DNA of 64,000 bases from an uncultured Acidobacteriota bacterium. Lineage in GTDB: Bacteria > Acidobacteriota > Vicinamibacteria > Vicinamibacterales > UBA2999. Both the position numbers and the translations under genes were made by a program. Where the stretch lies: positions 8,329 to 72,328 of the forward strand of contig CADEFD010000004.1 in NCBI GenBank assembly GCA_902826515.1, given 5' to 3'. Below are positions 1 to 64,000 of this stretch, piece after piece (the first letter of the stretch is position 1; each line of letters begins with the position of its first letter). Under the pieces are notes generated by a model. That model searched no databases and was not told the DNA's origin. It saw nothing but the letters and a program-made list of their open reading frames with translations.

Positions 1-1083
1 GGCTTCGTCGAGCAGTTCGAAGACCCGCTCGGCCGAGGCCACGGTGAGCTGGATGGTGTTGGCGATGCTGCTCAGCTGCGAGATCGGCATCGAGAACTGG
101 CGGCTGTACTGGATGAACGCCTGCACGTCGCCGATGGCGATGGCGCGCCGCGTCACGAGCAGGCCGCCGATGACCGCCACCGCGACGTAGCCGAGGTTGC
201 CGATGAACATCATCACCGGGAACATGATGCCGGTCACGAACTGGGCCCGCCACGCGCCGTCGTAGTAGGTGTGGTTGAGCGTGCCGAAGCGGCTGATGGC
301 GCGGGCCTCGTGGCCGAAGGCCGTCACGATCGCGTGCCCGGCGTACATCTCGGCGACGTGGCCGTTGAGTTCGCCGAGCGCCTGCTGCTGCCGCACGAAG
401 TACCCCTGCGAACGTTTCGCGATGCGCGACACGACCATCACGCTCAGCGGCAGCGTCAGCACCACGACCACGGTCAGGATCCAGCTGATCGTGAGCATCA
501 TGACGATGATGCCGACGACGGTGAGAACCGACGTCAGCAGCTGCGTGAGGTTCTGCTGCAGTGTGCTGCTGATGTTGTCGAGGTCGTTGACGGCGCGGCT
601 CAGGATCTCGCCGTGGGTCTTCGAGTCGAAGTAGCGCAGCGGCAGGCGGCTGAACTTGGCTTCCACCGCCTGGCGCAGCGCGTAGACGGTGCGCTGGGCC
701 ACGCCCGACATCAGATACTGCTGCACGTACTGGAAGAGCGCGCTCACGACGAAGAGCACGAGCAGCGTCAGGAGCGTGCGGCTCACGGCCGCGAAGTTGA
801 TGCCGGCGCCGCCGAGCCGGCGGCTCAGGTAGCCCTCGAAGATGGTCGTCGTCACCCCGCCCATGAGCTTCGGGCCGATGACGCTGAAGAGTGTGGAGAT
901 GACGCCGGCCGCAACCACGACGAGCAGGGTGGCGCGGTGCGGCGCCAGATAACCCGCCAGCCGGCGCAGCGAGCCCTTGAAATTGCGGGCCTTCTGCGCA
1001 GGCACGCCGAGGCCGGCCATCGGACCGCGCCCGAACGGGCTGGCCGATGGCGCCTGGCGCGGCGGGGCAGCGGCCGCGCTCAT
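1..1083 (-). CDS. ABC transporter ATP-binding/permease subunit (type-1 exporter), 5' part only; gene runs off the window start
   Basis: Not in the ORF track because it leaves the window. Reverse-strand reading from ATG at 1083 (ATGA overlap with the stop of the upstream ABC gene) gives MSAAAAPPRQ...RNFKGSLRRLAGYLAPHR...SRAVNDLDNISSTLQQNL, a typical exporter transmembrane domain. Confidence 0.85.
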   Translation of the reverse strand, partial: MSAAAAPPRQAPSASPFGRGPMAGLGVPAQKARNFKGSLRRLAGYLAPHRATLLVVVAAGVISTLFSVIGPKLMGGVTTTIFEGYLSRRLGGAGINFAAVSRTLLTLLVLFVVSALFQYVQQYLMSGVAQRTVYALRQAVEAKFSRLPLRYFDSKTHGEILSRAVNDLDNISSTLQQNLTQLLTSVLTVVGIIVMMLTISWILTVVVVLTLPLSVMVVSRIAKRSQGYFVRQQQALGELNGHVAEMYAGHAIVTAFGHEARAISRFGTLNHTYYDGAWRAQFVTGIMFPVMMFIGNLGYVAVAVIGGLLVTRRAIAIGDVQAFIQYSRQFSMPISQLSSIANTIQLTVASAERVFELLDEA

Positions 1084-2807
1084 GCGACCTCCTCGCGCGA
1101 GGCCTGCGATTCGGCGATCTCGCGATAGACCTCGCAGCTGCGCATCAGCTCGGCGTGTCGGCCGATGCCGGCCACGCGGCCATCGTCGAGCACGATGATG
1201 CGGTCGGCGCCCATCACGGTGCCGATCCGCTGCGACACCACGAACACCGTGGCGGCCGTGGTCTCGGCCCTGAGCGCGGCCCGCAGCCGGGCGTCGGTCG
1301 CGAAGTCGAGCGCCGAGAAGCTGTCGTCGAACACGTAGATCGCGGCGCCGCGCACGAGCGCGCGGGCGATCGCGAGCCGCTGCTTCTGTCCGCCCGAGAG
1401 ATTCGTGCCGCCCTGCGACACCGGGGCATCGTAGCCCTCGGGCATGGCATCGATGAACTCGGCCGCCTGGGCCACGGCAGCGGCCCGGCGCATCTCGTCG
1501 TCGCTGGCCGCTTCGTGCCCGAAGCGGATGTTGGTGGCGATGGTGCCCGAGAAGAGCACGGTCTTCTGCGGCACGTAGCCGATGCCGGCGCGCAGGGCGT
1601 CCTGCCGCCACTCGCGCACGTCGACGCCGTCGACGAGCACGCGGCCGTGGTGCACGTCGTAGAAGCGCGGGATGAGGCCGGCGAGGGTGGACTTGCCGGC
1701 GCCGGTGCCGCCGATGACGGCCGTGACCTCACCGGGCCGGGCCGTGAACGACACGCCCGAGAGAGCGGGCTCTTCCGCGCCGGGATACTGGAAGGTGACG
1801 TCCTGGAACTCGACGAGACCGGTCATCGCGGCGGTCTCGCGCGGCACCGCCTGGTCGGTCACCTCGGGTTCGACCAGCAGCACCTCGGTGATGCGGGCGG
1901 CCGAGGCGGCGGCGCGCGGCAGCGTCACGAACACCGCCGTGACCATGAAGACGGCAAACAGGATCTGGATGGCGTACTGCAGCGACGCCATCATCGCGCC
2001 GACCTGCATGGTGCCGCCGTCGATCCGCGACGCGCCCAGCCACAGGATCGTGAGGCTGGTCAGGTTCATGGTCAGGAACATCGCCGGCATCAGCAGCGCC
2101 ACGAGGCGGTTGACGCGGATGGCGGTGGCCGTCACGTCCTCGTTGGCGGCGGCGAAGCGACGGCTCTCGTGGGCGCTGCGGTCGAAGGCGCGGATGACGC
2201 GCACCCCCGAGAGCCCCTCGTCGAGCACCAGGTTCAGGCGGTCGATCTTCGCCTGCATCTGCTGGAAGAGCGGCACCGCGGCCCACATGATCGCCAGGAA
2301 CACGAGCCCGAGCACCGGAATCACCGTGAGGAGCACGCGCGCGAGGCCGGCATCCTGCGAGTACGAGAGCACCACACCGCCGATCGCCATCATCGGCGCG
2401 GTGACGGCCATGCTGAGCAGCATGAGCAGCACCTGCTGCACCTGCGTCGTGTCGTTGGTGGTGCGGGTGATGAGCGACGCGGTGCTGAAGCGGTCGAACT
2501 GATGCACCGGGAAACGCGCCACCCGCGCGAAGAGGGCGTCGCGCACGGCCCGCCCGAAGCCCACGGCGACCCGCGACGAGAAGTAGCTGGCGCCGACCGC
2601 GCAGGCGGTGCCGATGACGGCGACGACGAGCATCAGCCCGCCGATCTCGAAGATCCGGCGGGTGTCGCCGACCACGATGCCGTGGTCCACGATGTCGGCC
2701 ATGAGCCGCGGCAGGTAGAGGTTGGCGAGCGACTGGGCGAGGGCGAGCGCCAGCACCGACGCCACCGGCGCGCGGAAGGGCCGGAGGAAGCGGACGAGCA
2801 TCAACAT
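1080..2807 (-). CDS. ABC transporter ATP-binding/permease subunit (MsbA/MdlB-like exporter)
   Basis: 575-aa ORF with a transmembrane domain, then Walker A GGTGAGKST, signature LSGGQKQRLAIARAL and Walker B IYVFDDSFSALD. The start/stop overlap with the downstream partner suggests a heterodimeric pair. Confidence 0.95.
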   Translation of the reverse strand: MLMLVRFLRPFRAPVASVLALALAQSLANLYLPRLMADIVDHGIVVGDTRRIFEIGGLMLVVAVIGTACAVGASYFSSRVAVGFGRAVRDALFARVARFPVHQFDRFSTASLITRTTNDTTQVQQVLLMLLSMAVTAPMMAIGGVVLSYSQDAGLARVLLTVIPVLGLVFLAIMWAAVPLFQQMQAKIDRLNLVLDEGLSGVRVIRAFDRSAHESRRFAAANEDVTATAIRVNRLVALLMPAMFLTMNLTSLTILWLGASRIDGGTMQVGAMMASLQYAIQILFAVFMVTAVFVTLPRAAASAARITEVLLVEPEVTDQAVPRETAAMTGLVEFQDVTFQYPGAEEPALSGVSFTARPGEVTAVIGGTGAGKSTLAGLIPRFYDVHHGRVLVDGVDVREWRQDALRAGIGYVPQKTVLFSGTIATNIRFGHEAASDDEMRRAAAVAQAAEFIDAMPEGYDAPVSQGGTNLSGGQKQRLAIARALVRGAAIYVFDDSFSALDFATDARLRAALRAETTAATVFVVSQRIGTVMGADRIIVLDDGRVAGIGRHAELMRSCEVYREIAESQASREEVA

Positions 2808-2844
2808 CGGCGGGATGTTCCGATCCTCTCACACCCGCGCGTCG

Positions 2845-4095
2845 TCATGGCTCGGTGATGATGCCGAGCTCGACGTAGCGCGGGCGCACGGCGTCGCGCA
2901 TCGCCGGGAGCTGCCGCCAGAACCAGAGCGCCATGAGCAGACAGGTGCCGCCGCTGAGCGCGTAGGTGGCCTCGACGCCGATCCGCGCCGCCAGCGACCC
3001 GGCGAGCAGGCTGCCGAGCGGCCCCGATCCGGCGAGCGCGATCGTGTAGAACGACATCACCCGGCCGCGCCGGTCGTCGTCCACGATCGTCTGCACGATG
3101 GTGTTCGTGGCGACCACCTGGTACATCAGGCCGTAACCGGTCACCGTCATGAGCGCCATCGACAGCCAGAGGTACGGCGACTGGCCGAGCAGGATGCAGC
3201 CGATGCCGAAGCCGCCCACGGCGAAGGCGATGAGGCGGCCGAGGCCCACGACCGTCGTGCGCAGCACGAGGCGCACCGCGCAGGCAAGCGCGCCGACGCC
3301 GGTCGCCGCCATGAGCAGCCCGAGCGTGTGGGCGCCGCCGCCCAGGGTGCGCCCGGCGAGCACCGGCGTGAGCACCGAATACGGCGCGCTCAGCACGCCG
3401 ATAGCGGCGAGGAAGATGAAGAGGGTGCGGATGGGCGTGGACTGCACGATGTAGCGCCAGCCGTCGGTGAGTTCTTCCCACACGTGGCGCTCCGTCCGCG
3501 GCCGGGTGTCGGGCGTGAGCCGCATCGCCAGCAGGCCCCAGATGACGGCGAGGTAACTGAGGCCGTCGATGAGGAAGCAGTAACCTTCGCCCACCGCCGC
3601 CACGACCACGCCGGCAATCGCCGGGCCCACGAGCCGTGTGGCGTTGAAGTTCGACGAGTTGAGGGCGATGGCGTTGCTGAGGTCGGCGCGATCGTCGATC
3701 ATCCGCACCACGAAGGCCTGGCGCGTCGGGATCTCGACCGCGCTCACGACCCCCTGGAAGAGCGCGAGGCCGATGATCCACGGGATCGTGATGTGATCCG
3801 TCAGCGTGAGCGCCGCCATGGCGAGCGACTGCGCCATGGCCAGCACCTGCACCACGATGAGCACCTTGTGGCGGTCGTAGCGGTCGAGCCAGACACCGGC
3901 AAGCGGCGGCAGGACGAGCGATGGCGCCTGGCTGGCGAAGGCGACCAGGCCGAGCAGGAACTCCGAGTCGGTGAGCCGGTAGACCAGCCACGAGGTGGCC
4001 AGCCGCGTCATCCACGAGCCGATGAGCGAGATGCCCTGGCCGATGAAGAACAGCCGGTAGTTGCGCGACCTGAGCGCGCGGAGCGGCGAACTCAC
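2845..4095 (-). CDS. MFS transporter (EntS/MFS_3-like)
   Basis: 416-aa ORF. N-terminus RSRNYRLFFIGQGISLIGSWM and about 12 hydrophobic segments. GTG start overlaps the stop of the upstream M13 peptidase gene. Confidence 0.88.
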   Translation of the reverse strand: MSSPLRALRSRNYRLFFIGQGISLIGSWMTRLATSWLVYRLTDSEFLLGLVAFASQAPSLVLPPLAGVWLDRYDRHKVLIVVQVLAMAQSLAMAALTLTDHITIPWIIGLALFQGVVSAVEIPTRQAFVVRMIDDRADLSNAIALNSSNFNATRLVGPAIAGVVVAAVGEGYCFLIDGLSYLAVIWGLLAMRLTPDTRPRTERHVWEELTDGWRYIVQSTPIRTLFIFLAAIGVLSAPYSVLTPVLAGRTLGGGAHTLGLLMAATGVGALACAVRLVLRTTVVGLGRLIAFAVGGFGIGCILLGQSPYLWLSMALMTVTGYGLMYQVVATNTIVQTIVDDDRRGRVMSFYTIALAGSGPLGSLLAGSLAARIGVEATYALSGGTCLLMALWFWRQLPAMRDAVRPRYVELGIITEP

Positions 4096-6140
4096 CAGAT
4101 CTTCACGCGTTCGTTCGGCGGCCGGTACATCCGGTCGCCCGGCTTCACGTCCCAGGCGTCGTAGAAGGCCTGGAGGTTCGTGAGCGGCACGAGCGCGCGG
4201 TAGTCACCCGGGGAGTGCGGGTCGGTCAGCAGGCGCTGGCGCAGCGCGTCCTCGCGCATGCGCGTGCGCCACACCTGCGCCCAACCCAGGAAAAACCGCT
4301 GATCGCCGGTGAACCCGTCGATGACGGGGGCGGGCGCGCCGCCGAGCGACATCCGGTAGGCGCGATGCGCCATGGCGAGGCCGCTCAGGTCGCCGATGTT
4401 CTCGCCGAGGGTCAGGCGGCCGTTGATCTTCATGCCGGGCAGCGGCTCGTAGGCCTCGAACTGCGCGGCCAGCCGGCCCGTACGCTCCTCGAAGGCCTTC
4501 AGGTCGGCCTCCGTGAACCAGTTGCGCAGGTTGCCGTCGCCGTCGGACTTGGCGCCCTGATCGTCGAAGCCGTGGCTGATCTCGTGGCCGATGACGGCGC
4601 CGATGGCACCGTAGTTGACGGCGTCGTCGGCCTCCACGTTGAAGAAGGGCGGCTGCAGGATCGCGGCCGGGAACACGATCTCGTTGTTGGCGGGGTTGTA
4701 GTAGGCATTGACCGTCTGCGGCGTCATGCTCCAGCGCGCGCGGTCCACCGGCTGGCCGAGCCGCGTCACCATGTCGTCGTAGGCGAAGGTGTAGGCGCGC
4801 TTCGCGTTGCCGAGGGCGTCGTCCTTCTTCACGACGATCGACGAGACGTCACGCCACTGGTCGGGATAGGCGATCTTCACGCTGAACTTCGCGAGTTTGG
4901 CCTGCGCCTGGGCCTTGGTGGCCGGGCTCATCCACTCGAGCTCGTCGATGCCCGCCTTGAACGCGGCGAGCAGGTTCGTCACGAGCTGGTCCATGCGCGC
5001 CTTCGCGTCGGCCTTGAAATACCGCTCCACGTAGAGCCGGCCGAGCGCCTCGCCGATGGCGCCTTCCACTTCGTCGACGCCGCGTTTGGGCCGCGGCCGC
5101 ATTTCCTGCTGGCCTGACAGCGTTCTGCCGCGGAACTCGAACTGCGCCCGGCCGAACGCCTCCGGCAGTTCATCGGCGTAGGTGGCGAGCACGCGGAAGA
5201 CGAGCAGCTCCTTCCACGTCGCGAGCGGCGTCTCGCGCAGGATGGCATCGAGCGCCTTCAGGTAGTCGGGTTGACGCACCACGACGTCGGTGGCCTTCTC
5301 GAGGCCGGCCGCGCGCAGGTAGGCCGGCCAGGTGAACGACGGCGTCAGCGCGCCGAGCTCCGCCACGGTCATCTTGTTATAGGTGGCGTCGCGGTCGCGC
5401 GTGCGGGCGCGGTCCCAGTGTTTCTCGGCGATGGCCGTCTCGAGCGCGAGGATGCGGGCGGCGGCGCCGGCCGGGTCCGGCTGCTTTGCGAGCGTCAGCA
5501 TCGTCGTGATGTAGGTGACGTAGGCGGCCCGCGTGGCGTCGAACCTCTCGTCCTTCCGCAGGTAGTAGTCGCGGTCGGGCATGCCGAGGCCCGACTGGTT
5601 CACCGACACGATGTAGCTGTCGGACTTCTTCTGGTCCTGGCCCACGAAGGCGACGAACGGGCCGCCCACGCCGATGCGCGCCATGCGGCCGAAGAGCCCT
5701 GGCAGGTCGCCCGGCGCGGTGAGCGCCGCAATCGCCTTGAGCTCGGTGCCGAGCGGCTCGGTGCCGAGCGCCTCGATACGCGCCGTGTCCATGAAGGCCA
5801 GATAGAGGTCCGCGACCTGCTGCGCCGTGGACCCCGGCGTCTGCGGCGTCTTCGTGACCGAATCGATGATCTCCTTGAGCGCCGCGTCGCTCTTGTCGGC
5901 GAGCTCGACGAACGACCCCCACGTCGAGCGGTCAGCCGGGATCTCCGTGGTCTTCATCCAGGTGCCGTTGACGAAGCGGTTGAAGTCGTCCTGCGGACGC
6001 ACGGTGCGGTCGAAGGCGGCGAGATCGACGCCCAGGGCGCGTGGCGCCGGCTGCGCGGTGAGGGCGGCGCCGCCGGCGGCGAGGGCCACGAGCGCGGCGG
6101 CGCATACGGAGCGGGCGGAGGTCCGGAGGATGCGGGTCAT
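4092..6140 (-). CDS. M13 family zinc metallopeptidase (PepO / endothelin-converting-enzyme-like), secreted
   Basis: HEISHGFDDQG (HExxH) and GENIGDLSG motifs. Signal-like N-terminus MTRILRTSARSVCAAALVALAAGGAALTAQ from ATG at 6140. The ORF-track start at 6179 is an alternative. Confidence 0.93.
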   Translation of the reverse strand: MTRILRTSARSVCAAALVALAAGGAALTAQPAPRALGVDLAAFDRTVRPQDDFNRFVNGTWMKTTEIPADRSTWGSFVELADKSDAALKEIIDSVTKTPQTPGSTAQQVADLYLAFMDTARIEALGTEPLGTELKAIAALTAPGDLPGLFGRMARIGVGGPFVAFVGQDQKKSDSYIVSVNQSGLGMPDRDYYLRKDERFDATRAAYVTYITTMLTLAKQPDPAGAAARILALETAIAEKHWDRARTRDRDATYNKMTVAELGALTPSFTWPAYLRAAGLEKATDVVVRQPDYLKALDAILRETPLATWKELLVFRVLATYADELPEAFGRAQFEFRGRTLSGQQEMRPRPKRGVDEVEGAIGEALGRLYVERYFKADAKARMDQLVTNLLAAFKAGIDELEWMSPATKAQAQAKLAKFSVKIAYPDQWRDVSSIVVKKDDALGNAKRAYTFAYDDMVTRLGQPVDRARWSMTPQTVNAYYNPANNEIVFPAAILQPPFFNVEADDAVNYGAIGAVIGHEISHGFDDQGAKSDGDGNLRNWFTEADLKAFEERTGRLAAQFEAYEPLPGMKINGRLTLGENIGDLSGLAMAHRAYRMSLGGAPAPVIDGFTGDQRFFLGWAQVWRTRMREDALRQRLLTDPHSPGDYRALVPLTNLQAFYDAWDVKPGDRMYRPPNERVKIW

Positions 6141-6204
6141 GGCCGGCCTTCTGGGGTGGTGCGGCCGGAGATCGGCCACTCCGCGCAGAATACCATCGGG
6201 CCCG

Positions 6205-6210
6205 TATAAT
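6205..6210 (+). promoter_or_regulatory. -10-like TATAAT hexamer upstream of the S1-domain gene
   Basis: Perfect TATAAT in GC-rich intergenic DNA, 24 nt before GTG 6235, with GGAGAG at 6224-6229 as a Shine-Dalgarno candidate. No convincing -35 seen. Confidence 0.3.
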
Positions 6211-6234
6211 CAGACGGTTCCGCAGGAGAGTGCA

Positions 6235-7665
6235 GTGAGCGAGCAGGAAGAAGATTTCGCCGCGTTGTTCGAGGCCTCGGTCAAGACCGCGAAGCAGTTC
6301 GATCGGGGCCAGATGGTGGACGGCACCGTCGTGTCGATTGGCCCGAAGGTGGCGCTCGTCAGCATCGGCGGCAAGAGCGAGGCCGAGATCGAGGTGGCCG
6401 AGCTCAAGGACGCCGACGGCGACATCGAGGTGTCGGTGGGCGATCGCCTGCAGGCGATGGTCGTTTCGACCGCCGGCGGCCTGAAACTGTCGCGCAAGGG
6501 CGTGCGCAATGCCGCCACGCAGCGCGAGCTGGAAGACGCCTACGAGGCCGGCCTCGCCGTGGAAGGCCGCGTCGAGAAGGAAGTGAAGGGCGGCTACGAG
6601 GTGCGCATCGCCCGCGAGCGCGCCTTCTGCCCGTTCTCGCAGATCGACATCGTGCGCACGGCCGATCCGGCAGTGCACGTCGGCCAGACCTACACGTTCC
6701 GCATCATCGAGTACAAGGACGGCGGCAAGAACCTCGTGGTGTCGCGCCGCCGCCAGCTCGAAGAGGCGCAGCGCGCCAACGCGGACGCCGTGCGCGCCTC
6801 GATCGTGCCGGGTGCGGTGCTGACGGGCCGCGTCACCTCGGTGCTCGACTTCGGCGCGTTCGTGGACCTCGGCGGCATCCAGGGCCTGCTCCATGTGTCG
6901 GAGATGGGCTGGTCGCGCGTCTCGGCCAACGAAGTGACGGCGCCCGGCGACCAGATCACCGTGAAGGTGCTGCGGGTCGACGACGCCACCGGCAAGATCT
7001 CGCTCGGCCTGAAGCAGCTCCAGAACGATCCATGGGTCCACGCGGCCGGGAGCTACGCCGTCGGGCAGGTACGCACCGGCAAGGTGACGCGCGTCGCCGA
7101 GTTCGGCGCGTTCGTGGAACTCGAACCGGGCATCGAAGCGCTGGCCCATGCCTCCACCTTCCCGCCCACCGGCCGCGCCGGCGGCTGGGCGAAGGCGATC
7201 GCGCCCGGCACGACCGGCGCGTTCGAGGTGCTCACGATCGATCCGGCACAGAAGCGCATCGGCGTGGCGATGGTCGAGGAAGGCACGACCCGCGCCGCCG
7301 GCGCGACCTCCGCCAAGGAAGGGATCGTGCCTGGCGCCATCGTGACCGGCAAGGTGGACAAACACGAGAAGTTCGGCGTGTTCGTCTTCCTGGCGCCCGG
7401 CAAGACCGGGCTCATTCCGTTCTCGGAAACCGGCGTCGATCGCGACGAAGACATGCTGAAGACCTTCCCGCTCGGGAGCGAGGTCGAGGTCGTGGTGCTC
7501 GAGGTGGATCCGGCCGGCCGCCGCATTCGCCTGAGCCGCAAGGCCGTGGCCCAGCAGCGTGAGCAGGCGGAACTGCGTGAGTACGCTCAGCGTCCGGATG
7601 CCGCGCCGGGTGCGTCGCTCGGCTCGCTCGCCGACAAGCTGCGCGGCGCGCTCGGCGGCCGCTAG
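6235..7665 (+). CDS. S1 RNA-binding domain protein with five S1 repeats (RpsA-like)
   Basis: GTG at 6235 is in frame with ORF 5827..7665 and preceded by GGAGAG. Repeated G-x-V-x-G-x-V-x(3)-FGAFV-type modules (VLTGRVTSVLDFGAFVDLGG, VRTGKVTRVAEFGAFVELEPG, IVTGKVDKHEKFGVFVFLAPG). The upstream part of the ORF overlaps the M13 gene and looks non-coding. Confidence 0.85.
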   Translation: MSEQEEDFAALFEASVKTAKQFDRGQMVDGTVVSIGPKVALVSIGGKSEAEIEVAELKDADGDIEVSVGDRLQAMVVSTAGGLKLSRKGVRNAATQRELEDAYEAGLAVEGRVEKEVKGGYEVRIARERAFCPFSQIDIVRTADPAVHVGQTYTFRIIEYKDGGKNLVVSRRRQLEEAQRANADAVRASIVPGAVLTGRVTSVLDFGAFVDLGGIQGLLHVSEMGWSRVSANEVTAPGDQITVKVLRVDDATGKISLGLKQLQNDPWVHAAGSYAVGQVRTGKVTRVAEFGAFVELEPGIEALAHASTFPPTGRAGGWAKAIAPGTTGAFEVLTIDPAQKRIGVAMVEEGTTRAAGATSAKEGIVPGAIVTGKVDKHEKFGVFVFLAPGKTGLIPFSETGVDRDEDMLKTFPLGSEVEVVVLEVDPAGRRIRLSRKAVAQQREQAELREYAQRPDAAPGASLGSLADKLRGALGGR

Positions 7666-7679
7666 CGCCGGTCCCGGCC

Positions 7680-10187
7680 TCAGCGCGCCAGCACGTCGCT
7701 CAGCGTCTGCAGCAGCGTGCCGGCGGTGAACGGCTTCGAGAGGAAGCAGCCCGGCGGCAGGCCCGCGGCACGTGCCAGCGCCTCGTTGCTGCTGATGCCG
7801 CTCGCGGCGATGATCCGCACGTCGGGCGCGCGGCGCCGCAGCTCGCGGATGAGGCCTTCGCCGCCGAGCACCGGCATCATCATGTCGGTCACGACCACGG
7901 CGATGGCGGCCGGATCCGCCGCCACGACCTCCACCGCCTCGGCGCCGTTCGTCGCGACGAGCACGCGGTACCCGGCGGCTTCGAGGGCGTGTTTCGCCAC
8001 GTGCCGGATCGCGGGTTCGTCATCCACGAAGAGCACGGTCTCGCCGGCGCCGGCTGCCAGCGGCCGCGGCGTCGTCTCGGCCGCCGCCGCCGGGGCCGCG
8101 CCGGGCGTGGGCAGGTAGACGCGGAAGCGCGTGCCGCGGCCCGGCTCGCTGTAGACGCGGATCTGGCCGCCGTGATTGCGCACGATCGTGAGCGACGTCG
8201 AGAGGCCGAGGCCGGTGCCCTTGCCCGGCGCCTTGGTGGTGAAGAACGGATCGAAGATCCGGTCGATGTCACTCGCCGGGATGCCGATGCCGCTGTCTTC
8301 CACCTCGATGACCACATAGGCGCCGGCGGCGGCGTCGCGCAGGAGCGGCTCGCCGAGCGAGGGCAGCGACATCGCCGAGGCCGAGACGTGCAGGCGTCCG
8401 CCGCCGGGCATCGCATCGCGCGCGTTCACGCACAGGTTGAGCAGCACCTGGTGGAACTGCGTGGGGTCGCCGACGAGCGGCGGCAGGCCGTCCTCGACGG
8501 CCGATGAGATGGCGATGTCCTTCGGCAGCGTGTCGCGCGCGATCTGCACCACGTCGTCGACGAGCGGCCCGACGGGCACTTCCACGCGGCGGCCGTCCTG
8601 GCCGCGCGCGAAGGACAGCACCTGTCGCACCATCTCGGCGCCGCGCCTGGCGCTCTCGCCGACCTTGGCGAGCAGGTCGCGGCTGTCGTCGTCGGTGGCC
8701 TGTTCGTAGAGGATCTCGTTGGCCAGCATGATCGGCTGCAGCACGTTGTTGAGATCGTGCGCGATGCCGCCGGCCAGCGTGCCGATGCTTTCGAGCCGCT
8801 GTGCGCGGTAGAACTGCTGTTCGAGCTGCCGCCGCTCGGTGACGTCGGTGTCGATCGTGAGCAGACTCATCGGTTCGCCGCGTGCATCGCGCACGAGGGT
8901 CCAGCGGCTCTGCGTGATGACGCGGCGGCCGTCGCGGGCCCGCGGCTGCAGTTCGCCCACCCAGGTGCCGGTGGCGGCGGCCTGGGTGATGGCCGCGTCC
9001 ACGGCGGCGCGGTCGTGCGCGTGCAGCAGGTCGGCCACCGTGCGCCCGAGCACCTCGTGCGCCGGCCAGCCGTAGAGCCGCTCGGCGCTGCGGTTCCAGT
9101 AGGTGAGGCGGTCGTCGAGGCCGCTCACCATGATGGCGTCCTGCGCTTCGTCGAGCAGCGAGGCCTGTTCGGTGAGCCGCCGGTTGACGCGTTGCTGGCG
9201 CACGAGCAGCACGGCGCCGACGAGACAGACGAGCGCGATCGCCAGGCTCACGAGCGTGCCCACGGTGTAATAGGTGCGGGCGCGCTGCTCGACCGGCGCC
9301 AGGGCCGCCGTTTCGGACGTGGCGACCGCGGCGATGACGGGATAGCCGGAGAGTTCGCGGTAGGCCACGATCCGGCGGTGGCCGTCCTGCTCGCCTTCGT
9401 CCAGGTAGCGGCCGATAGGGCGGGCCGCAACTTCCCGCATGAGCTGCGAGCCCGAGATGTCGGAGCCGAACGACGTGACCGGGCCGCGCCGCAGGGCGAG
9501 GGTGATGCCGCTCGCGAGTGTCTGCGTCATGACGTCGAGCGGCCCGAGGGCGGTCTGCTCGAAGAGCGATGTCAGGTAGCGCGGCTCGAGCGAGATGAGC
9601 ACCATGCCGCCGAATCCGCCATCGGGCCGGGTCACGCGCCGCGAGAACGTGATCACCCAGCGGCCGCTGATGCGTCCGAGCACGGGCGCCGACACCAGCA
9701 GATCGCGCGACGGGTTGTCGCGGTGGTACTGGAACAACGGCCGGTCGGCGGCATTGGTCGCGGTGAACTCGCTGACCGACTCAAGCGCGTCGCCGCGCGC
9801 GTCGAACACGCCCATGAGCGTGATGCTGCGTGTGCCGGCGAAGGCCGGCGCGACCAGCTCGGTGAGCGGCACGCGCGGCGGCGCGTGTTCGGCCTGATGC
9901 CGCATCAGCACCAGGAACTGATCGATGCCCTGAATGAGCTGCTGCGTCTGCACGTCGAGCGCGAGCGCGAGGTTCGTGTTGCGGCCGAACTCGGCCTCCA
10001 GGGCCTCGGCCCGTTCTCCGTGGACGCGGCTGACCAGCGTCACCCAAAGCCCGGCGAGGAGCACGAGACCGAACACGACGAGCGCGATGGCGCCGCCGGG
10101 GACGCCGCGCGCGCGGCGTCGCGGCGCCAGCGGCCGGCGAGCCGGGGCGTCTGCGGTCGCGACGGGCGTGGCCAGGGGCGGCTCCAT
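7680..10187 (-). CDS. Hybrid sensor histidine kinase/response regulator (periplasmic sensor domain, PAS, HisKA, HATPase, REC)
   Basis: 835 aa. Two TM segments flank a roughly 270-aa extracytoplasmic region, followed by a PAS-like segment. H-box [16 protein letters not shown] boxes [28 protein letters not shown]-terminal receiver [11 protein letters not shown]...DMMMP...SKPF. Confidence 0.9.
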
Positions 10188-10314
10188 CCGGTAAGTGTGC
10201 GGATTCTAAGCCGGGTGCCCGGCGGTCACGCCATGCATTGCGGATGAGGTGGCTCCGTGTGGCAAGATGCCCCCGCGCCCGCTGCCGGCCGAGGCCGGCG
10301 TTCCGGAGAGTCCG

Positions 10315-10845
10315 ATGAAGTGTGTGTCGTCTGTCGTGGCGGTCGTGCTGTGTCTGACCTGCAGCTCAGCCATGGCCGGTCCTGCCTCGGGCAGCGTGCG
10401 GTCGAAGACCGGGGCCATCCAGCCGAAACGGGCCGTCGCCTACGTGGTGCGCGACGACCGCGACGCCGCGCCCCGCGTCGAAGTGCTGCTCACCGACGCC
10501 GCCATCGACGTGACGCGCCTGCGCGGGGAGCCCGATCCGCACCGTGCGGCAATCAACCTCGAGGCGCTGCGCGATCACGACTACCTGCTGCTCTGGGTGG
10601 CGGCGGATGGCACCGTGACGATGAATGCCACCTATTCGAAGACGATGACGCAGTACATCAACGACACCGAGGGCGGCCTGATGGCGACCTTCACCGTCAA
10701 CACGCCGCAGAAGATCGAAGGCCGCGTGCATTCGCCCGTGCCGCTCAGGAGCGTGGACGGCGCCAGCTACACGATCGACGTGAAGTTCTCCGCCGATGTA
10801 CTGGCCGGTCCGCCGTCCCCCGGGGCCCCGGCCGGCCCCCGCTGA
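10315..10845 (+). CDS. Hypothetical secreted protein
   Basis: ATG 10315 preceded by GGAGAG. Signal peptide MKCVSSVVAVVLCLTCSSAMA. High GC3. No motif recognised. Confidence 0.5.
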   Translation: MKCVSSVVAVVLCLTCSSAMAGPASGSVRSKTGAIQPKRAVAYVVRDDRDAAPRVEVLLTDAAIDVTRLRGEPDPHRAAINLEALRDHDYLLLWVAADGTVTMNATYSKTMTQYINDTEGGLMATFTVNTPQKIEGRVHSPVPLRSVDGASYTIDVKFSADVLAGPPSPGAPAGPR

Positions 10846-10848
10846 TCG

Positions 10849-11292
10849 CTATTTCTCGACCGACTTCTTCATGTCGCTGAGGTCCTTCGACAGGGCCTCT
10901 TTGACCTTGCCGGCGATCGCCCAGCTCACCGGCGAGAGCAGGCCCGGCGGCAGGCCCTGGTTCTCGAGCGCGAAGGTGATGCTGACCTGCGTGCCCTCGC
11001 CCTCGGGCGCGAACGTGAACACCGTGTCGATCTTCGCGCCGGCCTTGTAGTGGGTGATCGTGTAGTGCCGGCCCTTCTCGAACGCCGTGACTTCCATCTC
11101 GGCGTCGTCGAGCCGGCCCATGATCTCGCGCGTCTCGCGCCAGCGGGTGCCCAGGCGGAACTCGCCGGTGCTCAGCACCTCGACATTCTTGATGCCCGAC
11201 ACGCGGCCGGCGTTGTGCTCGATGTCGGTGAAGGCCGCGAATACCTGGTCGACGGGCGCTTCCAGCTTGTTGGTCACCGTCACTGTGGTCAT
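10849..11292 (-). CDS. SRPBCC (START/polyketide-cyclase-like) family protein
   Basis: About 147 aa from internal ATG 11292 (MTTVTVTNKLEAPVDQVFAAFTDIEH...). Length and pattern fit SRPBCC ligand-binding proteins. The longer ORF-track start is Arg/Cys-rich and unlikely. Confidence 0.75.
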   Translation of the reverse strand: MTTVTVTNKLEAPVDQVFAAFTDIEHNAGRVSGIKNVEVLSTGEFRLGTRWRETREIMGRLDDAEMEVTAFEKGRHYTITHYKAGAKIDTVFTFAPEGEGTQVSITFALENQGLPPGLLSPVSWAIAGKVKEALSKDLSDMKKSVEK

Positions 11293-11497
11293 CACTCGCC
11301 TCGCAAGGGCCCGTGGGCCCGAATCGTTCAACGCCCGCGCGATGATTCGCGCGCGGCACACCCGCACCGTGTGACGACAATGCAAAGGGGGTGCCTTGTG
11401 GAACCGGACGCTCCGGAGTCGAATTGCCGGGGATTGCGCCCCGCCGGCCGGTGCGCGCGCCGGATCCTCCCGCGGCCGGGTGGGAAATCCCCGCGGA

Positions 11498-12337
11498 TCA
11501 GCGGGCGATCGTCAGGCCCTCGGCCTTGTGCGTGGCGATGAGGCCGGCCAGCAGGCCCGATGTGCGGATCTCGCGCGTGAACGCCGCCAGGTACGCCGCC
11601 GCCGCCGTCCGCTCCTTCCGCACGCCGATGGCCTGCTGCACGGCGGTGAAACGTCCCGGCAGGAGGCGCGTGCCGGGCATGGCGCGCACGTCCTCGCGCA
11701 GCCTGGGCGTGAGGCCGGCGAGCGCGTCGTAGCCGCCCTGCGCGAAGAGGGCGGCGGCGCCGGCGATGCCGTCGGCTTCGACCACCTGCGCCCGGCGCAG
11801 CGTGCGCTGCAGGTACAGGGTGTAGGCGGCCCGCGCCGTCGAGACGATGCGCACGCTCTCGTGATCGACGTCGCTGATGGCGCCGATCGTCGAATGCTCC
11901 GGCACCAGATACGTGGCCTCGATCTCCACGTACGCCGGGCTGAACGTGATGACGTCGGCCCGGGCCGGCTCGGCGCCGATGAATGCCACGTCCCACGCGC
12001 GGGTAACCGCGGCGTCGGCCGCGAGGCCGGCGTTGCCGTAGCCGACGAACTCCACGGTCGCGCCGGCCCGCCGGGCCAGCTCCCGCGCCAGCTCCGGCGC
12101 CACCCCGGCGTGATCGGGCGCGCGCGACGACACGAGCAGGAAGTTGCTGTAGTTGAGCCCGGCGCGCAGCCGGCCATTCGGCGCCAGCTCGGCCTTCACG
12201 GCATCGGACATCGGGGTCATGGTCTGCACGGCCGTGGCGGCCGCCGGCCGCCCGTCGGGGTGGGCCGCAAACGTGGCGGCGGCGGCCAGGCCGGCCAGCA
12301 GCCCGCGCATTCGGCGGCTCGTGAAGTGGGACGTCAT
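11498..12337 (-). CDS. Periplasmic solute-binding protein (family 3, amino-acid/polar-solute type)
   Basis: 279 aa, signal-like N-terminus, two-lobe SBP_bac_3-like pattern (LRAGLNYSNFLLV..., WDVAFIGAEPARA, TFSPAYVEIEATYLV). No adjacent permease or ATPase genes. Confidence 0.75.
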   Translation of the reverse strand: MTSHFTSRRMRGLLAGLAAAATFAAHPDGRPAAATAVQTMTPMSDAVKAELAPNGRLRAGLNYSNFLLVSSRAPDHAGVAPELARELARRAGATVEFVGYGNAGLAADAAVTRAWDVAFIGAEPARADVITFSPAYVEIEATYLVPEHSTIGAISDVDHESVRIVSTARAAYTLYLQRTLRRAQVVEADGIAGAAALFAQGGYDALAGLTPRLREDVRAMPGTRLLPGRFTAVQQAIGVRKERTAAAAYLAAFTREIRTSGLLAGLIATHKAEGLTIAR

Positions 12338-12392
12338 CGTGCGCCGCGATCGGCGCCGTGATGATACCGCCGACCGGGGTCGGCCGGCTGCA

Positions 12393-12752
12393 TCAACGCG
12401 TGAGCCAGACGCGGATGACCACGCCGTTGTTCCTGCCGGGCGTGATGTTGTAGTCCATCGACACCGGAAGATTGGCCGCGAAGGCGTCGCGCAGCAGGTC
12501 GAGCATGGCCCGGCGTGCCTGCTGGTTGCCGTCGCCGCGCAACTGGAAGCCGAAGGCCTTGCCCGGCTGGTTCTGCAGCGTGACCACGACCTCGACGTCG
12601 ATCTGGTCGCTCGGCGGGCCGTACTTGGTGCCCACGTCGTGCACGCGGAGCACGGCGATGCGGCCCGAGGTGTTCAGCAGATCGGCGTGGGCGAGGCCGG
12701 GCCAGCCGGCCAGGCAGCAGGCAACGAGCACGGGAGCGAGGACGCGGGTCAT
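12393..12752 (-). CDS. Small secreted protein, stand-alone copy of the C-terminal domain of the upstream BNR-repeat protein
   Basis: 119 aa, signal peptide MTRVLAPVLVACCLAGWPGLAHA. The mature part aligns by hand at about 45 percent identity with the last 100 aa of ORF 12774..15134 (LRVHDVGTKYGPPSDQIDVE / LRAHDVGTGFGPPGDQLDAE, FGFQLR / FGFTLR, LLRDA / TLRDA, VIRV / VIRV). Confidence 0.7.
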   Translation of the reverse strand: MTRVLAPVLVACCLAGWPGLAHADLLNTSGRIAVLRVHDVGTKYGPPSDQIDVEVVVTLQNQPGKAFGFQLRGDGNQQARRAMLDLLRDAFAANLPVSMDYNITPGRNNGVVIRVWLTR

Positions 12753-12773
12753 GGCAGTCTCCTTGATCGGGGG

Positions 12774-15134
12774 TCACTGGGCCGAGGGCATCACGCGGAT
12801 GACACGGCCCGATCGGAAGCCCGTGCGCACGTAGTCGAGCACGACGGGGCGGTTGCGACGAACGGCGTCGCGCAGGGTGTCGAACATGCCGGCATGGGTC
12901 GAGGCATCGGCCCCGGTGCGCAGCGTGAAGCCGAACGACATGCCCGGCGCGCCGTCGAGCTGCACGATGGCCTCGGCGTCGAGCTGGTCGCCGGGCGGGC
13001 CGAAGCCGGTGCCCACATCGTGGGCGCGCAGCAGCGTGACCCGTCCGGTGGTATTGACGACGCTGCCGATGGGGTCGCTCGTGAACACCTCGTAGGCGCC
13101 ACGACCGAACGTGCCGGCCCGCAGCAGGCCGGTCGTCGGATGCACTTCGAGGTCGTGCACGTCCATCGCTGGATGCAGGCCGTTGTTGTAGGCGGACCAC
13201 GTCCACGTCCGGCCCTGATCGGCCGATCGCCCCTGAAAGACCCCCTGCGTCGTGGCCACGACGAGCGCCAAGGGCCGCAGCCGATCGACCACGAGCGCGT
13301 TCACGAGCGCGGTCGGCGGCAGGTTGGCCGTGATGTCATTCGCCGCGTAGGCGAGCGCGCCGCCTGGCGCGCGGGTGAGGCGCACGACGCGGCTCGCGCC
13401 CGATCGAAACGCCGCGTACACGACGGACGCGTCAGCCGGGTCGGGTTCGATGTCACTCGACGCAGCCGGCGCCGTCAGGCCGAAGACGCCCACCCAGCTC
13501 GTGCCATCGGCCGAGGCGAACACCTTGCCGCCGCGTGTGCCGGCATACGAGATCCCGGTGCGTCCCACCGCCACGGCCAGGGCCTGATCGTTCGCTGGCG
13601 GCGTGAACACCTGCGTCCACGGCAGGCCCTGCCACACGCCGTTGCAGCTGGCGAGCAGCCGCGACGTGTTCACCGGATCGACCGCCAGCTTCGCCAGCGG
13701 CGCGGCCATGTACTCGCCGCCCTTCAACAGGCACCCCTCGGGCAGGTTCTGGCCAATCCCGGCCCACGAAGCGCCGGTGTTGGTCGAGCGCACCACCTGA
13801 TGCATGGCCTGCCCGGCTTCGTACCAGTGCGCGCCGTTGTGCGGCGCGACTTCGACCACGCCGGAATCGCCGCCGGTCACGTAGCGCCACACCGTGTCGC
13901 CGTTGACGCTCTTGCTCGTGCCGTTGTCCTGCGTGCCGCCGATGACGATCGCCGGGTCCATCGCCGAATCGGCCAGGTCGTAGAACTCGACGTTCGCGAT
14001 GCCGCGGGCCATGAACGTCCACGTGCCGCTCGCGCCCTTGACGGCGCGGTAGATGCCGCCGTCGTTGCCGGAATAGATGACGCCGGGTGTTTGCGGGTCG
14101 TGGGCGAAGGCGTGGTGATCGACGTGCGGCTGCGGTGACGGCTTCGAAAAGGTCATCCCGCCGTCGGTCGAGACCCAGAACACGGTGCCGGTGGCGTAGA
14201 CGAGATTCGGATCGACCGGATCGGCGGCGATGAGGCTCCAGAGACCCGGGCCGGTCGCCTCGTCCGGATGCCAGGCTGGCTCCCACGCCGATTCGCGCAC
14301 GCCGCTCACGACACATGTCGCGGCCGTCGTGCGGAAGAGACGGAACGACGCGCCCTTCTTGAAGCTGGCGTAGGTGCGGCCGCGCGTCTCGGCGACGCGG
14401 ATGGCCGTGTCGCCGTCCACCGTGGGCAGCATCGCCGACGGACACCCCTGCAGGCGCCGCCAGGTGTTGCCGGCATCCGCGGTGGCATAGACCCCCGCCG
14501 CCGCATTGCCGAAGGCCTGCATGCCGGCCACGAGTTCACTGGGCGCCCCGCGCCGCATCAGCAACGACGACACGCAGCCGCGCAGGGTGTTCACCCACGT
14601 CACCCCGCCGTCGAGCGACCGCTGCACGCCGCCATCGCCGCTCCGGCATCCCGACAGGAACACCGTCTCGGCCGTGCGCGGCGAGACGATCATCGCGCCG
14701 CCGTCGATGGCAAACGGCCGCAGATCGCCGGTGAACGTCTGCGTCCAGCTATCGCCGCCGTTCTCCGAACGGTAGATCCCGAGCGGCGTCGCCAGGAACA
14801 CGCGCGCCGGCTGCGTCGGGGCCACGGCGAGCCCGGCCACCGTCAGCGTGGGCAGCGCGTCGGCCACCGGACGCCATGTGGCGCCGCCATCGGTCGTGCG
14901 CCACACGCCGGAGCCGCGCGCGCCGACATAGATCGTCTGCGGGTTGCCCGGATGTATTGCGATGCTCGTGACCCGGCCTACCGAGTTCCGGCTCGGGCCA
15001 TCGCCGTTCGTGATGAGGGTGGGGCCGATGGATCGCCACGTGCCGATGTCGGCCGCGCCGGCGGTGACGACGGCGACGAGCGCCGGCAGCAGCGCGAGCG
15101 CCGCGTGGATCTGTCGCGTACAGCCGGTCGGCAT
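12774..15134 (-). CDS. Secreted BNR/Asp-box repeat protein (sortilin/GH74-like double propeller) with an unknown C-terminal domain
   Basis: 786 aa, signal peptide. Eight Asp-box-like motifs (TTDGGATW, SENGGDSW, SLDGGVTW, TADAGNTW, STDGGMTF, STNTGASW, SADGTSW, SADQGRTW). AGGAG precedes the ATG. Confidence 0.85.
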   Translation of the reverse strand: MPTGCTRQIHAALALLPALVAVVTAGAADIGTWRSIGPTLITNGDGPSRNSVGRVTSIAIHPGNPQTIYVGARGSGVWRTTDGGATWRPVADALPTLTVAGLAVAPTQPARVFLATPLGIYRSENGGDSWTQTFTGDLRPFAIDGGAMIVSPRTAETVFLSGCRSGDGGVQRSLDGGVTWVNTLRGCVSSLLMRRGAPSELVAGMQAFGNAAAGVYATADAGNTWRRLQGCPSAMLPTVDGDTAIRVAETRGRTYASFKKGASFRLFRTTAATCVVSGVRESAWEPAWHPDEATGPGLWSLIAADPVDPNLVYATGTVFWVSTDGGMTFSKPSPQPHVDHHAFAHDPQTPGVIYSGNDGGIYRAVKGASGTWTFMARGIANVEFYDLADSAMDPAIVIGGTQDNGTSKSVNGDTVWRYVTGGDSGVVEVAPHNGAHWYEAGQAMHQVVRSTNTGASWAGIGQNLPEGCLLKGGEYMAAPLAKLAVDPVNTSRLLASCNGVWQGLPWTQVFTPPANDQALAVAVGRTGISYAGTRGGKVFASADGTSWVGVFGLTAPAASSDIEPDPADASVVYAAFRSGASRVVRLTRAPGGALAYAANDITANLPPTALVNALVVDRLRPLALVVATTQGVFQGRSADQGRTWTWSAYNNGLHPAMDVHDLEVHPTTGLLRAGTFGRGAYEVFTSDPIGSVVNTTGRVTLLRAHDVGTGFGPPGDQLDAEAIVQLDGAPGMSFGFTLRTGADASTHAGMFDTLRDAVRRNRPVVLDYVRTGFRSGRVIRVMPSAQ
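12777..13079 (-). other. Roughly 100-aa C-terminal domain of the BNR protein, paralogous to gene 12393..12752
   Basis: Hand alignment of the two translations (see finding). Confidence 0.7.
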
Positions 15135-15199
15135 GGTCGTCGCTCCTGTCCCGGTAGCGGTGGAACCCGCACGGGCCCCTCAGGAGGACAATCGAAATT

Positions 15200-15219
15200 G
15201 GTGGCGCGCCGCCGCCACC
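15200..15219 (-). terminator. Candidate intrinsic terminator after the epoxide hydrolase gene
   Basis: GGTGGCG-cgccgc-CGCCACC hairpin (7-bp GC stem) 17 nt past the stop. On the minus strand it is followed by AATTTCGATT. Confidence 0.4.
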
Positions 15220-15235
15220 CGGCGGTACCGGGGCG

Positions 15236-16501
15236 TCAGCGCACGGTGCGGAAGAACGCGCGCACGTCGTCCACGAGCAGTTGCGGCTGTTCCATCGCGG
15301 CGAAGTGGCCGCCGCGCGGCATCGTCGTCCACCGCGTGATGGTGTAACGCGACTCGAGCCATTGCCGCGGCGACCAGATGATCTCGCGCGGGAAATCGGC
15401 GCAGCCCATCGGCGCGGCAATCTTCCCCGGCACGGGCGGCGTCGTGGGATGCCGGCTCTCGTAGTAGATGCGGGCCGACGAGGCGGCCGTTTCCGTGACC
15501 CAGTACAGCGTGATGTTCGTGAGCAGCTCGTCCTTCGTGAAGATCGTCTCGGGATGGCCGTCGCAGTCGCACCACGTGCGGAATTTCTCGACGATCCACG
15601 CGGCGAGGGCCACCGGGGAGTCGTTGAGGGCGATGCCGATCGTCTGCGGCTTCGTGCCCTGGATCTGCTGATAGCCGGTTTCTTCGTTCTGGAAGGTCTG
15701 CCGCGTCTTGAGGCGCGCCTTCTCCGCGTCGGTCAGCCCCGCTTCGGGATCGCTGCCCGCCGGCGCCGCGCCGAAGCACATGTTGAGGTGCAGGCCAGCG
15801 ACGTGCGCGGTGTCGCGCGCGGCCACCTGCGTGCTGATGATCGAGCCCCAGTCGCCGCCCTGCACGCCGTAGCGCGTGTAGCCGAGGCGGGCCATGAGCG
15901 CCGCTTCGATGGTGGCGATGCGTGCCGGATCGTAGCCGGCGGCCGTGGGCGCCTCCGAATAGCCGAAGCCGGGGATCGACGGCATCACGACGTCGAAGGC
16001 GTCGCGCGCCTCGCCGCCATGCGTGACCGGATCGGTGAGCGGGCCGATCACCTTCGTGAACTCGGCGATCGATCCGGGCCAGCCGTGTGTGACGAGCAGC
16101 GGGAAGGCGCCGGTCTGTTTCGCCTTGCGGTGGACGAAGTGCACGCGCCGGCCGTCGATCGTGGTCGTGAACTGCTCCATCGCGTTCAGTCGGCGTTCGG
16201 CGGCGCGCCAGTCGAAGCGGTCGCGCCAGTAGGTCACGAGTTCGCGCAGATACGCGGTGTCGGTGCCGAGCGCCCAGCCGGGGCCGTCGAGCGGCGCGGG
16301 AATGCGCGGAGTCTTCAGGCGCGCCTTCAGATCCGCGAGTACCGCGTCTGGCACCGCAATGCGGAACGGCCGGATCGTCGTGTCGTCGGCCGCGCGTGCC
16401 GGCGCAGGGGCGGCGGGCGCCTGCGGGGCGGGCGTGGCCGAGAGGCCCGGCGCGAGACCGGCGAGCGCGACGAGGCAGCAGGCGAGGAGTCCGCGGTTCA
16501 T
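15236..16501 (-). CDS. Epoxide hydrolase (microsomal-type N-terminal EHN domain plus alpha/beta hydrolase), secreted
   Basis: 421 aa, signal peptide. IRPFRIAVPDAVLADLKARL...YWRDRFDWRAAERRLN (EHN domain) and LLVTHGWPGS (HGxP oxyanion motif). Confidence 0.9.
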   Translation of the reverse strand: MNRGLLACCLVALAGLAPGLSATPAPQAPAAPAPARAADDTTIRPFRIAVPDAVLADLKARLKTPRIPAPLDGPGWALGTDTAYLRELVTYWRDRFDWRAAERRLNAMEQFTTTIDGRRVHFVHRKAKQTGAFPLLVTHGWPGSIAEFTKVIGPLTDPVTHGGEARDAFDVVMPSIPGFGYSEAPTAAGYDPARIATIEAALMARLGYTRYGVQGGDWGSIISTQVAARDTAHVAGLHLNMCFGAAPAGSDPEAGLTDAEKARLKTRQTFQNEETGYQQIQGTKPQTIGIALNDSPVALAAWIVEKFRTWCDCDGHPETIFTKDELLTNITLYWVTETAASSARIYYESRHPTTPPVPGKIAAPMGCADFPREIIWSPRQWLESRYTITRWTTMPRGGHFAAMEQPQLLVDDVRAFFRTVR

Positions 16502-16555
16502 GCCGCGCAGCCTACCACCAGTCCGCCGCGCGGCAGGCCGCTCAGAACACGCCGC

Positions 16556-17782
16556 TCAGAGCACGCCGCGAAACGCGGACGCACGCACCGTGTGCCCGGG
16601 AAACACCGTGCCCGCCGTGGCGGTGTCGGCGCCGAGGTGACGCACGACGATCTCGGCGAAGACGTCGCGGAAGTCGGTCGTGACCGCGAGGTCGCGGCCT
16701 TCGTGCCGCATCTCGGGTGCGAGGCCCGGCCAGCGCCCGTAGACGCGGCCGCCCTTCACCGGGCCGCCGAGCACGAGCATCGCGTTGCCGTGGCCGTGGT
16801 CGGTGCCGCCGCTGCCGTTCTGCGCGACGGCGCGGCCGAATTCCGACATGGTGACGATGACGGTGTCGGCGAGGCGATCGCCCAGATCGCGCGCGAGCGC
16901 CGCGAGGCCGCGCGAGAAGTCGTCGAGACGCGCCGCGATCTGCCCGGTGGCGCCGCCTTCATTCGCGTGGTGGTCCCACTGCGTGCTCTCGGCGAACGCG
17001 ATCTCGAGCCCCACGTCGGCCTTGGCCAGCCGCGCGATCTCCTGCAAGGCGTCGCCGAAGGGCGACCGCGGATACGTGACGCCGGCGGCCGGCACGTAGG
17101 GCGCGCGGGCCGACGCCGCCAGGTGACGCAGGGCGTCGAACGCCTCGGCAGCGGTGGCGTGCAGGGCGCCGTCGCGGCTCGACGCATACGCGGCTTCGAC
17201 GGCCGCGGACGTGCTGCCGCCGGACCGAATCGCGAAGTCGTCGAGGCGGCGCACGGCGAGCGCCGGCGCGTGGCCCCGCAGCGTGCGCGGCATCTCGGTC
17301 GTGAGGCTCACCGCCTGCAGCGGGTGTCCGGCCTCACGCGTCTGGAGATAGCGGTTCAGCCAGCCGTCGCGCGTGCTCTTCACGCCGGGGGTCGCCGATT
17401 CCATGTAGTCCTGCGCGTCGAAGTGCGAGCGTGTCGTGTCGGGCGAACCCGACGCGTGCACCACGGCGAGCTGACCGGATGTCCACCACGGGGCGAGCGG
17501 CGCCATCCGCGGATGCAGACCGAAGAAGCCGTCGAGATCGAGCGCGCCACTGTCGCGGCCGGGACGCGCGATCGCGATGGTGGGACGAGCCGCGTAATAG
17601 CCGGCATCGCCGTACGGCACGACCATGTTCAGGCCGTCCACCGCGCCGCGCTGGAAGATGGCGATGAGCAGCTTCTTCCTGGTGCCGGCGGCTTCGACCG
17701 TGCGGGCAAGGAACGACGGCGCGAACCCGAGCGACACGAGGGCGGCACCCCCCGACTTGAGGAACACGCGGCGGCTGGTCAT
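16556..17782 (-). CDS. DUF1501 domain protein (sulfatase-fold, Tat-exported)
   Basis: Start at ATG 17782 preceded by GGAGACGAG. Twin-arginine signal MTSRRVFLKSGGAALVSLG. MSEFGRAVAQNGSGGTDHGHGN is characteristic of DUF1501. The upstream part of the ORF-track ORF is Arg-rich junk overlapping DUF1800. Confidence 0.9.
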   Translation of the reverse strand: MTSRRVFLKSGGAALVSLGFAPSFLARTVEAAGTRKKLLIAIFQRGAVDGLNMVVPYGDAGYYAARPTIAIARPGRDSGALDLDGFFGLHPRMAPLAPWWTSGQLAVVHASGSPDTTRSHFDAQDYMESATPGVKSTRDGWLNRYLQTREAGHPLQAVSLTTEMPRTLRGHAPALAVRRLDDFAIRSGGSTSAAVEAAYASSRDGALHATAAEAFDALRHLAASARAPYVPAAGVTYPRSPFGDALQEIARLAKADVGLEIAFAESTQWDHHANEGGATGQIAARLDDFSRGLAALARDLGDRLADTVIVTMSEFGRAVAQNGSGGTDHGHGNAMLVLGGPVKGGRVYGRWPGLAPEMRHEGRDLAVTTDFRDVFAEIVVRHLGADTATAGTVFPGHTVRASAFRGVL

Positions 17783-17790
17783 CTCGTCTC

Positions 17791-19275
17791 CTAGCGGTAC
17801 TGGAAGGCGGGCGCGGCAATCGAAGCGGCGACGTCCGCGGTGACTGCCGGCGGCAGACGCAGCCCCGGCACGCGTCCGGCGCCGAGGTCCGCGGCGAAGT
17901 TCACGCGGCCCACGAGCGCGCCGGCGGCCGCCCACGTGGCCGCGGTGTCGTCGTAGCCGGTGGGCGGCTGGCAGAGGTAGAGCGGCATCCCGAGTTCGCG
18001 CAAGGTGCGGGTCAGCGGGCGCGCCGATCGCACATCGGCGGCGGTCGCGCGCAGCGCGCTCGCCACGAACTCGAGCGGCGTCTTGAGCTTCGCGCCGGCC
18101 GCCGCGGGCGCGAAGAACTCCGGCGACGTCACGATGACGCGCACCACCTCCCGCAGGTCGCCGTCGGTCTCGCGGAACCGCGCCGCGGCGCGCTCGACGA
18201 GCGCCTCGGGCGGCGTGTCACCCACGAAGCGCGTCGCCAGCATCCGCGCCACGCGGCGGGCGGTGGCCGGATGTGCGCTCAGCAGGTCGAGTACCACCTC
18301 GCCGTCCTCGATGCCACGACCGGCCGGCAGCGTATGGCCGAGCACCGTCTTGGCGCCGCGGTCGTGCAGCGCCGGCACGAAGCGGAAGCCGGACCCCTCG
18401 CGCGGCTGCATCGTCCAGCCGGTGAAGGCGCGGGCCACGGCCACGACGTCGGCCTGCGTGTAGCCGCCGTCCACCCCGAGCGTGTGCAGCTCGAGCAGTT
18501 CGCGCGCGTAGTTCTCGTTCAGGCCGCGCGGCGGCCGCGGCGGCGCTGCGGCCGGGCGCCGGGCGGCGCGACGCGGAGCCGCGCCGGCCCGCCGCGCGCC
18601 GGCCTCGGGATCGACGTTCTCCCAGTTGTCGAGATAGAAGAGCATCGCCGGGTGCCGTGCCGTGGCGCCGAGCAGGTCGCGGAAGCGGCCGAACACGTAG
18701 GGGCGGATGGCGTCGCGTTCGTAGGCCGTGACGTAGCTGCGCGTGGGACCCTTGCCGGCGAACACGTTGAAGTGGTTGAACCACGCGTCGGTGAGCACGG
18801 CCTCGAGCTGGCGCTCGCTGTAGACGGCGCGCAGCAGCTTCGCCTCCTCGAGCTCGTCGAGCACGAGACGCCGCTTCGCCTGGGCCGCTGACGGCGCGGG
18901 CCGCGCTGCGCTGCTCGCGGCGTCCGGCGCGGCCGCCCCGGTGGCCGCTCGCTGACGTGCGCGCCGTTCCTCGATGGCGGGGCGCTCGAACTCCTGCACG
19001 ATCGTGCGCGCGTCGAGTGTGAGGGTCGTGAAGGCCGACAGCCGGGCGTCGAGCGCGCCATCGTCGAGGCGCGCGGGGTGGAGCTGCTGCTCGATCCACG
19101 CGGCCACGCCGACCCGGCGGACGGCGGCGACGTCACCGGGGCGCGGGCCGTAGCCGAGCCGGTGCAGCACATGCGTGGCGGCGCGATCGTCCTCGGGGAT
19201 CGCCGGCGCGGCGGTGACGAAGGCGGCACCGACGAGCAGCCCCGCCGTGAGTATCGACAGCGTGCGATTCCCCAT
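17791..19275 (-). CDS. DUF1800 domain protein
   Basis: 494 aa. HRLGYGPRPGD, ENYARELLELHTLGVDGGYTQADV and AFTGWT are hallmark DUF1800 motifs. The gene lies 8 nt upstream of its usual DUF1501 partner. Confidence 0.9.
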   Translation of the reverse strand: MGNRTLSILTAGLLVGAAFVTAAPAIPEDDRAATHVLHRLGYGPRPGDVAAVRRVGVAAWIEQQLHPARLDDGALDARLSAFTTLTLDARTIVQEFERPAIEERRARQRAATGAAAPDAASSAARPAPSAAQAKRRLVLDELEEAKLLRAVYSERQLEAVLTDAWFNHFNVFAGKGPTRSYVTAYERDAIRPYVFGRFRDLLGATARHPAMLFYLDNWENVDPEAGARRAGAAPRRAARRPAAAPPRPPRGLNENYARELLELHTLGVDGGYTQADVVAVARAFTGWTMQPREGSGFRFVPALHDRGAKTVLGHTLPAGRGIEDGEVVLDLLSAHPATARRVARMLATRFVGDTPPEALVERAAARFRETDGDLREVVRVIVTSPEFFAPAAAGAKLKTPLEFVASALRATAADVRSARPLTRTLRELGMPLYLCQPPTGYDDTAATWAAAGALVGRVNFAADLGAGRVPGLRLPPAVTADVAASIAAPAFQYR

Positions 19276-19324
19276 GTCAGGTCAGACCGTCCGGCGGGCC
19301 GAAGGTTTAAGGGCGCGGTGTACC

Positions 19325-20299
19325 ATGCGGCACGCGCCCATGACGATGCCGGCTCCGCCCTCTACCGTTCGCGCCGCCGTCGTGCAGGCCGGCGCCGTGC
19401 CCTTCGACAGCGCCGCGTGCGTGGACAAGGCCGTGGACCTCATCGGCCGCGCTGCCGCCACCAGCGCGCGGGTGGTCGTGTTCCCCGAGGCGTTCATCGG
19501 CGGGTATCTCAAGGGCCTCGGCTTCGGCCTGGTCGTCGGCGCCCGCGACGCGGCCGGCCGCGACGAATTCCGCCGCGCGCTCGAGAGCGCCATCGTCGTG
19601 CCCGGGCCCGAGACGGCGCGGCTCGGCGAGGCCGCCGCGGCGCACGGCTGCTACGTGGTCATCGGCGTCATCGAACGCGACGGCGGCACGTGTTACTGCT
19701 CGGCGCTCTACTTCGGGCCCGACGGCGCGCTGCTCGGCACGCACCGCAAACTCATGCCCACGGCGCTCGAGCGCATGATCTGGGGTTTCGGCGACGGCTC
19801 CACGCTCAAGGCGGTGGACAGCCCGTACGGGAAGATCGGCGCCGTCATCTGCTGGGAGAACTACATGCCGATGCTGCGCATGGCGATGTACGCGCAGCAG
19901 GTGGCGCTCTACTGCGCGCCCACCGCCGACGATCGCGATTCGTGGCTGCCGTCGATGCGCCACATCGCGCTCGAAGGCCGCTGCTTCGTGCTCACGGCCT
20001 GCCAGGTGCTGCGCAGGGACGCGTTCCCCGGCGATGTGCGCGTGTCGCTCGGCGACTCGCCAGACGCGCTGCTCATGCGCGGCGGCAGCGCCATCGTCAG
20101 TCCGCTCGGCGTCGTGCTCGCCGGTCCGCACTTCGGCGAGGAGACGATCCTCACCGCCGACCTCGACCTGGCCGACATCGGCCGCGGCAAGTTCGACTTC
20201 GACGTCGTGGGTCACTACGCGCGCCCCGACGTCTTCCGTCTCACGGTCAACGATGCCCCGGCCGTGCCGGTGATGATCGCGCCGCGGCCGCCGGCATAG
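19325..20299 (+). CDS. Nitrilase / carbon-nitrogen hydrolase
   Basis: Glu-Lys-Cys triad contexts VVFPEAFIGGY, HRKLMPT and VICWENYMP. ATG 19325 (or 19340) lies within ORF 19175..20299. Confidence 0.9.
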   Translation: MRHAPMTMPAPPSTVRAAVVQAGAVPFDSAACVDKAVDLIGRAAATSARVVVFPEAFIGGYLKGLGFGLVVGARDAAGRDEFRRALESAIVVPGPETARLGEAAAAHGCYVVIGVIERDGGTCYCSALYFGPDGALLGTHRKLMPTALERMIWGFGDGSTLKAVDSPYGKIGAVICWENYMPMLRMAMYAQQVALYCAPTADDRDSWLPSMRHIALEGRCFVLTACQVLRRDAFPGDVRVSLGDSPDALLMRGGSAIVSPLGVVLAGPHFGEETILTADLDLADIGRGKFDFDVVGHYARPDVFRLTVNDAPAVPVMIAPRPPA

Positions 20300-20309
20300 G
20301 CGCGAGGCC

Positions 20310-20966
20310 GTGACCGACAGTCCTCTCCACCTGCGGCGTCTGGCGGCCCTGGCCGTGCTCGTCGCGGCGGCCGGTCTGGTGGTGGCCTCCGACACGCTGC
20401 ACGGCCGGCTGGCCGACGCGGTGGCGTGGGGCGAAGCGCTCATCGCGCGCGCGCCGGCCGCCGGCATGGCCGCGTTCGTCGTGCTGTCGGCGCTCTCGGC
20501 GATGTTCGCGTTCTTCTCGAGCGGGCTGCTTTCGCCGGTGGCCATCTCGGCGTGGGGCACCCTCGGCACCCTCGGCCTTCTGTGGCTCGGGTGGCTGCTC
20601 GGCGGCGCCGTGACCTACGCGGTAGGGCGTTTCCTTGGGCGCTCCGCCGCCGCGCTCTTCGTGGACGACGCCACCCTCGCGTTGTGGGAGGCGCGCGTGA
20701 CGAGCCGCGCCCACGTCTCGCACGTGCTGCTCTTCCAGCTGGCGATGCCCTCCGAGATCCTCGGCTACGTGCTCGGCCTCGTGCGGTATTCGTTCGGCAC
20801 CTACATGGCCGTGCTGGCCGTGTCAGAAATCCCGTACGCGCTGGCCGTCGTCTACCTCGGCGAGTCGTTCCTGGCCGGCAACGCGGCGACCTTCGTGCTC
20901 ATCGGCACGGCGGTGGTCGCGACCACCGCGGCCTTGTACTACGTCGTGCGTCGCCGGTTGACGTAA
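20310..20966 (+). CDS. Integral membrane protein, DedA/VTT (TVP38/TMEM64)-like
   Basis: 218 aa, GTG start 10 nt after the nitrilase stop, 5-6 hydrophobic helices. Family assignment is tentative. Confidence 0.6.
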   Translation: MTDSPLHLRRLAALAVLVAAAGLVVASDTLHGRLADAVAWGEALIARAPAAGMAAFVVLSALSAMFAFFSSGLLSPVAISAWGTLGTLGLLWLGWLLGGAVTYAVGRFLGRSAAALFVDDATLALWEARVTSRAHVSHVLLFQLAMPSEILGYVLGLVRYSFGTYMAVLAVSEIPYALAVVYLGESFLAGNAATFVLIGTAVVATTAALYYVVRRRLT

Positions 20967-20999
20967 TCTCCCGGGGAACGGCGGGTCTGTGCTGACCGT

Positions 21000-22214
21000 A
21001 TGTCACTACCTATGACCATCACGCGCGTCCAGCGATGGGTCCTGCCGGTGGCCGCCCTCGCCCTGCTCGCCGGCGCCGGCGTGTCGCGTCCGGCGGCGCA
21101 GACGGATGCCGCGGCGTTCATCGCGCGCATCGAAGCGCCGCAGGTGCCCGATCGCCAGGGCTTCGATGGCCTGACGCTGGCGCAGGTGATGACGCGGCTC
21201 AACGTCCCCGGCGTGAGCATCGCCGTGGTCAGGGACTTCGAGGTGCACTGGGCGAAGGCGTACGGCGTGGCTGACGTCTCGACGGGCCGCCGGGTCGAGA
21301 CCTCGACACGTTTTCAGGCAGCCTCCATCAGCAAGCCGATCACGGCGCTGGCGGCGATGCGCCTCGCGCAGGACCAGAAGCTCGACCTCGATGCGGACGT
21401 GAACGCGATCCTGACGTCGTGGAAGGTGCCCGAGACCGCCCTCACCAACGGGCATCCGGTGACGCCGCGGTCGCTCTTCAGCCACACCTCGGGCGCCGAT
21501 GACGGCTTCGGCTTCCCCGGCTACGATCCGGCGCTGCCGCGGCCCACGCTGGTGCAGATCCTGAAGGGCGAGGCGCCGTCGAACGTCGGCGCGGTGCGTT
21601 TTGCGCGGCCGCCGTTTGTGGCCTTCAAGTATTCGGGCGGCGCCGTCACGCTCATGCAGCTCGCCCTGACCGACCTGACCGGCCAGGACTTCGCGGCCTT
21701 CATGCAGGCGACCGTGCTCGCGCCCTTGCGGATGACGAACAGTTCCTTCGCCCAGCCGCCGCCCGCCGACGTGGCTGACCAGTTGTCGCGGGCGCACAAC
21801 GGCCAGGGTCGCGCCATGGACACCGCCTGGCACGTGTATCCCGAGCAGGCCGCTGCCGGGCTGTGGACCACACCCACGGATCTGGCGCGGGTGCTCATCG
21901 AGGTGCAGTCGGCGCTCCGCGGCCCGGCTGGCCGGGTGCTGTCGCGCGCGTCGGCGAAGGACATGACTTCACCGGTCGGCGTGGGCCCGTACGCGACCGG
22001 CTTCGGCGTGGAGCAACGCGGCGAAGGGTGGTACTTCGGCCACGGCGGCTCGAACTGGGGCTTCCAGGCGGACGTGCTCGGCCACCTGCGCAAGGGCTAC
22101 GGTGTGGCGATCATGACCAACGGCGACCGCGGCCGCGCCCTCATCACCGAGATCGAGGCCCGCGTGGCCGCCGCATATGGCTGGGACTCGCTCGACAAGC
22201 CGCTCGTGAGGTGA
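21000..22214 (+). CDS. Serine hydrolase, beta-lactamase/transpeptidase-like (class C/esterase family), secreted
   Basis: 404 aa, signal peptide, SxxK motif FQAASISKPITALAAMRL. Confidence 0.9.
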   Translation: MSLPMTITRVQRWVLPVAALALLAGAGVSRPAAQTDAAAFIARIEAPQVPDRQGFDGLTLAQVMTRLNVPGVSIAVVRDFEVHWAKAYGVADVSTGRRVETSTRFQAASISKPITALAAMRLAQDQKLDLDADVNAILTSWKVPETALTNGHPVTPRSLFSHTSGADDGFGFPGYDPALPRPTLVQILKGEAPSNVGAVRFARPPFVAFKYSGGAVTLMQLALTDLTGQDFAAFMQATVLAPLRMTNSSFAQPPPADVADQLSRAHNGQGRAMDTAWHVYPEQAAAGLWTTPTDLARVLIEVQSALRGPAGRVLSRASAKDMTSPVGVGPYATGFGVEQRGEGWYFGHGGSNWGFQADVLGHLRKGYGVAIMTNGDRGRALITEIEARVAAAYGWDSLDKPLVR

Positions 22215-22219
22215 CGCGC

Positions 22220-22780
22220 ATGGCCCGACGTCTTCGTTACCAGGTCGCGGTGTCGCTCGACGGCTTCATCGCCGGCCCGAACGGCGAGTACGACTGGATT
22301 GTCATGGACCCGGCGATCGATTTCGCCGCGATGGCGGCCGAATTCGACACGGCGGTCATGGGCCGCAAGACCTACGAGGTCGTGAACGGCGACGGCCATA
22401 TGGCGATGCTCGCCGGCATGCACTGTGTGGTCTTCTCGCGCACCCTCCCGCCGTCCTCGGCGCCGGGGCTGCGTGTGGTGGCCGACGACCCGGCCGCCGT
22501 CGTGGCCGGGCTCAAGGCCGAACCGGGCAAGGACATCTGGCTCTACGGCGGCGGCGAGCTCTTCCGTGCACTTCTCACCGCCGGGCTCGTTGATACGGTA
22601 GAGCTAGCCGTCATTCCGGTGCTCCTTGGCGCCGGGGTGCCGCTGCTGCCGGCCGGTCCGGTGGTCCCGCTCGTGCTGAGTGATCAGAAGGTCCTGCCAG
22701 CGAGCGGCATCGTCGCCCTGGCGTACGCCGTGCCCGGGGGTGTGGGGCCGGCGCCCACCATTTCTTACGTCAGAGGGTGA
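22220..22780 (+). CDS. Dihydrofolate reductase-like (RibD C-terminal domain) family protein
   Basis: MARRLRYQVAVSLDGFIAGPNGEYDW...MGRKTYE...IWLYGGGELFRALL. ATG 22220 lies 5 nt after the preceding stop. Confidence 0.85.
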   Translation: MARRLRYQVAVSLDGFIAGPNGEYDWIVMDPAIDFAAMAAEFDTAVMGRKTYEVVNGDGHMAMLAGMHCVVFSRTLPPSSAPGLRVVADDPAAVVAGLKAEPGKDIWLYGGGELFRALLTAGLVDTVELAVIPVLLGAGVPLLPAGPVVPLVLSDQKVLPASGIVALAYAVPGGVGPAPTISYVRG

Positions 22781-22858
22781 ATTTTTCCCTCCGAGAGCGG
22801 ATTCCTCCCTTGACCCAGGGGTTACACTGGATGACACTGCGTAGTTCCGGTACCCCAC

Positions 22859-23722
22859 ATGCTCAACGCCCGTACTCTCACCCTCGCGGTGACCGCTCTT
22901 GGTCTGGCTGCCTCCGCATTTGCGCAGGCGCCCACGCCCCCTGTGTCGCAGCCCGCGCCGCCGCTGCCTCTTGGTCCCACGCGCGAGCGAGGCGTCAGCG
23001 TGACGCCCTCCTACGAAGGCTGGTACCAGAACGCTGACGGCACCTACAGCCTGCTCGTGGGCTACTTCAACCGCAACAAGGGTGAAGCCCTCGACATCCC
23101 GGTGGGTCCCAACAACAAGATCGAGCCGGGCCCGATCGACCAGGGCCAGCCCACCCATTTCCAGATCGGCCGCCAGTGGGGCGTGTTCGTCATCAAGGTG
23201 CCGAAAGACTTCGGCAAGAAGATGCTGACCTGGTCGATCACCGCCAACGGCGAAACCCAGTCCATTCCCTTCGGGATCACCAACGGCTACACCATCGAGC
23301 CGTTCCAGGAAGCCGGCATGGGCAACAAGCCGCCGGAGTTCACCTTCGAGAGCGGCAAGGTGTTCGGGCCGCCCACGACGGTGTCGGCCACGCTGACCGG
23401 CACGGTCAATCAGCCGGTCGCCATCAGCTTCAAGGTCGACGACCCCAAGGAAACCAAGAAGGGCTCGGAGCTCACGAACCGGCGCGGCGCCGGCGCGGTG
23501 GCCACCGTCTCCTTCCACAAACATCGCGGGCCCGGCACGGTGAAGTTCGAACCGGCGCGGGTGGCGACGAAGACGCAGGGCGAAGCGGTCTCGACGACTG
23601 CGACGTTCAGCCTGCCGGGCGAGTACCTGCTGCGCGTGCAGGGCAACGACGAATCGGGCGAGGGCGGTGCTGGGTTCCAGTGCTGCTGGACGAATACTTA
23701 CGTGAAAGTCACCGTCAAGTAA
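22859..23722 (+). CDS. Hypothetical secreted protein, upstream partner of the heme-copper monooxygenase-like gene
   Basis: 287 aa, signal peptide MLNARTLTLAVTALGLAASAFAQA. Coding-like codon usage but lower GC than neighbours. No recognised motif. C-terminus ...GAGFQCCWTNTYVKVTVK. Confidence 0.75.
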   Translation: MLNARTLTLAVTALGLAASAFAQAPTPPVSQPAPPLPLGPTRERGVSVTPSYEGWYQNADGTYSLLVGYFNRNKGEALDIPVGPNNKIEPGPIDQGQPTHFQIGRQWGVFVIKVPKDFGKKMLTWSITANGETQSIPFGITNGYTIEPFQEAGMGNKPPEFTFESGKVFGPPTTVSATLTGTVNQPVAISFKVDDPKETKKGSELTNRRGAGAVATVSFHKHRGPGTVKFEPARVATKTQGEAVSTTATFSLPGEYLLRVQGNDESGEGGAGFQCCWTNTYVKVTVK

Positions 23723-23735
23723 CGACAGGAGCGCG

Positions 23736-25064
23736 ATGATGCAGCTTGAAATGCGGAATCTGGTGAGTGGCGCGGTCGGCGCAGTGGCCATGACGGCCCT
23801 GCTCGGCGGCGCCTCGGTGGCCTCGGCGCAGACCGCGCCGACGTTCACGAAGGACGTGGCGCCGATCTTCCAGGCGAAGTGCGAGGCCTGTCACCGGCCC
23901 GAGTCCATCGCCCCGATGTCGCTGCAGACCTGGCAGCAGGCGCGGCCGTGGGCGCGTTCGATCAAGGCGCGCGTGAGCGATCACTCGATGCCGCCGTTCC
24001 AGATCGACCGCACCGTGGGCGTCACGAAGTTCAAGAACGACGACTCGCTGAGCGCCGCCGAACTCGAGACCATCGTGAAGTGGGTGGACGCCGGCGCGCC
24101 GCAGGGCAGCGCGAAGGACATGCCCCCCGCCATCGAATGGCCGGCCGAGCAGGGCTGGAACTTCGCCAAGACGTTCGGCCAGACCGAACCCGACATGATC
24201 GTGAAGTCGGACTCGTTCACGATGCCCGCCGTGGCGCAGGACGCCTGGGACAAGCGCGTCACCCCGATCGAACTCACCGAGCCGCGCTGGGTGCGTGCCA
24301 TCGAGATCCGCCCGAGCAACATCAAGGGCCGCAAGGTCATTCACCACGCCATCGCCTACCTCGAGCAGACCGAGCCGGGCGCCGACGCCGCCGACGGTCC
24401 CGCGCCGCTCTTCATGGAATGGGCCGTGGGCAAGCAGGGCGAGATGATGCGCCCCGACACCGGCAAGCTGCTGATGCCCGGCGCGCGTTTCCGCTGGGAC
24501 ATCCACTACTCGCAGGCCGGTGAAGAGATCACCAGCAACGTCGAGATGGGCATCTACTTCTACCCGAAGGGCCAGGAGCCCAAGTACCGCACGCGTCTGT
24601 CGTTCGTGCCGGCCGCGGTGGGCAACCTCGACCTGCGCCCGAACACGGTGACGACGACCGAAGGTTTCTTCCCGCTGCGCGACAACGCCCGCATCGAAAG
24701 CTACCAGCCGCACATGCACCTGCGCGGCAAGGCGATGATGGTCGAAGCCATCCTGCCGAGCGGCCAGCGCCGCGTGCTCAGCCACACGAGCGACTTCAAC
24801 TTCATGTGGATGACCACCTTCGTCTACGCCGACGACGTGGCGCCGCTGTTGCCGAAGGGCACGCTGCTCAAGGTCACCGCGTGGCACGACAACACCAGCG
24901 CGAAGAAGACCAATCCCGATCCGAACCAGTGGGTGGGTTGGGGCGACCGCACGGTGGACGAGATGGCCCACGCGTGGATCAACATCGTCTACATGAACGA
25001 CGCCGACTTCAAGGCCGAGCAGGAAAAGCGCAAGGCCGCGACGGCCACCTCGCAGGAGCGCTAA
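23736..25064 (+). CDS. Secreted c-type heme domain fused to a PHM/DBH-like (copper type II ascorbate-dependent monooxygenase-like) domain
   Basis: 442 aa, signal peptide, VAPIFQAKCEACH. The copper-ligand pattern follows: HH (203/204), H257 in WDIHYSQ, HxH (326/328) in QPHMHLRGK, and M410 in TVDEMAHAW. AGGAG lies upstream, and the gene starts 13 nt after the previous one. Confidence 0.8.
   Translation: MMQLEMRNLVSGAVGAVAMTALLGGASVASAQTAPTFTKDVAPIFQAKCEACHRPESIAPMSLQTWQQARPWARSIKARVSDHSMPPFQIDRTVGVTKFKNDDSLSAAELETIVKWVDAGAPQGSAKDMPPAIEWPAEQGWNFAKTFGQTEPDMIVKSDSFTMPAVAQDAWDKRVTPIELTEPRWVRAIEIRPSNIKGRKVIHHAIAYLEQTEPGADAADGPAPLFMEWAVGKQGEMMRPDTGKLLMPGARFRWDIHYSQAGEEITSNVEMGIYFYPKGQEPKYRTRLSFVPAAVGNLDLRPNTVTTTEGFFPLRDNARIESYQPHMHLRGKAMMVEAILPSGQRRVLSHTSDFNFMWMTTFVYADDVAPLLPKGTLLKVTAWHDNTSAKKTNPDPNQWVGWGDRTVDEMAHAWINIVYMNDADFKAEQEKRKAATATSQER
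23880..23894 (+). other. CxxCH c-type heme attachment motif (CEACH)
   Basis: tgc gag gcc tgt cac read directly from the sequence. Confidence 0.8.
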
Positions 25065-25085
25065 GCTCCGCCGCCCGATCCGCCG

Positions 25086-25116
25086 AGGCGCGCTCCCCCA
25101 AGGGGGGCGCGCCTCG
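25086..25116. terminator. Bidirectional GC-rich hairpin between convergent genes
   Basis: GAGGCGCGC(T)CCCCC-AA-GGGGGGCGCGCCTC forms a roughly 14-bp stem with one bulged T. It lies between stop 25064 (+) and stop 25135 (-). Confidence 0.6.
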
Positions 25117-25134
25117 TGTCATGTACGGCGGGTA

Positions 25135-26157
25135 TCAGCCGGCGGAACCGACCGGTGCCGCCGCCGCCGCACCGCGCGTCAGCCACGCCGCTGCGATCTC
25201 GTACGAACGCAGCCGGGCCGCGTGATCGTGGATGTGGGAGGTGACGATGACCTCGTCGGCGCCGGTGCGGGCGACGAACTCGTCGAGCTGCGCGTGCACG
25301 GTCGCCGCGCTGCCGACGAACGAGACGCGCGTGCGCTGCAGCGGATCGGCGGGTTCGAACGCGTCGCGCATCCACTCGCGCGACGGCGGCGGCAGCGTCA
25401 CCGGGCGCCCGGCTCGCAGCGCCGCGACGCTCTCGCGGCCGGACGAGGCCAGGAACTCCGCCTCGTCGTCGGTCGCCGCGGCGACGATGTTGGCGCCGAG
25501 CATCACGTAAGGGGCGGGGAGCTGGGCGGAGGGCTGGAAGCGCTCGCGGTAGATCCGGATCGCGTCGAAGAGCATCGCCGGCGCGAAGTGTGAGGCGAAG
25601 GCGAACGGCAGGCCGAGGGCCGCCGCCACCTGCGCGCCGAACGTGCTCGAGCCGAGAATCCACACGGGCACGTGCAGGCCGGCGCCCGGGGTGGCCACGA
25701 CGGCCTGCCCGGGCCGCGGATCGTCGAAGAACGCCATCACCTCGATGACGTCGTTCGGAAACCCTTCGGGGTCGCTCTGCAGCGTGCGCCGGAGCGCGCG
25801 GGCCGCCGCGTGATCGGTGCCGGGGGCGCGGCCGAGGCCCAGATCGACCCGGCCCGGGAAGAGCGAGGCCAGCGTGCCGAACTGTTCGGCGACCTGCAGC
25901 GGCGCGTGGTTCGGCAGCATGATGCCGCCCGAGCCGATGCGGATGCGCGAGGTGCCGCCGCCGACGTGCGCGAGCAGCACGGCCGTGGCCGCGCTCGCGA
26001 TGCCCGGCATGTTGTGGTGTTCGGCCAGCCAGAAGCGCGTGTAGCCGAGGCGTTCGGCATGCTGCGCGAGCGCCAGCGTGCGGCGGAAGGCATCGGCCGT
26101 GGTGCCGCCCTGGAGCACGGGCGACAGATCGAGCACGGAAAGCGGCACGGACATCAT
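25135..26157 (-). CDS. LLM-class (luciferase-like) flavin-dependent oxidoreductase
   Basis: 340 aa. LSVLDLSPV...[21 protein letters not shown]...[13 protein letters not shown]...[19 protein letters not shown] precedes the ATG. Confidence 0.9.
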
Positions 26158-26282
26158 CCTTACGATACCCGCCCGGGCGCCGTCGTTTCACGGGCGGATT
26201 CATGCCGCGGGTATACTGCCACCCGGGCGTGTTCTTCGTGCTCCCCCGCGCGAGCGCCACGTATTCGTTCCGGGGGTGATCC

Positions 26283-27368
26283 ATGTCCGCGTTGTTGGCC
26301 GCCCTCGTCGGCGGCGCCCTCCTGACCCAGCCGTCCGCCGAAGCCGCCATGCAGACCCTGCTCAAGGCCGCGGTGACGCTGCGCACCTTCGACTACTTCG
26401 CCGCCGCCTGCACGCGCGGCCCCGGCTTCGATGCCGCGGCCTCGCGTGTCATCGGGGCGTGGACGGCGTCGCAGCGCGTGGCGCAGGTGCGCGCACGGGT
26501 GGACGAGGCCGAGCGCAACCCGCGCCAGAAGCAGGTGATTACCTCGGCCGTCGAGTCGATTGCCGATCGCCTGAGCGAACAATCCATCGGCGACTGCGCG
26601 GTGGCCGTCAGCGTCACGAAGACGAGCGAAGCGCAGTTTGTGACCTCGGCGCCGGACCTGGCCGGCGCGCCGGCGCCCGGTGAGGCCGCCGCTTTGGCCG
26701 CGCCCTCAGCCGCGGCCCCGCCGTCGCCCTCGATTGTCACGCCGGCCCTGCTCGCCTCGATCGACAGCATCGGCTTCGACACGCGCGCCGGCTTCGGCGT
26801 GGGCGGTTTCATCACCACCGAGGTCGTGCCGGTCGTGCTCTTCCGCAACGGCGACGCACTGACCGACGTGCGGGGCCTGACCGCCCCGGGAGATCTCGCC
26901 GCGCACAAGACCGTCCAGCCCGGCGCGTGGACGCGCTGGCAGCGCGCCGGCGGCGAACTGCAGATCGCCCGGGCGAAGGGCTTCGCGAAGCTGCCCTTCC
27001 AGGTGACCTACGCCACGTTGCCGGCCGGCTTCACGCTTCGCGGGATGTACCGGCGCCTCGGCGGCGCCGGCACACTCGGCGTGGGCGGCACGTCGTCGGT
27101 GGCCGCGTGGGACGAGTTCCGCTTCACGGCCGACGGCGTCATCGAACGCGGTGGCGGGGCAGGCGCGAGGAGCGAGGCCGGTGGCACCTCCACGGCCACG
27201 CGCGGCACGTCGGCGGGCCAGCGCGGCACCTACCGGGTCGACGGGCTCGTGCTGCACGTCACATGGGATGACGGCACCGTCGCGCAGCACATCCTCATCA
27301 CCGATCCCGACGACCCGAAGGGCGCGATCTGGATCGACGGCCACGGCTACGCGCGGAGGGGTGAATGA
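26283..27368 (+). CDS. Hypothetical secreted two-domain protein
   Basis: 361 aa with high GC3. N-terminal hydrophobic leader ending AEA, an Ala/Pro-rich linker (AAPSAAAPPSPS), and a Gly-rich C-terminal half. No motif recognised. Confidence 0.6.
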   Translation: MSALLAALVGGALLTQPSAEAAMQTLLKAAVTLRTFDYFAAACTRGPGFDAAASRVIGAWTASQRVAQVRARVDEAERNPRQKQVITSAVESIADRLSEQSIGDCAVAVSVTKTSEAQFVTSAPDLAGAPAPGEAAALAAPSAAAPPSPSIVTPALLASIDSIGFDTRAGFGVGGFITTEVVPVVLFRNGDALTDVRGLTAPGDLAAHKTVQPGAWTRWQRAGGELQIARAKGFAKLPFQVTYATLPAGFTLRGMYRRLGGAGTLGVGGTSSVAAWDEFRFTADGVIERGGGAGARSEAGGTSTATRGTSAGQRGTYRVDGLVLHVTWDDGTVAQHILITDPDDPKGAIWIDGHGYARRGE

Positions 27369-27721
27369 GATTCTGGCCGTGGCTCGTGGCCGGCCTCGGT
27401 GCCGCCCTGCTGCTCGTGGCGGTGGAGGCCGGAGCAGTCGTCGGCCCGGTGCGTCCGGTCGTGATGGTGGCGCTCACGCTCGTGGCCGGTGCGGCCATCG
27501 GCGGTGTGTGGGGTTGGCGGAGCTGGCCGGCGGCGTTCCTTGCCGGCGCGGGCGTGCCGCTGCGGCACCTGACGAACCGCCTGCTCGGCCTGCCCGACAC
27601 CACACAGCCGAACACCCTCGATGCGGTGATGATGATGGGATTCTTCGCGCTCGCCGTGAGCGCCGCCGGCTTCTGCGCCGGCGTGCTGATGCGTCAGGCC
27701 GTTTCCGACGGCGACGTGTGA
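27365..27721 (+). CDS. Hypothetical small membrane protein
   Basis: 118 aa, ATGA overlap with the preceding gene, three hydrophobic segments, high GC3. The 3' end overlaps the convergent MFS gene by 28 nt. Confidence 0.5.
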   Translation: MRFWPWLVAGLGAALLLVAVEAGAVVGPVRPVVMVALTLVAGAAIGGVWGWRSWPAAFLAGAGVPLRHLTNRLLGLPDTTQPNTLDAVMMMGFFALAVSAAGFCAGVLMRQAVSDGDV

Positions 27722-29034
27722 CCGCCGGCGCGGGCGGCGCGTTCGCCTTCTTCGATGTCCACGCGTGAGAGCAGCCAGCCGCCCACGACGAAGAACACGA
27801 TCATCCCGAGCACGGCCGAGCGCGACGATCCCGTGAGCATGCCGCTCAGCGTGAACACGAGCGGGCCGAGCACCGTCGCGAAGCGTTCGACCACGGCGTA
27901 GAACCCGAAGTACTCGGAGGTCTTCGCCGGCGGGATGAGCCGCGCGAAGAGCGAGCGGCTGAGCGCCTGCGCGCCGCCCTGCACCGTGGCGACGAGGGCG
28001 GCCAGGATGAAGAAGTGCACGGCGTTGGTCATGAAGTAGCCGAGCGTTGCCGCCACGGCGTACACGCCGAGGGCGAGGAAGATCGCCCGCTTGGTGCCCA
28101 TCTTCGCGCCGAGCCCGCCGAAGATGAACGCAAACGGCACGCCGAGCAGCTGCACCATCGCGAAGGCGGCGATCTGCTGCGACTGGCCGACGCCCACTTC
28201 TGCACCGTAGATGCCGGCAAACCGGATGATCGTCTGGATGCCGTCCTGATAGACGAGCATCGCGAGCAGCGCCAGGAACGCCTGGCGGTACTGCCTGATT
28301 TCGCTGAACGTGCGGCCGAGCCGTGAGAACGTGGCCGCAAGCGGCGACGCACCTTCGGCCTCGGTGGGTTCGACGAGGCGCGGCGGCTCCGGCACGTGGC
28401 GCAGCAGCGGGATCATGAAGAGCAGCCACCACACGCCCACGCTCGCAAACGACAGCTTCGTGGCCGCGATCGTACTCGGCAGGCCGAAGGTGGCCGGGCT
28501 CAGGATCCACGCGAGGTTCACGACGAGCAGCACGCCGCCGCCGAGGTAGCCGAGCGCGTACCCGGCCGACGACACCCGGTCGGTCTCTTCGGCCTTCGCC
28601 ACGCTCGGCAGCAGCGAGTCGTAGAACACGAGCGAGCCGGACACACCCAGGTTGCCGAGGATGAAGATGATCGCCGCCCACTGCCAGCCGCCTTCGCTGA
28701 TCGTGGTGAGCAGGAACGTGGCCAGCACACCCAGGCCCGCAAACAGCACGAGCAGCTTCTTGCGGCGCGCCGTGAAGTCGCCGTAGGCGCCGAGGATCGG
28801 CGAAGCCACGGCCACAATCGCCATCGCCACGGTGGTGATGAGGCCGAACCGCGTCGTCGCTTCCGTGGGCGACATGCCCGACGCCGCGTAGCTGGCGAAG
28901 AAGGCGGGGAAGACCGCGGTGATGACGGTGGTGAAATAGGCGGAGTTGCCGCAGTCGTACCACGCCCACGCCCGCTGTTCCGGGGTGACGAGGCCGACGC
29001 GGGCGAGCAGTCGGGCCAGCACGCCCCGAAGCAT
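27694..29034 (-). CDS. MFS transporter, UMF1/Atg22-like family
   Basis: 446 aa. AWAWYDCGNSAYFTTVITAVFPAFF N-terminal signature and about 12 TM segments. Confidence 0.85.
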   Translation of the reverse strand: MLRGVLARLLARVGLVTPEQRAWAWYDCGNSAYFTTVITAVFPAFFASYAASGMSPTEATTRFGLITTVAMAIVAVASPILGAYGDFTARRKKLLVLFAGLGVLATFLLTTISEGGWQWAAIIFILGNLGVSGSLVFYDSLLPSVAKAEETDRVSSAGYALGYLGGGVLLVVNLAWILSPATFGLPSTIAATKLSFASVGVWWLLFMIPLLRHVPEPPRLVEPTEAEGASPLAATFSRLGRTFSEIRQYRQAFLALLAMLVYQDGIQTIIRFAGIYGAEVGVGQSQQIAAFAMVQLLGVPFAFIFGGLGAKMGTKRAIFLALGVYAVAATLGYFMTNAVHFFILAALVATVQGGAQALSRSLFARLIPPAKTSEYFGFYAVVERFATVLGPLVFTLSGMLTGSSRSAVLGMIVFFVVGGWLLSRVDIEEGERAARAGGHTSPSETA

Positions 29035-29043
29035 ACCCTGCCG

Positions 29044-29589
29044 TCAGAGCCGCAGCATCGGCAGGGGGCTGAGCGGATGACGCACCAGGCGCGCAGCCGA
29101 GAGCTGCAGGAGCCGCCGATGGAATCCCGCATCGGGCCAGCGGCGGCGGATCTGGTCGATCCGCGCCCGCGGCAGGCCGAACGTCAGCAGCCCACGTGTG
29201 ACGTCCACCCAGTCGGCCCGGCGGAACGCCTCGACCAGTGGGGCGTTCGGGCCGCGATACGCCGTGACCTTGTGATGTTCGAGGATCATGGACGTGACGG
29301 CGGGGATCTGCGCCTGACGTCCGTGACGTGCCAGATGGGCCGCCGCCAGCGCGACCGATGGCTCCAGGTAGTCGAACGTGCCGGCGGTCCAGATGCCGAG
29401 GTCGTGGAAGACCGCGGCGACCTCCAGCTGGTCGAGCGGCAGCGGCCGGCCGCTCGACAACGCCACGCAGAGGTGCACGACACGATACACGTGGTGGCGG
29501 TAGCCGACGGCGTCGGCACCGAGCGCCGCCGCGTGTGCGGCCAGCACGGCGTTCACCGTCGGCAGCGATGTCAGCAGGTCGTCAGCCAT
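29044..29589 (-). CDS. HD domain protein (metal-dependent phosphohydrolase-like)
   Basis: 181 aa. HHVYRVVHL ... AAVFHDLG (H...HD pattern). Confidence 0.7.
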   Translation of the reverse strand: MADDLLTSLPTVNAVLAAHAAALGADAVGYRHHVYRVVHLCVALSSGRPLPLDQLEVAAVFHDLGIWTAGTFDYLEPSVALAAAHLARHGRQAQIPAVTSMILEHHKVTAYRGPNAPLVEAFRRADWVDVTRGLLTFGLPRARIDQIRRRWPDAGFHRRLLQLSAARLVRHPLSPLPMLRL

Positions 29590-30115
29590 GGAGCCAGCCT
29601 GCCAGCGCGCGCGTGAGCCGCGGCATCACGATCCAGGTCAGCGCCGCCACCGGAATGGCGGTCGACACCGCGGCCTGCGCGAGGAAGGGCAGGTGCAGCG
29701 GGGCGAGCACGAACGACAACGCGAGGACCTGCGGCAGCAGCGCCAGCCACGTCACGAGCGCCATCTTCCAGCGCGGCGGTGGCGCCGCCGGCCTGGCGCC
29801 CGGAATGGTGAACCAGGTCTCGAGACCCGTGCGCACCTGGGGGGCGTCGCCGGCGCGGCTCGACCGGTCGGCGTCGCGGATCGCCTCGCGATAGGCGCCC
29901 GATTCGCGCCAGCGCTCGAAGGCGGACGCGGATGCGAAGCGCAGAAGCAGCACATGCGGTCCGCCGCCCATCGACGCCAGCACCGAGGCGCCTTCGTGTC
30001 CAGGAGCCGCGGCGGCAGCCGCCATGAAGGCCTGCGTCCACTCGCGGAAGGCCGCGTCCTGGCCCGGCGTGACCACCCGTTCGATCACGATCTTGACGGG
30101 TTGTGACACGGCCAT
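29582..30115 (-). CDS. ABM (antibiotic-biosynthesis-monooxygenase-like) domain protein with C-terminal membrane anchor
   Basis: Start at ATG 30115, immediately after the amidohydrolase stop. A ferredoxin-like ABM segment (VKIVIERVVTPGQDAAFREWTQAF...LLLRFASASAFERWRES) is followed by two predicted TM helices. The longer ORF-track start overlaps the amidohydrolase gene. Confidence 0.7.
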   Translation of the reverse strand: MAVSQPVKIVIERVVTPGQDAAFREWTQAFMAAAAAAPGHEGASVLASMGGGPHVLLLRFASASAFERWRESGAYREAIRDADRSSRAGDAPQVRTGLETWFTIPGARPAAPPPRWKMALVTWLALLPQVLALSFVLAPLHLPFLAQAAVSTAIPVAALTWIVMPRLTRALAGWLHG

Positions 30116-30116
30116 T

Positions 30117-31928
30117 TCAGAATGCCCAGCAGCCGCAGCCATGTGCCCCCCAGAACGATGAAGCGGTTGCACGGCGCCGTTCGTGGGCCGGCGTCGCGCA
30201 GCGATGCGCGCGCGGCACCGGCGCCGGTCCGGGCGGCCCGGCGTCGTGGAAGTGGCCCACGGGCGTCCACCCGGGCGCCGCGGGCGGCAGCGCCGGCGCC
30301 AGCGAGGCGAAGTCGCCGGCGCCGTACACGACCTTGCCATCGACGACCGTGAGCAGCGACGTGAGATGTTCGATGGCCTCGTCCTCCACCGCGAAGTAGT
30401 CCGCCGCCAGGAGCACGAAGTCGGCGTAGCGCCCCGGCGCGAGCATCCCTTTCACCTCGTCCTCGCGCGACATCCAGGCCGAGCCGCGCGTGAAGAGCGC
30501 GAGCGCCGTGTCCCGGTCGAGACGCTGCGCGTTCGGGTAGAGCGCAAGTCCGCCGCGCGTGCGCCCGGTCGTGAGCCATGAAAGCGCCACCCACGGGTTG
30601 TAACTGGCCACGCGTGTGGCGTCGGTGCCGGCGCCCACCGGAACGCCGGCCTCGAGCATCTGCCGCACCGGGGGCGCGACCGCCGCGGCCTCGGCGCCAT
30701 ATCGGGCGACGAAGTGTTCGCCCTGGAACGCCATGCGGTGCTGAATGGCGATGCCGCCGCCGAGCGCCGCCACGCGCGCGATGTTACGGGGCGAGATCGT
30801 CTCGGCGTGGTCGAGCAGCCAGCGCAGGTTGTCGAGCGGGATGTCGCGATGCACGCGCTCGAAGACCTCGAGCATCCGCGTGATTGATTCGTCGTAGGTG
30901 GCGTGCAGGCGAAACGGCCACCCGTGGCTCGCCAGGTGCCTGACGACGGCCTCGAGGTCGCCCTCCATCGCCGGCGCGAGGTCCGGGCGCGGCTGCAGGA
31001 AGTCCTCGAAGTCGGCGGCCGAGAAGGCCAGCATCTCGCCGGCGCCGTTCAGGCGCAGCGACGCGTCGCCTTGATAGGGCGTCGCCAGCGAGGTCCAGCG
31101 CGCGAAATCGGCCAGCTCGCCGCCAGGTGTCTGCGTGAACAGGTTGTAGGCGATACGCAGCGTCAGCAGGCCGTCACGGTGCAGGCGTTCGATGACGGCA
31201 TAGTCGTCGGGGTAGTTCTGGAAGCCGCCGCCGGCATCGATCACGCTGGTCACGCCGAGGCGGTTCAGTTCCCGCATGAACTGCCGCGTCGAGTTCATCT
31301 GATCCTCGACGCTGAGGCGCGGCCCGCGCGCCAGTGTGGCGTAGAGGAGGCCGGCATTCGGATGCGCCACGAGCAGACCCGTCGGCGCGCCATGGCGATC
31401 CCGCTCTATGACGCCGCCCGGAGGATCCGGCGTCGCCTTCGTGTATCCCAGGGCGCGCAGTGCCGCGCCATTCAGCCACGCCCGGTCGTACAGGTGCAGC
31501 ACGAAGACCGGCGTGTCGGGAGCCGCCGCATTGATCTCGTCGAGCGTCGGCATGCGGCGCTCGGCGAACTGGAACTCGCTCCAGCCGCCCACCACGCGCA
31601 CCCATTGCGGCGGCGGTGTGCGGGCGGCCTGTACCCGCAGCATCCTGAGGCCGTCGGCCAGCGAGCGGACGCCCTCCCAGCGCAACTCGAGGTTGAAGTT
31701 GAGCCCGCCGCGTATCAGATGGATGTGGCTGTCGTTCAGTCCGGGGATGAGGCGGCGTCCGCCGCCGTCCACGAGTTGCGTCGTTGCCGCCAGCCACGGC
31801 TGCATGTCGGCCGCCGTGCCGACGGCCACGATGCGCCCGTCTCTCGCCGCCAGCGCCTCGGCCTCGGGCCGGGTGCGGTCGAGCGTGGTGACGCGCGCGT
31901 TGACGACGACGAGATCGGCGGCCGGCAT
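30117..31928 (-). CDS. Amidohydrolase family protein (YtcJ-like metal-dependent hydrolase) with Cys/His-rich C-terminal tail
   Basis: 603 aa. PGLNDSHIHLIRGG (HxH metal motif), amidohydrolase_3-like length, tail ...SSFWGAHGCGCWAF. Confidence 0.9.
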   Translation of the reverse strand: MPAADLVVVNARVTTLDRTRPEAEALAARDGRIVAVGTAADMQPWLAATTQLVDGGGRRLIPGLNDSHIHLIRGGLNFNLELRWEGVRSLADGLRMLRVQAARTPPPQWVRVVGGWSEFQFAERRMPTLDEINAAAPDTPVFVLHLYDRAWLNGAALRALGYTKATPDPPGGVIERDRHGAPTGLLVAHPNAGLLYATLARGPRLSVEDQMNSTRQFMRELNRLGVTSVIDAGGGFQNYPDDYAVIERLHRDGLLTLRIAYNLFTQTPGGELADFARWTSLATPYQGDASLRLNGAGEMLAFSAADFEDFLQPRPDLAPAMEGDLEAVVRHLASHGWPFRLHATYDESITRMLEVFERVHRDIPLDNLRWLLDHAETISPRNIARVAALGGGIAIQHRMAFQGEHFVARYGAEAAAVAPPVRQMLEAGVPVGAGTDATRVASYNPWVALSWLTTGRTRGGLALYPNAQRLDRDTALALFTRGSAWMSREDEVKGMLAPGRYADFVLLAADYFAVEDEAIEHLTSLLTVVDGKVVYGAGDFASLAPALPPAAPGWTPVGHFHDAGPPGPAPVPRAHRCATPAHERRRATASSFWGAHGCGCWAF

Positions 31929-31938
31929 CGACGGCGCC

Positions 31939-32637
31939 TCAGTCGTGGCCGACGGCCGGCACGTAGGGGGGAAGCGCGGTGGCCGGCGCGCCGTGGACCA
32001 TCGTGTACGCGTACTCCACGCCGGCGCCGTAGGCGCCGAAATGGGTCTTCACGATGTCCATGACCGCGTCGTAGGTCTCGCGTGCCGCCCAGTCCCGCTG
32101 CCATTCGAGCATCACCGAGAGCGCGGTGACCGGCACCGCGCCGGCCTGCATCACCCGCTGCATCGCGTTTCTGTGCGCCAGTTCGCTGACGTCGCCGCAG
32201 CAGTCTTCCACCACGTAGACCTCGTAGCCGTCGTGGAGCGCCTGGATGGTCGGCAGCGCCACGCACGTCTCGGTCCACAGGCCGGCGAGCACGATCTTCT
32301 TCCGGCCGGTGGCGGTGATTGCCCCGACGAAGGCGTCGTCGTCCCACGCGTTCATCGTCGAACGCTCGATGGGCGTCTCGCCCGGCACAATCGCCGAGAT
32401 CTGCGGCCACATGTAGCCGCTGAAGCTCTTCGTCTCCACGGTGGACACCACCAGCGGCACGCCGAAGACGCGCGCCGACTTGGCGAGGGCGGTGTTGTTG
32501 TTGACGATCGCCTGCCGATCGGCGCCAGACACGCCAAACAGCATCTGCGGCTGCAGGTCGATCAGGGTCACGACGCAGTTGTCGGGGGTCAGCAGCCCCT
32601 TCTCGCTGCGGGGCGCCAGTCGTCTCGTATCGGTCAT
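31939..32637 (-). CDS. Isochorismatase-family cysteine hydrolase (YcaC-like)
   Basis: 232 aa. VVTLIDLQ..., KKIVLAGLWTETCVALP (catalytic Cys context). Confidence 0.85.
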   Translation of the reverse strand: MTDTRRLAPRSEKGLLTPDNCVVTLIDLQPQMLFGVSGADRQAIVNNNTALAKSARVFGVPLVVSTVETKSFSGYMWPQISAIVPGETPIERSTMNAWDDDAFVGAITATGRKKIVLAGLWTETCVALPTIQALHDGYEVYVVEDCCGDVSELAHRNAMQRVMQAGAVPVTALSVMLEWQRDWAARETYDAVMDIVKTHFGAYGAGVEYAYTMVHGAPATALPPYVPAVGHD

Positions 32638-32665
32638 CGGGTGCTCTCGTCGGCGCGGCGGCGCC

Positions 32666-33169
32666 TCAGTCAGTGGTGGCAGTCTCGCGGAGGAACCAGC
32701 TCCGGCGCTCGGCCTGGTCCACCCAGTTCTCGATCAGGCTGGCCGTGGCGACATCGCCGTGCCGGCCGCACACGTCATGCGCCTCGCGCAGGAACACGGT
32801 GAGGCGATCGTTGTCATCACGCAGCTCGCAGAGCATGCGGTCGTCCCGCACGTCGACCTCGTCGTTGTCGGCCAGGCGCTGATGGCGCGCGATGTCGCCG
32901 ATCGACCGCAGCGTCGTCGCGCCGAGCTTGCGGGCCCGTTCGGCCAGGTCGTCGGTCATCGCGAGGAGCTCGGCGGCCTGTTCGTCGAAAAGCAGGTGGT
33001 AGTCGCGGAAGTGCCGTCCGCGCAGGTGCCAGTGGAAGTTCTTCGTCTTGAGATAGAGCGTGAACGTGTCGGCGAGCAGCGCCCGGAGGGCGGCGGCAAT
33101 CGCCTCGAGCGCGGCTGGCCCGAGGCCTGCCTCGGGGCGCGAAACAGACGGTGTGTGTGCGGCAGGCAT
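32666..33169 (-). CDS. dps: Dps (DNA starvation/stationary-phase protection, ferritin-like) protein
   Basis: Start ATG 33169 preceded by AAGGAGGA. LADTFTLYLKTKNFHWHLRGRHFRDYHLLFDEQ ferroxidase motif. The ORF-track 5' extension overlaps the upstream gene. Confidence 0.92.
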   Translation of the reverse strand: MPAAHTPSVSRPEAGLGPAALEAIAAALRALLADTFTLYLKTKNFHWHLRGRHFRDYHLLFDEQAAELLAMTDDLAERARKLGATTLRSIGDIARHQRLADNDEVDVRDDRMLCELRDDNDRLTVFLREAHDVCGRHGDVATASLIENWVDQAERRSWFLRETATTD

Positions 33170-33182
33170 CCGGTCCTCCTTG

Positions 33183-33818
33183 TCAGGGCGCCACGGCGAC
33201 GGGCAGGCGCTCCAGCAGCTCGCGCGTCGAGACGATCGCGTGCGCGAACGTCGGGCCGTTGAACTCATGGGCGGCGCGCATCCGCTCCTGGCTGAAGGCG
33301 GCCGTGGCGTCCGTGACGAGCGTGACGTGGTAGCCGAGCTCCGCGGCGAACCGGCTCGTGCCTTCGATGCAGGTATTGGCCAGCAGCCCGATGACGACGA
33401 CATGCGTGATCCCGCACTGCTTGAGCAGGAAGTCGAGGTCGGTGTTGGCAAAGCCGCTGCTGCCCCAGTGTTCCTTTGCCACGAGGTCGCCGGGCTGCGG
33501 CGCGAAGTCCGGGTGCCACTCACCGCCCCACGTGCCCGCCGCAAAGACCTGCACGCTGCCGGAGGCCGCCTGATACGGAGTCGGGTGGCCCCAGCGCTCG
33601 TAGTCGCCGGGGGCCGCGCGGTGATGGGGCACGACGATCACCGGCAGGCCGGCGGCCCGCGCGGCGGCCACCACGGCGCGGAGGTTGTCGTGCAGACGCA
33701 CGGACGCGGCAACCGGCGCCACCTGCGGCCACAGCTTGCCGCCCTCCGACAGGAAGTCGTTGTAGGGATCGACGAAGAGCAGCGCCGTGCGTGTCGGGTC
33801 GTACAGGGGTGCGGTCAT
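33183..33818 (-). CDS. Isochorismatase-family cysteine hydrolase
   Basis: 211 aa. ALLFVDPYNDF, HVVVIGLLANTCIEGT. Confidence 0.88.
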   Translation of the reverse strand: MTAPLYDPTRTALLFVDPYNDFLSEGGKLWPQVAPVAASVRLHDNLRAVVAAARAAGLPVIVVPHHRAAPGDYERWGHPTPYQAASGSVQVFAAGTWGGEWHPDFAPQPGDLVAKEHWGSSGFANTDLDFLLKQCGITHVVVIGLLANTCIEGTSRFAAELGYHVTLVTDATAAFSQERMRAAHEFNGPTFAHAIVSTRELLERLPVAVAP

Positions 33819-33819
33819 G

Positions 33820-34680
33820 TCAGCGCGCCTCCGCCACGAAGGCCGCGATGTGCGCGGCGGCCGCCACGGGGAACTGGTGCTGCGGTCCGTGTCCGGCGCG
33901 CGGGAACGTCACCAGCTGCACGGTCGGGAGCTGTCCGCTCAGCGCGTACCAGTTCTCGACCGGGAACGAGACGTCGTGGTCGCCGCCCACGTGCAGGATC
34001 GGGACGGTCGTTGTCCTGAGTGCGGCCAGCACGGCCTCGGCCGGGAAGATCGGACCGGCCGGCCGGCTCGCCATGTGCGCCACCGCCCAGTCGGCGGGCA
34101 CCGGGACACTCCGGTCGGTCGTGCGCGCGGCGATGCGCGCGGCCGAGGCGCGTGCCGCCTCGACGCTCGCCGGCGACGCCGGCTCGAAGAAGAGAATCAC
34201 TTCGTCCTCGAACGAATTCTCGGCATGCGACGCCGTTTCGAAGAACAGCGGCTCCGGCGACTTCACCGTGGGCCCCGGCGGTCCGCTGCCGATGAGCACG
34301 GCGTGGCTCACGCGCTGTGGATGGGTCACCAGGAACACCTGCGCCGCCAGGCCGCCGAGCGACCAGCCGCCCAGCACGACGCGGTCGAGTCCCAATGCGT
34401 CGATGAGGTCGAGGGCATCGTCGGCCAGGGCCGTCAGCGCGTACGATCGCGGGCCGGTGGAGAGCCCGAGGCCGCTGTAGTCGAACGTGATCACCCGGAA
34501 GCCGCGGGCGGCCAGGGCGTCGAGGAACGCCGGGTCCCAGCTGTCGAGGTTGCCGCGGAACCGCGTGCAGAGGACCAGCGGCGTGCCGGTGCCGACACTG
34601 CGGAACGCGAGGCGCCGGCCTCGACGCTCCACCCATTCGGTCGGCGTGCTCACGGCGCCGGTGACAGACGTGGTGGCCAT
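33820..34680 (-). CDS. Alpha/beta hydrolase
   Basis: 286 aa from ATG 34680 (MATTSVTGAV...). GWSLGG nucleophile elbow, C-terminal GHGPQ. The ORF-track 5' extension to 35472 is in a different frame from, and overlaps, the next gene. Confidence 0.85.
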   Translation of the reverse strand: MATTSVTGAVSTPTEWVERRGRRLAFRSVGTGTPLVLCTRFRGNLDSWDPAFLDALAARGFRVITFDYSGLGLSTGPRSYALTALADDALDLIDALGLDRVVLGGWSLGGLAAQVFLVTHPQRVSHAVLIGSGPPGPTVKSPEPLFFETASHAENSFEDEVILFFEPASPASVEAARASAARIAARTTDRSVPVPADWAVAHMASRPAGPIFPAEAVLAALRTTTVPILHVGGDHDVSFPVENWYALSGQLPTVQLVTFPRAGHGPQHQFPVAAAAHIAAFVAEAR

Positions 34681-34685
34681 GACGA

Positions 34686-35546
34686 TCAGCTCCTCGGTGC
34701 GCCGGGAAGGCGCGCGTCGATCCACGCGACGATGTCGGCCAGCACCTTCTCGCGGCCGTAGTCGTTCAGCAGATCGTGCGCGTGGCCGTCGTAGAGCCTG
34801 AGGGTTTTGTCTTTCGAGCCGGCGGTGTCGTAGAAGAACTGGCTGCCCTCGGGCCTCGTGGCCTTGTCGGCGGTGCCGTGCATGATGAACACCGGCAGCG
34901 TGATGAGCGGGAACTCGCGCTCGAGCCGCTCGTCGGCCCGCACGAGCTGGGCGACGGTGAGCGACGGCTGCGACTCGTCCTTGATGAGCGGGTCGCGATT
35001 CATCTGCGCCACCACCTCGGGGTCGCGCGAGAAGTCGGCGTTCTTGAGCGTCAGCACGTGTGTGTGCGGCGTCAGGTGGCTGAGGCCTTTCACCACCGCC
35101 AGCACGAAGTCGGGCGCCGGCACCTTGAAGGCGAAGCTCTCGCAGATGAGGCCGGCGAGCTCCGACTGGTGCTCGAGCGTGTACACGCTCGACACCACGC
35201 CGCCGGCGCTGTGGCCGAGCAGGAACACCGGCAGGCCGGGCTCGCGCGAGCGCGCCAGGGTGATCGTGGCGTCGACGTCGTCGAGGTACTCCTTGAACTC
35301 CTCGATGTAGAACCGCTCGCCGCTCGAGCGCCCGCGGCCGCGCAGGTCGAGCGCGTAGACGGCAAACCCCTGCGCGGCGAGCTGTTCGCCGGCCCACAGG
35401 TAGTAGCCGCTGTGCGAATTGACGCCGTGGCAGATGGTGACGATGGCCTTCGGCGGCCCCGCCGGCTTCCACGACCGAACGAAGATCTGCGCGCCGACGC
35501 TCGGGATGGTCTCTTCGCGCGGGGCCAGGGCAGCGTGGGATGACAT
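34686..35546 (-). CDS. Alpha/beta hydrolase, lysophospholipase/monoacylglycerol-lipase-like
   Basis: 286 aa. ICHGVNSHSGYY, GHSAGG, HGTADK, GHAHDLL. Confidence 0.88.
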   Translation of the reverse strand: MSSHAALAPREETIPSVGAQIFVRSWKPAGPPKAIVTICHGVNSHSGYYLWAGEQLAAQGFAVYALDLRGRGRSSGERFYIEEFKEYLDDVDATITLARSREPGLPVFLLGHSAGGVVSSVYTLEHQSELAGLICESFAFKVPAPDFVLAVVKGLSHLTPHTHVLTLKNADFSRDPEVVAQMNRDPLIKDESQPSLTVAQLVRADERLEREFPLITLPVFIMHGTADKATRPEGSQFFYDTAGSKDKTLRLYDGHAHDLLNDYGREKVLADIVAWIDARLPGAPRS

Positions 35547-35565
35547 GCGTCAGGTCCTTTCGGGA

Positions 35566-36387
35566 TCAGGCGGTGAAGAAGGCGAGAAGGTCGGCGTTGA
35601 CGACGTCGGCGTTGAGTGTGCAGAGACCGTGCGAGAGGCCCGGGTAGACCTTGAGCGTGCCCTGCCGCAGCAGCTTCACGGACTCGAGCGCCGAGGCGCC
35701 GATCGGCACGATCTGGTCGTCGTCACCGTGCATCACGAGAGTCGGCACGTCGATCGCTTTCAGGTCCGCCGTGAAGTCGGTCTCCGAGAAGGCCTTGATG
35801 CAGTCGAGCGCGTTCTTGTGGCCGGCCATCATGCCCTGCAGCCAGAACTTGTCGCGCACGCCCTGCGACACCGACGCGCCGTCGCGGTTGGCCCCATAGA
35901 ACGGCGTCGTCAGGTCCTGGAAGAACTGCGAGCGATCGGCGGCGGTGCCGGCGCGAATGCCGTCGAAGACCTCGAGGGGCAGTCCGCCGGGGTTGGCCGG
36001 CGTCTTCAGCATGAGCGGCGGCACCGCCCCGATGAGCACGGCCTTCGCGACGCGGGCGGTGCCGTGCCGGCCCAGGTACCGCGCGACCTCGCCGCCGCCG
36101 GTGGAATGCCCCACGTGGATGGCGCCGCGCAGATCGAGCTGCGCCGTGAGGGCCGCGAGATCGTCCGCGTAGGTGTCCATCTCGTTGCCAGACCACGGCT
36201 GGCTCGAGCGTCCGTGGCCGCGGCGGTCGTGCGCGATGCAGCGGTAGCCGCGGGAGGCGAAGAACACCATCTGCGCGTCCCAGTCGTCGCCGGTCAGAGG
36301 CCAGCCATGACTGAACACGATGGGCGTTCCGGATCCCCAGTCCTTGTAGTAGATCTGCGTGCCGTCGGTGGTGGTGATGATGGGCAT
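35566..36387 (-). CDS. Alpha/beta hydrolase, non-heme chloroperoxidase/arylesterase-like
   Basis: 273 aa. [54 protein letters not shown] precedes the ATG. Confidence 0.92.
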
Positions 36388-36489
36388 GGCGAGAGTTCTC
36401 CGCAGCTGAAAGTCGTCACCTCGACGACGTGCCGCGCATCGTAGGCGGCGCGAGTCTTTCGCACATCACACGTTCGGGGGAGCCGCGGT

Positions 36490-36840
36490 TCACTCGACCG
36501 GGTCACCCGCGTCCGATGCAACGACGATGCGACGGCCGAAGCGCCACGCGTCGAACGAATAGGCGCCCGGACCGAGCAGCGCCAGCGCTGTCGCGCACAA
36601 CATGAGCGACACCGGCGCCGGCTCGAGCGTAGCGTCCGCGAACGCTCTGGCCGCGAAGGCCACGGCGGCAAACGACGCTAAGATGGGCGTCAACACGCCG
36701 AGGCACAGCAGCACGGCCACAGGCGCATCGAGCCACACCGGCGTCACCCGCTGGACGTCCGGTGCAGGCAGCGCAAGAGAGATGGCCACCGCCATCCGCA
36801 ACAGCACCAGCGCCACACCGGGTCCGGCCGTCGGAAACAT
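36490..36840 (-). CDS. DoxX-like small membrane protein
   Basis: 116 aa from ATG 36840. Four hydrophobic segments, LLGPGAYSFDAWRFGRR C-terminal pattern. The longer ORF-track start (36981) would abut the divergent kinase start. Confidence 0.5.
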   Translation of the reverse strand: MFPTAGPGVALVLLRMAVAISLALPAPDVQRVTPVWLDAPVAVLLCLGVLTPILASFAAVAFAARAFADATLEPAPVSLMLCATALALLGPGAYSFDAWRFGRRIVVASDAGDPVE

Positions 36841-36979
36841 CGAGAAGAGCCGCTGCACGACGGTCAGCCTATCGGGCGGCGGCAGTCGGGGCGTCACGAC
36901 AAGCAGGGACCAGCGCCTCCCTCTTTCGGGGGACTCTGGTGTGGAAACGATCGCGCAGAGTGAGCGGCTGACATCCACC

Positions 36980-39900
36980 ATGACCAGACGTGTCGTTCTC
37001 GGTGCGGCGCTCGTGTTGCTGGCGTCGGCGGCATCGGCTCAGCCGCGTGATGTGGGTCTGGCCGAGCTGTACCACCAGGCCTGGGGCCTGCGCGAAGGAG
37101 CGCCTGGCGCCGTGACGTCGATCGCGCAGACGACCGACGGCTATCTGTGGCTGGCGACGCCGAGCGGCCTGCACCGCTTCGACGGCAACCGCTTCGAGCG
37201 CCTCGTGCCCGTCGAGGGACCGCCGCTGCGGCGTGTCGTGAAGGTCTGGGCGTTCGACGATGGCAGTCTGTGGGCTCTGCACGACCGCGGGGCGCTCACG
37301 GTCTTCGTCGATGGGACACGCACGACATTCACGGCGGCCGACGGACTGCCCCCTCACAACGGTCTCGAACTCGTGCGCGACGCCGCAGGCATCATGTGGC
37401 TCAGCAACCGCGACGGGCTGGCCAGTCTCGCCGGCGGTCGATGGCACGCGTTCGATGCGGCGCTCGACGCGCCGCCGCCTGGAGCGTTCGGACACGGGAT
37501 GCTCGTGGATCGTTCCGGCGCGCACTGGGTCAGCGGGCGTGAACACCTCGCGGTGCGCCGTCCCGGTGAGAGCCGTTTCGTCCGGCTGGCGACGTCGGGC
37601 GGCGCCTCACGGCTGGTCGAAGCCCCGGACGGGCGGCTGTGGGCGACCGGTTCAACGGCCGAAACAAGCGGCCCGGTCAGAGCCGTGACTGCGTCAGGCG
37701 CGGCCGCGCGCGCGGAGTCCCCGGTCGTCGAGGGCCGCGACCTGCTGTTCGATTCACGGGGTGCGTTGTGGGTCATCCACAGCCGGCTCGGTGTCGCGCG
37801 CGTGCACGTCGTCGACGGCCGCCTGGCCGGGCCCGTCGAACGTTTCACGATGCGCGACGGCCTCACCCGTAACGAGGTGTTCGCGATCCTTCGCGATCGC
37901 GAAGGCAACATCTGGACCGGGACCTCCGGCGGCCTCGACCTGTTCCGCGAGACCGCGCTGACGCGCGCGGCGCTGCCGCCGATGCATGCGGCGAGGTTCG
38001 CGGTCGCGCCCGACGGCACGGCCTGGGTGGGCGCCATGACACATCCCCTCGTGCGTGTCGCGCACGGCGTGGTCGAGCGCACGAACGTGCCGACCCGCGT
38101 GACGGGCGTCGGCGTGGACCCGGCCGGCACCGTCTGGGCCTGGGCCTCGTTTGCCTTGTGGCGCCGCGCGTCGTCCGGCTTCGAGCGGGTGGCGGGTCCG
38201 CCGGTCGAGCACGACGAAGCCTCGAGCCTCGTGACCGATCGCCAGGGCCGCCTGTGGGCGGTATTCCTCAACTCCGGCGTCCGCATTCTCACGGATGGCC
38301 GATGGGTGATGCCGGACGTGCCGGGTCTGCCGGACGATCAGGGCCGGGTGCGCATCGCCATCGCCGACCGCACGTCCCGGGTGTGGATGGGCTACGACAC
38401 CGGTCTCGTGGTGCGCTACGACGGCGCCAGGGTGCAGGCCGTGGGGCTGCCACCAGGGGCCGAATACGGCCCGCTGACAGGCCTCGCGGAATCTGGCGAT
38501 CGCATCTGGCTGGCCCGCCGCGGCGGCCTGGCCGCCGTGGACGGCGACCGCGTCCACCTCATCGCGGGCATCGATGAAGGCACGGTGGGTTTCGTTCGCG
38601 GTCTCGCGCGCCAGGCCGATGGCACCCTCTGGCTCGATACCGACCGCGGCATCGTGCGCATCGCGGGCGACGAACTTGAACGCGCGGTGGCGAATCCCAC
38701 GGTCGTGCCGCGCATCCGCATCTTCGACTACCTCGACGGCGTGGTGGGGGGCGCCGCGCCGCGCCCCGCCCAAAGCGCAATTGCCACATCCGACGGTCAA
38801 CTCTGGTTCGGCAGTTTCGACGGCGTGCTGGCGCTCGATCCCGCCCGTCTCTCCGCCGCCTCGCATCCACCGGTCGTGCGCGTCACGCACATCCGGACGG
38901 CCGATCGCGACTACGCGGCCTCCGACGCCCTCACGTTGCCGGTCGGCACGACGACGGTGCACGTCGCCTACACCGGTCTCAGCCTCACGATGCCCGACCG
39001 TGTGCGCTTCCGCTATCACCTCGACGGCGTGGACGCCGGCTGGCAGGAGGCGGAGACGAGACGCGAGGCGACGTACGCGAACCTCGCGCCGGGCACCTAT
39101 ACCTTTCATGTGATCGCCTCGAACAACAACGGCGTCTGGGCCGAAACCGGCGCCTCGACGCGCTTCGTCGTGCCCCCGGCCCTGCACCAGACGCTGGCCT
39201 TCAGATCCGCGGCCGTGCTGACGCTGGCAGGCCTTGCGTGGGCCGCCTTCCGGATCCGCGTCCGGCAGACGGCGGCCGCGATGCACGGCCGGCTCGAAGC
39301 GCAGGTCGCCGAACGCGAGCGCATCGCGCGCGAACTGCACGACACGCTGCTGCAAGGCGTGCAGGGGCTCATTCTCCGCTTCCACGCCGTGGCGTCGCGG
39401 ATGCCGATCGACGCGGGCGTGGCCCGCGACATGGAGGACGCGTTGTCACGCGCCGACGACGTCATGCGCGAGGGCCGGCAGCGCGTCCGCGATCTGCGGC
39501 GCTCGGCCGAGGCGACGACTGATCTGGCGGATGCGATCGCCCGGGCCGGCGACGAGGTCGTCGGCGACGGCGAGCCGATCTTCACGGTCGCCGTCGAAGG
39601 CGCGTCGCGGCCCCTGCATCCGATCGTTCGCGACGAGGCCTACTGGATCGTGCGCGAGGCGCTGATCAATGCCCGCCGGCACGGCCAGGCGCGGCGTCTC
39701 GAGGCCGAACTCACCTACGGCGAGGATGCGCTGTGTGTGCGGTGCCGTGACGACGGCCTCGGCATGCCGCCAACGGTGGCGACCGCGGGGCGCCCCGAAC
39801 ACTTCGGCCTCCGCGGCATGCGCGAACGCGCCAGCCGGATTGGCGGGCACCTGCACATCTGGAGCCGCACCGGCGCCGGCACCGAGGTGGAGCTGCGCGT

Positions 39901-39982
39901 GCCGGCCGCCACGGCGTACGCCGATGCCGCGCCGCCGCGGTGGGCGTGGCTGCAGCGGGCGTGGAGTGGAGACAGCCGATGA
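36980..39982 (+). CDS. Sensor histidine kinase with periplasmic two-component-regulator-propeller repeats, Y_Y_Y-like domain, TM, HisKA_3, HATPase
   Basis: 1000 aa from ATG 36980, signal peptide. Repeated propeller-like segments (TDGYLWLATPSGLHRFDG, DGSLWALHDRG, AGIMWLSNRDGL, ...). H-box ERERIARELHDTLLQGV. ATPase boxes LINARRH, DDGLGM, GLRGMRERA. Confidence 0.9.
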   Translation: MTRRVVLGAALVLLASAASAQPRDVGLAELYHQAWGLREGAPGAVTSIAQTTDGYLWLATPSGLHRFDGNRFERLVPVEGPPLRRVVKVWAFDDGSLWALHDRGALTVFVDGTRTTFTAADGLPPHNGLELVRDAAGIMWLSNRDGLASLAGGRWHAFDAALDAPPPGAFGHGMLVDRSGAHWVSGREHLAVRRPGESRFVRLATSGGASRLVEAPDGRLWATGSTAETSGPVRAVTASGAAARAESPVVEGRDLLFDSRGALWVIHSRLGVARVHVVDGRLAGPVERFTMRDGLTRNEVFAILRDREGNIWTGTSGGLDLFRETALTRAALPPMHAARFAVAPDGTAWVGAMTHPLVRVAHGVVERTNVPTRVTGVGVDPAGTVWAWASFALWRRASSGFERVAGPPVEHDEASSLVTDRQGRLWAVFLNSGVRILTDGRWVMPDVPGLPDDQGRVRIAIADRTSRVWMGYDTGLVVRYDGARVQAVGLPPGAEYGPLTGLAESGDRIWLARRGGLAAVDGDRVHLIAGIDEGTVGFVRGLARQADGTLWLDTDRGIVRIAGDELERAVANPTVVPRIRIFDYLDGVVGGAAPRPAQSAIATSDGQLWFGSFDGVLALDPARLSAASHPPVVRVTHIRTADRDYAASDALTLPVGTTTVHVAYTGLSLTMPDRVRFRYHLDGVDAGWQEAETRREATYANLAPGTYTFHVIASNNNGVWAETGASTRFVVPPALHQTLAFRSAAVLTLAGLAWAAFRIRVRQTAAAMHGRLEAQVAERERIARELHDTLLQGVQGLILRFHAVASRMPIDAGVARDMEDALSRADDVMREGRQRVRDLRRSAEATTDLADAIARAGDEVVGDGEPIFTVAVEGASRPLHPIVRDEAYWIVREALINARRHGQARRLEAELTYGEDALCVRCRDDGLGMPPTVATAGRPEHFGLRGMRERASRIGGHLHIWSRTGAGTEVELRVPAATAYADAAPPRWAWLQRAWSGDSR

Positions 39983-40602
39983 GCACGATGGCCCGCATCC
40001 GGGTACTGACGGCGGACGACCATCCGCTCCTGCGCGAAGGCATCGCCGCGGTACTGCAGGGGCAGCCCGACATGGAGGTCGTGGGCGAAGCGGCCACCGG
40101 CCGCGAGGCGCTGCTGCAGTTCCGGCGTCTGGCGCCGGACGTCACGCTGATGGACGTGCAGATGCCCGACGTGAACGGCATCGACGCCATCCACGCGATC
40201 CGTCAGGAGTCGCCGGACGCCCGCATCATCGTGCTCACGACCTACGAGGGCGACGTGCTGGCCTCGCGCGCCATCAAGGCCGGCGCTGCCGGCTACCTGT
40301 TGAAAGGGATGCTGCGCAAGGACCTCATCGACACCATCCGTGCCGTCCACGCCGGCAAACGGCGCATTCCCGCCGAGATCGCCGTCGCGCTCGCGCAGCA
40401 TCACGCCGACGACGGGCTCACGCCGCGGGAGGTCGAAGTACTCAACCGCGTGGCTGCCGGCCATGCGAACAAGCGCGTGGCCGACGAGCTCGCGATCTCG
40501 GAGGAGACGGTCAAGACGCACATGAAGAGCATCATGGCCAAACTCGCGGCCAGCGATCGCACCCATGCCGTCACGATCGCGCTGCGTCGCGGCATTCTCT
40601 AG
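39979..40602 (+). CDS. Response regulator, NarL/FixJ (LuxR-type HTH) family
   Basis: ATGA overlap with the kinase stop. RVLTADDHPLLREG, LMDVQMPDVNG, LTPREVEVLNRVAAGHANKRVADELAISEETVKTHMKSIMAKL. Confidence 0.95.
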   Translation: MSTMARIRVLTADDHPLLREGIAAVLQGQPDMEVVGEAATGREALLQFRRLAPDVTLMDVQMPDVNGIDAIHAIRQESPDARIIVLTTYEGDVLASRAIKAGAAGYLLKGMLRKDLIDTIRAVHAGKRRIPAEIAVALAQHHADDGLTPREVEVLNRVAAGHANKRVADELAISEETVKTHMKSIMAKLAASDRTHAVTIALRRGIL

Positions 40603-40627
40603 CGGCCGCTCTCGGTATACTCGCATC

Positions 40628-41956
40628 GTGTCCCGCGTGACGACCGTCCGGGCGCCAGGCCGCGGCCGGCGCCGGCTGCTCCTGCTGGCCGTCGCCGTGG
40701 CCGGGTGCGTCGCGACGACGCTGGTGGCGGCGCAGCGCGACAGCCGCGGCGTCTGGATGGGGGTGCTCGACGAACATCCGGCGATTGCCTGGGCCACGCG
40801 CCCGACGACCGACGCGGTCGCCGCGCTCAATCGGCGGCTCGAGGCGGGCGAGGCGTCGCTCACCTTCGAGCCGGGCAGCGGCTACCTGCGCTCGGTGCTC
40901 GCCGCCCTCGATGTGTCCGCGGCCTCGCAGATGCTCGTGCTCTCACGCACCGGCGTGCAGCGCATGGTGACGAGCCCGGCCAATCCGCGTGCGCTCTTCT
41001 ACAACGAGCAGGTCTCGGTCGGGTTCATCCGCCGCTCGCCGTTCCTCGAGCTCATCGCGCACGACGCCGAGCAGGGCGCCGTGTTCTACACGCTCGATCA
41101 GCGGCCCGCCGAACGGCCCGCCTTCTCGCGGCAGGGCGGCTGCGTGACGTGCCATGTGGCCTCGGCCACGCTCGAAGTGCCCGGCTTCATGACGCGCAGC
41201 CTGGCTGCCGGCACCGACGGCACGCTCAAGCTGCGGCTCGGCAGCCACGACCTCATCGATCACCGCACGCCGTTCGAGCGCCGGTGGGGCGGCTGGTTCG
41301 TGACCGGCCGCCATGGCACATCGAGCCACCTTGGCAACACGGTGGTGGACGCGAACGACGCGCGACGCTCGCTCGTGCCCGCTGGCGCGCTGAACGCGCC
41401 GTCGCTCGACGGCGCCGTGGATCTCGCGGGCTACCCGGCGGCGACGAGCGACGTCGTGGCGCTGGCCGTCTTCGACCACCAGACCCGCGCCCTCAACCTC
41501 ATCACGCGCCTCGGCTGGGAAGTACGCGTGGCCGCGCACGAGGGGCGCGTGCCGCTCGAGACGCCGGCCGTCACCACCACGCTCGCCGACCTCGTGGATT
41601 ACCTGCTGTTCGTCGGGGAAGCCCCGATGCCTGGCGGCCTGCGCGGGTCGTCGGGATTCGCCGAGTGGTTTTCGGCCCGGGGCGCGAGAGATGCGAAGGG
41701 CCGCACCCTGCATGTGCTCGATCTCTCCACGCGCCTGATGCGGTATCCGCTCAGCTACACGATCGAGAGCGCCGCCTTCGACGCGCTGCCCGGCGAGATC
41801 CGCGCCGAGGTGTATCGCGGCCTGGCGCGGGTGCTCGTGGCCGGTGATCCGGCGCCGAAGTACGCCCATCTCACCGCGGCTGACCGCCGCGCCGTCGTCG
41901 AGATCCTGCGCGACACCCGGCCGGACGCGCGCGCCTGGGTCGCCGCGCCCCGATAG
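40628..41956 (+). CDS. Hypothetical exported protein with a single CxxCH heme motif
   Basis: GTG 40628 is in frame with ORF 40565..41956 and sits 6 nt after a TATACT hexamer. TM/signal segment RRRLLLLAVAVAGCVATTLVAAQ. QGGCVTCHVAS. The start is uncertain. Confidence 0.7.
   Translation: MSRVTTVRAPGRGRRRLLLLAVAVAGCVATTLVAAQRDSRGVWMGVLDEHPAIAWATRPTTDAVAALNRRLEAGEASLTFEPGSGYLRSVLAALDVSAASQMLVLSRTGVQRMVTSPANPRALFYNEQVSVGFIRRSPFLELIAHDAEQGAVFYTLDQRPAERPAFSRQGGCVTCHVASATLEVPGFMTRSLAAGTDGTLKLRLGSHDLIDHRTPFERRWGGWFVTGRHGTSSHLGNTVVDANDARRSLVPAGALNAPSLDGAVDLAGYPAATSDVVALAVFDHQTRALNLITRLGWEVRVAAHEGRVPLETPAVTTTLADLVDYLLFVGEAPMPGGLRGSSGFAEWFSARGARDAKGRTLHVLDLSTRLMRYPLSYTIESAAFDALPGEIRAEVYRGLARVLVAGDPAPKYAHLTAADRRAVVEILRDTRPDARAWVAAPR
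41141..41155 (+). other. CxxCH motif (CVTCH)
   Basis: tgc gtg acg tgc cat read directly from the sequence. Confidence 0.7.
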
Positions 41957-41977
41957 GCCGCGGAATTCCCCGCGGCC
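41956..41977 (+). terminator. Candidate terminator hairpin after the CxxCH gene
   Basis: GGCCGCGG-AATTCC-CCGCGGCC, a perfect 8-bp GC stem overlapping the stop codon. Confidence 0.5.
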
Positions 41978-41991
41978 CCGCAGGTATTTAC

Positions 41992-42041
41992 GAGGCCGGC
42001 GCACCGGCCCTGAGCGGAGCGCGCACAGGTGCGCCGGCCTC
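41992..42041. repeat. Perfect 13-bp inverted repeat (GAGGCCGGCGCAC ... GTGCGCCGGCCTC) with a 24-nt spacer
   Basis: Read directly from the sequence. Intergenic, between the terminator hairpin and the OMP gene. Confidence 0.6.
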
Positions 42042-42127
42042 CCGCGATCCGGCCCCCTCGCCCTGGCACGATTCCTGATGGGCTGGATGAGTGGAGTGGA
42101 AGAAACCACTCCAATGGAAGGGGCATC

Positions 42128-42748
42128 ATGACTGCGATCACACGTCTCGTGAACATCAGCGTGCTGGCTGCCGCACTCGCCGCCTTCGTGCCGGCGACGG
42201 CACTGGCGCAGACGCAGGAGCGCGAAGGGTTCTGGTTCGGCTTCGGTCTCGGGGCGGGTTCGGCGGACGTCACCTGTGACGACTGCGACGACGATGAGAA
42301 CGACCGGGAGACCGGCGCGGCCGGATCGCTGCGGGCCGGCTGGACGCTGAATTCGCGCGTACTGCTCGGGATCGAGGGCAGCGCCTGGACAAAGAAGGAA
42401 GACGTGGACGGCACCGACATCACGATCAACATGTACAACGTGTCGGGCACCGTCACGCTCTACCCGTCGGAAACCGCCGGGTTCTTCCTGAAAGGCGGCG
42501 CCGGCATGGCGTTCGTCAACTCGAAGTACGAAGAAGGCAATACGACGATCGACAGCGACATGGGCAACGGGCTCGGGCTGCTGGCGGGCATCGGCTACGA
42601 CTTCCGCCTCGGCCGGCGGGTGCGCCTGACGCCGGCGCTCGACGCCTACTACGGCAACATCGGCGACGTGAAGATCGGTGACGAGACGCTCGCCACCGGC
42701 TGGAAACAGAACGTCGTGGCGCTGACCATCGGACTGACGTTCCCTTGA
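42128..42748 (+). CDS. Small outer-membrane beta-barrel-like protein with CDDC motif (paralog A)
   Basis: 206 aa from ATG 42128. Signal peptide ending ALAQ, alternating beta-strand pattern, C-terminal TIGLTFP. About 50 percent identical by hand alignment to 45361..45966. Confidence 0.75.
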   Translation: MTAITRLVNISVLAAALAAFVPATALAQTQEREGFWFGFGLGAGSADVTCDDCDDDENDRETGAAGSLRAGWTLNSRVLLGIEGSAWTKKEDVDGTDITINMYNVSGTVTLYPSETAGFFLKGGAGMAFVNSKYEEGNTTIDSDMGNGLGLLAGIGYDFRLGRRVRLTPALDAYYGNIGDVKIGDETLATGWKQNVVALTIGLTFP

Positions 42749-42763
42749 CCCGCGCTCAGTGCG

Positions 42764-42792
42764 GGTGCGGCGCCCAGCGGGGCGGCCGCACC
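42764..42792. terminator. Candidate hairpin between convergent genes
   Basis: GGTGCGGC-13 nt-GCCGCACC, between stop 42748 (+) and stop 42823 (-). Confidence 0.35.
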
Positions 42793-42822
42793 TGCGATCC
42801 GGCGGGGCCACGACGCGTGGTG

Positions 42823-45258
42823 CTAGGGCACGGTCACCGAGACCTCGTTCGACGGCGCGCTCGTGCCCGCGCCGTTACTGGCGGTGAGGCGCAGGTAGTA
42901 GGTGCCGCTCGGCACTCCGGCGAACGCGATGCTCGAGCCGCCGAGGGGCACCGACACGATCGGCACGCCGCCCGGGGTGACCGACGCGCTGAGCGTGTAG
43001 CTCACAGGCGCACCGCCGCCGCCGGGTGACCACGACACGTTCACGGTCGATCCCGTGGCGCTGGCGCTGAGCGTGGGTGCCCCCGGCGCGGAAGCGCCGG
43101 CAACCGTCAGGACCACTTCGTTCGACGGCGCGCTCGTGCCGCCGGCGTTCTGTGCGACGACGCGCACGTAGAAGGTGCCCGCCGGCACGCCGGGAATGAC
43201 CACGCTGCTCGATGTCGCCGAGAGCGGCAGCGATGCCAGCGGCGCGGTGAAGCCGGGCGTCACGCCAGCCAGCAACATATAACCGGTCGGAGCGCCGCCC
43301 GACGCCGGAGGCGTCCATGTAAAGGCGGCCGTCGTGCCGGTCACATTGACGGCCAGGCCAGTTGGCGCCGCCGGCGCGGCCACAGTGCCGCCAGGGAACG
43401 TGACGCTGACGACCGCTGATTCCGGGCCAGTGCCGGTCCCGTTGGTCGCGGTCAGACTCAGGTAGAAGGTGCCGTTCGGGGCCGCGGTCGAGAAGGCCGT
43501 CGTGAGCCCCAGCGGCGCGACGACCACTGGCGCCGTACCAGGCGCCACGCGGGCCACGAGCGTGTAGCCCGTGGGCGCCCCGCCGGTGCCGGGCGCCGCC
43601 CACGTCAGGTTGAGGGTGTTGCCCGTGGCTGTCGCCTGCACCGATGTCGGCGCGCCAGGGACGCCGGTCGTCGCCGCGGTGCGGACTTCGAACGGCTCGG
43701 GCTCGCCGGCGACGCCGCCGCGCAGCACCACCAGGGAGGCCGTGCCGGCCGCGAGGCCATTCGGGAGTTGCGCCTCGATCCGTCCGGCGCTGACGCCGAA
43801 GAGTCCGATCGCCTGGCCGTTGACGCGCACCTCGACGTCGCCGAGGCTGGCCTGCGGCACGCCGCCCGGCGCCAGCACGGTGCCTGCGGCGAGCCGCCAC
43901 CCGACGATCGCGAATCGCGATCCCGGTGCGATGCCCGCCGCGCCCGACACCGCGTCCACCACGCCCTTCTGGCTGCGGATCTGCGCCGTCGTGGCCGCGG
44001 AGTCGATGTAGGCCGCGTTGGTCGACAGGTCGTTGGCCGCCCCGGGCAGCGCCGACACGCCGGTGGCGAATCGGCTCGCGAGCACGCTGCCATCCGGATC
44101 GACGGTTCCGGAATAGTTCGTGATGAACGCGTAGGTGCGGCCATTGGGCTGATACCGGACCGTCCCCAACGTGCCGCGCAGGGCGCCGGAGAAGGTGATG
44201 CGGTTCCCGGCGGCGACCGGCTCGATGACCCACCCGAGTCCAATCCACCACGTGGCGTTGGTCGGGTAGAACGACGGACGGGCCTGGATGGCCTGAAGCG
44301 TCGCCGGGCTGAAGATCGACGGGCTGTTGGGACGGCCGAACACGGCGTCCACCAGGCGGACCAGCGCCGGTGCCGTGGCTACCCAGCCGCCGGACCCTTC
44401 GAGGCTTTCGTTGTACCACTGGCCATACGGGTTCGGCACGAGACCAGGCACCCAGGGAAAGACACTGGCGGATCCCGCCGTGCCCGCCGGCTGGTGGTAG
44501 GCGGCCTCGTAGCGCGCCGCATTGCCCGGCTGCGACCGGCCCTCGGGCAGCGTCCGGCCGACGCGCATCGACGTGCGGATCCCGAGGGGCTCGAGAATGG
44601 TCTCGCGCGTGTAGCGCTCGTACGGCATCCCCGACACCTGTTCGACGACGAGCGACAGCAGCGCGTAGGCGATGCCGGTGTACTCGTACTCGGTGCCCGG
44701 CGTGAAGTGCAGCGGCTGCTGGAACATCCAGCGCGCGACGTCGGCCGAGGTGGCCGGCCCGCGGATGCCGAGCGCGGTGGCAATCGCGCGGCTGTTCTGA
44801 ATCGGCTCACCGCCGATCGAACGCCGCCAGCCGAGGGAATGCTGCAGCAGGTTCCGCAGCGTCACCTGCGACCAGCGGGCGTCGGGGGCGCCCCCGGCGG
44901 GCACGAGGTGGTTCAACCGGTCGACGATGCGGTCGTCGAGCGACACCTGCCCGGCCTCGACGAGCTTCATGACGGCGATGGAGGTGATCGTCTTGGAGAT
45001 GCTGCCGATGCGCATCATCGTCGTGGGCAGCATCGGCCGCGCCGTCGTGGCGTCGGCCAGGCCGACGGCGCCGGCACAATTCAGCGTGCCCGCGGTCGAT
45101 GTCGCAAAAGAGAGCCCGGTGAGAGAGAACTCGGTGCGGGCATTGCGCAGGGTGTTCTGGACCTCGACCGGGCAGGTGTCGAACGTCTCGGGTACGGGCT
45201 GCGCGTACGCCGACGCGGTAACGAGGGCGGCGAGGGCGACGAGGACGGGTAGCAGCAT
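42823..45258 (-). CDS. Secreted serine hydrolase (beta-lactamase/transpeptidase-like) with Ig-like domain and three C-terminal fibronectin type III repeats
   Basis: 811 aa, signal peptide, Sxx[19 protein letters not shown]. An Ig-like segment follows ([37 protein letters not shown]), then three repeats of about 93 aa. Confidence 0.9.
42826..43662 (-). repeat. Three tandem Fn3-like coding repeats (approx 43384-43662, 43096-43383, 42826-43095)
   Basis: Each unit has APGAPT..(L/V)(T/S)W..P..GGAP(T/V)(G/S)Y(T/M)L....PG......PL........(V/A)P(N/A/S)GT(F/Y)Y(L/V)(S/R)(L/V)(T/V)A.N..G(T)..S(A/P). Confidence 0.8.
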
Positions 45259-45360
45259 GGCAGGCCTATTGGGGGGGTCAGGGTCGGGACGTTCTTTCGC
45301 TCTACCCGACAGAACGGAAACCGCCTGCCGGCGGGCTCATGAGCCGTGCATAGTAGAGCT

Positions 45361-45966
45361 ATGACACCCGCCACCCGCCACCTCGCCGCCTGCGCTCTGG
45401 CCGCCATCGTCGTCCTGCCGTCGCCGGCTACCGCCCAGTCGGTGCAACGCGAGGGCTTCTGGTTCGGCGCCGGCGTCGGCGCCGGACGTGCCGAGGTGAT
45501 CTGCGACGACTGCAGCGACGACGGCGCGGAAACCGGAGGGTCCGGCTACGTGAAGGCGGGGTGGACCCTGAATCCCCGCCTGCTCGTGGGTGGGGAACTG
45601 AACGTGTGGACGCGCCGCGAGGACCGCGGCGGCGCCACGGCGTGGCTCACGATGTACAACGCGTCGGCGACGCTGACGTTCTATCCGTCCGCGGTGGCCG
45701 GCTTCTTCGTGAAGGGCGGCGCCGGCGTGGCGTATCTCGACACCGACGTCGAACGCCGCGGGTCGACGGTCACGATCGATCTGGGCAGTGGTCCGGGGTT
45801 CCTCGTGGGCGCCGGCTACGACATCCGCGTCAAACGCCTGGCCCTCACGCCGGCCGTGAACTACTGGCGCGGCCACATCGGCGAGATCGAGGGCCGCGGC
45901 GTATCGGTGGCGTCCGGGTGGACACAATCGATCGTGGATGTCACGATCGGCGTCACCTTCCCCTGA
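45361..45966 (+). CDS. Small outer-membrane beta-barrel-like protein with CDDC motif (paralog B)
   Basis: ATG 45361 (the ORF-track GTG 45346 is an alternative). Signal peptide ending ATAQ, C-terminal TIGVTFP. Shares QREGFWFG.G.GAG....CDDC.DD and AGFF.KGGAG with paralog A. Confidence 0.75.
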   Translation: MTPATRHLAACALAAIVVLPSPATAQSVQREGFWFGAGVGAGRAEVICDDCSDDGAETGGSGYVKAGWTLNPRLLVGGELNVWTRREDRGGATAWLTMYNASATLTFYPSAVAGFFVKGGAGVAYLDTDVERRGSTVTIDLGSGPGFLVGAGYDIRVKRLALTPAVNYWRGHIGEIEGRGVSVASGWTQSIVDVTIGVTFP

Positions 45967-46002
45967 CGGCGGGCCGCGCGGTCGCCTGAAGACGGCGCGA
46001 GA

Positions 46003-46308
46003 TCAGTCGTCGTCCGGGTCGAACAGGAACGTGACGGTGACCGCGTCGCCGTCGCCCTTGCCCCCGCGGTACTTCTTCGGCACGGCCAGCAACGAGCGGT
46101 TCGACTTCGTGTCGCGCCAGATGCTCGTCTCCCAGGTCACGCCGTCTACCGTGGCGGTGACGGGTGTGCGGCCCCAGGGGCGCGTGGCCGGCGGCGCGAC
46201 GGCCGCCGGGATGATCGCAAAATACCAGGCGCCCTTCCCGCTGTAGCGGAAGAGCGTCGTCCCGAACGGACCGCGCGTCGTGCGTGCGGATCCCCGGCGC
46301 GTGTTCAT
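46003..46308 (-). CDS. DUF1905 domain protein
   Basis: GKGAWYFAIIP...TATVDGVTWETSIWRDTKSNRSLLAVPKKYR...GDAVTVTF is a typical DUF1905 pattern. Start taken at ATG 46308. Confidence 0.75.
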   Translation of the reverse strand: MNTRRGSARTTRGPFGTTLFRYSGKGAWYFAIIPAAVAPPATRPWGRTPVTATVDGVTWETSIWRDTKSNRSLLAVPKKYRGGKGDGDAVTVTFLFDPDDD

Positions 46309-46331
46309 GCCCAAGGATACCGGGCTCACAC

Positions 46332-47822
46332 CTACTTCGGCGGCGGCGGTACCGGCACCGACGTGGGCGTGTCGTGATCGCAGGTGAAGAACGCGAGGAA
46401 ACGCGCCGGGGCGGTATCGCTCGCATTGGCCGACGTCGAATGTACGTCGTCGGGCGACTCGTAGAAGCTCTCGCCGGCCTGCACGATTCGCGGCGGCTGG
46501 TTGTTGAGTCCCATCCGCAGCGCCCCTTCGAGCACGTAGCCGACGACCGGGCAGGGATGCCGGTGCGGAGACGACGTGCCACCCGGCGGGTACGTGACCT
46601 CGACGAGCGAGGTGGCGATGGTGGCCCCGTTCAGCCGGGGAAGGCGCTCTGCCAGCAGACTGCGAACCGCGGCGGTGGGTGCCGGCCGTGGCAGCCGGGC
46701 CGCCACGCGGTAGATGAAACCCTTGTTGTCGTCCGAGATGCAGAGGGCCCCATCGGCGCCGGTGACGAGGCCGGCCGGCCGGCCCGAGACCGCGTCGCCG
46801 GCGAGCCAGCCGGTGACGAAGTCCTCGCTCGCCACCGGGCGTCCGGCCCGCATCACGATGCGCGCCACCGAGTAGCCGATCTTCGTCGAGCGCTGCGTGG
46901 ATCCGTGGATGGCCACGTACATCGACGAGCGATAGTCGCGCGGGAACTGCGTGCCCCGGTAGAACGTCAGCCCGAGCGGCGAGGCGTGGGCAGGCAGCTC
47001 GAACGCCGGCGGCACCACATCGCTGGTCGTGAGCGTGCGGGGCGCGTCCTTCAGCTCGGGAACAGTACTCGCGACGCTCCTGCCGTGGAAGAACGGGAAA
47101 CCGTAGTGGCGGCCCTCTTCGACCAGATTGATCTCGTCCGGCGGGTAGTCATCGCCGAGTTGTTCCTGCCCGGTGTCGGCCGACCACAGCCGTCCGGTGG
47201 CCGGATCCCAGTCGAAACCGACGGCGTTGTGGAGGCCGGCGGCGAAGGTGCGGCCGGCGCTGCCCGGGCCGTCGTAGACCTGGATGGTCGTGCGCCGCGC
47301 GTCTTCCTCGACGCAGACATTGCAGGACGATCCGATTCCCACGTAGAGCCGGCCATCGGGACCGAATGCGATCGAACGCGACGTGTGCAGCGCGGGTGTG
47401 GACGCGGGCAGCGTGACGTACGTCTCCACGTCCCCCGCCACCGCGCCCCCTGTCCATTTCACCCGCAACACCGCCGCCGTCGTGCCCACGTAGAGGTAGC
47501 CGTCCCTGAACGCGACACTGTGCGCGTAGGCGAGACCGCCGAGCAGCACCCGGGGTTCGGCCACGCCGTCGCGATTGGCATCGGGCAGCGCGACAACTTC
47601 GGCGCGCCTCGCCACGACCACCACCCCCTCCGGACTGAGCGTCATCAGCCTCGCTCCGGTGAGACCCGACGCAAACACGGAGACGGAGAAGCCGGCGGGC
47701 ACGGTGAGCGATGCCGGGGCTGGTGGCGGCACGGTGGACGCCGTCTGTGCGGCCGGATGCGCCGCTCTGAACGCGCAGGCAGCAAACGCAAGGGCGCCGC
47801 AGGCGACACGGGCGATGGACAT
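46332..47822 (-). CDS. PQQ-dependent sugar (sorbosone/glucose) dehydrogenase-like beta-propeller fused to a C-terminal cupin domain, secreted
   Basis: Start ATG 47822 preceded by AAGGAG, signal peptide. GSDH-like segments (AHSVAFRDGYLYV, FGPDGRLYVGIGSSCNVC, NAVGFDWDPATGRLW, YGFPFF). The last roughly 125 aa are cupin-like (YPPGGTSSPHRHPCPVVGYVLEGAL...QAGESFYESPDDVHSTSAN). Confidence 0.88.
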   Translation of the reverse strand: MSIARVACGALAFAACAFRAAHPAAQTASTVPPPAPASLTVPAGFSVSVFASGLTGARLMTLSPEGVVVVARRAEVVALPDANRDGVAEPRVLLGGLAYAHSVAFRDGYLYVGTTAAVLRVKWTGGAVAGDVETYVTLPASTPALHTSRSIAFGPDGRLYVGIGSSCNVCVEEDARRTTIQVYDGPGSAGRTFAAGLHNAVGFDWDPATGRLWSADTGQEQLGDDYPPDEINLVEEGRHYGFPFFHGRSVASTVPELKDAPRTLTTSDVVPPAFELPAHASPLGLTFYRGTQFPRDYRSSMYVAIHGSTQRSTKIGYSVARIVMRAGRPVASEDFVTGWLAGDAVSGRPAGLVTGADGALCISDDNKGFIYRVAARLPRPAPTAAVRSLLAERLPRLNGATIATSLVEVTYPPGGTSSPHRHPCPVVGYVLEGALRMGLNNQPPRIVQAGESFYESPDDVHSTSANASDTAPARFLAFFTCDHDTPTSVPVPPPPK

Positions 47823-47944
47823 GACAGGTCTCCTTGAACGCCGGCGAATCAACAGGATGCGGACCACGACGGCCGCCGCAGGGTGATGCGCCGCCGTCTC
47901 GTGGGCACTGTAGAGCGGAAGATGGACCTGTCAAAGAGCCAATA

Positions 47945-47973
47945 TTGACAAATTTCATTGGGCCAATCACATT
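47945..47973 (+). promoter_or_regulatory. Sigma70-like promoter TTGACA-17 nt-CACATT ending 6 nt before the MocR-type regulator start
   Basis: Perfect -35 hexamer in an AT-rich island, 17-nt spacer, -10-like hexamer with A2/T6. GTG 47980 would be at or near the transcription start (leaderless). Confidence 0.4.
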
Positions 47974-47979
47974 GCCCGC

Positions 47980-49467
47980 GTGGACATCCACATCAGGCTC
48001 GGCCGCCGCGGCGGACTGACCGAACAGATCTACCGGCAACTGTTCGCGGCGGTGCTCGATGGACGCCTGCGTGCGGGCGCGCGTCTGCCGCCGACCCGGG
48101 AGCTGGCGGTGCGGCTCGCCGTTTCCCGCAACACCGTGGCCCTGGCGTACGAGCGGCTCGTCGCGGAAGGTGTCGCCGAGGGCCGCGTCGGCGCCGGCAC
48201 CTACGTCGTCGATGCCTCGCCGCCACGCGTGGACGCGAGCCGCCGGCGTGCTCCGGTCGGCGCCGTCCATCCGCTGCCCGTCTGGCGCGCGATTGCCGTG
48301 CTTCCGCCGCGACGGGGGTCCGCGGTGCCGTACGATTTCCGGCCCGGCACGCCCGACAGTGCGCTCTTTCCCTTCACCGCATGGCGACGCCTCATGGCCG
48401 GCGCGCTACGCGAGTCGGCGCCCCGGTATGCGAGTGACGCGCATCCGGCGGGTCACGACGGGCTGCGCGCGGCCATCGCCCGACACGTGGGCGTATCGCG
48501 CGCCGTGAAGACCAATGCCGATGATGTCGTGGTGACACACGGCGCACAGCAGGCCTTCGACCTCATCGGCCGCGTGTTGCTGGCGCCGGGCACGGTCGTG
48601 GCCATGGAAGACCCCGGCTATCCGCGCGTGCGGCTGCTCTACCGCAGCCTCGGCGCCCGGCTCGCGGCTGTACCGGTGGACGACGAGGGCCTGGTGGTCG
48701 ATGCCATCCCCGCGACGGCGAAAGTGGTCTACGTGACCCCGTCACACCAGTTTCCGCTCGGTCGCGTGATGTCACTGCGGCGCCGGGCGGCGCTTCTGGC
48801 ATGGGCGGAGCGCCGCGGCGGCGTCATCATCGAGGACGACTACGACTCGGAATTCCGGTTCGGGGGACGCCCGCTCGACCCGTTGCAGAGTCTCGACCGC
48901 GCCGGCCGCGTGCTCTACGTCGGCTCGTTCTCCAAGGTGCTGCTGCCGGCGCTGCGCCTCGGCTTCGTCATCGCGCCGGCGTCGCTGCAGCCGGCGCTGC
49001 AGGCCGCCCGGCAGCTCACCGACTGGCACGGCGAACCGGCCGCGCAGGCGGCACTGGCCCGGTTCATCGACGAGGGCCTGCTGGCGCGGCACATCCGCGC
49101 GGTCACGCGACACTACGCGGCGCGCTACGCGCGCGTCACCGCTGGCATCGAGGCGCGGCTCTCGCACTGGCTGCGGGTGGTGCCGTCCGCCGCCGGCCTC
49201 CACGTGGCGGCCGAGCAGGTGGGACGGGCGCCCGATCTGGCGGACGTGATCGCGCGGGCCGGCAGCCGGGGCGTGGCGGCGGCCCGGCTTGCGGACTACG
49301 CCATGACAACGCCGGTGCACGACGGACTCGTGCTCGGATTCGGCGGGATCTCAGGCGACGCGATCGACGAGGGGCTGGCCCGGCTCGCGACCGCCTTCAC
49401 CGCGGCGTCGCGCTCATCCCCTGTTCGACATCGGCGCGGCAATGTGGAATCGTGCTCGGGGAGCTGA
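47980..49467 (+). CDS. MocR/GabR/PdxR-type transcriptional regulator (GntR wHTH plus aminotransferase-fold domain)
   Basis: 495 aa. PPTRELAVRLAVSRNTVALAYERLVAEG wHTH. Fold-type-I PLP domain with GSFSKVLLPALRLG (Lys site). Confidence 0.9.
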   Translation: MDIHIRLGRRGGLTEQIYRQLFAAVLDGRLRAGARLPPTRELAVRLAVSRNTVALAYERLVAEGVAEGRVGAGTYVVDASPPRVDASRRRAPVGAVHPLPVWRAIAVLPPRRGSAVPYDFRPGTPDSALFPFTAWRRLMAGALRESAPRYASDAHPAGHDGLRAAIARHVGVSRAVKTNADDVVVTHGAQQAFDLIGRVLLAPGTVVAMEDPGYPRVRLLYRSLGARLAAVPVDDEGLVVDAIPATAKVVYVTPSHQFPLGRVMSLRRRAALLAWAERRGGVIIEDDYDSEFRFGGRPLDPLQSLDRAGRVLYVGSFSKVLLPALRLGFVIAPASLQPALQAARQLTDWHGEPAAQAALARFIDEGLLARHIRAVTRHYAARYARVTAGIEARLSHWLRVVPSAAGLHVAAEQVGRAPDLADVIARAGSRGVAAARLADYAMTTPVHDGLVLGFGGISGDAIDEGLARLATAFTAASRSSPVRHRRGNVESCSGS

Positions 49468-49500
49468 CGAGCGCGGATGACGAACGCACGGGAATCGACG

Positions 49501-50439
49501 ATGCAGGTGGGTGTGATGGGCGCCGGCGCGGTGGGGACCTTCTTCGGCGCGATGCTGGCGAGATCGGGCGTGCCGGTCACGCTCGTGGGCCGCGAGCGTC
49601 ATGTGCGCGCCATCGAGTCCGCGGGGCTCGAGGTGACGAGCGGCGGACGTGTGGACCACGTCCGCATGGCCGCCTCGACCGACATGGCCGCACTCGCGAC
49701 GATGGACGCCGTGCTCGTGGCCGTGAAGTCCGTGGACACCGAGGCCGTCGCGCAGGATCTCTCGCGCGTCCTGCCGCCGGACACCCTCGTCGTGAGCCTG
49801 CAGAACGGCGTGGACAACGCCTGGCGGATGAGCGCGCACCTGCCGAATCCGGTCGTGCCGGCGGCCGTCTATGTGTCGGCCGAGATGCCGGGCGATGGCC
49901 GCCTGCGCCACAACGGCGGCGGGTCGATTGTGGCCGGGCGGCCGCTGCGCGCGGGCGTGGCGGATGATGCGGCCGGCTCCGCGCTCGACGCCCTCGTGGC
50001 GCACTTCGTCGCGGCCGGCGTGCCGTGCCGCGTGTCAGACGACATCCGCGTGGATCTCTGGACCAAGCTCACCGCCAACTGCGCCTACAACGCCATCTCG
50101 GCGCTGTCGCAGCTGCGCTATCGCCACATCGCGGCCAACGATGGCACCCGCGACGTGATGCGCATGGTCACGGAAGAGAACGCAGCGGTAGCGGCGGCCG
50201 AAGGGGTGCCGGTGAGTGTCGAAGCGCTCGCTCTCGCCGTGCGCAAGATCGTCGAGGCGATGCCCGAGGCGCTCTCGTCCACCGCGCAGGATCTGGCCCT
50301 CCGCCGTCCCACCGAAATCGACTCGCTCAACGGGTTCGTCGTGCGGCGCGGCCAGGCACTCGGCGTGCCGACGCCCGTGAACCGCACCCTCCAGGCGCTC
50401 GTGGGCCTCGTCGAGCAGTCGCAGCGCACGCCGGCATAG
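49501..50439 (+). CDS. 2-dehydropantoate 2-reductase-like (ApbA/PanE family) oxidoreductase
   Basis: MQVGVMGAGAVGTFFGAMLARSG Rossmann start. ATG 49477 in the ORF track is an alternative start. Confidence 0.85.
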   Translation: MQVGVMGAGAVGTFFGAMLARSGVPVTLVGRERHVRAIESAGLEVTSGGRVDHVRMAASTDMAALATMDAVLVAVKSVDTEAVAQDLSRVLPPDTLVVSLQNGVDNAWRMSAHLPNPVVPAAVYVSAEMPGDGRLRHNGGGSIVAGRPLRAGVADDAAGSALDALVAHFVAAGVPCRVSDDIRVDLWTKLTANCAYNAISALSQLRYRHIAANDGTRDVMRMVTEENAAVAAAEGVPVSVEALALAVRKIVEAMPEALSSTAQDLALRRPTEIDSLNGFVVRRGQALGVPTPVNRTLQALVGLVEQSQRTPA

Positions 50440-50472
50440 CGCCGGCGGGGCGCGGTCAGGTACGGTAGAGCG

Positions 50473-51225
50473 ATGAGCGATCAGGTGGTGGTGATTACCG
50501 GCGCGAGCAGTGGCATCGGCGCGGCCGTGGCCGAAAGGCTGTCGCGCGACGGCATGGCGGTGGCACTCGTGGCGCGGCGCGCCGAGGCGCTGGCGGACGT
50601 CGCGGCACGCTGCGGCGCGCAGGCGCTCGCGATCGCGGCCGACATGACCGTGCGGGCGGAGGCGGAGCGCGCGGCGGCTGACGCGATCGCGCGCTTCGGG
50701 CACATCGACGTGTGGATCAACAACGTGGGCCGCGGTATCTCGCGACCGGCCACCACGCTCACGGACGACGACATCGACGAGATGATCCGCGTGAACGTGA
50801 AGTCCGCGCTCTACGGCATGCAGGCGGTGCTGCCGCACTTCACGGCGCGCGGTCGCGGCCACCTCATCAACGTGTCGTCGGTGCTGGGCCGCATGCCGAT
50901 GGCGCACTTCCGCTCGGCCTACAACGGCGCCAAACACTTCCTGAACGCGCTCACGGCGAACGTGCGCGAAGAGCTGGCGGCGTCCCATCCGGGCGTCGCG
51001 GTGTCGCTCGTGTCGCCCGGCGTCGTGCGGACCGAGTTCGGCGTGAACGCCGTGCACGGCGGTCCCGATTCACGCACGCTGCCGAACTCGCAGAGCGCGG
51101 AGGAGGTGGCCGAGGTCATCGCCGGCGTCATCACCTCGCGCGCGCCGGATGTCTACACGCGCGCCGGGGTGAAGCACATGGTGCTCGGGTATCTGGACCA
51201 GCTCACGGCCGACCCGCCGGCGTGA
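50473..51225 (+). CDS. SDR family oxidoreductase
   Basis: 250 aa. VITGASSGIG, NNVG, SAYNGAKH (YxxxK). Confidence 0.92.
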   Translation: MSDQVVVITGASSGIGAAVAERLSRDGMAVALVARRAEALADVAARCGAQALAIAADMTVRAEAERAAADAIARFGHIDVWINNVGRGISRPATTLTDDDIDEMIRVNVKSALYGMQAVLPHFTARGRGHLINVSSVLGRMPMAHFRSAYNGAKHFLNALTANVREELAASHPGVAVSLVSPGVVRTEFGVNAVHGGPDSRTLPNSQSAEEVAEVIAGVITSRAPDVYTRAGVKHMVLGYLDQLTADPPA

Positions 51226-51259
51226 TCCGGCGCAGGCGGCACCCGTCCCCGCGAGACGT

Positions 51260-51553
51260 CTAGCTGCCGCCGGCCTTGCGGGGCGTGGTGGAGCGCGGCA
51301 CGAAGCCGCGGGACGTGGCGTTGCGCCACGGCTGCGCGGTCTGATGTTTCGGCGCGCGCGGCGGCGCGGCGGCTTCGACACCCTCGGCGCCCTCGACCGG
51401 CACGGCCGTGGCCGCGGCGACCTCGGCGGCCACCTTGCGGGCGGCGGCGGCGAGCGTCTCGTCCTTCGCGAGGCAGCACTGCTTGTATTTGCGGCCGGAG
51501 CCGCAGGGGCAGGGCTCATTGCGCCCCGGGCGAGCACTCGTCGGAGCGTTCAT
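51260..51553 (-). CDS. SEC-C motif-containing small protein
   Basis: 97 aa. N-terminal [18 protein letters not shown] zinc-binding SEC-C motif followed by a low-complexity Ala/Pro-rich tail. Confidence 0.7.
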
Positions 51554-51621
51554 CTGACCAGTGTACTGCCTGCGTCGTGTGCGTGCCGGCGGAACGACAG
51601 TGGCGCGGGCGGCCCGATCCG

Positions 51622-52902
51622 TCAGTAGGCGACGAGCGCGTCTTCAAAGAGCCGGGCCAGATCGTCGGGCCCGGCTGGGCGCGGCGAGAGCTTCGTCACG
51701 CGGTGCTGGGGCAGCGTGCCTTCGACGAGCGCCGGGATGTCACTGGTGGAATACCCCACGGCCCGCAGCCCGTTCGGCACCTTCAGCCGATCCATGAACC
51801 AGGTGATGCGGTCAGCGAGCACGCGGCCGGCATCCGCCTCGCGGACGTTCGCGATGTCCACGCCGAGCGCCTCGGCGGCCTCGAGGTGCCGCGCCGGACT
51901 GGCCGACGCGGTGAAGCGGAACACCGCCGGCGCGTTCAGGATGACCGACATCCCGTGCGGCACGATGGCGTGGTCCGCCGCATACCCTGGAGCGCGGTAG
52001 TCGCGCACATGCCCGGAGACGGGATACGACATGCCGTGCGGCAGGTGCACGCCGGCGTTGCCGAAGCCCACGCCCGCGTACGACGCGGCGAGGATCATCT
52101 CCGCGCGGGCCTCGTCGTTGCCGGGGTCTTCGACCGCGCGCACGAGTGAACGCGCCACCATGCGGAGCGCCTGCAGCGACCACACGTCGCTGATCGGATT
52201 CGACCCCTGATACGCAGGACGCACCGTCGGGCGATCCGGACGCGGCCGCGCCGTGTACGGTACGGCGGTGAAAGATTCGATTGCGTGGCTGAGGATGTCG
52301 AGTCCGCTCGAGGCGGCCACGGTGGCCGGCATCGTGCGCGTGTTATCGGGGTCGAGCAGACCGAGCGTCGGCTTCAGCCGTCGGCTGGCGATGCCGGTCT
52401 TCGCGTGCATCCCCGTGAGGTCGAAGATGCTGACGCCCGTGGTCTCGCTGCCCGTGCCGGCGGTGGTGGGGATGGCGATGAGCGGCTTGAGCGGCCCGGG
52501 CACCGGCAGCGCCTTGCCGATCGGCGCGTTGACGTAGTCGAGGAAATCGGCCGGCGGGTAGGTGGTGTAGAGATTCACCGCCTTCGCCGTGTCGATGACC
52601 GAGCCGCCCCCCACGGCGACGATGCCGTCGATGTCCCGCCCGGTGGCGAACGTGATGGCGTCGTGGAACGAGACGTCCGTCGGCTCGACCCGCACGCGGT
52701 CGTAGACCACGGCGTCGATGCCGGCGGCAGCGAGGGCGTCGAGCACGATCGCCATCGGCGGCAGGCCCGCCACGACCGCGTCGGTCACCACGAGCGCGCG
52801 GCGCACGCCGAGATCCAGAAGGTCCTGACCCACTTCGCGCGTCACCCCGGCGCCGAAGCGCACGTTGGAGGCCGCCATCTCGAACGCGTACTCGTGCTGC
52901 AT
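51622..52902 (-). CDS. Iron-containing alcohol dehydrogenase, hydroxyacid-oxoacid transhydrogenase (ADHFE1/HOT)-like
   Basis: Start ATG 52902. [22 protein letters not shown] closely mirrors the HOT N-terminus. [10 protein letters not shown] and a His-rich metal site (HLPHGMS...HAIVPHG). Confidence 0.9.
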
Positions 52903-52912
52903 GCGCGGCAGT

Positions 52913-52930
52913 CTATCGGGGTCTGACCCC
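52913..52930. repeat. CTATCGGGGTCTGACCCC element, copy 1 (contains palindrome GGGGTC-T-GACCCC)
   Basis: Read directly from the sequence, in the divergent intergenic region between the HOT-like and MetX-like genes. Confidence 0.8.
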
Positions 52931-52948
52931 GTTGGCACGAAATCGGCG

Positions 52949-52966
52949 CTATCGGGGTCAGACCCC
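52949..52966. repeat. CTATCGGGGTCAGACCCC element, copy 2
   Basis: Identical to copy 1 except for the central base, 36 bp downstream. It overlaps the -35 region of the putative promoter at 52979. Confidence 0.8.
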
Positions 52967-52978
52967 TTACGGAAAGCG

Positions 52979-52984
52979 TAATAT
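52979..52984 (+). promoter_or_regulatory. -10-like TAATAT hexamer 7 nt upstream of ATG 52992
   Basis: AT-rich hexamer in GC-rich DNA. No Shine-Dalgarno between it and the start codon. Confidence 0.35.
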
Positions 52985-52991
52985 CCAGCAC

Positions 52992-54080
52992 ATGCCGACT
53001 TCCGCCTGGATCGCTGCCGTGCTCGCGCTCGCCGGCACCGGCGTGGTGCTCTCCGCGCAGGCGCCCGCGCCGCCCACGGACGCCAATCGCCGGCTGCTGC
53101 CGCTCGCGAACTTCCGGCTCGAGAGCGGCGCGGTGCTGCCCGTGGCGCAGGTGGCCTACGCCACCTTCGGCACGCTGAACGCCGCGAAGGACAACGCCGT
53201 GCTCGTGCCGTCGTACTACGGCGCCGACTACCACGGCTACGACTTCCTCATCGGCCCTGGCAAGGCGCTCGATCCGTCGCGGTTCTTCATCGTGGCCACA
53301 GAGATGTTCGGCAACGGCTACTCGTCGTCGCCGAGCAACACCGCGGCGCCGATGTCCGGCCCGGACTTCCCGGCAGTTTCAATCCGCGACAACGTCGAAG
53401 CCTCGCGACGCGTGCTCGCGCACCTCGGGGTGACCCACGTCCGCGCGGTGCTCGGGTTCTCGATGGGCGCCGAGCAGGCGTTCCAGTGGGCCGTCTCGCA
53501 CCCGACGTTCATGGACGGCATCGTGCCGTGGTGCGGCACGGCGAAGACCTATCCGCACGGTGTCGTGCGGCTCGAAAGTGCCATTCGCGCGCTCACCGCC
53601 GATCCCGCGTTCGACAACGGCCGCTATACAACGCCGCCGAAGGCCGGCATGGCGGCGTGGTCCACGCACTGGGCCGCCTGGGTGTGGTCGCAGGAATGGT
53701 GGCGGCGCGAGCTCTTCAAGCCGCAGTCGGCCACGGTGGAAGAGGCCCTCGCGGCGCGGATCGCCCGCGACGCCGTGCGTGATCCGAACAACCTCATCCT
53801 GCATGCGCGCACGTGGCAGAGACACAACGTGGGCGACACGCCTGGCTTCGGCGGCGACCACGAGAAGGCGCTGCGTTCGATCACCGCGAAGGTGCTCCAC
53901 ATGCCGTGCGAGACCGACCTCTACTTCCCGATCGGCGACGCGCGCTACGAACAGCAGTTCCTGACGACCTCCACCTTCATGCCGATCCCCTCGCTCTGGG
54001 GCCACTCGGCGGGCGGCGGCGGCAATCCCGCCGACGCGGCGTTCCTCAACGAGCAGATCGCCCGGTTCCTGGCCCGCTAG
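52992..54080 (+). CDS. Alpha/beta hydrolase, homoserine O-acetyltransferase (MetX)-like, with signal peptide
   Basis: Start ATG 52992. MPTSAWIAAVLALAGTGVVLSAQA leader, LESGAVLPVAQVAYATFGTLN, GFSMGAEQAFQW nucleophile elbow. Confidence 0.85.
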   Translation: MPTSAWIAAVLALAGTGVVLSAQAPAPPTDANRRLLPLANFRLESGAVLPVAQVAYATFGTLNAAKDNAVLVPSYYGADYHGYDFLIGPGKALDPSRFFIVATEMFGNGYSSSPSNTAAPMSGPDFPAVSIRDNVEASRRVLAHLGVTHVRAVLGFSMGAEQAFQWAVSHPTFMDGIVPWCGTAKTYPHGVVRLESAIRALTADPAFDNGRYTTPPKAGMAAWSTHWAAWVWSQEWWRRELFKPQSATVEEALAARIARDAVRDPNNLILHARTWQRHNVGDTPGFGGDHEKALRSITAKVLHMPCETDLYFPIGDARYEQQFLTTSTFMPIPSLWGHSAGGGGNPADAAFLNEQIARFLAR

Positions 54081-54529
54081 ACGCCCGGGCCGGCGCCGAT
54101 GACGCGCAGCGAGTCCTTCGAGGCACCCACGACCGCGCCCACGTTGATCGCCTTGTCGAACGTGGCCAGGCGTCCGCCCATGCGCACGGCGAGCGCCAGC
54201 AGGTAGACGTCGGTCACCTGCCGCTGCCCGCGGATGTACGACGGGCGGATGAGTTCGAGGTCGGTCATCGACACCTGGTCGTGCCAGAAGTGGTGGTGCC
54301 CACTCGCCCGGAAGAGGCGGAGCCGCGCCGCAATCGCCTCCGGACGCGTGACCGTGCCGTCGTAGGCCGGGTGCGTCATGACGCGCAGGAACGTGTTCTC
54401 GGTCGTGGGACACGTGGCCCAGCCGTTCGCCCGTTCGGCGCCGAACCACTCGTGCGCCAGGTCGTGGTGCACGTGGTCGGGGTCGAAGAGCGCCACGAGC
54501 ACGTTCACGTCGAGCAGGTGGACGCTCAC
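54077..54529 (-). CDS. vapC: PIN-domain toxin (VapC family)
   Basis: 150 aa. HLLDVNVLVAL... PIN acidic-residue pattern. ATGA-type overlap with the upstream antitoxin. The 3' end overlaps the convergent MetX-like stop by 4 nt. Confidence 0.88.
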   Translation of the reverse strand: MSVHLLDVNVLVALFDPDHVHHDLAHEWFGAERANGWATCPTTENTFLRVMTHPAYDGTVTRPEAIAARLRLFRASGHHHFWHDQVSMTDLELIRPSYIRGQRQVTDVYLLALAVRMGGRLATFDKAINVGAVVGASKDSLRVIGAGPGV

Positions 54530-54759
54530 GGTTCGTCCCGCAGCCGGTTGACCTGGTGCATCGTGACCCGCGGCGCGCCGGCGGCCCGGGGCGACAGCAC
54601 CGGCACCCCGTTCCGGGTGGTCGGCGGACCCGATGCCGCCGGGGTCAGACCCCGCCGCGCCAGCTCGGACAGCACCTTTCCGGCCGTGGTCCCCTGGGCC
54701 GCCGCCAGTTCCTTGGCGGCCAGCAGCACGTCGTCGTCTATGTCGAGCGTCGTCCGCAT
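54526..54759 (-). CDS. vapB: VapB-type antitoxin
   Basis: MRTTLDIDDDVLLAAKELAAAQG... is a typical antitoxin N-terminus. Alternative starts at ATG 54780 and TTG 54783. Confidence 0.8.
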   Translation of the reverse strand: MRTTLDIDDDVLLAAKELAAAQGTTAGKVLSELARRGLTPAASGPPTTRNGVPVLSPRAAGAPRVTMHQVNRLRDEP

Positions 54760-54838
54760 GGTCAGCGCATCATCTCGCATCAATCATCACGCATCAAGCT
54801 CCCTAAGACCCGCGGCATGAGGCCTGGAGCGCCGGATC

Positions 54839-54867
54839 TTGACGATTGTCTGTGCGATGTGCACAGT
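54839..54867 (+). promoter_or_regulatory. Putative promoter TTGACG-17 nt-CACAGT with embedded inverted repeat CTGTGC-GATGT-GCACAG (54850-54866)
   Basis: Read directly from the sequence. The -10-like hexamer ends 6 nt before ATG 54874. The palindrome spanning the spacer and -10 is a plausible autoregulatory operator. Confidence 0.4.
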
Positions 54868-54873
54868 GAACAG

Positions 54874-55122
54874 ATGGCTGTCCGCACGATCTCTCTCAAG
54901 ACAGAAGCGTACGAGCGGCTCAAGGCCGCGCGGCGCTATCCCACCGAGTCGTTCAGTGAGGTCGTGCTCCGCGCGACCTGGCCGGAAGACACGATCACGG
55001 CGGGTGGCCTGCTGGCCCTGCTCCGGACGTCTCCTCCGTGGCTGACCGACGACGAACTGGCCGCGGTCGAGACGGCGAAGGCCGCCGATGCCCCGCCGGA
55101 GGACAAATGGGCCGGACGCTGA
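54874..55122 (+). CDS. Putative antitoxin (VapB/DUF217-like) of the second PIN pair
   Basis: 82 aa. MAVRTISLKTEAYERLKAARRYPTESFSEVV. Overlaps the downstream PIN gene by 16 nt. Confidence 0.75.
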   Translation: MAVRTISLKTEAYERLKAARRYPTESFSEVVLRATWPEDTITAGGLLALLRTSPPWLTDDELAAVETAKAADAPPEDKWAGR

Positions 55123-55505
55123 TTCTCGAAACGACGTTCCTCACCGATCTCGAGCGGGAGCATCGTCAGGGCGTCCCCACCGGCGCCATCGACTTCCTCA
55201 CGCGGATGGAGGGCGCGCGCCTGTACCTCCCGGCGATCGTGGCCGGCGAACTCGCGGCCGGCGTGTCCCTGGCGAATCGGAGCCGCTGGGAGGCGTTCCT
55301 GGCGCCGTTCTTTCTGCTGCCGGTCACCCCGGACGTGGCGTGGGAGTTCGGACGCGCCTCGCGCCACCTGCGCGGCGTGGGGCAACTCATTGGCACGAAC
55401 GACCTGTGGATTGCCGCCACCGCGCTCGCGCACCGCATGCCGGTCGTCACCCGCAACGTCGAACACTTCCGGCGCGTGCCGCATCTCGAGGTCGAGACGT
55501 ACTGA
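55107..55505 (+). CDS. vapC: PIN-domain toxin (VapC family)
   Basis: 132 aa. LILETTFLTDLERE..., GTNDLWIAATALAH, VVTRNVEHFRRVP. Confidence 0.85.
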   Translation: MGRTLILETTFLTDLEREHRQGVPTGAIDFLTRMEGARLYLPAIVAGELAAGVSLANRSRWEAFLAPFFLLPVTPDVAWEFGRASRHLRGVGQLIGTNDLWIAATALAHRMPVVTRNVEHFRRVPHLEVETY

Positions 55506-55540
55506 CCGGGCGCGCCGCGGTGCCGACGTAGAATGCGCGC

Positions 55541-57106
55541 GTGCGCACCACGCTCGTGCTTCCGATCGTTCTCGCCGCCACGCTCGTTGCCGGTCCCGCG
55601 CTCGACGCGCAGGCGCCGCCGCCCTTCCAGGTGGTAGAGGCCTCCATCGCCGAGATCCACGCCGCCTTTCGCGATGGCCGGCTGACCTGCCGCGGCCTCG
55701 TCGAGCGTTATCAGCGGCGCATCGACCTCTACGACAAGAACGGCCCGGCCGTGAACGCGATCGTCACGCTCAACCCGCGGGCGCTGGCGGACGCGGAAGC
55801 ACTCGACGCCCGCTTCAAGGCGAGCGGTCCGGTGGGTCCGCTGCACTGCATCCCCATGATCGTGAAGGACAACTTCGAGACGGTGGGCCTGCAGAGTTCG
55901 AACGGCTCGCTGACCTTCGAGGGGTACGTGCCGGCGACCGACGCCTTCCAGGTGGCGCGCATCAAGGCGGCCGGCGCGATCGTGCTGGCGAAGTCGAACC
56001 TGGCGGAATGGGCCTTCACGCCGAACGAAACGCTCAGCTCCATCCTGCCCGGGTACACGAAGAATCCCTACATGCTCGACCGCGTCACCGCGGGCAGCAG
56101 CGGCGGTACGGCGGCGGCCGTGGCCGCAAGCTTCGGCGCGGTGGGCCTCGGCAGCGACACCGGCAACTCGATCCGCGGGCCGTCGTCGCATCTGGCCCTC
56201 GTCGGCATCCGCTCCACGATGGGGCTCACGAGCCGCGCCGGCGTCTTCCCGCTCAGCCTGCTGGCCGACATCGCCGGCCCGATGGGGCGCACGGTGGCGG
56301 ACGTCACCGCCGTGTTCCAGGCGGTCGCGGGCGAAGATCCGAACGACGCCGTCACCGCTGCCGCGCGCGGCCGCCAGATCCCGAACTACGCCCAGGCGCT
56401 CAGGCGCGACGCGCTGCGCGGCATGCGCATCGGCATCCTGCGCCAGGCCTACGAACGCGACTCCACGGATCCCGAGATCGTGCAGGTGTTCATGCGCGCG
56501 GTGGACGACCTCAAGCTCGCCGGCGCCACCATCGTCGATCCCGCGACAATCGAGGGGCTCGACGCGATCCGCCGGCAGCCGATGATGGCCTCCTGCCAGG
56601 GTTTCAAGTACGACCTCAATCAGTTTCTCGCCGCCCGCAAGGGCCGCGTGCCGGTGAACGATCTGGCGGAAGTCGTGAAGGGCGGCAAGTTCCATCCCAC
56701 CGTGCGGCGTCAGCTCGAACAGACCGAGCAGGGGCCGGCGAACGGTCCAGGCACGCCCGAGTGTGCGGCGGAAGCGGCGTATCGCGATCAGGTGCGCGCG
56801 GCGGTGCTGAAGACGATGGACGCGCACAAACTCGATGCCTTCGTCTATCCCACGTGGAGCAACCCGCCGCGTCTCATCGGCGACCTCAACACGCCAGGCG
56901 GCGACAACAGCCAGTTCTTCTCGCCGACCACCGGCTGGCCCGCCGTGCAGGTGCCGATGGGCTACACGCGTGGTGGACTGCTGCCCGCCGGCATCACGTT
57001 CTTCGGACGCGCGTGGAGCGAAGCGACGCTGCTCGGCGCCGCGTATGCGTACGAGCAGGCGACGACGCATCGACGGCCGCCGCCCACGACGCCGCCGGTG
57101 CGGTAA
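55541..57106 (+). CDS. Amidase (amidase-signature family), secreted
   Basis: 521 aa, GTG start, signal peptide. MIVKDN (Lys), GSSGGTAAAVAASFG and GSDTGNSIRGPSS signature. Confidence 0.92.
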   Translation: MRTTLVLPIVLAATLVAGPALDAQAPPPFQVVEASIAEIHAAFRDGRLTCRGLVERYQRRIDLYDKNGPAVNAIVTLNPRALADAEALDARFKASGPVGPLHCIPMIVKDNFETVGLQSSNGSLTFEGYVPATDAFQVARIKAAGAIVLAKSNLAEWAFTPNETLSSILPGYTKNPYMLDRVTAGSSGGTAAAVAASFGAVGLGSDTGNSIRGPSSHLALVGIRSTMGLTSRAGVFPLSLLADIAGPMGRTVADVTAVFQAVAGEDPNDAVTAAARGRQIPNYAQALRRDALRGMRIGILRQAYERDSTDPEIVQVFMRAVDDLKLAGATIVDPATIEGLDAIRRQPMMASCQGFKYDLNQFLAARKGRVPVNDLAEVVKGGKFHPTVRRQLEQTEQGPANGPGTPECAAEAAYRDQVRAAVLKTMDAHKLDAFVYPTWSNPPRLIGDLNTPGGDNSQFFSPTTGWPAVQVPMGYTRGGLLPAGITFFGRAWSEATLLGAAYAYEQATTHRRPPPTTPPVR

Positions 57107-57127
57107 GCGTGACTCACGCCACACCGG

Positions 57128-57149
57128 GTGACGGGGCGCGTCCTGTCAC
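57128..57149 (+). terminator. Candidate hairpin after the amidase gene
   Basis: GTGACGGG-GCGCGT-CCTGTCAC (8 bp including one G-U pair), 22 nt after the stop. Confidence 0.3.
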
Positions 57150-57206
57150 GCTCGCAGTTGTGCTGCCGTTCTTCGGCCACGCCGCGGCACGATTCGCGGC
57201 GCACGA

Positions 57207-58169
57207 TCAGGCCGTCGCCGCGCGCCGGAGTTCTCTGACGCCAACGTGGCGCCGCCGCAACAGCGTGCGCAGTGTCACCCCGTCGGCGTAGCCCACCGCG
57301 GCCGCCACGTCGTCGACACTCGCCGCCGTTGTACGCAGCAGGTGCACGGCGCGTTCAACCCGCAGATCCTGCACATAGGTGAGTGGTGACCGTCCCAGCA
57401 CGTGATCCACACGGCGCGCCAGCGTGCGAGTGCTGGTGCCCACTGCCGCGGCGGCCTCCTGGAGTGAGAACCTGTCGGCCAGGTGCGCGCGTGCCCACCG
57501 CTCGAAACGCTCCACGATGGGGTCGGCGTGGACCAGATGATCGGCCAGCGCGAAGGTCGACTGCGACGGCCGCGGGTCCAGCACGAGGTAGCGCCCGGTC
57601 AGCGCGGCGAGGTCCGGACTGATCGCGCGGATCAGCCACAGCGCCAGATCCATGTGGCTCAGTGCCGCGCCCGCGGTCACGACCCCGCCGGATGCCACGA
57701 CCATACGCGAGGCTTCCAGCGCCACCCTGGGGTAGCGCTCGCGGAAGAGCGGCGCCAGCCACCACGTGGTGGTCGCGGCCCTGCCGTCGAGTGCGCCCGA
57801 CTCGGCGAGCACGAATGTGCCGATGCACGCGGCACACAGCCGGGCGCCGGCCGCGCCGGTTTCGGCGATGAAGGCGGCCGCGTCGGCGACGTCGCGGCGC
57901 GCCAGGGCAGCGACCAGCGGGCCGGGCATCTTGTAGCCGATCGCCGGCACGACGAGCACGTCGGGCCGCCTGCCCGCGACGGCAGCCACCGGCACCGTGA
58001 AGCCCTGGGCCGATCGCACCCGCCGGCGGACGCCCACCACGCGCACGTCGAAGCGCGGCACGTCGAGGTTACCCGCCGCTGCGAGTTCGTTGGCCGTCTG
58101 GAAGGTATCGAGTAATGCGGCAAGGCCGAGATCGAAGACGCCGTCGAGCGCGAGCACCTGAAGCTGCAT
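57207..58169 (-). CDS. GlxA-type transcriptional regulator (DJ-1/PfpI domain plus AraC HTH)
   Basis: 320 aa from ATG 58169 (MQLQVLALDGVFDLGLAALLD...). LCAACIGTFVLAESG nucleophile-elbow-like site and a C-terminal AraC HTH. The ORF-track 5' extension is rejected. Confidence 0.88.
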   Translation of the reverse strand: MQLQVLALDGVFDLGLAALLDTFQTANELAAAGNLDVPRFDVRVVGVRRRVRSAQGFTVPVAAVAGRRPDVLVVPAIGYKMPGPLVAALARRDVADAAAFIAETGAAGARLCAACIGTFVLAESGALDGRAATTTWWLAPLFRERYPRVALEASRMVVASGGVVTAGAALSHMDLALWLIRAISPDLAALTGRYLVLDPRPSQSTFALADHLVHADPIVERFERWARAHLADRFSLQEAAAAVGTSTRTLARRVDHVLGRSPLTYVQDLRVERAVHLLRTTAASVDDVAAAVGYADGVTLRTLLRRRHVGVRELRRAATA

Positions 58170-58239
58170 GGCGAAAACGATATCAAAGATGGCAATCCAG
58201 CCACTCGTTGCCCGGCGAGGTTCCCCGTAGTCTCTGAGG

Positions 58240-58257
58240 CATCGCCGGTCGGCGATG
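58240..58257. promoter_or_regulatory. Perfect palindrome CATCGCCG-GT-CGGCGATG in the divergent promoter region
   Basis: Read directly from the sequence. It sits 15 nt upstream of ATG 58272, next to GAGAGGAG. Confidence 0.35.
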
Positions 58258-58271
58258 AGAGGAGCCTCCCG

Positions 58272-58574
58272 ATGCTGACACGCAGTCTGTTCGTTCGCCT
58301 TGACGCCCGTCCCGGTCGCGAAGATGAGGTCGCGGCCTTCCTGGCCCGCGGCCTCGCACTCGCCCGCGAAGAAGCGGCGACGCCCGTGTGGTTCGCCCTG
58401 CGTCTCGGGCCTTCGACCTTCGGCGTCTTCGATGCCTTCCACGACGAGGCCGGACGCCAGGGGCACCTGCAGGGGCCGATCGCCGCGGCGCTCATGGCGA
58501 ACGCGCCGGAGTTGCTGGCCTCGCCGCCCTCGATCGAGCCCATGGACGTACTCGGCTCGAAGGTCGAGCCGTGA
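58272..58574 (+). CDS. ABM-domain (putative quinol/antibiotic-biosynthesis monooxygenase-like) protein
   Basis: 100 aa. Dimeric alpha+beta barrel-type pattern (FVRLDARPGREDEVAAFL...WFALRLGPSTFGVFDAF). GAGAGGAG as Shine-Dalgarno. Confidence 0.7.
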   Translation: MLTRSLFVRLDARPGREDEVAAFLARGLALAREEAATPVWFALRLGPSTFGVFDAFHDEAGRQGHLQGPIAAALMANAPELLASPPSIEPMDVLGSKVEP

Positions 58575-59518
58575 GGCCGGCGGCGCTCGCCTCGATGCTC
58601 GACGGCATCGGCGATACCGCGGTCGTGCCGTTGCGGGTCGTCGTGCCGCCTGGCGCTGCCCGGGTGCTCGTGAAGGTCGAGAGCACCAATCCCACCGGCA
58701 GCCTCAAGGACCGGATGGCGCTGGCGATGATCGAAGCCGCGCGCGCCGACGGCCGTCTCGGGCCGGGCGGCGCCGTGGTCGAATACACCGGCGGCAGCAC
58801 CGGCGTCTCGCTGGCGTTCGTGTGCGCGGCCCTCGGGCATCCGCTGCACATCGTCTCGTCGGACGCGTTCGCGCGCGAGAAGCTCGATCACATGCGCCTG
58901 CTCGGCGCGCGCCTCGAGGTCGTGCCGAGCGACGACGGGCGGATGACCGCCGCGCTCACGCACGCCATGGTCGACGCCGCGAGGGCCATCGCCGCCCGCA
59001 CCGGCGCCTTCTGGACGGACCAGTTGCGGAACGTCGACCAGACGCGCGGCTACCGGCGGCTTGCCGACGAGCTCATCGCGCAGACCGGCGGCCGGCTCGA
59101 CGCCTTCGTCCAGAGCGTCGGCACGTCCGGCTCGCTGCGGGGCGTGGCCGAAGGGCTGCGGGCGGCCGGCTGTGCCGCGCGCATCATCGCGGTGGAGCCG
59201 GCCGAGTCGTCCGTGTTGTCTGGCGGCTCTCCCGGCGCTCACAAGATCGACGGCGTGGGCGCGGGGTTCGTCGTGCCCCTCTGGGACGCCGCGCTGGTCG
59301 CCGGCATCGAGCGCGTCTCCACCAGCGAGGCGCGCGCCATGGCGTTCCGCCTCGCCCGCGAAGAGGCGGTCTTCGCCGGCACTTCCACGGGCGCCAACGT
59401 CGTCGCCGCGCTGCGAGTCGCGACGGCGCTCGGCCCGGGGGCCACCGTCGCCACCGTCATGTGTGATACCGGGATGAAGTATCTGCAGGCGTACCGTGCC
59501 GCGCTCGATGGCGGGTGA
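58571..59518 (+). CDS. Cysteine synthase/cystathionine beta-synthase-like PLP enzyme (fold type II)
   Basis: GTG 58571 overlaps the stop of the ABM gene (GTGA). VESTNPTGSLKDRMALAMI (PLP Lys). GTSGSLRG phosphate loop. Confidence 0.88.
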   Translation: MRPAALASMLDGIGDTAVVPLRVVVPPGAARVLVKVESTNPTGSLKDRMALAMIEAARADGRLGPGGAVVEYTGGSTGVSLAFVCAALGHPLHIVSSDAFAREKLDHMRLLGARLEVVPSDDGRMTAALTHAMVDAARAIAARTGAFWTDQLRNVDQTRGYRRLADELIAQTGGRLDAFVQSVGTSGSLRGVAEGLRAAGCAARIIAVEPAESSVLSGGSPGAHKIDGVGAGFVVPLWDAALVAGIERVSTSEARAMAFRLAREEAVFAGTSTGANVVAALRVATALGPGATVATVMCDTGMKYLQAYRAALDGG

Positions 59519-59562
59519 GCGTTCGCGCGCGGGTGGGCGGCAGGCACTGCGGCGTCGCGTCG

Positions 59563-61092
59563 CTACGCCCGCGCCTGCCGCGTTTCTCGGAGGGTCCGCC
59601 CGCGCCGCGCCACGATGTCAGGCAGCGCCTCGACGTCAGCCAGCTGGGTGCGGAAGTTCACGATGCAGGCGCGCAGCACGTAGCGGCCGTCGATCACGGC
59701 GTTCGACACGAACACTTCACCTTCGCGCTGCAGCCGGTCGAGCAGCGCGCGGTTCAGCGCATCGAGCTCGCGTTCGACCTCCTCGGTGCCGATGCCGCCG
59801 CGCAGGTCGGCCGGCACGTAGCGGAACGTGGTGATGCTGAGCGCCTGGCTCGTGAGCTCGAGGTCGGGGTGCCGTTGCACCGCGTCCGCCATCGCGCGCG
59901 ACAGCCGGATGTCGTCGCTGATCATCCGGCGATACCCGGCGGCGCCGGCCTGGCGAAGCGCCAGCCATACCTTCAGGGCGCGGAACCCGCGCGAGTTCTG
60001 CGGCCCGTGGTCGACGTAGTTCGTGGCGTGCTCGTCGAAGTGGTAATAGGGCGGGTGATACGCGAATGCCGCGCGCAGCCGTTCGGGGTCGCGCACCAGC
60101 GCGCAGCCCGCTTCGAGCGGCGCGTACAGCCATTTGTGCGGATCCACCGCCACCGAATCCGCCAGGTGCAGCACGTGCAGCTCCGCGGGGGCCTCGTCGA
60201 CCGCAGCCGCGAATCCGCCGTAAGCGCCGTCGACGTGGAACCACACGCCGCGCTCGCGGCAGACTGCGGCAATGGCCGGCAGCGGGTCGACGGCACCGGT
60301 GCTCACCGAGCCGGCCGTGCCGACGACGCAGCACGGCCGGTCGCCGGCGTCGAGGTCGCCATCGAGCTGCGCGCGCAGCGCGTCCACGTTCATCCGCTGC
60401 CGCGCGTCGGTGTCGATCCACCGAATCGCGTCGGTGCCCAGGCCGGTGATGTCGGCGGCCTTCTGCAGCCATGTGTGGGTCTCCCGCGAGGCGTAGACCC
60501 GCAGCCGCCGGCTGCCGGCGCCGGCCACGCCCGTCGCGCGCACGTCCCAGTCGGCCGCGGCGGCGCGCGCCGCCAGGAAGCCGACGATGTTCGCCATGTT
60601 GCCGCCGCTCACGAGCAGGCCGCCCGTGGTGGCCGGCACGCCGATGAGCTCGGCAATCCAGCGCACGGTCTGCGCCTCGATCTCGGTGGCTGCGGGCGCG
60701 AGCGTCCAGGCGCCGACGTTGGGATTGACGGCGGCGACGAGGAAGTCGGCGAGCATGCCGATCGGCGCCGGCGAGGCCGTGATGTAGCCGAAAAAGCGCG
60801 GATGTCCGTTCAGGAGGGAATGCTGGAACAGCAGGTCGGCCATACGTTCGAGCAGCGCGCTCGGATGCACACCCTCATTGGGCAGCGGTCCGTTCAGGCC
60901 GAGCGCCTCGCGCACGGCAGAGGGCGACTCGTCGCGCGTCACCGGTCCCTGCGGCACGGCGTCGAGCAGCCGCGCCACCTGGTCCACGAGCTGGTGGCCC
61001 AGCACGCGGAAGGTGTCGGTGTCGATTGCCAGGGGGGCGTACCGGCCCGGACCGGCAGCGGAGGTCGACGAAGCTCGAGCCACGTTGTTCAT
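59563..61092 (-). CDS. Group II pyridoxal-dependent decarboxylase (aromatic amino acid/DABA decarboxylase-like)
   Basis: 509 aa. GGNMANIVG, HVDGAYGG, SVAVDPHKWLYAP (PLP Lys). Confidence 0.92.
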   Translation of the reverse strand: MNNVARASSTSAAGPGRYAPLAIDTDTFRVLGHQLVDQVARLLDAVPQGPVTRDESPSAVREALGLNGPLPNEGVHPSALLERMADLLFQHSLLNGHPRFFGYITASPAPIGMLADFLVAAVNPNVGAWTLAPAATEIEAQTVRWIAELIGVPATTGGLLVSGGNMANIVGFLAARAAAADWDVRATGVAGAGSRRLRVYASRETHTWLQKAADITGLGTDAIRWIDTDARQRMNVDALRAQLDGDLDAGDRPCCVVGTAGSVSTGAVDPLPAIAAVCRERGVWFHVDGAYGGFAAAVDEAPAELHVLHLADSVAVDPHKWLYAPLEAGCALVRDPERLRAAFAYHPPYYHFDEHATNYVDHGPQNSRGFRALKVWLALRQAGAAGYRRMISDDIRLSRAMADAVQRHPDLELTSQALSITTFRYVPADLRGGIGTEEVERELDALNRALLDRLQREGEVFVSNAVIDGRYVLRACIVNFRTQLADVEALPDIVARRGRTLRETRQARA

Positions 61093-61925
61093 CAGAGGAT
61101 TCCTGCGAAGAGATCGGTCTCACGAGCCCGGCCCCCGTTCACGGTGCTGAAGGCGCGGTAGTACGACTGCCACCCCCAGAGAGCTTCGTGGTGCCCGGGG
61201 CCCAGGGTGCGCAGCGTGTCGTACGCCTCCACTTGCGATGCGTGGCACGACACGGCCTGCCACACCGTGGGCCAGCAGTCCCGCGTGTCGATCACGGTGG
61301 TGAGCGCCCAGTCGGGCCACGGCGTCGCCTGCCGCTCGCGCCCGTCCACGCTCGAGACGAGGCGTCGGAACGCCGCCTGGAACGCCGCCCAGGCCGATTC
61401 CGGCCAGGCGATGTAATACAGCTTCGACACCGTGTGTGCCGGGCCGCCAGCCTCGTCGCCGGCGCGTGTCGGCGCCGCCGCGGCCACGATCGCAGCCGTC
61501 GTGAACTGCGAGATGGCCACATGGTCGGGGTGACCGTAGGCGCCTTCCGGGCCGAACGTCAGTACCACGTCGGGCCGCAGCCGCCGCACCTGGCGCGCGA
61601 TGGCGGCAATGACCTCCGCGGGCTCGGCGCAATCGAGCCGCTGGTCTTCGTAGTCGAGCAGCGACAGGTGCCGCACCCCCAGCACCCCGGCCGCCGCCCG
61701 CAGTTCGCCCTCGCGAATGGCGGCCAGCGCCGTCGCGCCAGGGTGTGCCGCATGTCCCGGCGGATGGCCGCGGTAGCGGCCGGCCTGGCGGCGCGTGGCG
61801 GTCACGAGCGACACCTCGACCCCCGCGGCGGCGTACTTTGCGAGCGTGCCGCCGCAGCCCAGCGACTCGTCGTCGGGGTGCGCCAGCACGGCCATCAGGC
61901 GTGGAGTATCCATGGCCTCTACCAC
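61092..61925 (-). CDS. PIG-L/LmbE family deacetylase
   Basis: 277 aa. LMAVLAHPDDESLGCGGTLA and HPDHVA motifs. The stop overlaps the decarboxylase start by 1 nt (TGATG). Confidence 0.88.
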   Translation of the reverse strand: MVEAMDTPRLMAVLAHPDDESLGCGGTLAKYAAAGVEVSLVTATRRQAGRYRGHPPGHAAHPGATALAAIREGELRAAAGVLGVRHLSLLDYEDQRLDCAEPAEVIAAIARQVRRLRPDVVLTFGPEGAYGHPDHVAISQFTTAAIVAAAAPTRAGDEAGGPAHTVSKLYYIAWPESAWAAFQAAFRRLVSSVDGRERQATPWPDWALTTVIDTRDCWPTVWQAVSCHASQVEAYDTLRTLGPGHHEALWGWQSYYRAFSTVNGGRARETDLFAGIL

Positions 61926-61936
61926 TTAGATCGGCA

Positions 61937-62704
61937 TCAGGCCGGACGCGCCGCCACCACCCGCACCAGGCCCGCGGGGCCGGCCTCGCGGCTCACGGCC
62001 AGGCCGCGGCTCGCCAGCGCGGCGCACACCCAGGCCGGGTCGAGCCGCAGTTTCGGATACTGGCTGGCACGCAGCGCCCACCCCGCGCCGGTGCGCTCGT
62101 GCACGAGGTCGTGAACGATGACGGTCGTGTCGCGATACTCGAGCACGCAGGTGAGCATGCGGTCGTCGTCCTGGCGCACCGGGATCACGCGCTGCACGCC
62201 GAGTGGCATCGGGGCGCTGTAGTCACGGAAGGTCGCAACGAAGACGCCGGAGGGCGCGAGCACGCCGGCCACTTCGTCCACCAGCGATTCCACCTCCGGC
62301 AGTGACGCCAGATGGGTGAGCGTGTCGCCCATGCACAGCACGACGTCCTGCGGCCCGCCGCAGTGACGCCGCACCTGCACGAGATCGTCCCGGACGGCGG
62401 CAACGGCGCGGCTCCCGGCGTGATCGCGTAGCACGTCGATCAACCCGGCGCAACTGTCAATCGCGGTGACGACGAAGCCGGCGTCGGCCAGCGCCACGGC
62501 GTGGGCGCCGATGCCGGCGCCGAGATCCACGGCCCGGCGGCCGGCGCCTGACCCGATTCCCGCCGCCGCCAGATCGGCGCGCGCCGCCGCGACGGCCGTC
62601 TCGAAGCCGCCGACCATCCACAGGTAGATGGGGCCGAGGTGGGCGTCGTAGTGCGCGCGCACCGCCGTCGCGCCATCGTCACATTCGGGCACCGTTGAGG
62701 TCAT
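61937..62704 (-). CDS. Class I SAM-dependent methyltransferase
   Basis: 255 aa. Motif I AVDLGAGIGAHAVALADAG. Confidence 0.85.
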   Translation of the reverse strand: MTSTVPECDDGATAVRAHYDAHLGPIYLWMVGGFETAVAAARADLAAAGIGSGAGRRAVDLGAGIGAHAVALADAGFVVTAIDSCAGLIDVLRDHAGSRAVAAVRDDLVQVRRHCGGPQDVVLCMGDTLTHLASLPEVESLVDEVAGVLAPSGVFVATFRDYSAPMPLGVQRVIPVRQDDDRMLTCVLEYRDTTVIVHDLVHERTGAGWALRASQYPKLRLDPAWVCAALASRGLAVSREAGPAGLVRVVAARPA

Positions 62705-63537
62705 CGCGTGATCACCGCCTCCAGATATTCAGCCGGCACGACGAGCGCCGTCGCGCTGCGGTTGGCGGCGCGCAGCAGCGCCAGCAGGTCAGCCTCGAGC
62801 GCCGCCTGCCCGGCGGGCGGCAGCGCGGCGAACGCCTTGTGGGTGGGCCCGTAGTAGTCGCGGAACACCGCGACGAAGTGCTCGGGCGACTTGTAGCGGA
62901 AGGCGAACTGGCGCGTCATCACCTCGACGTTCGCGGCCCCGGCGAACAGGCGCGTCAGGTGCGCGCCGGTGCCCCACAGGAGCGGCGAGGCCACGCCGGG
63001 CATCGGCGGCACGTGCTTCGCCGTGGTACGGAACATCTCGCCGATGAAGCCCGCCGGCGTCCAGTTCGCCACGCCGATGCGGCCTCCGGGCCGGCACACG
63101 CGCAGCAGCTCGCGCGCCGACTGCTCGTGGTCGGGCGCGAACATGACGCCAAAGGTGGAGAGCACCTTGTCGAAGCTGCCGGCGCTGAACGGCAGGGCTT
63201 CGGCATCGGCCTCCTGAAAGGTGACGTCGAGGCGTTCGGCTTCGGCGCGCGCCCGGCCGCGGTCGAGCAGTGCAGGCACGTAGTCGGTGGAGGTTACGGT
63301 GGCGAAGCGCCGGGCCGCCGCCAGCGTGGCATTGCCGTTGCCCGCCGCGACGTCGAGCACGCGCTCGCCGGCGCACACGTCCACGGCTTCGGCCAGCATC
63401 TCGCCGACGATCTGCAGCGTGGTGCCGATGACGGCGAAATCTCCCGACGCCCACATCGCCTGCTGCCGTGTCTTCACCGACGGCAGCGCCGGGGCACTCG
63501 ACGTCGCCGCGGAGTCACACCTTACGGTCGTAGTCAT
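62701..63537 (-). CDS. Class I SAM-dependent methyltransferase (Methyltransf_11-like)
   Basis: 278 aa from ATG 63537. VLDVAAGNGNATLAAA motif I, FDKVLSTFGVMF, LRVCRPGGRIGV. ATGA overlap with the downstream methyltransferase. Confidence 0.85.
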   Translation of the reverse strand: MTTTVRCDSAATSSAPALPSVKTRQQAMWASGDFAVIGTTLQIVGEMLAEAVDVCAGERVLDVAAGNGNATLAAARRFATVTSTDYVPALLDRGRARAEAERLDVTFQEADAEALPFSAGSFDKVLSTFGVMFAPDHEQSARELLRVCRPGGRIGVANWTPAGFIGEMFRTTAKHVPPMPGVASPLLWGTGAHLTRLFAGAANVEVMTRQFAFRYKSPEHFVAVFRDYYGPTHKAFAALPPAGQAALEADLLALLRAANRSATALVVPAEYLEAVITR

Positions 63538-63783
63538 ACACGCTCCTCTGTCACCGATGGTTCGCGATTGTGCCGATGCCGCGCGGATGCCTGGTGGATC
63601 TACACTGGTCCGCGCCGGGTGCCGGCGCGCCCAGACGCGCGGCCTGCAATTCACGATACGGATGGACAGGCGACGGCGCCATGCGCGAGCGTCCGGATCC
63701 CGTGGCACGTCGTCCGGGAATGCCGCGAAACCGCCCGCGCGTCCGCCCTGCATGCCCGGTCGTCCGGCGGCTGAGGTAGCGGC

Positions 63784-64000
63784 ATGAAGACGGATGTCCT
63801 CTCGGACGTGCTGCGCGCGGTGCGACTGACCGGCGCGGTCTACTTCGATTTCGAACTGAGCGCCCCATGGGTCGCCGAAGCGCCGCCGTCGCACGAGATT
63901 GCCGACCGCGTCATGCCCGGGGCGCAGCGCGTCATCGAGTACCACGTCGTCGCGCGTGGCAGCTGCTGGGGACACGCCGTCGGCGCCGACCCGATTCGTC
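63784..64000 (+). CDS. AraC family transcriptional regulator, N-terminal cupin_6-like part only (runs off the window end)
   Basis: ATG 63784 preceded by GAGG. MKTDVLSDVLRAVRLTGAVYFDFELSAPWVAEAPP is the typical N-terminus of cupin_6-type AraC regulators. Confidence 0.6.
   Translation, partial: MKTDVLSDVLRAVRLTGAVYFDFELSAPWVAEAPPSHEIADRVMPGAQRVIEYHVVARGSCWGHAVGADPIR

Follow-up and report, generated by a model that had tools for sequence, protein, structure and literature searches.

We report that a pair of adjacent genes in an uncultured Acidobacteriota bacterium probably encodes a periplasmic, two-subunit bicopper monooxygenase that is reduced through its own heme c in place of ascorbate. The pair lies in the window, the 64,000-nucleotide stretch of DNA that was analyzed. 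The known enzymes of this type, PHM (the core of PAM), DBH, and tyramine β-monooxygenase, are regarded as eukaryotic and ascorbate dependent, and ascorbate synthesis is absent from most bacteria. The analyses described below establish the fold and homology of the bacterial pair, the conservation of its ligands, and the coupling and fusion of the two genes.

Both genes are located on the + strand. The upstream gene (22859..23722), referred to here as the partner gene, is an ORF encoding an exported protein of 287 aa with two Ig-like β-sandwich domains (about aa 51-138 and 160-286). The downstream ORF (23736..25064) encodes the enzyme, a 442-aa protein composed of a signal peptide, a cytochrome c domain, and a PHM/DBH-like two-domain bicopper core. 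A 13-nt spacer (23723..23735, + strand; CGACAGGAGCGCG) separates the two and contains a Shine-Dalgarno sequence, AGGAG (23727-23731), 5 nt before the enzyme ATG. No terminator-like site was found on the + strand between the partner and enzyme genes. GC content is 0.64-0.69 across the gene pair compared with 0.70-0.75 in the flanks. The initial annotation of this DNA had described both ORFs and their 13-nt separation, the locally lower GC content, and the C-terminal sequence of the partner, all of which we could reproduce. The neighboring genes in the window are unrelated to the pair (DUF1800, CN-hydrolase, β-lactamase, luciferase-like monooxygenase, and MFS transporter), and neither the window nor the related loci offered a pathway clue from the genomic context of the pair. 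When ORFs from 81 loci were clustered all-vs-all, no neighbor other than the pair itself was conserved in more than 17 of the 81, in clusters that were noisy owing to high-GC alternative-frame ORFs.

The C-terminal ~270 aa of the enzyme is a true homolog of PHM and DBH. In the AF2 model of the enzyme (pLDDT 71, pTM 0.71), the strands of this region form two β-sandwiches. The N-terminal sandwich (24183..24575, + strand; about aa 150-280) aligned to the CuH domain of PHM and is its equivalent. The C-terminal sandwich (24585..24995, + strand; about aa 284-420) is the equivalent of the CuM domain, as indicated by the modeled strands, hhalign, and matches to PF03712 in relatives. A Foldseek search of the PDB with the model returned DBH or PHM for all of the top 31 matches (E 1.4e-10 to 3.7e-7, probability 1.0), and the match that followed had an E value of 5e-5 and a TM score <0.2. 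The best structural match was DBH (4ZEL; E 1.4e-10). PHM (1PHM and 1SDW) has the same two-β-sandwich fold, with an E value of about 2e-9, a target-normalized TM score of 0.51-0.62, and only 11-13% sequence identity to the window enzyme. The structural likeness to PHM and DBH that had been proposed from motifs was thus upheld.

At the sequence level, the link to PHM needed a diverse alignment (A2, 36 sequences). The resulting 36-member family profile reached rat PHM in an hmmsearch of the PDB (E 2.3e-5), and hhalign of the diverse family profile against rat PHMcc gave a 95% probability and an E value of 4e-8 over 232 columns covering both domains. On its own, the window enzyme matched neither PF01082 (Cu2_monooxygen) nor PF03712 (Cu2_monoox_C) at E up to 1, and single-sequence scans of Pfam, NCBIfam, and the PDB yielded sub-threshold cytochrome c matches and no copper domain. 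A profile built from close homologs (A1) likewise gave no copper-domain link, and a profile of the C-terminal domain alone (A3) matched DBH in the PDB at a nonsignificant E value of 1.8, ranked below chance-level matches. Within the family, PF03712 was touched by 15 of the 36 members (best E 1.7e-5) and PF01082 by 4 of 36 (best E 0.0028), and some relatives carry a precomputed PF03712 match. The membership in this enzyme family suggested in the initial annotation was therefore not recovered by the Pfam Cu2 models from the window enzyme, and it was recovered by the diverse family profile.

In the hhalign alignment with rat PHM, whose residue numbering we verified for this comparison, all six copper-ligand positions are in register and in the same order. 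In 1PHM, the two coppers lie about 11 Å apart across a solvent cleft. His203-His204 (24342..24347) correspond to the PHM CuH ligands H107/H108 (VIHHAIAY aligned with tvHHmllf), and His257 (24504..24506) corresponds to the CuH ligand H172 (DIHYSQ aligned with qvHYgd). The histidines of His326-Met327-His328 (24711..24719) correspond to the CuM ligands H242/H244 (QPHMHLRGK aligned with rvHtHhlgk), and Met410 of the DEM motif (24963..24965) corresponds to the CuM ligand M314 (TVDEMAHAW aligned with ssDEMcnly). All of these codons are on the + strand. DBH also aligns with the window enzyme at the HxHLxGK-type CuM motif and at the EEM/DEM methionine motif. The roles of these ligands in the PHM family have been reviewed (PMC12164859). 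The six residues, their spacings of 53/69/82, and the CxxCH motif at nt 23880-23894 are as originally annotated. One motif quoted for comparison required correction, as the CuM site of DBH had been given as HTHLRGK, and human DBH (4zel) reads HTHLTGRK.

Conservation was counted in 150 representatives clustered at 50% identity, using the sequences that cover a given position as the denominator. H203 was present in 128/129, H204 in 128/130, and H257 in 118/122 representatives; H326 was present in 114/114, H328 in 112/115, and M410 in 95/97. Each of the six copper-ligand positions, as well as CxxCH and Met85 in the heme domain, was 97-100% conserved, whereas the control histidines H384 and H412 were poorly kept (27% and 22% of representatives, respectively). 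This pattern among homologs agrees with the ligand assignment of the initial annotation. In the 36-sequence alignment, mean column identity is 34%, and 17 columns are invariant, 7 of which are C49, C52, H53, H203, H204, H257, and H326. At H328 and M410, conservation in the same alignment reaches 90% or more. The motifs of the enzyme are thus far beyond chance.

Upstream of the copper core, a predicted Sec signal peptide (23736..23828, + strand; aa 1-31, ...GGASVASA then QTAP), read from the translation and not from a predictor, is followed by a c-type cytochrome domain (23832..24110, + strand; about aa 33-125). This domain is mostly helical in the AF2 model, in which the heme-domain stretch is of low confidence (pLDDT 39-67 over aa 30-90). 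The heme c attachment motif CEACH (23880..23894, + strand; C49, C52, and H53) is invariant in the 36-sequence alignment, and CxxCH is kept in 111/112 representatives covering this position. C49 and C52 are the sole cysteines of the enzyme. The candidate distal axial ligand, assigned from conservation, is Met85 of an MPP motif (23988..23990, + strand), which was kept in 124/125 representatives compared with 98/116 for M61; Met85 is therefore likely the distal ligand of the heme.

Matches of the heme domain to known families were weak. Cytochrome_CBB3 scored 19.2 bits on the window enzyme, below the gathering cut-off of 27, and 34 of the 36 family members gave weak Pfam cytochrome c matches, which included Cytochrome_CBB3 (best E 4.8e-6), Haem_bd, Cytochrom_C, and PccH. 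With the family profile, the closest solved heme domains belonged to hydrazine synthase alpha (E 0.0015) and PccH (E 0.0029). The heme context had previously been likened to PSCyt1. This resemblance was not supported, as PSCyt1 (PF07635) matched neither the window enzyme (E up to 1) nor any of the 36 members (E up to 0.1).

The partner begins with a predicted Sec signal peptide (22859..22924, + strand; aa 1-22, MLNARTLTLAVTALGLAASAFA, followed by Q), also taken from the translation with no predictor, and ends in ...FQCCWTNTYVKVTVK. Its AF2 model (pLDDT 71.7) has two β domains. The fold search returned heterogeneous Ig-like matches only (TM <0.3) and no chaperone, quinoprotein, or DOMON relative. 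Neither Pfam nor NCBIfam placed the partner in a family (a weak PKD match had an E value of 0.043), and no sequence match was found in the PDB, even with a profile. Because the fold matches were generically Ig-like and there was no sequence family, we dropped any assignment of the partner to a specific enzyme or chaperone. The partner has more than 5000 homologs. Across 66 of these (40-92% identity), the vicinal Cys275-Cys276-Trp277 (23681..23689, + strand) and the Gly-rich loop just before it (D..SG.GGGG.Q) are invariant, and no His or Met is. C275 and C276 are the only cysteines in the partner. The Gly-rich loop is predicted to be flexible, with residues 267-273 modeled at pLDDT <50.

The partner gene adjoins the enzyme gene on the same strand in 77/79 informative loci, with one clade placing it upstream of the enzyme and another placing it downstream. 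In addition, the two proteins are fused in P0243, P0252, P0253, and P0254. These fusions include both orders and a split form in which the partner wraps around the enzyme, and in P0243 the partner stands in place of the enzyme's signal-peptide segment. The conserved linkage together with these Rosetta-stone fusions confirmed the gene pairing proposed in the initial annotation. Two other apparent fusions, P0266 and P0277, were discarded as frameshift or read-through artifacts in which the two parts are linked by out-of-frame sequence rich in Arg. As judged from their sequences, the fusions make it more likely that the partner is an integral subunit than that it acts transiently in maturation. 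Cys-Cys-Trp is missing from three of the four fusions, and distant enzyme clades do not have a partner gene at all. The core chemistry must therefore be able to proceed without Cys-Cys-Trp, which is a clade-specific feature.

From these features, we infer the metal and heme loading, the direction of electron flow, the O2 chemistry, and the role of the second subunit. The 442-aa subunit would be exported by the Sec pathway and carry one covalent heme c, probably ligated by His53 and Met85, in its N-terminal domain. The first sandwich would bind a His3 electron-transfer copper, CuH (H203, H204, and H257), and the second a His2Met oxygen-activating copper, CuM (H326, H328, and M410). The fused heme would take up electrons one at a time from the pool of respiratory cytochromes in the periplasm and relay them to CuH and then to CuM, substituting for ascorbate. 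The reduced CuM would then bind O2, leading to hydroxylation of a substrate C-H bond. The partner would be an integral, non-catalytic subunit whose two Ig-like domains most likely shape or present the substrate site. Because neither R240, the carboxylate anchor of PHM, nor N316 is conserved, the substrate would not be a glycine-extended peptide. By hhalign, the PHM substrate anchors R240, N316, and Y318 are replaced by Q324, H412, and W414 in the window enzyme, and position 324 is Q, M, F, S, or E across representatives, with Arg outside the six commonest residues.

Electrons could instead flow in the opposite direction, with the bicopper core acting as an oxidase or dehydrogenase on a periplasmic substrate and the fused heme c passing electrons to the respiratory chain. 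The combination of an exported catalytic domain with a His/Met-type cytochrome c domain is typical of respiratory dehydrogenases, and when a periplasmic enzyme carries a fused c heme, that heme more commonly takes electrons off a dehydrogenase site. A very large family with paralogs and tandem cassettes would also fit an energy-linked or catabolic role, and the pair has no linked gene for a reductase or donor. Nevertheless, we consider this reversed flow quite unlikely. The complete His3 and His2Met set is conserved, a noncoupled ligand set known only from the O2-activating monooxygenases PHM, DBH, and TBM (PMC12164859), and dehydrogenase chemistry on a PHM/DBH scaffold has no precedent in the literature searched. 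It is very improbable that the PHM-like core is an inert binding or scaffold module and the protein simply a cytochrome c with a big appended domain. Such a reading would accommodate the lack of a Pfam Cu2 match to the window enzyme alone, the database names (only cytochrome c or hypothetical), and the few members, such as P0379, that are missing H328 and M410. However, these degenerate members are rare exceptions, and the six copper ligands are 97-100% conserved against a mean identity of 34% for the other columns. The PHM-like core fold also occurs in PNGase F, and Foldseek found PHM and DBH, not PNGase F.

Similarly, the partner may not be a permanent subunit, an alternative that we regard as unlikely but credible. 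It could be a maturation factor, such as a Cys-based copper donor or "caddie" (compare MelC1 for Streptomyces tyrosinase), or it could be a protein substrate of the enzyme, in which Cys-Cys-Trp is oxidized or cross-linked into a cofactor. Either role would be consistent with the invariance of Cys-Cys-Trp and the Gly-rich loop in 66 homologs, the restriction of the partner's cysteines to this motif, and the predicted flexibility of the loop (pLDDT <50 at 267-273). The arrangement also resembles that of a helper gene tightly co-transcribed beside a copper enzyme, as far as the gene order suggests, and in some partnerless clades a thioredoxin-fold domain is fused to the enzyme instead. In contrast, the covalent joining of the two proteins in either order, and in the wrap-around split form, points to a stable complex, and three of the four fusions do not contain Cys-Cys-Trp. 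Furthermore, the partner has no invariant His or Met, unlike known periplasmic Cu chaperones, and chaperone and quinoprotein relatives are absent from the fold search. The more specific identification of the partner as a PCuAC/CopC/CusF-type copper chaperone was rejected given the lack of invariant His/Met residues, the loss of C275/C276 from three of the four fusions, and the absence of a chaperone fold. We also considered that the Gly-rich loop and Cys-Cys-Trp of the partner might be redox active, as a vicinal disulfide or as a Cys/Trp-derived cross-linked cofactor that the heme-copper subunit installs or uses, and we judge this idea doubtful at best. If it held, the pair would form, by itself, a periplasmic oxygenase containing three redox centers (heme c, the two coppers, and a thiol/quinone site), a chemistry without counterpart in the animal PHM/DBH enzymes.

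The proposed heme-driven monooxygenase differs from its eukaryotic homologs in several respects. Unlike PHM, the window enzyme is bacterial and predicted to be periplasmic, has an obligate Ig-like partner, and contains an N-terminal c-type heme domain. The intradomain disulfides of PHM are absent from the window enzyme, which has cysteines in CxxCH only. The electron donor of PHM is ascorbate, whereas the window enzyme, judging by its domain composition, presumably uses another reductant. Compared with DBH, the window enzyme lacks the C-terminal dimerization domain and has an added heme c domain. The DBH core is joined to an extra β-sandwich, DOMON, which is a loose parallel to the Ig-like partner; however, the partner is a separate polypeptide with no detectable homology to DOMON. 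A protein-borne heme is known to reduce a catalytic copper in Cu nitrite reductases with a fused cytochrome c and in LPMO, where the heme belongs to the cytochrome domain of cellobiose dehydrogenase. These extracytoplasmic proteins may be functional analogues of the window enzyme in passing single electrons from heme to catalytic copper. The folds and sites of nitrite reductase (cupredoxin T1/T2 copper) and LPMO (histidine-brace copper) are unrelated to those of the window enzyme, and no homology is claimed.

The enzyme family is large, comprising 13,357 clusters at 50% identity (E up to 0.001), and some genomes encode several paralogs or tandem cassettes. Source records label the window enzyme only as "cytochrome c" or "hypothetical." Distant relatives (30-50% identity) are labeled "thiol-disulfide isomerase" in NCBI and "mono/diheme cytochrome c family protein" or [quoted passage not shown] in JGI. 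These database relatives have the same CxxCH and six ligands as the window enzyme, and their clades differ from it in having no partner gene. Some partnerless relatives bear an N-terminal AhpC/TSA-fold domain, tandem duplicated modules, or EF-hands. The "thiol-disulfide isomerase" label is probably wrong. No published function for the database relatives was found in the literature searched, and a full-text search limited to open-access papers and bioRxiv did not find a bacterial PHM/DBH-type enzyme. A 2025 specialist review makes no mention of prokaryotic relatives of PHM/DBH (PMC12164859). The enzyme family appears never to have been studied.

Collectively, these results describe a very large bacterial family that combines the full noncoupled bicopper ligand set with a hard-wired c-type heme, one large branch of which adds an obligate second subunit. 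If active, these enzymes would show how bicopper chemistry is powered without ascorbate. How electrons cross the gap between CuH and CuM is a long-standing open question, and the heme of an active enzyme would provide a built-in spectroscopic reporter of electron delivery into CuH and over the CuH-CuM gap. In animals, PHM/DBH-type enzymes carry out noradrenaline synthesis and peptide-hormone amidation. Activity of the bacterial family would point to a bacterial origin of these neurotransmitter and peptide-amidation enzymes, and it would supply a function for the thousands of genes in soil Acidobacteriota that are currently labeled "hypothetical," "cytochrome c," or "thiol-disulfide isomerase."

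Two ORFs on the forward strand, with the positions and lengths given in the initial annotation, were recovered by reading the window: one encoding the 287-aa partner (22859-23722) and one encoding the 442-aa enzyme (23736-25064). The 13-nt spacer between them, CGACAGGAGCGCG, contains a Shine-Dalgarno sequence (AGGAG, 23727-23731) ahead of the enzyme ATG, and no terminator-like site was found on the forward strand between the two genes. The GC dip noted earlier was also present (0.64-0.69 across the pair versus 0.70-0.75 in the flanks). Over 22750-25250, GC lies ~5-8 points below the flanks and AT skew is positive; the low GC may stem from the amino-acid makeup of the proteins or from horizontal acquisition of the cassette in the past. 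Nearby are an ORF of 361 aa whose N-terminus resembles a signal peptide and which has no Pfam family (26283-27368, forward strand) and a DUF1800 protein (17791-19275, reverse strand), neither of which is kept beside the cassette in the other genomes compared. The enzyme N-terminus, read from the translation, is signal-like (...GGASVASA, then QTAP), and its only two cysteines, C49 and C52, fall within the CEACH heme c attachment motif at 23880-23894, as had been reported. The enzyme is predicted to be exported and carries a motif for heme c attachment.

The C-terminal core had been likened to peptidylglycine alpha-hydroxylating monooxygenase (PHM) and dopamine beta-monooxygenase (DBH), and three independent lines of evidence upheld this. 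The AlphaFold2 model of the enzyme (pLDDT 71, pTM 0.71) has a well-predicted beta core, and its top 31 Foldseek matches in the PDB were human DBH (E = 1.4e-10) and 30 PHM entries; matches ranked below these were weak (E ≥ 5e-5, TM < 0.3). A diverse 36-member profile (mean column identity 34%) retrieved rat PHM from the PDB (E = 2.3e-5). Aligned with the rat PHM catalytic core using hhalign, this profile gave 95% probability and E = 4e-8, and the 232 aligned columns extend across both domains. The rat sequence used matched PDB PHM entries over its full length with four mismatches, all before the aligned region; PAM numbering of the ligands was confirmed. Register was kept at every PHM ligand: VIHHAIAY aligned with tvHHmllf (H107/H108), DIHYSQ with qvHYgd (H172), QPHMHLRGK with rvHtHhlgk (H242/H244), and TVDEMAHAW with ssDEMcnly (M314). 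The roles of these ligands are summarized in PMC12164859. The His and Met residues first listed for the enzyme, and their 53/69/82 spacings, were correct, but the DBH CuM motif quoted as HTHLRGK reads HTHLTGRK in human DBH. We consider assignment of the core to PHM/DBH highly probable.

The predicted copper ligands are conserved in homologs. Only 17 columns of the 36-sequence alignment are invariant, among them C49, C52, H53, H203, H204, H257, and H326; H328 and M410 are conserved in ≥90%. In a wider set of 150 representatives (50% identity clusters, including fragments), conserved/covered counts were 111/112 for CxxCH, 128/129 for H203, 128/130 for H204, 118/122 for H257, 114/114 for H326, 112/115 for H328, and 95/97 for M410. 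In contrast, H384 (28/105) and H412 (21/97), invariant in close relatives, vary over the wider family and serve as an internal control, which ties the conservation signal specifically to the predicted ligands. As distal heme ligand, M85, in an MPP motif (124/125), is more plausible than M61 (98/116). One family member, P0379, keeps CxxCH and the CuH histidines and has lost H328 and M410 (PHLPIGAS and SNTF replace PHMHxRGK and DEM); this protein is possibly a degenerate paralog lacking the CuM site.

Despite the shared fold, the enzyme is just 11-13% identical to PHM/DBH and lacks the PHM disulfide cysteines. The PHM peptide-carboxylate anchor R240 corresponds to Q324, a position occupied by Q, M, F, S, or E over the wider family, with Arg outside the six commonest residues, and N316 and Y318 correspond to H412 and W414. 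A glycine-extended peptide substrate is therefore very unlikely, as judged from these residues. Neither PHM nor DBH has a counterpart of the N-terminal heme domain, whose nearest solved relatives by profile are heme domains, those of hydrazine synthase alpha (E = 0.0015) and of PccH (E = 0.0029). The suggested planctomycete-type context was not supported, with PSCyt1 undetected in the window protein or the 36 members.

Of 81 loci searched with tblastn and an HMM of the partner, 79 were informative, and in 77 of these the partner adjoins the enzyme and is encoded on the same strand. This bears out the proposed gene pairing and points to an Ig-like subunit obligately linked to the enzyme. The partner gene directly precedes the enzyme gene where the enzyme shares at least ~68% identity with that of the window, and directly follows it in a paralogous clade (58-65% identity). 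It is missing from loci L029 and L030 and wholly absent from distant clades (30-50% identity), for instance clades within Blastocatellia. No further conserved neighbor was found beside the pair in the 81 loci. Several MAGs carry two unlinked paralogous cassettes (e.g., L005/L052, L018/L053, and L029/L042), and L039 (JAHFUL010000038.1, ~1-6066) holds a one-strand tandem array (partner fragment-enzyme-partner-enzyme-partner) in which the cassette is duplicated locally. Acidobacteria-type cassettes (60-84% identity) also occur in MAGs labeled Bifidobacterium, Bifidobacteriaceae, cyanobacterium, or Acidimicrobiia (L007, L012, L026, L027, L041, L043, and L048); these bins are probably mislabeled or contaminated.

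The partner family comprises at least 5,092 clusters. The protein has a signal peptide, a Pro-rich linker, and two beta-sandwich domains (AlphaFold2 pLDDT 71.7); fold searches returned only heterogeneous Ig-like matches, and no sequence relatives were found in Pfam, NCBIfam, or the PDB. Across 66 homologs (40-92% identity), C275-C276-W277 (CCW) and the loop D..SG.GGGG.Q are invariant, and no His or Met is. Partner and enzyme are fused in four representatives: partner-enzyme in P0243, where the enzyme lacks its own signal peptide and CCW is kept; enzyme-partner in P0253 and P0254; and partner N-domain-enzyme-partner C-domain in P0252. CCW is absent from the latter three; this pattern indicates that the motif matters in the partner's clade but is inessential to core chemistry.

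The enzyme family comprises at least 7,983 clusters at 90% identity and 13,357 representatives at 50% identity (E up to 0.001), the nearest relatives coming from Vicinamibacterales and other Acidobacteriota. Four distant members (P0260, P0338, P0339, and P0361) carry an AhpC/TSA (thioredoxin-fold) domain N-terminal to the cytochrome c-PHM-like module. In three of these, the domain has a single Cys (GTECP or GTGCP) and no CxxC, so it is not a classical TlpA-type thiol:disulfide oxidoreductase. Two complete modules per polypeptide, a tandem duplication, occur in P0391, P0392, P0260, and P0270, and EF-hand calcium-binding motifs end P0270 and P0310.

We propose that the pair forms a periplasmic heme-driven bicopper monooxygenase with a partner subunit, a prediction we favor with moderate confidence. 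The enzyme heme would be six-coordinate (His/Met) and serve in electron transfer, passing electrons from periplasmic cytochromes to CuH and on to CuM. Heme would thereby replace ascorbate, which most bacteria are not known to make. O2 would be activated at CuM to hydroxylate a non-peptidylglycine substrate, at a site that may be shaped or presented by the partner. The monooxygenase step with heme as donor is, by itself, somewhat likelier than not. Electrons might run in the opposite direction, making the enzyme a dehydrogenase that feeds the respiratory chain, which we regard as improbable. It is slightly less doubtful, though still unlikely, that the partner is a chaperone or protein substrate and no subunit; the Rosetta-stone fusions favor a stable physical association of the two proteins. 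That the PHM-like core is an inert scaffold seems scarcely credible; the core retains a complete, selectively conserved set of CuH (His3) and CuM (His2Met) ligands.

Databases already see pieces of the enzyme. The single sequence gave only sub-threshold cytochrome c matches in Pfam and no match in NCBIfam or the PDB, and PF03712 matches are precomputed for some of the distant relatives. Some relatives are labeled [quoted passage not shown] by JGI or "thiol-disulfide isomerase" by NCBI. The latter name, also attached to stand-alone cytochrome c-PHM-like proteins without a thioredoxin domain from Blastocatellia and other Acidobacteriota (e.g., P0412, P0428, P0448, and P0463), was probably propagated from AhpC/TSA-fused relatives. 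Full-text searches of open-access papers and bioRxiv found no published characterization of any bacterial member, and prokaryotes go unmentioned in a specialist PHM review from 2025 (PMC12164859). The noncoupled bicopper monooxygenase core is known; what is new is the predicted combination with a built-in electron-entry module and an obligate subunit.
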